DNA of 33,051 bases, taken from the NCBI RefSeq assembly GCF_006345805.1, contig NW_021832110.1:1-33051 (forward strand), written 5' to 3'. Position numbers and translations under genes: made by a program. Of this stretch, positions 1-33,051 are shown one piece after another. Each line of letters opens with the position of its first letter. Position 1 is the first letter of the stretch. Below the pieces are notes generated by a model, which saw only the letters and a program-made list of their open reading frames with translations, did not search any database and was not told the origin of the DNA. Origin of the DNA: Octopus sinensis (Eukaryota).

Positions 1-134
1 GTTAATTTTTTTATAATTTTCATTCCCTTCGATGATAATCCCTAATTGCGGTTTGGATTTTAACTGTTCCTTCTGGCGTGCAGCAAATCCTATGACGGGT
101 ACATCCTATGTGTTTAAATGTACACTGTATTTAT

Positions 135-155
135 ATCTAACTATCTATCTATCTT

Positions 156-218
<63 letters not shown>
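135..218. repeat. (TATC)n microsatellite, 5' flank of the LINE
   Basis: Near-perfect ATCT run ending at 218, followed by unique sequence TCGACATGG. Confidence 0.95.
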
Positions 219-219
<1 letters not shown>

Positions 220-440
220 CGACATGGACGGACGCTAGTCAAATGGGCTCCACGTAAGTTGGTCATTTTGTACGTTGAAAATTGTTTATTGTGAAATATT
301 TTGTGTTTAAAAGTTGTGCAACAACATCCACTGTAAACCTTTGATAAATATCTACACAAAATTTTGCCCCTTGTGGGCAAAATTTAAAAGAAAAAATTCT
401 CATAGCCTTCGTGGTTTCATTTAGCCATTTTATTTCCAAA

Positions 441-2555
441 ATGGCCACTGGTCACCACGAGGCTGAGGTGCAAGTCAAGCGTGACGCAGAGGCAGAAAAA
501 CAGGATGCCCTGTTACCTTACGCTGAACCTGACAACTCCGCCACCATCAACATCGACAACAGCAACAAATACAAAACAAAGGTCGCAAGGCCAAGCACCG
601 TCAACACCATCAGTGAGTCCACCACCACCACCAACACCGACAACAACACCATGGCAGAATCTGCTACTAAAACTGCTATCCCTACTAAAGACGTCGCCAC
701 CAATAACAATACCAACATCACCATCACCGCCACCAAAGACCGTGCCGTCAATGCTACTAATACTACTAACACCACCGCCGTCACCAAGAACGACAATAAC
801 AACAACAACAACAACAACAACAACAACGACGACGACGACAACAACAATTCCCTTCAACCACTGCTCACTCCACCAACAAGTGAAAAAATAACGACGACAA
901 GCAAACGAAATGCCGAAATTTGCGCTAATGCAGGACTAAATTACGCAGGCAATTTTCCACCCCTTGCTAGTTGCATAATCAGTAACCACAAACCTACAAC
1001 CCACACCCCTGCCATCAACACCAACACCACCGGCAGTAACAACAATAACAAAACAACAACAAACTTCGCCGAGGCGATAAAAGAAAAGGTAACAAAAGTT
1101 TCGTTTACTACACAACAGATTAAAGATTGCAGAAACCTTATTACAAATCAAAACGGAAAAATACTCTTACACATACCTCAGCACATACTGAATGAGGAGA
1201 AAAAAAAGACAATTGTATATAAAATCACAAATAAAAAAACAAAAAGTCCAGAAAAGGCAAGCACAGACAAAGTCGAAAAGTGCTTACGCCCCATCTGGGG
1301 ATACAAGGATTGTGTGACTTGGGCGAACAAGTTCGCACACGTACAGGTGGTTTTTCAGAATGAAGAGTTGGCGAAGAAATTCTCAACGATAACCCTTCAT
1401 TCTGATGAACTAACGTTGACACCGAGTTACCTCGGCCAGAAGGTGACGAAAGTCATTATCAGTGGTGTCCCCCAAGTGACTACAACACTGTGGATTACAT
1501 CCGCCGTAACATCCGAAATGGAGGACATAAACATCCTAGATATCGGTGTTTCGGAAAACAAGGACTGGCTGGGAAAGAGAATAGAGTTCCTCTTCCACAT
1601 AAGTCAAGAGGACATAAATAAAATCCCCACCCACGTACATCTTGAGGATGGCCGCAAGTTATACGTAGTAGTCGAGGGCAGAAGGCCACGATGCTATACA
1701 TGTGGCAGTGAGGCACACCTCAAAAAGGAGTGCAAATCTGCCGCAAAATTACAACAACAACAACAGCCACAGGAAAAATCACAAAAGCCAGGATTATTGC
1801 CCACACCACAATATGGACAGCTAGTCAAGAAGCTGTATGCGGAAATGCAGGAAAAACAACAAAGAACAAGCCAACCCAACCAAACAACACCAACACCAGC
1901 GCCAAGAACAGAATCATCACCACCAACAACAAATAAACCAATTCCAACACCAAGAATAACAACGAAGAAGACAAGCACCAAGGATGTAGGAGAGACAATA
2001 ACCACAACAAACCCCCCAGCAACACCCTCCCCGCGCACCACAACAATATCTACAACCGCACAAATACACCCAGACGCTTTACCCTTGCCCCCTGCTGATT
2101 CGTCAGACTTTTCATCTAACGATGAAAGTTCGACAGAATGGCAAATAGCCACAGGGGGTAAAAGAAAAAGATCAAGAAAAACCAAACAAGAAATCGCAAC
2201 CAAAGCAGGGAGATACCTGAACCCTGAAAACTCCATACACAACAAAACAAGCACCAACACCACAAAAACAATGCTATCAGCGATAGACACAAAAGACTCC
2301 AAACTAATGGAGTACATCACAGGATACACAAACATTTGTGAAGATGACTTTAAAAATAGCAATCATCCACGCACTACACCACCCAAACACATCAAAATAC
2401 TACACATCACACAAACACAACACCACAAACTCAAAGCCCTCTTCCCAAATGCTGTAGGGGGTTTCCAGAAATATCTGTCCCAAAAACTATATAGAAACCT
2501 CCTCGAAGACACATCAAAGAACGAGGAAGCCAAAACTTTCGACACAAGTAAGTAA
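441..2555 (+). CDS. LINE ORF1, gag-like nucleic-acid-binding protein
   Basis: Open frame 411-2555, first in-frame ATG at 441. Zinc knuckle CYTCGSEAHLKKEC (1692-1733), a possible RRM-like segment upstream, low-complexity Asn/Thr and Pro/Thr tails, basic KRKRSRK motif. Confidence 0.85.
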   Translation: MATGHHEAEVQVKRDAEAEKQDALLPYAEPDNSATINIDNSNKYKTKVARPSTVNTISESTTTTNTDNNTMAESATKTAIPTKDVATNNNTNITITATKDRAVNATNTTNTTAVTKNDNNNNNNNNNNNDDDDNNNSLQPLLTPPTSEKITTTSKRNAEICANAGLNYAGNFPPLASCIISNHKPTTHTPAINTNTTGSNNNNKTTTNFAEAIKEKVTKVSFTTQQIKDCRNLITNQNGKILLHIPQHILNEEKKKTIVYKITNKKTKSPEKASTDKVEKCLRPIWGYKDCVTWANKFAHVQVVFQNEELAKKFSTITLHSDELTLTPSYLGQKVTKVIISGVPQVTTTLWITSAVTSEMEDINILDIGVSENKDWLGKRIEFLFHISQEDINKIPTHVHLEDGRKLYVVVEGRRPRCYTCGSEAHLKKECKSAAKLQQQQQPQEKSQKPGLLPTPQYGQLVKKLYAEMQEKQQRTSQPNQTTPTPAPRTESSPPTTNKPIPTPRITTKKTSTKDVGETITTTNPPATPSPRTTTISTTAQIHPDALPLPPADSSDFSSNDESSTEWQIATGGKRKRSRKTKQEIATKAGRYLNPENSIHNKTSTNTTKTMLSAIDTKDSKLMEYITGYTNICEDDFKNSNHPRTTPPKHIKILHITQTQHHKLKALFPNAVGGFQKYLSQKLYRNLLEDTSKNEEAKTFDTSK

Positions 2556-2605
2556 CTCTCTGTACTTTCATTTGTGTGTTTTAAAGCACACACCCCAATA
2601 GAATC

Positions 2606-5600
2606 ATGGTCAAGATTGGTTGTGTGAATGCGCGTGGCTTGGGGTATCCTTGGAAACAAGGATACCTCCTAAATGACATCAAGTCACATGATTTGGGAAT
2701 CATAGCCATAAGTGAGACCAGACTCCACGAGCCACGGGCCCTAAAGTCCATGTTTGGCGGACAGTTTAACATTTATTTCGCTCCTTGTCTGCCGAGGATG
2801 GGCGGTAGTGGCACCGCGGTACTTTTTCACAAGAGCCTGGATCTCGAAGTCAAGACGATATTCATAGACCCGGAGGGTAGACTGATCGTTCTGGATGTTG
2901 ACGGCAGCAATGGGTGCGCTTTTCGACTCGTATCAGTCTACGCACCGCCCTTAACAGGTCGGGCGGATTTCTTTCGACGTCTAGAAGTATTCTTGGGAAC
3001 GTCTCGTCCTTTACTCTTAGTGGGGGATTGGAATGCTACCTTGGACACGCATGTAGACTACGTGGGTAGAGACAGAAACAGAAGGGGATGCAAATGCCTC
3101 AGAGACCTGCTCAGACGATTCCAACTGTCTGACAGGTACCGACTCGACCACCCAAATGCACCAACGTGGACATGGAGCAACCGCAGTGGGTCGTCGAGAT
3201 CGTATCTAGATAGGATACTGTGTAGGACAGTAGACAAGGATAACTTAGGATGTCCACAATTCCACACAGTCAGCTACACGGATCACAAATTGGTGACGTG
3301 TACGCTAGACTTAGATAAGACACATAGACAGGGTCCTGGGTACTGGAAACTGAACGCATCATTCCCGTCCAGACAAGTTTTCAGAGACCGGATTAGCACA
3401 CTAGTAAAGAGGGCTTTGACGGGAGCCATCATCAACAACAAATGGTGGTTTGCCCTCAAGAGAGCAGTAAAAGCAGAAGCGATTAGGTACAGCAAAGCAC
3501 TAGCCATAGATAGAAATAGAGTAGAGGGTGAGCTAGTTAAGAAGCTAGAAGAGGCAATTAGAAGCGGCATCGCATCCGACGTTTTGGCGGCGAGGTTGGC
3601 CCTCGACCAACACTTCAACGCCAAACACGAAGGATGTGATGTCAGAGCTAGGATGCGTGCTCTAAGGAACGAAGGTGTTGGAGCCGCGAGAGAGGCCCGG
3701 GTGGCAGAGGCGCAACAGGGCAACAAAGCCACCATTCGGTCACTGGTAGATGAACAGGGGCGCGAATTGCTCGAGCCAAGTAAAATGTGTGAGGCCTTTC
3801 AGCAGCATTTTGCCCGACTGTTCGGGACGAGTGGAGGGCAAGAACGTAGGGTAGACTTCAGTGCCTACCTACATAGCCTGCCACGACTCTCGACAAGAAA
3901 GGCAGGGTGCTGCGAAGGTGCCATCACGGCGGCGGAAGTGCGGGAAGCGATGGCAGAATGCTCGAGGGACAAATCACCGGGTTTGGATGGTCTACCCTAC
4001 GAATTTTACTATTGTATGCCAGACTTGTTTGGAGACGTCTTGGCAGCGGTATACTGCAACTGGCAGCAAAACGGGAGCATACCCGGTTTTGTGAGTCGAG
4101 GAGCTGTAACGCTGCTGAAGAAAGATCCAAACAAGGGAAACATTATAGATAACTTTAGGCCAATCACTCTGCTCAATGCAGACCTGAAAATTTTGACAAA
4201 GGTGTTAGCCAAGAGGTTGGCGCTTGTCATGGAGAAACTGGTCGACAACGCACAAACGTGCGCCGTGCCGGGCCGGAGCATCCATGACAACCTCCATCTG
4301 ATGCGCTACATCATAGACAGGGTAGTTAACGAACCTGGCATGGGTGGGGCCCGGATCAACTTGGATCAATCGAAAGCCTTTGATAGGGTAGACCATCGAT
4401 ACTTGGAGGCAGTCCTGAGAGCGGCTGGTTTCGGTCCCGTCTTCCGCGGCTGGATAGCTGCCTTGTACAGGGGCATCCGTTCGGTAATTCGCGTAAATGT
4501 ACATCTATCGAGACCCTTCGACATTGCACGTTCGGTCCGTCAGGGATGCCCCCTCTCGGCGCTTCTATACGTATTGACTCTTGAGCCACTACTGCGGAAG
4601 CTGGCGACTCTGAGGGGCATCCCGCGAGAATTAGGATGCGGGATGAGCGTGTCTGCATACGCGGACGACGTCACCGTCATAGTGTCAAGCCACGAGCACA
4701 TCGAGCGGGTCGGCGAGACACTGAAAGACTACGAAGCGGTGACAGGAGCAAAAATCAACCGGGAAAAGTCAGTGGGCTTGCGGCTCGGCACCTGGAGAAG
4801 CAAGCCCATGCCGTCCACCAGTACCTCCGTCGTGGGACGCTGGACAGACGGCCCGGTTGAGTTTCTCGGGGTCTGGTTCGGTCCGGACCTCCAAATGGAG
4901 AAGAACTGGAACGAGATAACGAGTAGGGTGGTCACTCTCGCCCAGCAATGGGCCGAGAGGAAACTGTCCCTAAAAGGTCGGGCGGAGGTGGTGAACGCGT
5001 ACATCGCGTCCATCATCTACTACCGCCTGACCGTCGTACCTTGTCCCGACCCTACCATCACCAAACTAGAAAGCATCCTCTTCCGCTTCTTGTGGAAAGG
5101 ATGCGTCCCGATGGTCAGGCGATCCATTTGCTGTCAACACCCGTTAAAAGGAGGGCTGGGCATGCCGTGGTTGATGATGCGCAGACACGCGCTGAGACTG
5201 CGACATCTCCGGCTCTATGTAGACGACGGTGAACAGGTGTGGTCGCCGTTTGTGAGGCACGCATTCCCGCAACTCGTCTCCATGACCGAACTACAGTCGT
5301 GGATCAAAAAGAGGCCGAAGAAGGGCGAATGGCACCGCGAGTGTCGCGTTGCTCTCAAGCAACTCTGCCGTCCCGGGTCGACCTTGAGTGACTTCAACAC
5401 AACCAAAGCATTCTATAGGGGATTAGTGGAGGGGAGGTACGACGACGAGCTCGGGGCAAACCTGGGCGTCGACGAGGAATACCTGACCCGCCTGTTTCAA
5501 ACGACTTTCGGCCCGGGACCTATGGACAACTTCCAGAGATCCCTGGCCTGGCGGTGCTACCGAGAAGCGCTACCCGTTCGGGATAAGCTCTATAGGCATG

Positions 5601-6043
5601 GCTCGAGAAACACGGGGCCGACCTGCCCGAGATGCGGGCAGAACGACGAAACCGCTCTGCACGCAATCGTGCAGTGTCCAGCAATTTCCCACCTGTGGGC
5701 TTATGTCGAACAACTGCTGTCACGTGTGGGACGTGTCGGTTTATCAGCCGAGTCTATCGTTAATATCGTCACGCCTCCTTCCTTCAAACGGGAAGGAAGA
5801 GCTATTTTTATCATACTTGTGGCTATGGCGAAAGAATGTATCTGGTGGACGCGTCTGAAAGGATTAGAGACAAACACTTTCCTCTCTGGTCAATCTCTCA
5901 TCAACTTCTTCAAGTATCACTTGAAGAAAAAAGTGAGAGTAGAGAGGCAAGTTTTGTCTAGTGAATGTTTTAAAAAAAGATGGGTGAATGTAGCAAGGAT
6001 GGCACGTATGAATGACGAAGCCACCTTGACTATGATTCTATGA
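2606..6043 (+). CDS. LINE ORF2: APE endonuclease, reverse transcriptase and zinc-binding C-terminus (1145 aa)
   Basis: APE motifs NARGL, SETR, GDWN, YLDRI, TDHK; RT motifs PGLDGLP, FRPITLLNADLKI, DQSKAFDRV, QGCPLS, AYADD; C-terminal CPRCGQNDETALHAIVQC. No stops or frameshifts. Confidence 0.97.
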   Translation: MVKIGCVNARGLGYPWKQGYLLNDIKSHDLGIIAISETRLHEPRALKSMFGGQFNIYFAPCLPRMGGSGTAVLFHKSLDLEVKTIFIDPEGRLIVLDVDGSNGCAFRLVSVYAPPLTGRADFFRRLEVFLGTSRPLLLVGDWNATLDTHVDYVGRDRNRRGCKCLRDLLRRFQLSDRYRLDHPNAPTWTWSNRSGSSRSYLDRILCRTVDKDNLGCPQFHTVSYTDHKLVTCTLDLDKTHRQGPGYWKLNASFPSRQVFRDRISTLVKRALTGAIINNKWWFALKRAVKAEAIRYSKALAIDRNRVEGELVKKLEEAIRSGIASDVLAARLALDQHFNAKHEGCDVRARMRALRNEGVGAAREARVAEAQQGNKATIRSLVDEQGRELLEPSKMCEAFQQHFARLFGTSGGQERRVDFSAYLHSLPRLSTRKAGCCEGAITAAEVREAMAECSRDKSPGLDGLPYEFYYCMPDLFGDVLAAVYCNWQQNGSIPGFVSRGAVTLLKKDPNKGNIIDNFRPITLLNADLKILTKVLAKRLALVMEKLVDNAQTCAVPGRSIHDNLHLMRYIIDRVVNEPGMGGARINLDQSKAFDRVDHRYLEAVLRAAGFGPVFRGWIAALYRGIRSVIRVNVHLSRPFDIARSVRQGCPLSALLYVLTLEPLLRKLATLRGIPRELGCGMSVSAYADDVTVIVSSHEHIERVGETLKDYEAVTGAKINREKSVGLRLGTWRSKPMPSTSTSVVGRWTDGPVEFLGVWFGPDLQMEKNWNEITSRVVTLAQQWAERKLSLKGRAEVVNAYIASIIYYRLTVVPCPDPTITKLESILFRFLWKGCVPMVRRSICCQHPLKGGLGMPWLMMRRHALRLRHLRLYVDDGEQVWSPFVRHAFPQLVSMTELQSWIKKRPKKGEWHRECRVALKQLCRPGSTLSDFNTTKAFYRGLVEGRYDDELGANLGVDEEYLTRLFQTTFGPGPMDNFQRSLAWRCYREALPVRDKLYRHGSRNTGPTCPRCGQNDETALHAIVQCPAISHLWAYVEQLLSRVGRVGLSAESIVNIVTPPSFKREGRAIFIILVAMAKECIWWTRLKGLETNTFLSGQSLINFFKYHLKKKVRVERQVLSSECFKKRWVNVARMARMNDEATLTMIL

Positions 6044-6462
6044 ACCGTAAAAATTAATACAGAGAGTTGCTTATTTGCAAAAAAAAAAAGAAATATAACA
6101 TGTGACTTCATTGACCGAGGTTACCGTGGTCTTTTCCGTAGGCTTTTCTTTCCACGGGTAAACCTCACCTGTCCTCCCCTTTACACTTCATATTGACATT
6201 TCTGTGATAACGATCCATATTGATCAATTTTTTCCTCCCCCCCTTTTTTTTAACCCCCCCCTTTTTTTGTCCTCTTTCTCTCCTTTTACGATCCCTTTTG
6301 ATCGACCCCCCCTTTTTTTTTAAATTTTATTTTTTATTTTATTATTATTATTATTATTATATTATTATTATTTTTTTTTTTTTTTTTAAACCTTCAAAAG
6401 AAAAGCTCTACCTTGTAATTTGTTCTATCTGTGTGCAGCCCTGTGTGGCTAATAAAGAAACA

Positions 6463-6475
6463 TATCTATCTATCA

Positions 6476-6516
<41 letters not shown>

Positions 6517-6521
6517 CCTAC

Positions 6522-6567
<46 letters not shown>
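6463..6567. repeat. (TATC)n microsatellite, 3' flank of the LINE
   Basis: TATC run starting immediately after AATAAAGAAACA, in the same orientation as the 5' run. Confidence 0.95.
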
Positions 6568-6569
<2 letters not shown>

Positions 6570-6957
6570 ACACATGTATATACATAGTTGAAGTTTACAG
6601 AAAAATAAAAGACGAAAGATATATGAACAAGGTGTGTATTAGTTTGACACTCCGGAAAGTGTGAAAGGGCTTTAAGTTTCGAGCCTACGATCTTCAAAAG
6701 TAAAGAAAATGAGGAAATCACAGAAGTTCAAAAAGGATTAAATGTTCTAGTGTATTGGAGGGATATTTCATTAAAAGATGAGTCCCGTGAGATCCATAAG
6801 TATATCCAGTGGCAGTCGGGTAGAGTGCAGATATGTAGAATCGGAGAGGTGCAGAAAGATCAGGCAGTAGTAAGTCCAATATGTAGGTATATAAAGCAGG
6901 ATAAAACAGGTGCGACCACTTGAGCTGACAATACATTCATATATATATATATATATA

Positions 6958-9900
6958 AATTTATATATAGAGGGCATTATACATACATGCCAGGAGGCAT
7001 TCTACATACACGCCATACGCTAAGAGGGACAATCAGTCATTTCTACCAAAAATATTACTAATCCCACCGAATGCAATTTTTCAAAGAAAAGACATTTAAA
7101 ATATATAGACCTGTATCACAGTGATTTCATACTTACGTAATCATCAGCAGGCCTGAATATACTATAAATAAACAACGACCCCGCTTCGCTTAAGCCGATC
7201 AGCTAACTGATCAACATCAACGAGGCACATGGTTGAGTTTATATATACTATATCCGGATGAATGGCAAACTTTTACGAATTGCATTTCGGGAGAGGAAAG
7301 TTTTTTCGGATAAAAATTTAGCAATTAAGGACAACTACTTAATAAGGAAAACTTAACAAGAAATTGTCAGGTAGATAGCGTAAAAAACTCATAAGAGAAA
7401 AAATTTCGAAAATAATTATTTCTTATTGAACATATTAATTTATATATAGAGGGCATTATACATACATGCCAGGAGGCATTCTACATACACGCCATACGCT
7501 AAGAGGGACAATCAGTCATTTCTACTACAAAAATATTACTAATCCCACCGAATGCAATTTTTCAAAGAAAGACATTTAAAAATATATAGACCTGTATCAC
7601 AGTGATTTCATACTTACGTAATCATCAGCAGGCCTGAATATACTATAAATAAACAACGACCCCGCTTCGCTTAAGCCGATCAGCTAACTGATCAACATCA
7701 ACGAGGCACATGGTTGAGTTTATATATACTATATCCGGATGAATGGCAAACTTTTACGAATTGCATTTCGGGAGAGGAAAAGTTTTTTCGGAATAAAAAT
7801 TTAGCATTAAGGACAACTACTTAATAAGGAAAACTTAACAAGAAATTGTCAGGTAGATAGCGTAAAAACCTCATAAGAGAAAAAATTTCGAAAATAATTA
7901 TTTCTTATTGAACATATTAATTTATATATAGAGGGCATTATACATACATGCCAGGAGGCATTCTACATACACGCCATACGCTAAGAGGGACAATCAGTCA
8001 TTTCTACCAAAAATATTACTAATCCCACCGAATGCAATTTTTCAAAGAAAGACATTTAAAAATATATAGACCTGTATCACAGTGATTTCATACTTACGTA
8101 ATCATCAGCAGGCCTGAATATACTATAAATAAACAACGACCCCGCCTTCGCTTAAGCCGATCAGCTAACTGATCAACATCAACGAGGCACATGGTTGAGT
8201 TTATATATACTATATCCGGATGAATGGCAAACTTTTACGAATTGCATTTCGGGAGAGGAAAAGTTTTTTCGGAATAAATTTAGCAATTAAGGACAACTAC
8301 TTAATAAGGAAAACTTAACAAGAAATTGTCAGGTAGATAGCGTAAAAACTCATAAGAGAAAAAATTTCGAAAATAATTATTTCTTATTGAACATATTAAT
8401 TTATATATAGAGGGCATTATACATACATGCCAGGAGGCATTCTACATACACGCCATACGCTAAGAGGGACAATCAGTCATTTCTACCAAAAATATTACTA
8501 ATCACCGAATGCAATTTTTCAAAGAAAGACATTTAAAATATATAGACCTGTATCACAGTGATTTCATACTTACGTAATCATCAGCAGGCCTGAATATACT
8601 ATAAATAAACAACGACCCCGCTTCGCTTAAGCCGATCAGCTAACTGATCAACATCAACGAGGCACATGGTTGAGTTTATATATACTATATCCGGATGAAT
8701 GGCAAACTTTTACGAATTGCATTTCGGGAGAGGAAAAGTTTTTTCGGAATAAAAATTAGCAATTAAGGACAACTACTTAATAAGGAAAACTTAACAAGAA
8801 ATTGTCAGGTAGATAGCGTAAAAACCTCATAAGAGAAAAAATTTCGAAAATAATTATTTCTTATTGAACATATTAATTTATATATAGAGGGCATTATACA
8901 TACATGCCAGGAGGCATTCTACATACACGCCATACGCTAAGAGGGACAATCAGTCATTTCTACCAAAATATTACTAATCCCACCGAATGCAATTTTTCAA
9001 AGAAAGACATTTAAAAATATATAGACCTGTATCACAGTGATTTCATACTTACGTAATCATCAGCAGGCCTGAATATACTATAAATAAACAACGACCCCGC
9101 TTCGCTTAAGCCGATCAGCTAACTGATCAACATCAACGAGGCACATGGTTGAGTTTATATATACTATATCCGGATGAATGGCAAACTTTTACGAATTGCA
9201 TTTCGGGAGAGGAAAAGTTTTTTCGGAATAAAAATTTAGCAATTAAGGACAACTACTTATAAGGAAACTTAACAAGAAATTGTCAGGTAGATAGCGTAAA
9301 AACCTCATAAGAGAAAGAATTTCGAAAATAATTATTTCTTATTGAACATATTAATTATATATAGAGGGCATTATACATACTGCCAGGAGGCATTCTACAT
9401 ACACGCCATACGCTAAGAGGGACAATCAGTCATTTCTACCAAAAATATTACTAATCCCACCGAATGCATTTTTCAAAGAAAGACATTTAAAAATATATAG
9501 ACCTGTATCACAGTGATTTCATACTTACGTAATCATCAGCAGGCCTGAATACTATAAATAAACAACGACCCCGACGCTTCGCTTAAGCCGATCACTAACT
9601 GATCAACATCAACGAGGCACATGGTTAGTTTATATATACTATATCCGATGAATGGCAAACTTTTACGAATTGCATTTCGGGAGAGGAAAAGTTTTTTCGG
9701 AATAAAAATTTAGCAATTAAGGACAACTACTTAATAAGGAAAACTTAACAAGAAATTGTCGGTAGATAGCGTAAAAACCTCATAAGAAAAAAATTTCGAA
9801 AATAATTATTTCTTATTGAACATATTAATTTATATATAGAGGGCATTATACATACATGCCAGGAGGCATTCTACATACACGCCATACGCTAAGAGGGACA

Positions 9901-10279
9901 ATCAGTCATTTCTACCAAAAATATTACTAATCCCACCGAATGCAATTTTTCAAAGAAGACATTTAAAAATAATAGACCTGTATCACAGTGATTTCATACT
10001 TACGTAATCATCAGCAGCCTGAATATACTAATAAAACAAACGACCCCGCCCTTCGCTTAAGCCGATCAGCTAACTGATCAACATCAACGAGGCACATGGT
10101 TGAGTTTATATATACTATATCCGGATGAATGGCAAACTTTTACGAATTGCATTTCGGGAGAGGAAAAGTTTTTTCGGAATAAAAATTTAGCAATTAAGGA
10201 CAACTACTTAATAAGGAAAACTTAACAAGAAATTGTCAGGTAGATAGCGTAAAAACCTCATAAGAGAAAAAATTTCGAA
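6958..10279 (-). repeat. Left arm of ~481-bp tandem array (about 6.9 units), hammerhead-sense on the minus strand
   Basis: Unit AATTTATATATAGAGGGCATT... recurs about every 475-481 bp; no ORF of 60 aa or more in the ORF track; copies differ mostly by 1-nt indels. Confidence 0.95.
7107..7154 (-). ncRNA. Type I hammerhead ribozyme motif; further minus-strand copies at 7588-7635, 8068-8115, 8544-8591, 9023-9070, 9499-9546 and 9974-10020
   Basis: Reverse complement of the plus-strand motif; identical in six copies, with one G missing from stem I in the 9974-10020 copy. Confidence 0.83.
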
Positions 10280-12546
10280 GCAGGGTCGTTGTTTATTTAT
10301 AGTATATTCAGGCCTGCTGATGATTACGTAAGTATGAAATCACTGTGATACAGGTCTATATATTTTTAAATGTCTTTCTTTGAAAAATTGCATTCGGTGG
10401 GATTAGTAATATTTTTGGTAGAAATGACTGATTGTCCCTCTTAGCGTATGGCGTGTATGTAGAATGCCTCCTGGCATGTATGTATAATGCCCTCTATATA
10501 TAAATTAATATGTTCAATAAGAAATAATTATTTTCGAAATTTTTTCTCTTATGAGGTTTTTACGCTATCTACCTGACAATTTTTGTTAAGTTTTCCTTAT
10601 TAAGTAGTTGTCCTTAATTGCTAAATTTTTATTCCGAAAAAACTTTTCCTCTCCCGAAATGCAATTCGTAAAAGTTTGCCATTCATCCGGATATAGTATA
10701 TATAAACTCAACCATGTGCCTCGTTGATGTTGATCAGTTAGCTGATCGGCTTAAGCGAAGCGGGGTCGTTGTTTATTTATAGTATATTCAGGCCTGCTGA
10801 TGATTACGTAAGTATGAAATCACTGTGATACAGGTCTATATATTTTTAAATGTCTTTCTTTGAAAAATTGCATTCGGTGGGATTAGTAATATTTTTGGTA
10901 GAAATGACTGATTGTCCCTCTTAGCGTATGGCGTGTATGTAGAATGCCTCCTGGCATGTATGTATAATGCCCTCTATATATAAATTATATGTTCAATAAG
11001 AAATAATTATTTTCGAAATTTTTTCTCTTATGAGGTTTTTACGCTATCTACCTGACAATTTCTTGTTAAGTTTTCCTTATTAAGTAGTTGTCCTTTTGCT
11101 AAATTTTTATTCCGAAAAAACTTTTCCTCTCCCGAAATGCAATTCGTAAAAGTTTGCCATTCATCCGGATATAGTATATATAAACTCAACCATGTGCCTC
11201 CTCGTTGATGTTGATCAGTTAGCTGATCGGCTTAAGCGAAGCGGGGTCGTTGTTTATTTATAGTATATTCAGGCCTGCTGATGATTACGTAAGTATGAAA
11301 TCACTGTGATACAGGTCTATATATTTTTAAATGTCTTTCTTTGAAAAATTGCATTCGGTGGGATTAGTAATATTTTTGGTAGAAATGACTGATTGTCCCT
11401 CTTAGCGTATGGCGTGTATGTAGAATGCCTCCTGGCATGTATGTATAATGCCCTCTATATATAAATTAATATGTTCAATAAGAAATAATTATTTTCGAAA
11501 TTTTTTCTCTTATGAGGTTTTTACGCTATCTACCTGACAATTTCTTGTTAAGTTTTCCTTATTAAGTAGTTGTCCTTAATTGCTAAATTTTTATTCCGAA
11601 AAAACTTTTCCTCTCCCGAAATGCAATTCGTAAAAGTTTGCCATTCATCCGGATATAGTATATATAAACTCAACCATGTGCCTCGTTGATGTTGATCAGT
11701 TAGCTGATCGGCTTAAGCGAAGCGGGGTCGTTGTTTATTTATAGTATATTCAGGCCTGCTGATGATTACGTAAGTATGAAATCACTGTGATACAGGTCTA
11801 TATATTTTTAAATGTCTTTCTTTGAAAAATTGCATTCGGTGGGATTAGTAATATTTTTGGTAGAAATGACTGATTGTCCCTCTTAGCGTATGGCGTGTAT
11901 GTAGAATGCCTCCTGGCATGTATGTATAATGCCCTCTATATATAAATTAATATGTTCAATAAGAAATAATTATTTTCGAAATTTTTTCTCTTATGAGGTT
12001 TTTACGCTATCTACCTGACAATTTCTTGTTAAGTTTTCCTTATTAAGTAGTTGTCCTTAATTGCTAAATTTTTATTCCGAAAAAACTTTTCCTCTCCCGA
12101 AATGCAATTCGTAAAAGTTTGCCATTCATCCGGATATAGTATATATAAACTCAACCATGTGCCTCGTTGATGTTGATCAGTTAGCTGATCGGCTTAAGCG
12201 AAGCGGGGTCGTTGTTTATTTATAGTATATTCAGGCCTGCTGATGATTACGTAAGTATGAAATCACTGTGATACAGGTCTATATATTTTTAAATGTCTTT
12301 CTTTGAAAAATTGCATTCGGTGGGATTAGTAATATTTTTGGTAGAAATGACTGATTGTCCCTCTAGCGTATGGCGTGTATGTAGAATGCCTCCTGGCATG
12401 TATGTATAATGCCCTCTATATATAAATTAATATGTTCAATAAGAAATAATTATTTTCGAAATTTTTTCTCTTATGAGGTTTTTACGCTATCTACCTGACA
12501 ATTTCTTGTTAAGTTTTCCTTATTAAGTAGTTGTCCTTAATTGCTA
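10276..12546 (+). repeat. Right arm of the same array in inverted orientation (about 4.7 units), hammerhead-sense on the plus strand
   Basis: Exact reverse complement of the left-arm unit; motif spacing 480, 481, 481, 481 bp; ends in (TA)n at about 12546. Confidence 0.95.
10310..10357 (+). ncRNA. Type I hammerhead ribozyme motif; further plus-strand copies at 10790-10837, 11271-11318, 11752-11799 and 12233-12280
   Basis: AGGCCTG-CTGATGA-T-TAC-GTAA-GTA-T-GAA-ATCAC-T-GTGAT-A/CAGGTCT: stem I 7 bp (one G-U), canonical CUGAUGA and GAAA core, stem II 3 bp plus GNRA loop, stem III 5 bp, predicted cleavage after A10350. Confidence 0.85.
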
Positions 12547-12630
12547 TATATATATATAATATATAATATATATATACATACATAAATATATATGTATATC
12601 TATATAAGTGTATGTGTGTATAAAGTCAAT

Positions 12631-12777
12631 GGCGTGTCTGCGTAATAAGAAGCTTGATTTCAAACCACATGGAGTAGTGGTCAATGTTAATATGTGCTAT
12701 CTTCACCAAGTGTCCAATTCTATATAACTCGTGTCGTGAGTCGATTTTGTTGTCAGAAACTGAAAGAGGCCTGTCTT
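12631..12777 (+). mobile_element. Degenerate SINE fragment
   Basis: AAGAAGCTTG...CAAACCACATGG...GAAACTGAAAGAGGCCTGTC followed by (TA)/(TG) tails resembles a common octopus tRNA-derived SINE as I recall it; a second fragment lies near 20465-20555. Confidence 0.5.
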
Positions 12778-13099
12778 ATATATATACATGGGTGTATGAA
12801 TGTGTGTGAGCTTTAATTATTGTGGTTCTAATAGTCCCTGGAGATATTCCGTCCCCGTAACTTAACACTTCCTCAAAAGAAACCGATATAATAAGTAACA
12901 GACTTTCAAAATTTAAATACAGTGGAGAATATATTTGAATAAAATACCTTCTAGGAGGGTTGCCAGGATAGCTGCTGATTAATGACTTGAATAATTGGAA
13001 AATAATATTCTCTATATATATATATGGTTGAGTGTATGTATGTGAGTGTGTATATATGATATATACTGGTATGCATGGGTATACGTATGCATGTATATA

Positions 13100-13153
<54 letters not shown>

Positions 13154-13516
13154 TGTGCTTACACACACATACATATATATATATTTATATATAACTAAGA
13201 GACAGACCCTCCGTAAATTAATCCAATTAATAATGAAAGATATTATCTATAATAAAATATAAATATAATTATATTATTAATAATATACTAAAACATACTA
13301 TACTAAATTATGCCCATTAAATTAACGAGGCGCGTTTCGTAACCATATATTTAAATCGACTTAATCAAAATTGATAATATGAAAAATGAATATTTCTTCG
13401 AACCAATGACACATATCTACTCTTCAGGTCTAAATAGCATAAAATAAATTTGCAACATAAGTGAAGACATCGAAATTAACCCCTTAATTCCATATATATA
13501 TATATATATATATATA

Positions 13517-13918
13517 TAACTGAAATGCGTTTTTACAGCTTGGATTGCTTTCAATGCCACTACATCCCGTCCGATTCGCTCCAAAATTTACAGGGACATG
13601 TAGAAAGAAGTGACGATGCTCGTGGGCTACCTTAGAAATCCCTAGCTTAAAAGGTGTGGTTGCTAGGGTACATCTTCCTCACTCACGCTATTTCCTCCTT
13701 TCCCTCTCTTACTTCCCTTCATTAATAACTTTGAGAATGCCACTCCCGTTATTTAATGTATTCCCCTCAACTCCATTTCACTTTCCCTTTATAAGTTCGT
13801 CAGGCGGCTTTCTTTGATGTATCTGTTTGCATTCATAGGGAGAATTATCATCGCTACCAACAACACACAATCATGAGAACAAATATTATGAATCAGATAT
13901 TCTTGCGTTCATTTATAT
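13517..13918 (+). repeat. ~400-bp dispersed repeat, copy 1 (possibly a Helitron-derived 5' segment)
   Basis: Reverse complement of 22097-22502 along its whole length with scattered substitutions. Confidence 0.85.
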
Positions 13919-14095
13919 GTGTGTGTGTGTGTGTTCTATATATAAATATGTATATATAATGTATGTGTGTGTGTGTTCTATATATAAATATGTATATATA
14001 ATGTATGTGTGTGCCTGTGTTCTATATATAAATATGTATATATAATGTATGTGTGTGTGTGTTCTATATATAAATATGTATATATAATGTATATA
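13919..14095. repeat. Minisatellite, ~42-44-bp unit (GTGTGTGTTCTATATATAAATATGTATATATAATGTAT) x4
   Basis: Four consecutive near-identical units visible directly. Confidence 0.85.
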
Positions 14096-14378
14096 TACAA
14101 AGTGTATATATCTTTATGTATATTAAACTTTATCATACGTTTTCATAGTTATATATATTTTTAAACAAATTATAAATATAATTTAATAATTTTTATTTTC
14201 AATTTAAATAATTTACATTTTTCAATTTTATGTTTTATATATTTTATATATTATATATTTTTTTTAATGTTTTTGTTTTTGGTTTTTCACTGTTTGATTT
14301 TCCTATTAGTGGTTTTATCCCTAATTTAATTTATACAGATATATATCTCATTTGTATACATTTGTATATATAATGCGT

Positions 14379-14469
<91 letters not shown>

Positions 14470-15288
14470 TATATATAATGTGTACATTACGTATTCGATC
14501 GATTCAGCTGAAAATATGCACACCTATGTTGAAAGTGCTGGCAAGTTTGCATGACAACTATTTTTTCCTCCAATGAAAGGCGTCACCTCTAGGACAAAAT
14601 TCCTCATCTTATAAAATGTGGCCCCAGTAGACCCGAATGAAATCGGGTTATATTAACCAAAATGTGAAAAGCGGTATAAATGGGGCTGGAAGGGGATTAA
14701 AATTTCAAGGAGCGGGTGTTTAGGAATTCTCTGTTACATCAAGCTTAAAAATTTGCGCCAGGCTTTTAATCGTCAATGTGTTGCCGTCCATGATAAAGAG
14801 GTTTTGAATGCTTGCCATGGTGAGTCTACTGTCGTTAGAAAGTATCACTTCAAAACTAGGTGTTTACGAATTTTCTTTTACATCAAGTTCAAAATTTTAC
14901 GCCAGCCGTTAAACTGTCAATACGTTGCTGCCCGTCGTTAAGAAATGCCAGTCATGGTGACTCTACTATCCTCACATTCTATCCCTTCAAACTTTGCTTT
15001 CCAATATTTTATTATTTTTATTCAGCTCGCAAGTTCGTCTGTCCCTTTTATATGTTAGCGTTTTGCTGTCTGCCTTCAAGCAGACCTTTCCGTTGCCACT
15101 GCTTCCTATTTATGATTGATTTTCTAAGTATTTTATTTCTAGACTTACTCAAGATCTTTCGTTGTTTATAAATGGGAGAGAGATAGATAAAGATAGAGAA
15201 TAAGAGAAAGCGAGGGAGAGTCCGAGAGAAAAGAAAAGTAAGAGAGTGGGAAAGTGAGAGAGAAAGGAGAGAGAAACAAAGAGGGAGA

Positions 15289-15601
15289 ATCATCATCATC
15301 ATCAACATCGTCCAACGTCCCTTTTCCGTGCTAGCACGGGTTGGATAGTTTGACCGGGGTCTGGGAAGCCAGGAGGCTGCACCAGGCTCCAGTCTGATCT
15401 GGCAGTGTTTCTACAGGTGGATGATCTTCCTAACGCCAACCACTCTGTGAGTGTAGTGGGTGCTTTTTTCGTGCCGCCGGCACAGGTGCCTGGAGGGCTC
15501 GCAGCGGCAATGATCGGTTGGTGCTTTTTACGTGCCACCGGCACAGAAGCAAGTCAAGGCGGCGCTGCAATCGGCCGCGTTCGGATGGTGCTTGTTACAT
15601 G
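15289..15601 (-). mobile_element. RTE-type LINE 3' end or SINE-like repeat with (GAT)n tail
   Basis: GC-rich block starting with (CAT)n on the plus strand; internal repeat GGTGCTTTTT(T/A)CGTGCC(G/A)CCGGCAC. Family assignment is from recall. Confidence 0.5.
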
Positions 15602-15638
15602 CTGAAAGGAAGCAACAGAAAGTAACAACCACACTCTT

Positions 15639-15670
15639 ACCCGCGCATAGAGTGGGTCACCTTCAGCTAG
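15639..15670 (+). mobile_element. Helitron-like 3' terminus
   Basis: GC hairpin ACCCGC-GCATAGA-GTGGGT, then 9 nt, then CTAG followed by T. Confidence 0.55.
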
Positions 15671-15799
15671 TATATATATATATATAAATATATGCATATA
15701 ATTCTTATGCACATAGGTATACACACAATAACGCACAAAAATACGCACTCATTCTTACAGCCACGCACGCAGACATAATGGCACACACACAGACACACA

Positions 15800-15833
<34 letters not shown>

Positions 15834-16166
15834 GAACACGAAACACATTCGGAACACAACACACACTTAGTGTGATTGATATACTTTCATAAAGTGCAGC
15901 AAGGTTTACTATGAGAAAAGGAAAGAAGTAAGCAATTAGAGAGCGAACTTTTCGCCTTCTGTCACAGAATTTGAAATTTATTGATTTATTCGAGAACAAG
16001 TTTAGAAAACACATCAGAGGTTCGAAGTTTTATCATTTTTACCCAATCAGAAAACAAGATTTGGAAGCTAAGCTGTTTGTGTGTGAACACTTGTATCATA
16101 AAGTAGAAGTAGGAGATTTTAAACAAAATGAAAGCAATGATTGATTTTTAATTCACATACAGAGAG

Positions 16167-16201
<35 letters not shown>

Positions 16202-16899
16202 TGAGAGAGAGAGAGAGGAGAGAGAGCATCAAATAGTATGGCAAATATAAGATACATGGGTAGTGAAAGATATAGAGTAGGAGGTTGAGATCTCAAAGTT
16301 GGGTTATTTCACGTGGAGGATTATGATATTTATTATATTTTATGGACGATGTTTACCTTGGAAATCGGATTTCGAAAATCAAATTCGTTTTACTCGAGGA
16401 CGCAAAGTTTCAGAGGCTCGCAGGTCTAAAAACACAAAAAAACACATACACCCGTATTTATATAGTGTATATATAGCGTATGCATTTCTGTATGTGTGTG
16501 TGTATGTATGTATATATGTATGTATATATGTATATACGTATGTATGCATGTATGTATTTTTGTATGTATGTATGTGTGTATATTTGTGTGTATAAATGTA
16601 TGTATGTATGCATGAATGTATGTATATATATATTATTATTATATATATATATATACATATATATATATGTATATATAGTAGAAATATGTTATATATATAT
16701 ATATACATATATATTAGAAATATGTTACAAGAAGAAAAAAGAAAATACACGTGTAAATGTAAGGGGAAAATATGAAAAATCAACGAAAATGCACATTGTA
16801 AATATAACAAAAAAAAACTTTTTATGAAAGGTAATGACAGATATATACCTTTAGATGGACTGAGGTAGAAATAAGAGTCACACGATTCATTATTATGAG

Positions 16900-19200
16900 A
16901 TGATTAAAGAGTCAGAAAGCATACCATGCTTTCGTCATAAGCCATTCATTGCTTTGAATGAACAGAGGCTAATGAACCGTGTTAGGTCTAATAGTGCCTG
17001 AATAAAAAGATTATTTGTAAGGGAGGTAAGTAGTTCTGGATTTTGTGCAGTATGGTTAGATATAGAATTTGAATCTGAATTTTGTAAGGAATGTATAGTG
17101 GTTTATGGTGTTAATTGAAGGGATAGTAGTGTTCTGTATTAAGTTGTGTCTTAGTATTCAGTTGGGGAAGATATTTATTGATAAAAATTGCCTAATTATT
17201 CAACCTTTGTTGCATTGATGTGTTCTGTGAACATTGATTAATGTGGAAAATTTGGAAATTAGGATTAAGATTCCTAGCACACCTTTCTACGTGTTCACTA
17301 AGCTGTCACTGTCTGTATTGTGGTTGGGGAATTTGTTTCTTGTGAACTGTGGTTCTTCAACGGAGTGATATTCCTGTTTGTCTTATATAGTGGTTACCAC
17401 ATCCTAAGCATGTCATGGTATAGATCAGATTTTACGAGTGCCAGGTGCAATTTGAATTGATCTTAAATATTTCCTCTTGTTTGAAGTGGATTTCTGAATC
17501 CTCCAAAAGGTTGGGACATGTTCCACGGGTGAGACGACCACATATTTTCTCTTTTGGAGCTGTTGTTAGTAGATATAGTCTTGCGCTGGTTAATTGTCTT
17601 TCAATGAATTCGGTTGTAGTTTGCTTTTTTAAATTTTGTATGAGCTTAAAATTTCCTTCGTTGTTTTGTCTCCTGTGAGGATGGGAAGATTTTGGCTGAT
17701 AATATTGAAGGCTTCGTTGTTTCTAGGGTTATGTGTGGAAATCTACGGGAGTATTTCTTAAGTCTGTTTTAGTATTTCGGCTGGCATGCTTTAATATTTG
17801 TATATCTATTTCCTTAGCTCTTTTAATGTCTTTTAGTTAGTGTTGATCTAATTTCAAGGAGTCTTATTCACGAGTATATGTATCCGAAAATATGGTACAG
17901 ATTATTTTCGCTAGATTAAAAGGTGTATTAATTTTTATGTGTTTGGGGTGTCAAACAATAGGTATTGTCTAGAATCTGTGGGTTTATAAGAGAAGTCTGA
18001 TTCTATTTGGCTGTTAACTATTTTAAATAAGATGTCCAGAAAAGGGAGATGTTTACTGTTGTGTTCCATAGTGATTTGTATATTGCTATGTATGTTGTTA
18101 AGCATTACTTTCAAATCAAGGAGTTTGTCCATGCTGTATTTCCAAAGTATGAAGCAATCATCCAAATACCTCATCCAGTTCTCCTATAAATATCAATTAA
18201 AAGAGGCGCCATAATTTTCTAGTGATGATTGGTATAACTTCAGTTCTAGGTAACCCATTTCAACGTTTGAAATCACTGGAGCAGCTCTGGTTTCCATTGC
18301 AATTCCACATTTTTGTCGATAGTAAGTTGTGTCGAACATGAAATAGTTGTTCAGCAGGATGAATTTGAGTGCTTCGATTATGATTCTGTGGTTTATGCAT
18401 CCTGAGATCTCTTCTGCGTATTTTTCAGTGACTGCTTCTATACCATAGTCGTGTGGGATATTGGTGTACAGATTCACCACATCGAAAGATACCAGCAGCG
18501 TTCCTTCCTTTACTGTATTCGGGAGGTGGTTCGGCATGTCTAGGTCATCCCTGATAAAGCTTTTCACATATTTTTAAAAAACGTTTTGAGTAAGATGTCG
18601 AGGAAGTTGCTCAAATAGTGGGTTTCACAAGAAGGGCCACCTATGAGAGGTCTCAGTTTGAGGTCAGTAGGGGGAGGGACATTAATGCATAGGCTTGTAG
18701 AGATTTTGCAGGCTTCAGAAATGTGTGGATTTTTATGTATTTTGGGTAATCCGTAGAATAGACTAAGACTGTATTTAAAATTGGGTAAAAAGTCTATTTC
18801 AAGGTTAGTGCGACCCTTTCTATGAATTTGGAGTAAGGAGGGCAAGTTTTTCAGTGTTTACTGTGGGTGGTTATGTATTAATTTCTCATAGTAAATATTA
18901 CTTTCCAACATGGAATGTATTAAATTTGTGTAGTATTCTGTATTCATCACTACTACCGCACTTCCGTTGTCGGCTTCTTTGGAATACGTTGAATTTGGAA
19001 TTTATGAGGCAAAAGTATTGGTGTAGAGTTTAGCCAGCGTTCGTAGATTTCTGCCTTGTGGTTGTTTTTAATCGTATTCCAGAAAGAAAAGTTTCTGGCT
19101 TTACGGTTTTTCATTCCATATGTGGATAAGGCGGCTTTTGATAGATAGTGTGGAGGGATTGCTATCTTGTGTATCATCTATTGGAGGATTTACCAGTAGC
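16900..19200 (-). pseudogene. Decayed Penelope-like element (RT plus GIY-YIG endonuclease)
   Basis: Broken frames read FYGLPKIHK, LRPLIGG, LVSFDVVNLYTNIP, YYRQKCGIAM, RYLDDCF, LPFLDI, YKPTDS; a CLGCGNHYI-type GIY-YIG remnant lies at about 17150-17420. Confidence 0.88.
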
Positions 19201-19300
19201 ACTCAAGAGCATCCTCACACAAAACACACACGCACACAACACACACACACACGCGCGCACACACACACAAACACACACACACATATATATATATTATGTA

Positions 19301-20404
19301 CAGGTTACAGTAAATATAGTGTCGGCTTAATTACGCAAAAATGAAAAAACACTGACATCCCATTTTAACAGGTATATTTACCAAAATAACAGAAAAATAT
19401 CTTGAAAGTAAATGTATTCAATAAATTCGCTATTGGCTTCAACCACGTCTTCCGGTCAGCTTCGGAATCTCCTGCAACTCCTCTCGACGGTCACCTTGTT
19501 TAATTTCGTGAATACTGCCATAATCCTTGTATTCAGTTTATCTTTGATGTTACAAGGGGTTTTGCTGACCTCTCAGTCAACTGCGCACTATGCATGATAA
19601 TCAAGAGGGTTCCAGTTTGGGGAGTTAGATGGCGTGACTTTAGGGGTGATGTGGTCGCAAAATTTGTCTGACAGCCATGGCTGGGTTCTGCTGGTTGTAT
19701 GACATGGTACAGAGTCTCCCTGCTAGAGATAGGATCTTCCAGCAGCCACCCCATTGCTCCAGGGAAGCACGACCATCTCCAGGCACTTGATGTTGACCTC
19801 CGTCTGAAACCTATTTCTTTACTACCAACAAGGGGCTAAACACAGAGAGGACAAACAAGGACAGACAAACGGATTAAGTCGATTATATCGACCCCAGTGC
19901 GTAACTGGTACTTATTTACTCGACGCCGAAAGAATGAAAGGCAAAGTCGACCTCGGCGGAATTTGAAATCAGAACGTAGCGGTAGACGAAATACCGCTAA
20001 GCATTTCGCCCGACGTGCTAACGTTTCTGCCAGCTCGCCGCCTAAATTCTGAAACCGTGAATGAAAGCATAATCCCCATCACAAGCGATCGTTCCAAACA
20101 CCATGATGTTGACTGGATTTTGATTTTTATCAGTCGGTGTACATGTCCTTGGATTGCACATTCCTCAGACTGACACCCAAACACTCTGAAATGTTCATAT
20201 TAGATCTTTCGGCGCGAATGCCAAGCAGTACAGCATGTCGTTTCAAAAAGTTATGGCAGAGTGACTTACGCCATGGTGCTGTTTTTTCTCACAGACGGTA
20301 CCCAACTGATCATACTATACTGAGAGGTAGACAAAAGTCAAAAACAAAGAATGCGCATGCGCGAAATTAAAAAGGTAATGATGACAATTTCGTGTTGCAA
20401 CCTG
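19301..20404 (-). mobile_element. Internally deleted Tc1/mariner transposon remnant with degenerate TIRs, interrupted by a SINE
   Basis: Ends TA-CAGGTT... and ...AACCTG-TA. Minus-strand remnants read RHAVLLGIRA, VNIMVFG, IKCLEMVVLPW, NSPNWNPLDY and RSCRRFRS. Confidence 0.75.
19812..20047 (-). mobile_element. tRNA-derived SINE with 9-bp target-site duplication
   Basis: Minus strand begins AGGCGGCGAGCTGGCAGAAACGTTAGCAC (A-box-like) with a B-box-like GTTCTGATTTCAAATTCC; TSD TCTGAAACC at 19803-19811 and 20048-20056. The central GCCTTTCATT...GGCGTCGAG...AAGTACCAG resembles the Meta-SINE domain (from recall). Confidence 0.8.
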
Positions 20405-20559
20405 TATATATATATGTACATACGATTAGGTGTTGGCATGAATGTGATATAGTATTTTCTACTGTATTCAGTCCCACTGCGTGTACTCTGGCTTACATCA
20501 CAACAAACTCGTGTATATTTGTTCAAGGTAACTAAAAGAAACCCATCGTATACATACAA

Positions 20560-21047
20560 AGTGGAATCGTAATGTTCCTGGATGAGTTATGTTTAATAAA
20601 ACATCCTTGAAAAGCTTTAAAATGTCTAAATTGATCCCTCTTTTGAACTTGGGGTTCGAATTCTCAATGCACAACCCGATGATGTAGAAACAATATTGAA
20701 AATGATCATGATTAAGCTGTCATTCTCTCGTACACCTGTGCACTCGAAACATTATGTACGACCCATTGTCTCATCGCTATAAGCTTGCCGAATAATGCTC
20801 CATCTCTCTATAGCAGACTTCCCAATTTTTACGAAAAATTTCATGTTGGTTCTTTCGTCCATACCCGCCCTGTTCATACACGTCATCACAAAAATACAAA
20901 TTCCACATCGTGTGAAGTATACACATCGATGTTACTCAGCATACTGCTTCGTGAAGGTCACTGCTCGCTATCATCGTGCTTACAATTGTGTGCATCCAAG
21001 CGTTTGCGCGCAATAGAGTTTGTCCGTGAAATTTTGATACAACCGCG
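20560..21047 (-). mobile_element. Mariner-type transposon 5' fragment
   Basis: Minus-strand MDERTNMKFFVKIGKSAIERWSIIRQAYSDETMGRT from 20862 matches the mariner N-terminal HTH pattern; TIR-like TA-CGCGGTTGTATCAAAATTTC at the right end. Confidence 0.7.
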
Positions 21048-21393
21048 TAATATATTATATATATATTATATATATAATATATATATATATATATATTATA
21101 TATTATACATATATATACAAGCAGTAATAATTGTCGTCGATCGGGTAATTCTACTGTTTCTCTCGGGACAAAAACTTGAAAATGGGTATTTCATATAGAA
21201 AAATAGCTTTACGGTATCCAGGTCCACTATTTATGGACAACCTATAATTCGGGATTGGGAAATTTGAAAATGAAATTCGTAAGCAATCATAGATAACCAC
21301 ATACACTTGCATTTATACATACATATATGTTTTTTATGTGTATATATCTGTATGTGTGTGTGTGTGTATGTGTTGTGTGCGTGAGCGTGTGTT

Positions 21394-21467
<74 letters not shown>

Positions 21468-21952
21468 TTGAGTTGTGGGGTATCGCCCGAGTGGAATTAT
21501 ATACGAAAGAAGGTTTGAAAATGCAATTTAAAAGATGTTTATTTACTTAACCGGTTTCACTCTTTGGTAAAAGATTGTCAAAAGTAACATTGAATAATAT
21601 GGGCACAAAAAAGTTTTTTACATAATTGTCACATTGAATATTATGAATTCAAAAATGTTTTTTTATACATAATTTTCACATTACATGTATAAATATAGTG
21701 TTTGGTAACAGAGAAATTCAATAGTGTGATGAGAATATTTGGAAAAATTGGCAGAAAAGAATAAAACAAATATTATTGGAAATTTGGTTGCGTTAATTAT
21801 TGGTTGTCGCAAATTGTCACATTACATGTATATATATACAGCCTTTGGTAGAAAGGACATGTTAAAGACACAAGAAAGTGCAATAGTTTGGTGAGAAAAT
21901 TTGTAATATTGACAGAAAAAATGGATATTTTATACATCTCAGAATATTTTGA

Positions 21953-22065
21953 GTTGAAGGCGAGAATTTGTTTTTATTGACCTGTTGGCTTTAGCAGAAA
22001 AGTTGAATTGAGAGAAAAAAATGTTGTACCCAACAGGTCAGTAAAAACAAATTCTCGCCTTCAAC
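21953..22065. repeat. 36-bp inverted repeat (35/36 match) with 41-nt spacer
   Basis: Arms at 21953-21988 and 22030-22065. Confidence 0.92.
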
Positions 22066-22096
22066 ACACACACACACACACCACACACACACACAT

Positions 22097-22515
22097 ATAT
22101 AAATGAACGCAATGAATATCTGATTCATAATATTTGTTCTCATGATTGTGTGGTGTTTGTAGCGATGATAATTCTCCCTATGACTGCCGACAGATACATC
22201 AGAGAAAGCCGTCTGACGACCTTATAAAGGGAAAGTGAAAGGGAGTTGAGGGGAATACATTAAATAACGGGAGTGGACATTGTCAACGTTATGAATGAAG
22301 GGGAGTAAGAGAGGGAAAGGAGGAAATAACGTGAGTGAGGATGATGGCCCCTAGCAACCACACCTTTTAAGCTAGGGATTTCTAAGGTAGCCCACGAGCA
22401 TCGTCACCTCATTCTACATGTCCCTGTAAATTTTGGAGCGAATAGGACGGGTCGTAGTGGCATTGAAAGCAACCCAAGGGGTAAAAACGCATTTCAGTTA
22501 TATATATATAGTAGA
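22097..22515 (-). repeat. ~400-bp dispersed repeat, copy 2, beginning TCTACTATATA on the minus strand
   Basis: Inverted copy of 13517-13918; the minus-strand start A/TCTACTATATATATATAACTG resembles a Helitron 5' end. Confidence 0.8.
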
Positions 22516-22542
22516 TATATATAAATGAATCAAATAAACGTC

Positions 22543-22778
22543 CAAGGCTGTGAAAGATTTCAGAACATTTATAGAGAGGTCTTCCAGCTGTTCCAGGGAT
22601 ATTTTATATATCCTTTCATCGAAGACAGTGTGAGAAAATGGTTAAGCAATAGTTATTCTAGAATACCTATTGCTTAACCATCTTCTCGCACCGTCTCCGA
22701 TGAAGAGATACATAAATATCCCGGAAACAGCTGTAACATCTTCTCTTTAGAAATGTTCTTAAATCTTTCACAGCCTTG
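22543..22778. repeat. ~236-bp imperfect palindrome with a decayed hammerhead-like motif in each arm
   Basis: CAAGGCTGTGAAAGATTT pairs with AAATCTTTCACAGCCTTG; the centre is TGGTTAAGCAATAG...TATTCTAGAATA...CTATTGCTTAACCA. Confidence 0.88.
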
Positions 22779-22917
22779 CATTTTTATTTCCTTCTGTTAA
22801 TTTTATACATATAGATGTTAAAATATGACCAACGTTGGACTCCTCATTTGCATGTCCATAGCACTTACTCAGCTTTCACTCACACATTTGGTTCTCCTTG
22901 ACAACATTACATCTCAT

Positions 22918-22958
<41 letters not shown>

Positions 22959-23079
22959 ATAGTAGTAGTTGTAGTAACACAAAAGAGGAATTTCGATTAC
23001 CCCCACGTGGTGAGGTGTCATATATATAAGAAATTAAAAAAGGAAAATACGCACACTTACATAGTTTTAATATAATTTT

Positions 23080-23970
23080 TAATATATTGACCGGTTTCGA
23101 TATCGCTATTCATGATATTATATTTTACTTATTTGAATATATATTTTTTCTTAGAAAGAAATTTTGTCCATGTTGTGTTTGATGAAATTCACGAGTGAAT
23201 GACTTCACAAGTGGATAAATAAAGGGAGGTTATTGGTTGTCGTTATTCATGTTATTGTTGTGGGTAAGGGAGATAACGGTTCAGCTTTCGGTAATGGGTG
23301 CGGATTATATAGGAGTACAGACAGACAAGTTTCAAAAACCTAGTTTAGTAGTCGGTTTATGTACAGTGATGTATTCGTGAATTGAAATATATAAAAAGAT
23401 AACAGTTGGTTATGCGTGGATATTAAGGCGTTTTCTTGTATTTTCAATGAAAAAAGTTTCTTTATTTAAACGCTCTAGTTGAGAGATTGCGTCTTTGCAC
23501 TGGTAAAAAGGGAAGAGTGTGAAATTTGGTTTGATGTTACCTGCACATGTTTCTATATGTTCACTGAAAGGAATTTGTCTGTATTCCGGGAAACGGATTT
23601 GCCCTTTATTTAGAGTGGTTCTCTTTCTCAAGGTCATACTCGTTTGTCCAATATAGTGGTGTCCTCAACCCGAGCAGGTTATTACATGAATTAGGTTCTC
23701 AGATGCACAAGTGAAACTAGTTTTAATTGTGAACCTCTGTCCTTGTTTGAAAAGTAAGTCCGAGCCTTCAAGCAGGTTGGGGCAGGTTTCACAGTTTGAG
23801 CGTCCATATTTTTCAACCGTTGGTTTTTTGGTTGCTTTGTAAAGCTTCGCGTTTGTTAGTAGTCTGGATCCCATCAGACACATCGATAAAGTTGTGTGTG
23901 AGTAAAGATTTTGAGTGTCATCTGACATGTAGTTATGCTGCCATCTAGTTGGGGAACGAATAAAATACAA
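23080..23970 (-). pseudogene. Second Penelope-like remnant: GIY-YIG endonuclease and 3' region
   Basis: CETCPNL...FTCASENLIHVITCSG, then LRKRTTLNKGQI...PFSEHIETC...FFIEN; homologous to the 17150-17420 remnant. Confidence 0.8.
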
Positions 23971-24158
23971 ATAAGACTGCAGACATGCAACATATTCAAA
24001 TATGAACGTGGAAGTCTTGTGTTCCTCTTTAGATAAAGTGACCTAATGAGCTTTCGCTTTCATAACTGCTTAGAGGGAAAAGAAATTAGTAGAAGAGAAA
24101 TATGAAAGAAAATAGGGAGAAGAGGAAAACGAATACTCAGTCAAAAATAAATGTAATT

Positions 24159-24240
24159 AGTGGAGATCTTATTCCTTGTCTCTCTGCAGTGGAGATCGTA
24201 TTCCTTGTCTCTCTGCAGTGGAGATCTTATTCCTTGTCAG
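24159..24240. repeat. 29-bp tandem repeat (AGTGGAGATC(T/G)TATTCCTTGTCTCTCTGC), about 2.8 copies
   Basis: Directly visible. Confidence 0.85.
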
Positions 24241-24839
24241 CCGTGTATACCTCTGTTCCTCACTTTGAGATGTTCTGTTTTTTTCGTAGTGCACAGTCTG
24301 TTCGTTTCTTGGTATGCTTCCCTTTCTGCAGCTGTCTCTCTTTCCCTGGACAGAGACATTCTTTTGGTTTTACCTTGACATTGTAGAAAAATTTGACACC
24401 TTCCTTCTAGGCATGGTTATACAGAAATACACGGCGAAGAAGATAGTAAACAATGAAAATAACTGGGTAACGAAAATTATATTTCTTAATACGACAAGCA
24501 GAACATTAACAAGATAGTTTTCCGGACAATAAAGAATTGTACGTGTTGAAGCGAAATTTGTTACTAACTGAACCAAAGTGCCAGTATCGAAGGAACCAGA
24601 AAAAAGCCATTAACAACACATAAGCAAAAAACCGGCGCAAAAGTAAATAATAAATTTTTAGGGAAATTAACTATGTGCGCGGGTTTAAGTGAAATGTTTT
24701 AAGTTACTCCTGTCAGTAAATTATGAACTTACATTTAACAGTAATTCCGTCAACAACAACAAAAAGAAAACACAAAACGTTGCAAAAGTAAATAAGAAAT
24801 TTACCGAAGTGTACGGATTGAAGTGGAATTTATGACGTT

Positions 24840-26330
24840 ACAGCCCCCGGGAACATCTGCAGAAATAGAAAGATTCCAGCATCTCACCTCAAACTTTTAT
24901 TTCCAATGTCTTTAATGACTGCATCAGCGATCCCTTTCTGCTCGTTGGTAAGGGTTGCAATGAGTGGGTGGTTCATGTCATCTTTCTGCTCAACCCGTTA
25001 CATTCCAATTGGTACAAGCAAGCTAATATTAAACCAGCTAACGCCATTTTCAATAAACACAGAATTTATGGAGTGTAGAGTCTGCATTCAGCACTCGCTG
25101 AGCATAATCTTCCATCATAGAATTCTTGTCAGTATTCCACAGGCGAAGAACATTGGAAGAATTTGAATAGGTGCAGAGGACAGCAAACGTGATACGCAAC
25201 TGAAATGGCATCCGACACGCAGTAGCTTCAAGTATAGTATGCTCCAAACCCTCATCTTTTTGGAGGAGACCAACTCATATGTACGCATCTTTAAATGTTG
25301 CATAGATTTCACCTCCTACACTGCTCACTTCTCAAAGCGCTTAGCACCTGGAACATCCAAAATACCAATTTTGAATAAATTTTTTTTACGTCCTTAAGGT
25401 TTTCAGGGTGCAGTTATTTCATTGATAGGGGAAAATTGTAGCGACTTATATATCCCGTTCTTTTGAAACGTATTTCACACTTTCGTAATTGTACATTTTC
25501 ACTCCTGGCACCTCCAATCTCTTGTTGTTAAATTAAGTGCATGTTCCCATATAACTCAGCCTAAGGATTTACTTGTTGCACATGACACCCATTCTTTGAG
25601 AAGAGCTTTGGGAGTTCTGACTTGCTTCCACTCTGCGATGCATTAATAATATACAACTGACTGTACTGCAGGTGACCATTGACAGTTCGTAGTGTTGTGC
25701 GAAGTTTGGCCCTGAATACGTTCTATATCCTGGTATTGGATATATAATTTAACGAAGCTGTTTACACGACGCAATACGATTACTATTACATGAGACTCGA
25801 CGCTCTCTGCCAACGGATCATAGGGAAATGCTTACCAATCAATTGTTCACAATCAATTGCTTACGACTAGACAGTTCTCCATGTAATGGAAATGTGTCAG
25901 ACCACTTTTAGTCACTTGTAATGTTGTCAGAATCTTTCCACAGCATATCCCCTTTATAGAATTAGTCTCCCCTAAATTCTCCACTTGAGAATTAAAGTCA
26001 CTCAGAGTTTTAATATCTCTTATGCTTAGGGCTCAATTCTTGTTTCCGTTCTTTTCGTTTTCAGGTGCTAGAACGTGTAATTGCAAATTGTTTCTGTGCT
26101 GGTACCTCAAACGTGTCGTGCAATACTTTCATGAGAAATTCACTTCTTTGTCTGATTTTTCCTTGAATCAGGTTTTAAGTTGGTTAATAAGTCTTTTATG
26201 TTCGATAATTGTTTTTACCTTTTACCAGGAATATCATTCTTGCAATTTATATAACAATTGTACCATCCTCCCAGCCTTGTTTAATATATGTATAGTTCTT
26301 TAATAAAGTTTGTCAGCTAACTTGAAGAAT
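24840..26330 (-). pseudogene. Decayed Helitron RepHel fragment (Rep C-terminal half to start of helicase)
   Basis: Degenerate HUH-like YQHRNNLQLHVL, PYDP...SHV, EIYATFKDA...GLLQ, HTILEATACRMPFQLRITFA...LW...MMED, LTNEQK and a DVPGG Walker-A remnant, in RepHel order. Confidence 0.7.
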
Positions 26331-26339
26331 TTTGAAATA

Positions 26340-29300
26340 TTATTCCTTTTTTTTTTTATTTTCACTCGGTATCGGCTGATCAAAGATGGATCTGATTATT
26401 CTAACAAACATCAAATATCTTTGTAACCAGAGATGTTTGCTTTCTACATTTATGCACTTCAGACCACGTTGAAAAACAGTCCCCCACAACAAAGTGATAT
26501 GAAACCTTAAGTGATTTTGGCCACGGGTGCCATTTTGTGACGGGTGTATTTGGAGCTAGAGAACAGCGTATTGCATACTATCACTATATCTTCAATGTTA
26601 CAGTCCGTTGTTGGCCAGTATACCTAACTTCTCATTAACGATTTCATTATTGAAATCCCTTTGACTCAATATGAAATTCCTTTAGTAATTGCTTTTGTAG
26701 TGTGGCTGGCACTACGACTCTTTGTGCATACATCAGCACATTGTCACACCTTGTGATAGGCTCGAATATCTTTTATCTCTTTTACCCTTTTGCATTTCTT
26801 TCATTTTTTAATGAATATATCGTTTCCCAATTGTAATTTTATATCTTGTAAGGTAAATAGCAGTTCACGCATGGAGTTATACCGTTTGCTTTTAATTTCA
26901 TTTTCTATTCGCAAAGTAGCAATCACGGTATCTTCAAATGGTTCAGCATTTTCTGAAATCTGTCTTGATAAACAATTAGCGTGTCCTAATTATTTAGATG
27001 GTATATACTCTATCTTAAATTCATAGCTTAATAATACAGTACCCCAGCGTTGCAGCCTATTAGCAGTACGGCTAGATCTTTATTTCTTTTACTCTTGTAC
27101 TGATAATAACGGACGATGATCTGTCTGTATTCAAAAACTTCTGCCGTGTAAAAATCTATGCAATTCTTTACGGCAAAAATAATTAGAAGAGCCTCTTTTT
27201 TGATTTGGCTGTGATTTTTTTCTGCTGATATCAAGAACCACCGCCTTCATGTTACCATATTTTTATTTATGTAGCATTACTGCGCCAATACAGTATTCAG
27301 AGGCATCTGAAGTTACAACATTCTCCGCTACAGAATCGAAGCGTGCTAACAACAAATCAGATGTTAATATTTTAAAATTTCGTCGAATTCCCTATGACAA
27401 TTTTCAGAGCAATTTCAATTGACATTTTTTAAATACATAATCTACTGTAACACTTACCCTATGCATATTGAGAATATGATTTTGGTCATAATTTGCCTGT
27501 CTCCAAAGCAATCATGTAAGGTCGTCATATTTGTCGGAGGGGGCATGTATTTAATTGCGTCTGCCTTCAACGGATCTGGTCCTCGTCCATTTCTTTCAAT
27601 TTTATTTTCGGTAATAAAAAAATTCACGCTTTCTTTTTCAATGTAATACCTAATTTTTTCGAACATATATATTACTTGCTCTACATGTTGATCCCGTGAT
27701 TAGCTTTTAATGAGTATATCATCCAGATATGGAAATGCAAATTTACTATCGCTAACACTGCATCCATAAGCTGTTAAAAAATCGGTGTGACATTAAAGAC
27801 ATATAATAACCTGTTGTATATATATATATATGCGTTAAGTTTTAGGTATTTATAGCATTCATCGTCTACGCTAATATGTAGGCACGCGTCGGAGACATCC
27901 AATTAAGAAAATACCTTGTGGAAAGTTTTAAGACACTTATTTAAACCAGTGGAAAAAATCAGCATACACTCTGATTTTGTTTATTTGTTTCTAACGCTGC
28001 AAAAGCTTATCTGTTCCAACGATGCAAAAGTTACAGATCGCTTATATTTAAATACCGGTTTGGCATTTACTTTTACTTGGAACTTCGTTTTTGTTGTGAT
28101 ACTGAGATCTAATTTATCAGAAAGAACTTCAAGAAAAATCTTTTAAAATTATTTCTACAAATCGTCTGACGATTCATTTGTATTGGCAAGAAAATCATTC
28201 ACATTTTTACTGAAAAGATTTAAGGGGAGTTCCCATAAGTTAAACAATTCTATTCAGTGTTCCGAATAAATTTGTGATATCTTTGGTTTTTAAGGTTTTC
28301 CTACGAAATGGGACGTGATTTATCATTACACCATTAAAATGTAATTATTTTCCTGAAACACCACCTACAATTTTCGAAATGTCTTTTAATCTAGGAATTC
28401 TGTTTTTTTGTATGTATCTGTGTTAATTATCGAGATATAACTGCCTTTATCTAGTTGCACCTTTACGTACACAAATTTTTTTTTGAGGCTGTTCGTTTTT
28501 TGGTCACCGATAACCTGTTTTCGTGTTTTCTTTCTGTTGAAATGTTTTCCAGGTTTGTTCTACAGTGTGATTGTTTATGATCTCTCTTGCCACATTTGAC
28601 GCCTTTTATATTTTTAATCGGGCTGTTACTTTTAAAATGTTGACCACCGCACCGACAATATGGATTCCATCTTGACATTTTTTCTCTTATTTCTTATCCG
28701 TGACGCTGGAGACACTGGAATATGAGAGCAATCTTTTTCTTCAATTTCGTTTTGGGCGTCGCTTTCTTCATTTTTTTCTGCGTCGTCTTTCCTGACATTC
28801 TTCTACTTCTGTCTGTAGAGTTACTTTTTGTCCAGTTCTAATTTTGTTGACATCCGTGAACATATATCTCCATCTTTGCTTGCAGTTAGGCCTTAAACCA
28901 AAAATATAAAATTGAACATCATCTTAATTCATATAATTTGAATTATTTACACTTTCCGTTAACAGCCTCGGCACAGGTGACGAAATCTTCATGTTTTTGG
29001 ACAAAATATAAAAACTATCCTCAAGTATTTAGCAGAGAACTTCTTTCACTGAAACGTTTAGATAAAATTTCGTATTTTGGATTTTAAACGGGCAGTTACT
29101 TTTAAAATGTAGACCACAACATGGACTCCTTCTTGACATTTTTTGTCTTATATCTGGTCCGTTACGGTGGAGACACTGGAATATGAGAGCAATCTTTTTC
29201 TTCATTTTTTTCTGCGTCGAGTCCCCTGGCATTTTTCTGCTTCTGTCTGTAGAGTTAATTTTTATCCAGTTCTAAATCATTTGATAAAATATTAATAGTT

Positions 29301-29830
29301 TTTATTGAAACAAATCTCACCTGACTTCTTCGGCAGAATATAAATACTATATTTTTTTGTATTTGGCAAAGGGATACCTGTCTTACAAAGTAGTCGTACT
29401 ATTTTTCCTCTCAGATCAATTTTTAAATTCTTCTTTGAGAATTCTTCGTATCTACGAAATTATGCAGAGAAGGTAATCCCATCTTCTGGAGTATAACTGA
29501 ATACTTCAATAGAGATTGCTACGCTGTCTGGCAAGTTCACGCCTGAAATATTTTTAGCCTTCTTTAACATTGATTCCAGCAACTCTTGGTTTTGTTGTTG
29601 TTGCTGTTGTAGTTGCTCTTGTTGTTGTTACTATTGTTGCTGTTGCAACTGCACCACAGACGCCAATAAGCCTTCTATCTTAAACGATTTTTCTTTGGTT
29701 TCATACCCATCCCAAACAAATTTAAACATCCAACGCAAACTTCGAAGAACTCTTCGCCACTTTTATACCCTGGTTTGGAACATATGATTTTAGTAATCAG
29801 GGGGAAAGAAAGTGTTTACACGATGCGACA
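26340..29830 (-). mobile_element. Decayed Ty3/Gypsy LTR retrotransposon (gag and pol remnants)
   Basis: Gag-like FSYTPEDGITFSA.FRRYEE and CCHC-derived CRCGGQHFKSN/KCGKRDHKQSHC; RT YLDDILIKS and PDPLKADAIKYMPPPTN; RNase H SQIKKEALLIIFAVK; PBS-like TGGCG on the minus strand near 29665. No intact LTR pair found. Confidence 0.78.
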
Positions 29831-29879
29831 CGATTACCCAACGCTCTCTGTCAATGGCTCACAGTGAACTATTTACCAA

Positions 29880-30830
29880 TTAATTGCTGAAGACTCGACA
29901 GTTGTCTATTTAATAGGAATGTGTCAGTACCCTTCCAGTCAATTGGAAGGTGGTTGGAATCCTTCCACAACAATACAGAAACAATGTAGACCTCTTCCTT
30001 GCGGCACAGAGAGTGTCACACCAAATGACGTAAAGGAAGATATGCAGTTGTAATTGCTGATGTTTTTTTTCGAAATGAAGCAGACTCTTGGTAATTTTCT
30101 CAGACAAACGCTTCAATGTCTGAAAGTTTAGTTGCAGTGGAGAAAAATTCACTTTATTATTGTGACAGGACAATGAAGTTTTCATATTTAAAGTTCAGTG
30201 CTCCACAATACTCGCAATATAAGTACATATCACCAATACGATAGGTTCGTTTAGGATTATTGTGTCTGTTCTGTGGTAGTCCATGTCTTGCTTCACGCTT
30301 TCGTTGCACCTGTTCATCTCGCAAACGTAACGCCTGTTCAGCATTCATACTTGCAACTCCATCTTGATGTCTCTTTGTTTGACCTTGGAGACAAGCAGCC
30401 CTTTCCAAATCATCCATATTCTCCCTTCTCTGTTACATTACGCTTTTCTGTTGGTCCTGATACTGCGCACGCTGCATATCATTCATGTTTTCCATTCTCC
30501 GCTGAAATATCAATCTTTGTTGTTCCTTGTACTGTGTTTGTTCTTCTTCATCCTGTCTTCTACCTTGGTCTCGCATTCTCTCTCATTACAACTGTGCCTT
30601 GCGTTGCTCTTCATCTATTGCAGATCGTCTCATCTGTTGGTACCATTTGTCCCTTTCTCTGGTTTCTTACCGCTGTTCTTCTCTTATTCGCTGCCCTTAG
30701 TGCCTAACCCTCTCGCTAGTCGCTTTTAATTTCCTTTAACTTTCCATTCTTCAGTCAAGTTTTGTAATTTGCTTATTTCATAAGCACAGCTTTGGAAAAA
30801 GGATCAAATAACCTTAAATTGCGAATTTCT
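29880..30830 (-). pseudogene. Decayed Helitron RepHel N-terminal region
   Basis: IGDMYLYCEYCGALNFKYE, CHNNKV, then HFEKNISNYN...FTSFGV...GRGLHCF pattern, preceded by a charged low-complexity N-terminus. Confidence 0.7.
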
Positions 30831-30984
30831 ATCTCACCCATAGCGGAAGCACTACCAACGGCGGCATGTATGAGAAGCAGTAACAACATTAATCGGGGTC
30901 TTGTAGAGATGGAATTTACTGTGTCCACCTTTATTTTAATTGAAATATATATATTTTAATTATAGTGTATATATTTCTTAATTG

Positions 30985-31021
<37 letters not shown>

Positions 31022-31789
31022 TCGTACATATGACACTGTAAATAAGTGTGAATATTTAGCAGAATTGCATTTATGAGCATGTGTTAAGTGAAAGGTGGTT
31101 TAAAATACTTAGTTCAATTCAAAAGTTACTTTGCATTATGGACTCACAATTACCACTACCACCACTACCACCGTCTCTCACTCCCCCTTTCTCTCATTTT
31201 CTCAGTTTATCTACCTATCTCTTTATCTACCTATCTGCCTTATTTTAATCTCACCATCAGAACATCACCGTTCTACTAAAATTATATTCGTAACCCTCCT
31301 CAATATCACGACTTTCATCTAACATTTTCTTCACGTAATAAATATTACGTTCCCCCTACCACAATGTTCTCTCCCTCTTTTTCTCCCTCGGTTTTTTCTC
31401 TCTCCCCTTTTCTCCCTCTCCCTCTCTTTCTGCCCCACTCTTCGACTTACTATCGTTTTCTCATTCCTTTTTCTTTCTCTTCGTCTCTCATTCCATTCAA
31501 CTAATCACGTGAAAGCATTACAGTCACGTTCCTTCTACCTAAGGTCATGGACATTTCACTTTCGCTCTTTTTCGTTCTCCCTCTTTTTCTCTAATCACGA
31601 GAAAGCGTTACCGACGGACAAATTAACATAATGACAAGCAGAATTATTATAAGATCAGAAATATTATATTTAAGTTTTCTTCATGACAGACTCCTTCGTT
31701 TCCTCCTTATTTTTTACATCATTCTTTTCTTCAGCTCCGACATTTTCTGCCACTTCACTTATTGTTGTTTTAATGTTGATGCTGTTGTT

Positions 31790-31903
31790 GTTGCTCATCA
31801 TCGTTATCATCGTAATCATCATCATCATCATCTTATTCTTCTTATCCTTCTTTTTCTATTTCTTCTTCTTTTTCTTCTTCTTCTTCTTCTTCTTCTTCTT
31901 CTT

Positions 31904-31945
<42 letters not shown>

Positions 31946-31957
31946 TTACCACTACTA

Positions 31958-31999
<42 letters not shown>

Positions 32000-32000
32000 T
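31790..32000. repeat. Compound trinucleotide microsatellite (CAT)n-(CTT)n-(CTA)n-(CTG)n
   Basis: Directly visible. Confidence 0.95.
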
Positions 32001-32353
32001 TGGTGTTGCGGTTTGGGCAACAAGACGGATAAGGGTGATTAGGTGATGATCTAGGGCTTAGGGGCGGGAGACTTTCTTTTGTGTTAGTCATCTTCTTCAT
32101 AATAAGATCACGATATGTCATCCAATGTCATTTCCACAAACTGAATGTCTCTCTTATCTTGTTTTTTACCCTCATTCTTCTACAATTCATATTGTCTTGC
32201 AATTTGTGTTTGCCTGTGTGTAAGAAAGTGGGAATATATGTGTGGGCTGGAAGTGAGTGTGTGCGTTCATACATCAGGGTTTGATAAGGTATATATAGGT
32301 GGATGTGTGTATGTACACACACGCACACACACACACACACCACACACACACAC

Positions 32354-32386
<33 letters not shown>

Positions 32387-32387
32387 T

Positions 32388-32866
32388 GTTGTTGTATTTA
32401 GGAATGGTCATTTTGCCATTTTAGCCAATAAAAACACACACACTATATATTTGGTATTACTTTGCTTCAGCGTTATTTATTTTTTACATTAAATTTAATC
32501 TTATTTCGGCCAGAGTTCTTTTGAACATATATAAACAGGAGATACAAATATTACAGGCACTCCCCCCCACACACACACTAACTAAACATAGACTCATATA
32601 GAGGTATACCCATGCGCAAATGAAGACACGTACAATAGGAATACAAAATACAAAATGGCTGATCGTTAGTAAGGAGAGACACACAAATATGAAAGAAGAA
32701 AGCAAAGGACTATTGATGAGGTCACTGGAGTGTGACGAAAGTACTTTGGTCGAAATAAGATTAATGTAAAAAATAAATACACCGAAGCACAATAACACCA
32801 AACATATAGTGCGTGTGTTTTATTGGCTAAACTGGCAAAATGACCATTCCTAAATACAGCAATATC
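32388..32866. repeat. ~130-bp inverted repeats flanking a ~220-bp spacer; decayed hammerhead at the inner end of the right arm
   Basis: TGTATTTAGGAATGGTCATTTTGCCA...TAAGATT arms at about 32388-32520 and 32738-32866. Confidence 0.85.
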
Positions 32867-32923
32867 TGTTTCAACACACGATTTAACATCAAAATTCTTG
32901 CAAATCAAATGCATAATCGTGTC

Positions 32924-32935
32924 TATATATATATA

Positions 32936-32967
<32 letters not shown>

Positions 32968-32988
32968 TATATTATATATATATATATT

Positions 32989-33034
<46 letters not shown>

Positions 33035-33051
33035 ATATTTATATATATATA
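32924..33051. repeat. (TA)n-rich tract running to the window end
   Basis: Directly visible. Confidence 0.95.

What the first reader, a model, noticed from the sequence alone, without database searches (positions are those of the whole stretch)
6958..12546. The 481-bp 'satellite' is a hammerhead-ribozyme tandem array: candidate retrozyme producing ~481-nt self-cleaved, possibly circular RNAs
Seen: every unit contains AGGCCTG CTGATGA TTACGTAAGTAT GAAA TCACTGTGA TA CAGGTCT, which has the full type I hammerhead topology (stem I 7 bp, CUGAUGA, stem II, GAAA, stem III, UA cleavage site). There are 12 copies (7 minus, 5 plus), identical except for one 1-nt deletion, and the array has no ORF of 60 aa or more. 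Established: tandem non-coding repeats with one minimal type I hammerhead per monomer are known as newt satellite 2, schistosome Sm-alpha, cave cricket pDo500 and metazoan non-LTR retrozymes; their multimeric transcripts self-cleave to monomers that can circularise. Inference: this is such an element in a probable cephalopod genome, and I do not recognise this particular family. Predicted monomers are 10351-10830, 10831-11311, 11312-11792 and 11793-12273.
Basis: partly seen in the sequence, partly recalled or inferred. Interest (0 to 1): 0.93.

Follow-up and report, generated by a model that had tools for sequence, protein, structure and literature searches.

The report
Hammerhead-ribozyme tandem repeat in an octopus genome
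A 481-bp non-coding repeat in what is almost certainly an octopus genome carries one complete hammerhead self-cleaving RNA motif per unit and looks like a new family of the known animal "retrozyme" class, probably pasted into a TA microsatellite by reverse transcription; self-cleavage is untested.

Summary
Twelve copies of the 48-nt motif lie in two head-to-head arms (6951-10279 minus, 10276-12545 plus); 11 are identical. Cut-to-cut monomers are 475-481 nt, with no ORF of 60 aa or more.

The motif has every invariant hammerhead core base, a 7-bp helix I and a near-palindromic helix III. A descriptor of this stringency found 0 hits in 48 Mb of composition-matched random sequence. Its one flaw, U·U at the base of helix II, also occurs in the cleavage-proven axolotl HHR_Amex2. 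Two copies co-fold into a double hammerhead, as coral and axolotl controls do.

The monomer is AT-rich and far more self-paired than shuffles (z = -5.2). A decayed Penelope-like element lies 5-11 kb away, with closest relatives in Octopus.

Against: Rfam hammerhead models give no hit, my four-seed model scores only 13.5 bits, and the copies are too alike to test conservation.

New here: both array ends abut (TA)n, the arms join 5'-to-5' at a CGAA microhomology, and an independent 5'-truncated copy in O. bimaculoides shares the same 3' boundary and layout. This points to retro-insertion.

Verdict: a new member of a known kind. Cleavage and circular RNA remain untested.

The parts
6951..10279 (-). 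Left arm of the array. Hammerhead-sense is on the minus strand. It holds 6 full monomers (475-481 nt) plus two partial units. Read in hammerhead sense, it runs from monomer position ~183 at the central junction to position ~161 at its outer 3' end.
   Evidence: TRF period 479, 7.0 copies; cut-to-cut monomers; end mapping by blastn against the consensus
10276..12545 (+). Right arm of the array. Hammerhead-sense is on the plus strand. It holds 4 full monomers (480-481 nt) plus two partial units, running from monomer position ~407 at the junction to position ~273 at its outer 3' end.
   Evidence: TRF period 481, 4.7 copies, 99%
10276..10279 (.). Central 5'-to-5' junction of the two arms, with a CGAA microhomology. 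The arms are offset by ~224 nt of the monomer, so this is not a symmetric fold-back.
   Evidence: Sequence read; mapping
10310..10357 (+). Hammerhead copy. Predicted cleavage after A10350 (GAUA|CAGG).
10790..10837 (+). Hammerhead copy. Predicted cleavage after 10830.
11271..11318 (+). Hammerhead copy. Predicted cleavage after 11311.
11752..11799 (+). Hammerhead copy. Predicted cleavage after 11792.
12233..12280 (+). Hammerhead copy. Predicted cleavage after 12273.
7107..7154 (-). Hammerhead copy. Predicted cleavage between 7114 and 7113 on the minus-strand RNA.
7588..7635 (-). Hammerhead copy. Predicted cleavage between 7595 and 7594.
8068..8115 (-). Hammerhead copy. Predicted cleavage between 8075 and 8074.
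8544..8591 (-). Hammerhead copy. Predicted cleavage between 8551 and 8550.
9023..9070 (-). Hammerhead copy. Predicted cleavage between 9030 and 9029.
9499..9546 (-). Hammerhead copy. Predicted cleavage between 9506 and 9505.
9974..10021 (-). Hammerhead copy with a 1-nt deletion in the 5' strand of helix I (AGGC-UG), which weakens helix I. Predicted cleavage between 9981 and 9980.
6933..6950 (.). (TA)9 tract directly abutting the left outer end of the array. Presumed to be the left half of the target microsatellite.
   Evidence: Sequence read
12546..12606 (.). TA-rich microsatellite directly abutting the right outer end of the array. Presumed to be the right half of the target microsatellite.
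   Evidence: TRF row 12545-12606; sequence read
17435..18857 (-). Context: a decayed Penelope-like element. The RT lies in three broken frames (18857->17938), followed by the start of a GIY-YIG endonuclease with a CX2-5CxxC linker (~17560->17435). This element family is the proposed mobiliser of animal retrozymes.
   Evidence: RVT_1 E 3.8e-5; octopus relatives, some with RVT_1 + GIY-YIG
23413..23970 (-). Context: a second GIY-YIG endonuclease fragment of the same element family, lying upstream as a partial tandem copy.
   Evidence: BLASTP to the GIY-YIG C-terminus of P0140, 39% identity, E 2e-24

Best explanation
The array is a new family of metazoan non-LTR retrozyme in an octopod genome. The parts below are marked as shown or inferred.

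Shown: each 481-nt unit encodes one type I hammerhead of the canonical animal architecture. Helix I is 7 bp and continues after a UC bulge into 7 A-U pairs. Helix II occupies 4 positions under a GUAA loop. Helix III is short and near-palindromic (AUCAC-U-GUGAU).

Inferred: multimeric transcripts of an arm fold so that two neighbouring ribozymes pair through helix III into a double hammerhead. They cut at GAUA|CAGG and release 475-481-nt monomers with 5'-OH and 2',3'-cyclic phosphate ends. A host RtcB-type tRNA ligase then circularises the monomers into a highly self-paired RNA.

Inferred from anatomy: the genomic copy arose by target-primed reverse transcription of a multimeric or circular RNA at a (TA)n microsatellite. 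One cDNA was primed at monomer position ~273. A second, inverted cDNA was primed from the other nick, inside the monomer's own UAUAUAUA stretch (a twin-priming-like event). The two were joined 5'-to-5' at a CGAA microhomology. The reverse transcriptase and endonuclease were most likely supplied by a Penelope-like element.
For: Core and topology: all invariant positions are present (C3-A9, G12-A14, A15.1-U16.1, H17 = A, G2.1-C1.1), and the stems are 7, 3 (plus the U.U) and 4 bp. The same descriptor recovers four cleavage-validated retrozyme hammerheads taken from the supplement of PMC7229834. It finds 0 hits at this stringency in 48 Mb of random sequence.

Precedent for the flaw: axolotl HHR_Amex2 also has a U.U at the base of helix II, H17 = A and a CAC/GUG helix III. 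It cleaves 22% in 1 h as a monomer and much better as a dimer.

Dimer mode: helix III alone is worth -0.2 kcal/mol, against -10 to -12 as an intermolecular helix. The two-copy MFE is the double hammerhead (-28.3 against 2 x -10.3), as it is for the coral and Amex2 controls.

Retrozyme features: tandem repeat with at least 2 consecutive complete units; GC 33%; no ORF, LTR, PBS or PPT; hammerhead MFE -10.3 kcal/mol, below the -5 threshold; circular monomer MFE -118 against -90.5 +/- 5.3 for shuffles (z = -5.2, 0 of 200 shuffles as low). A canonical EN+ Penelope-like remnant lies in the same window.

Insertion footprint: (TA)n lies at both outer ends, the arms are 5'-truncated and inverted, and the junction has a microhomology. 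This matches the partial-tandem-plus-inverted-5'-truncated-copy structure and the (TA)n preference described for Penelope-like elements. An independent 76%-identical copy in O. bimaculoides (L002 ~17013-17265) has the same 3' boundary within ~3 nt, the same (TA)n target and the same small inverted arm.
Against: Rfam 15 hammerhead models give no match at gathering thresholds, nor at E<=10 on 1.2 kb or on 86 nt.

A covariance model built from the four validated ribozymes ranks the candidate first in the window, but at only 13.5 bits (E about 0.07, roughly calibrated). An unrelated hairpin in the monomer scores 11 bits.

Helix II is the weakest of any comparator: three pairs, two of them A-U, and no G10.1-C11.1. 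As a single motif, the hammerhead fold is 2 kcal/mol above the MFE, and helix III has about 1.5% ensemble probability.

The 12 copies differ almost only by 1-nt indels (30 indel events; substitutions in 2 of 10 monomers). The absence of variants in the motif (1 event against ~5 expected, P about 0.03) therefore has little weight.

No diverged hammerhead-bearing copy of this family was found; the O. bimaculoides relative lacks that part.

The monomer has no sequence similarity to the Penelope-like remnant in the window. There are no expression data.
Confidence: 0.7

Rival explanations
1. It is an ordinary tandem satellite whose unit happens to carry a hammerhead-like string, or the decayed remnant of one. 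The RNA does not self-cleave, and the array grew by unequal crossing-over or replication slippage.
For: No Rfam hammerhead hit. My own covariance model is only marginal. There is a U.U at 10.1/11.1 with an A-U-rich 3-bp helix II, and the hammerhead fold is not the single-motif MFE. The near-identity of the copies gives no evidence of selection. In a genome of several Gb, a handful of chance descriptor hits are expected (extrapolated).
Against: The chance expectation per window is 0.001 or less. The motif falls exactly once per unit of a non-coding, AT-rich, strongly self-paired tandem repeat, which is the known habitat of such ribozymes. Every deviation has a precedent that has been shown to cleave, namely Amex2. 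None of the four validated controls has the hammerhead fold as its monomer MFE either. The array has the footprint of retro-insertion rather than in-place expansion.
Confidence: 0.17
2. The repeat is not an independent retrozyme. Instead it is a run of pseudo-LTRs, or a 3' fragment, of a Penelope-like element, and its hammerhead is the element's own.
For: Canonical EN+ Penelope-like elements carry hammerheads in their pseudo-LTRs and form tandem and inverted insertions at microsatellites. A remnant of such an element lies in the window. A 2026 preprint derives retrozymes from pseudo-LTRs.
Against: Twelve units carry no RT or EN coding sequence. There is no sequence similarity between the monomer and the rest of the window, including the element remnant. 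The hammerhead architecture is canonical (helix I 7 bp, helix II 4 positions), not the PLE-minimal type (helix II 7-8 bp, helix I 4-5 bp).
Confidence: 0.06
3. The head-to-head arrangement of the two arms is an assembly or long-read chimera artefact, and the real locus is a single direct array. This rival concerns only the arrangement, not the ribozyme.
For: Nearly all differences between copies are 1-nt indels, which is typical of long-read consensus noise. Tandem and inverted repeats are hard to assemble, as PMC8557442 notes for Penelope-like element insertions.
Against: The junction is asymmetric: the arms start at monomer positions 183 and 407, and the arm lengths are 3.3 and 2.3 kb. A missed-adapter fold-back would be symmetric. 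The arms also have different indel loads. A related copy in an independent assembly of another species shows the same inverted-plus-direct layout.
Confidence: 0.1

Closest known systems
Axolotl non-LTR retrozyme Rtz353 with HHR_Amex2 (Cervera & de la Pena 2020, PMC7229834)
   Same: Type I hammerhead, one per unit of a non-coding tandem repeat. Both have a U.U mismatch at the base of helix II, H17 = A, a palindromic CAC/GUG helix III, and a two-copy MFE that is a double hammerhead.
   Different: Helix II is G-C rich with a 5-nt loop in the axolotl, against U-A, A-U, C-G with a GUAA tetraloop here. The unit is 353 nt against 481 nt. Helix I is 6 bp against 7 bp. There is no sequence similarity outside the core. 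The host is a vertebrate, and ~60,000 copies are documented there, whereas copy number here is unknown.
Mytilus galloprovincialis retrozyme Mg353 (same paper)
   Same: Same phylum (Mollusca). AT-rich repeat of about 350-390 bp with a type I hammerhead and a palindromic helix III. It lacks most of the archetypal loop1-loop2 contact bases and still cleaves (about 0.1 per min), and it is abundant as circular RNA.
   Different: The mussel motif has G10.1-C11.1 and a GUC cleavage site. The unit is shorter and unrelated in sequence.
Newt satellite 2, Schistosoma Sm-alpha and Dolichopoda pDo500 satellites
   Same: The classic tandem repeats with one type I hammerhead per unit. The newt ribozyme depends on dimers through a weak palindromic helix III (from PMC7229834 and PMC4209133).
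   Different: They are different sequence families. I did not compare their sequences directly, because none was available from a tool.
Minimal hammerheads of Penelope-like element pseudo-LTRs (Cervera & de la Pena 2014, PMC4209133)
   Same: Dimer-dependent type I motifs in retroelement repeats, found in genomes that also hold retrozymes. The insertion style is the same: tandem plus an inverted 5'-truncated copy, at microsatellites.
   Different: The PLE type has helix II of 7-8 bp, helix I of 4-5 bp and little or no helix III. The candidate has helix I of 7 bp, helix II of 4 positions and a 4-5 bp helix III, and it lies in an ORF-less 481-bp unit.
O. sinensis ~455-bp element at L004 722-1176 (found here)
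   Same: Octopod host, similar size, flanked by (TA)n on both sides, and strongly self-complementary. Its hammerhead has the same helix III design and cleavage site (GAAA-UCGG-U-CCGA-UA| against GAAA-UCAC-U-GUGA-UA|).
   Different: It is a single copy, not a tandem. It has no BLAST similarity to the 481-nt unit. Its helix II is long and interrupted and its helix I is 5 bp, which is PLE-like. Its 75-nt inverted termini also fit a TA-targeting MITE.

Membership tests
Hammerhead ribozyme, type I | Invariant core: C3 U4 G5 A6 N7 G8 A9; G12 A13 A14; A15.1-U16.1; H17 not G | tested here: met
   CUGAUGA ... GAAA ... UA| is present in all 12 copies
Hammerhead ribozyme, type I | Three helices around the core, with helix I open (5' and 3' ends in helix I) | tested here: met
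   Helix I is 7 bp, extendable by 7 A-U pairs after a UC bulge. Helix II is 3 bp plus U.U under a GUAA loop. Helix III is 4 bp with a 3-nt loop, or 10 bp when intermolecular
Hammerhead ribozyme, type I | G10.1-C11.1 closing pair of helix II (near-universal in natural hammerheads; from general knowledge of the family) | tested here: not met
   U.U at 10.1/11.1. The same deviation occurs in the cleavage-proven axolotl HHR_Amex2, so it does not disqualify the motif.
Hammerhead ribozyme, type I | Match to curated covariance models (Rfam hammerhead families) | tested here: not met
   No hammerhead family is listed at gathering thresholds, nor at E<=10 on 1.2 kb or 86 nt. Rfam also misses the O. sinensis L004 motif.
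Hammerhead ribozyme, type I | Match to a model built only from validated retrozyme hammerheads | tested here: inconclusive
   Best hits in the window, full length and in the correct register, but only 13.5 bits (E about 0.07); an unrelated hairpin scores 11 bits
Hammerhead ribozyme, type I | Loop 1 / loop 2 tertiary contacts | not testable with these tools
   A UC bulge in helix I and a GUAA loop 2 are placed where such contacts occur. No covariation or 3D evidence is available.
Hammerhead ribozyme, type I | Site-specific Mg-dependent self-cleavage | not testable with these tools
   This needs in vitro transcription of monomer and dimer constructs.
Metazoan non-LTR retrozyme (PMC7229834; bioRxiv 10.64898/2026.07.22.740005) | Short tandem repeat with one type I hammerhead per unit and at least 2 consecutive complete units | tested here: met
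   There are 5 and 7 consecutive units. The 481-bp unit is above the 150-450 bp range of the 2020 paper but inside the 51-972 bp range of the 2026 survey.
Metazoan non-LTR retrozyme (PMC7229834; bioRxiv 10.64898/2026.07.22.740005) | GC below 50%; no LTR, PBS, PPT or coding capacity | tested here: met
   GC is 33%. Units are head-to-tail with no ORF of 60 aa or more.
Metazoan non-LTR retrozyme (PMC7229834; bioRxiv 10.64898/2026.07.22.740005) | Hammerhead MFE below -5 kcal/mol (working 'active' criterion of the 2026 survey) | tested here: met
   MFE is -10.3 kcal/mol for the 48-nt motif; the hammerhead fold itself is -8.3.
Metazoan non-LTR retrozyme (PMC7229834; bioRxiv 10.64898/2026.07.22.740005) | Monomer RNA predicted to be highly self-paired | tested here: met
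   Circular MFE is -118 against -90.5 +/- 5.3 for shuffles (z = -5.2); 63% of bases are paired.
Metazoan non-LTR retrozyme (PMC7229834; bioRxiv 10.64898/2026.07.22.740005) | Host genome also carries Penelope-like elements | tested here: met
   An RT plus GIY-YIG remnant lies in the same window, and relatives occur across Octopus genomes.
Metazoan non-LTR retrozyme (PMC7229834; bioRxiv 10.64898/2026.07.22.740005) | Sequence relationship of the unit to a PLE pseudo-LTR | tested here: inconclusive
   There is no similarity to the decayed element in the window. No intact octopod pseudo-LTR was available to compare.
Metazoan non-LTR retrozyme (PMC7229834; bioRxiv 10.64898/2026.07.22.740005) | Expressed as monomer-length linear and circular RNA | not testable with these tools
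   No transcriptome data were searchable by nucleotide sequence.
PLE-type minimal hammerhead | Long helix II (7-8 bp), short helix I (4-5 bp), helix III absent or 1 bp; located in a pseudo-LTR flanking an RT-EN ORF | tested here: not met
   Helix I is 7 bp, helix II has 4 positions and helix III is 4-5 bp. There is no ORF in or next to the units.

The most novel reading that the evidence does not exclude
The locus may preserve the integration footprint of an animal retrozyme, which has so far only been hypothesised. The footprint would be two cDNA arms copied from a multimeric or circular RNA, primed from the two nicks of a (TA)n target. One arm starts at a fixed internal site (monomer position ~273). 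The other starts in the unit's own UAUAUAUA stretch. The arms are joined 5'-to-5' by microhomology. The same 3' boundary, target type and inverted-arm layout recur in an independent, 76%-identical copy in O. bimaculoides. If this holds generally, it would show that retrozymes integrate by Penelope-like (twin-priming-type) target-primed reverse transcription from a defined initiation site.
Probability: 0.3. Interest if true: 0.65.

Novelty: new member of a known kind. Interest (0 to 1): 0.45.

Why it matters
Hammerhead-bearing tandem repeats (non-LTR retrozymes) are known from cnidarians, mussels, insects and amphibians, and give rise to very abundant small circular RNAs. I found no description of one in cephalopods, whose genomes are large and rich in repeats. 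If this family is active, it would add a 481-nt self-cleaving or circular RNA species to octopus transcriptomes. It would also be a second natural example, besides axolotl Amex2, of a working hammerhead with a U.U at the base of helix II. Finally, its insertion architecture offers a concrete, genome-wide testable handle on how retrozymes are mobilised and by which reverse transcriptase, which is still an open question.

Tried and rejected
Things that led nowhere:
- Rfam at gathering thresholds on the whole window, at E<=10 on 1.2 kb, and at E<=10 on 86 nt gave no hammerhead family. It also gave none for the O. sinensis motif.
- A covariance model from four validated retrozyme hammerheads gave only 13.5 bits and discriminated poorly.
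- Conservation within the window could not be tested, because the copies differ almost only by 1-nt indels.
- Searches for relatives found nothing: hammerhead pattern scans of metagenome and viral contigs; a scan with the stretch conserved with O. bimaculoides; a 54-codon antisense ORF used as a probe of 5.8 billion gene calls; and blastn of the unit against the rest of the window, which gave only low-complexity hits.
- About 200 kb of octopod loci were fetched around Penelope-like genes. They yielded one partial relative and no hammerhead-bearing copy of this family.
- Organism: an exact look-up of LINE ORF2 found nothing on record. Its best relative lies in assembly GCA_024449705.1, whose species I could not resolve.

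Rejected as chance:
- CUGACGA...GAAA strings at 22213 (+) and 13782 (-), inside a 400-bp dispersed repeat. Helix III is 1 bp, and the second copy breaks helices I and II without compensation.

Left unresolved:
- A hammerhead-like hit at L005 11175-11217, inside the end of a Penelope-like ORF.

Other ideas rejected:
- A DNA-transposon or MITE origin of the window array, because its two termini are not inverted copies of each other (monomer positions 161 and 273).
- A shared 3' tail with the adjacent LINE, because there is no similarity.

Full report
OBSERVATION. The 48-nt string AGGCCTGCTGATGATTACGTAAGTATGAAATCACTGTGATACAGGTCT occurs 12 times: 7 on the minus strand and 5 on the plus strand. Eleven copies are exact, and the copy at 9974-10021 has a 1-nt deletion in helix I. 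None is expected by chance. Tandem Repeats Finder reports two adjacent arrays, 6953-10279 (period 479, 97% matches) and 10276-12546 (period 481, 99%). Measured from one predicted cleavage site to the next, the monomers are 480-481 nt on the plus arm and 475-481 nt on the minus arm. No ORF of 60 aa or more lies inside the array, and the longest stop-free stretch is 54 codons.

IS IT A HAMMERHEAD? Read as RNA, the motif is helix I AGGCCUG/CAGGUCU (7 bp, one G-U), then CUGAUGA, then helix II U-UAC-GUAA-GUA-U, then GAA, then helix III A-UCA-CUG-UGA-U, then A17 and the cut. All invariant core positions are present.

I wrote an explicit type I descriptor. In the window it finds only the satellite copies, even at lax thresholds. 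In 48 Mb of composition-matched random sequence it finds 0 hits at the candidate's stringency, 1 hit at stems 6/3/3 and 5 hits at 5/3/3. That is at most about 0.001-0.007 per window. The same descriptor recovers all four retrozyme hammerheads whose cleavage was demonstrated experimentally: coral Amil224, mussel Mg353, and axolotl Ax353 and Ax330. Their sequences come from the supplement of PMC7229834.

The candidate's one departure from the consensus is a U.U at positions 10.1/11.1 with a weak three-pair helix II. Axolotl HHR_Amex2 has the same U.U, the same H17 = A and a CAC/GUG helix III. It cleaves 22% in an hour as a single unit and much better as a dimer.

DIMER MODE. As a lone hairpin, helix III is worth -0.2 kcal/mol, and the hammerhead fold (-8.3) lies 2 kcal/mol above the single-motif MFE. 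However, AUCACUGUGAU is a near-palindrome. Two copies co-fold with an MFE that is exactly a double hammerhead (-28.3 against 2 x -10.3), with a 10-bp intermolecular helix III. The validated coral and Amex2 ribozymes behave the same way, and none of the four controls has the hammerhead fold as its monomer MFE. So the thermodynamic weakness is typical of the class. PMC4209133 describes canonical animal type I hammerheads as having helix I of about 6 bp, helix II of about 4 bp, and a short palindromic helix III that is active as a dimer in tandem repeats. It describes Penelope-type minimal hammerheads as having a long helix II and a short helix I. The candidate is of the canonical type.

COUNTER-EVIDENCE. 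Rfam 15 lists no hammerhead family at gathering thresholds, at E<=10 on 1.2 kb, or at E<=10 on 86 nt. A covariance model I built from the four validated sequences alone ranks the candidate copies first in the window, full length and in register. But the score is only 13.5 bits (E about 0.07, roughly calibrated), and an unrelated hairpin scores 11 bits. The field itself detects these motifs with descriptors followed by inspection, not with covariance models. Rfam also misses a second octopus hammerhead. Variation among the copies is almost entirely 1-nt indels: 30 indel events, with substitutions in only 2 of 10 monomers. The lack of variants in the motif (1 event against about 5 expected, P about 0.03) therefore carries little weight.

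RETROZYME FEATURES. The unit has 33% GC and lacks ORFs and LTR-type features. As a circle it is much more self-paired than shuffled sequence: -118 against -90.5 +/- 5.3 kcal/mol, z = -5.2, with 0 of 200 shuffles as low. It meets the working definition used in the 2026 survey: a TRF array, a type I descriptor hit, MFE below -5 kcal/mol, and at least 2 consecutive complete units. Its length falls within that survey's 51-972 bp range, though above the 150-450 bp of the 2020 paper.

CONTEXT AND ORGANISM. Directly upstream lies a full-length APE-type LINE (ORF1 411-2555; ORF2 2606-6043 with Exo_endo_phos, RVT_1 and zf-RVT domains). On the minus strand at 18857-17435 there is a decayed reverse transcriptase followed by the start of a GIY-YIG endonuclease. 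A second endonuclease fragment lies at 23970-23413. The stitched RT scores RVT_1 at E 3.8e-5. Its best relatives are annotated in Octopus sinensis (75-76% identity), O. bimaculoides, Argonauta hians and O. vulgaris, followed by bivalves, and several of these relatives combine RVT_1 with GIY-YIG. The endonuclease fragment aligns to the C-terminal GIY-YIG domain of one such protein (39% identity, E 2e-24). So the window comes from an octopod and contains a canonical EN+ Penelope-like element remnant. That element family co-occurs with, and is proposed to mobilise, animal retrozymes. The 481-nt unit itself shows no similarity to that remnant or to anything else in the window.

HOW THE ARRAY GOT THERE. 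The two arms are head to head. In hammerhead sense, the left arm runs from monomer position ~183 at the centre to ~161 at its outer end. The right arm runs from ~407 to ~273. They meet at 10276-10279 with a CGAA microhomology. Both outer ends run straight into TA microsatellite, (TA)9 at 6933-6950 and a TA tract at 12546-12606, so the empty site would be a single TA tract. The left arm's outer end lies in the unit's own TATATATA stretch.

This is the structure PMC8557442 describes for Penelope-like insertions: 5'-truncated partial tandems, often with an adjacent inverted 5'-truncated copy, and a preference for (TA)n. It also fits the published model of oligomeric cDNA copied from circular retrozyme RNA.

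Scanning about 200 kb of octopod DNA fetched around related genes found one relative of the unit, in O. bimaculoides (L002). It is a 76%-identical copy of monomer positions ~84-273, and its 3' end coincides within about 3 nt with the outer end of the window's right arm. It abuts (TA)n and is preceded by a short inverted arm ending near position 148. Its flanks are unrelated to the window, so it is an independent insertion. It does not reach the hammerhead part of the unit. With only two loci, this is suggestive rather than conclusive.

OTHER OCTOPUS HAMMERHEADS. The same scan found a hammerhead at L004 890-948 (O. sinensis). It lies in the middle of a ~455-bp element flanked by (TA)n on both sides, with 75-nt inverted termini. 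Its helix III (AUCGG-U-CCGAU, followed by the cut after UA) has the same design as the candidate's, with two pairs changed on both sides. Its helix II is long and its helix I is 5 bp. About 0.03 such hits would be expected by chance in that much sequence. A weaker hit lies inside the end of a Penelope-like ORF in O. vulgaris (L005 11175-11217). Octopod genomes therefore seem to hold several hammerhead-bearing element families.

VERDICT. This is a new family of a known class (non-LTR retrozyme), with a canonical, dimer-type hammerhead that has an Amex2-like helix II. Self-cleavage and circular RNA are predictions; I estimate about a 0.65 chance that dimers cleave in vitro. I found no paper combining hammerheads or retrozymes with cephalopods. 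However, the class is reported 'from molluscs to arthropods', so the find is expected rather than surprising. The most interesting by-product is the insertion footprint, which could make the mobilisation mechanism testable across the genome.

Noticed in passing
window 411-6043 (+), with (TATC)n at 134-218 and 6463-6569: An apparently intact, full-length APE-type LINE. ORF1 is 714 aa with a weak zf-CCHC match. ORF2 is 1145 aa with Exo_endo_phos, RVT_1 and zf-RVT domains. It is bracketed by (TATC)n microsatellites and ends ~380 bp upstream of the array. Its best relative (70% aa identity) lies in assembly GCA_024449705.1, whose species I could not resolve. Read-through from it would produce antisense left-arm RNA followed by sense right-arm RNA, which could fold back into a hairpin of 2 kb or more.
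   Followed up: partly
window 17435-18857 (-) and 23413-23970 (-): A decayed canonical EN+ Penelope-like element: an RT in three broken frames, then an endonuclease with a CX2-5CxxC linker, and a second endonuclease fragment ~5 kb upstream as a partial tandem. No hammerhead core was found next to either piece.
   Followed up: yes
window 13507-13902 and 22114-22510: A ~400-bp dispersed repeat present as an inverted pair (93-94% complementary) 8.2 kb apart, enclosing the Penelope-like RT remnant. It contains a CUGACGA...GAAA string, which I judged to be chance.
   Followed up: partly
L004 722-1176 (O. sinensis GCA_006345805.1, CM016861.1): A ~455-bp element lying between (TA)13 and (AT)41. It has 75-nt inverted termini (~92% identical), an internal perfect hairpin and a central hammerhead (890-948) that Rfam does not detect. 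It is either a solo retrozyme-like insertion or a TA-targeting MITE that carries a hammerhead.
   Followed up: partly
L005 11175-11217 (O. vulgaris GCA_951406725.2, OX597815.1): A hammerhead-descriptor hit with helix I of 5 bp, an A.A mismatch plus 3 bp in helix II, and the palindromic helix III AGUAUACU. It lies at the very end of a Penelope-like ORF, ~200 bp before a TA tract. It could be the element's own ribozyme or chance.
   Followed up: no
window 6951-12545: Copy-to-copy differences are almost all 1-nt indels. There are about 25 events in the six left-arm monomers against 4 in the four right-arm monomers, and 8 of 10 monomers have no substitutions. This suggests long-read consensus noise or a very young array, and an unexplained asymmetry between the arms.
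   Followed up: partly
window 15292-15483; L002 16819-17009: A SINE-like dispersed repeat ending in (GAT)n or (ATC)n is shared at 83% identity between the window and O. bimaculoides. In L002 it lies directly next to the retrozyme-related fragment.
   Followed up: no
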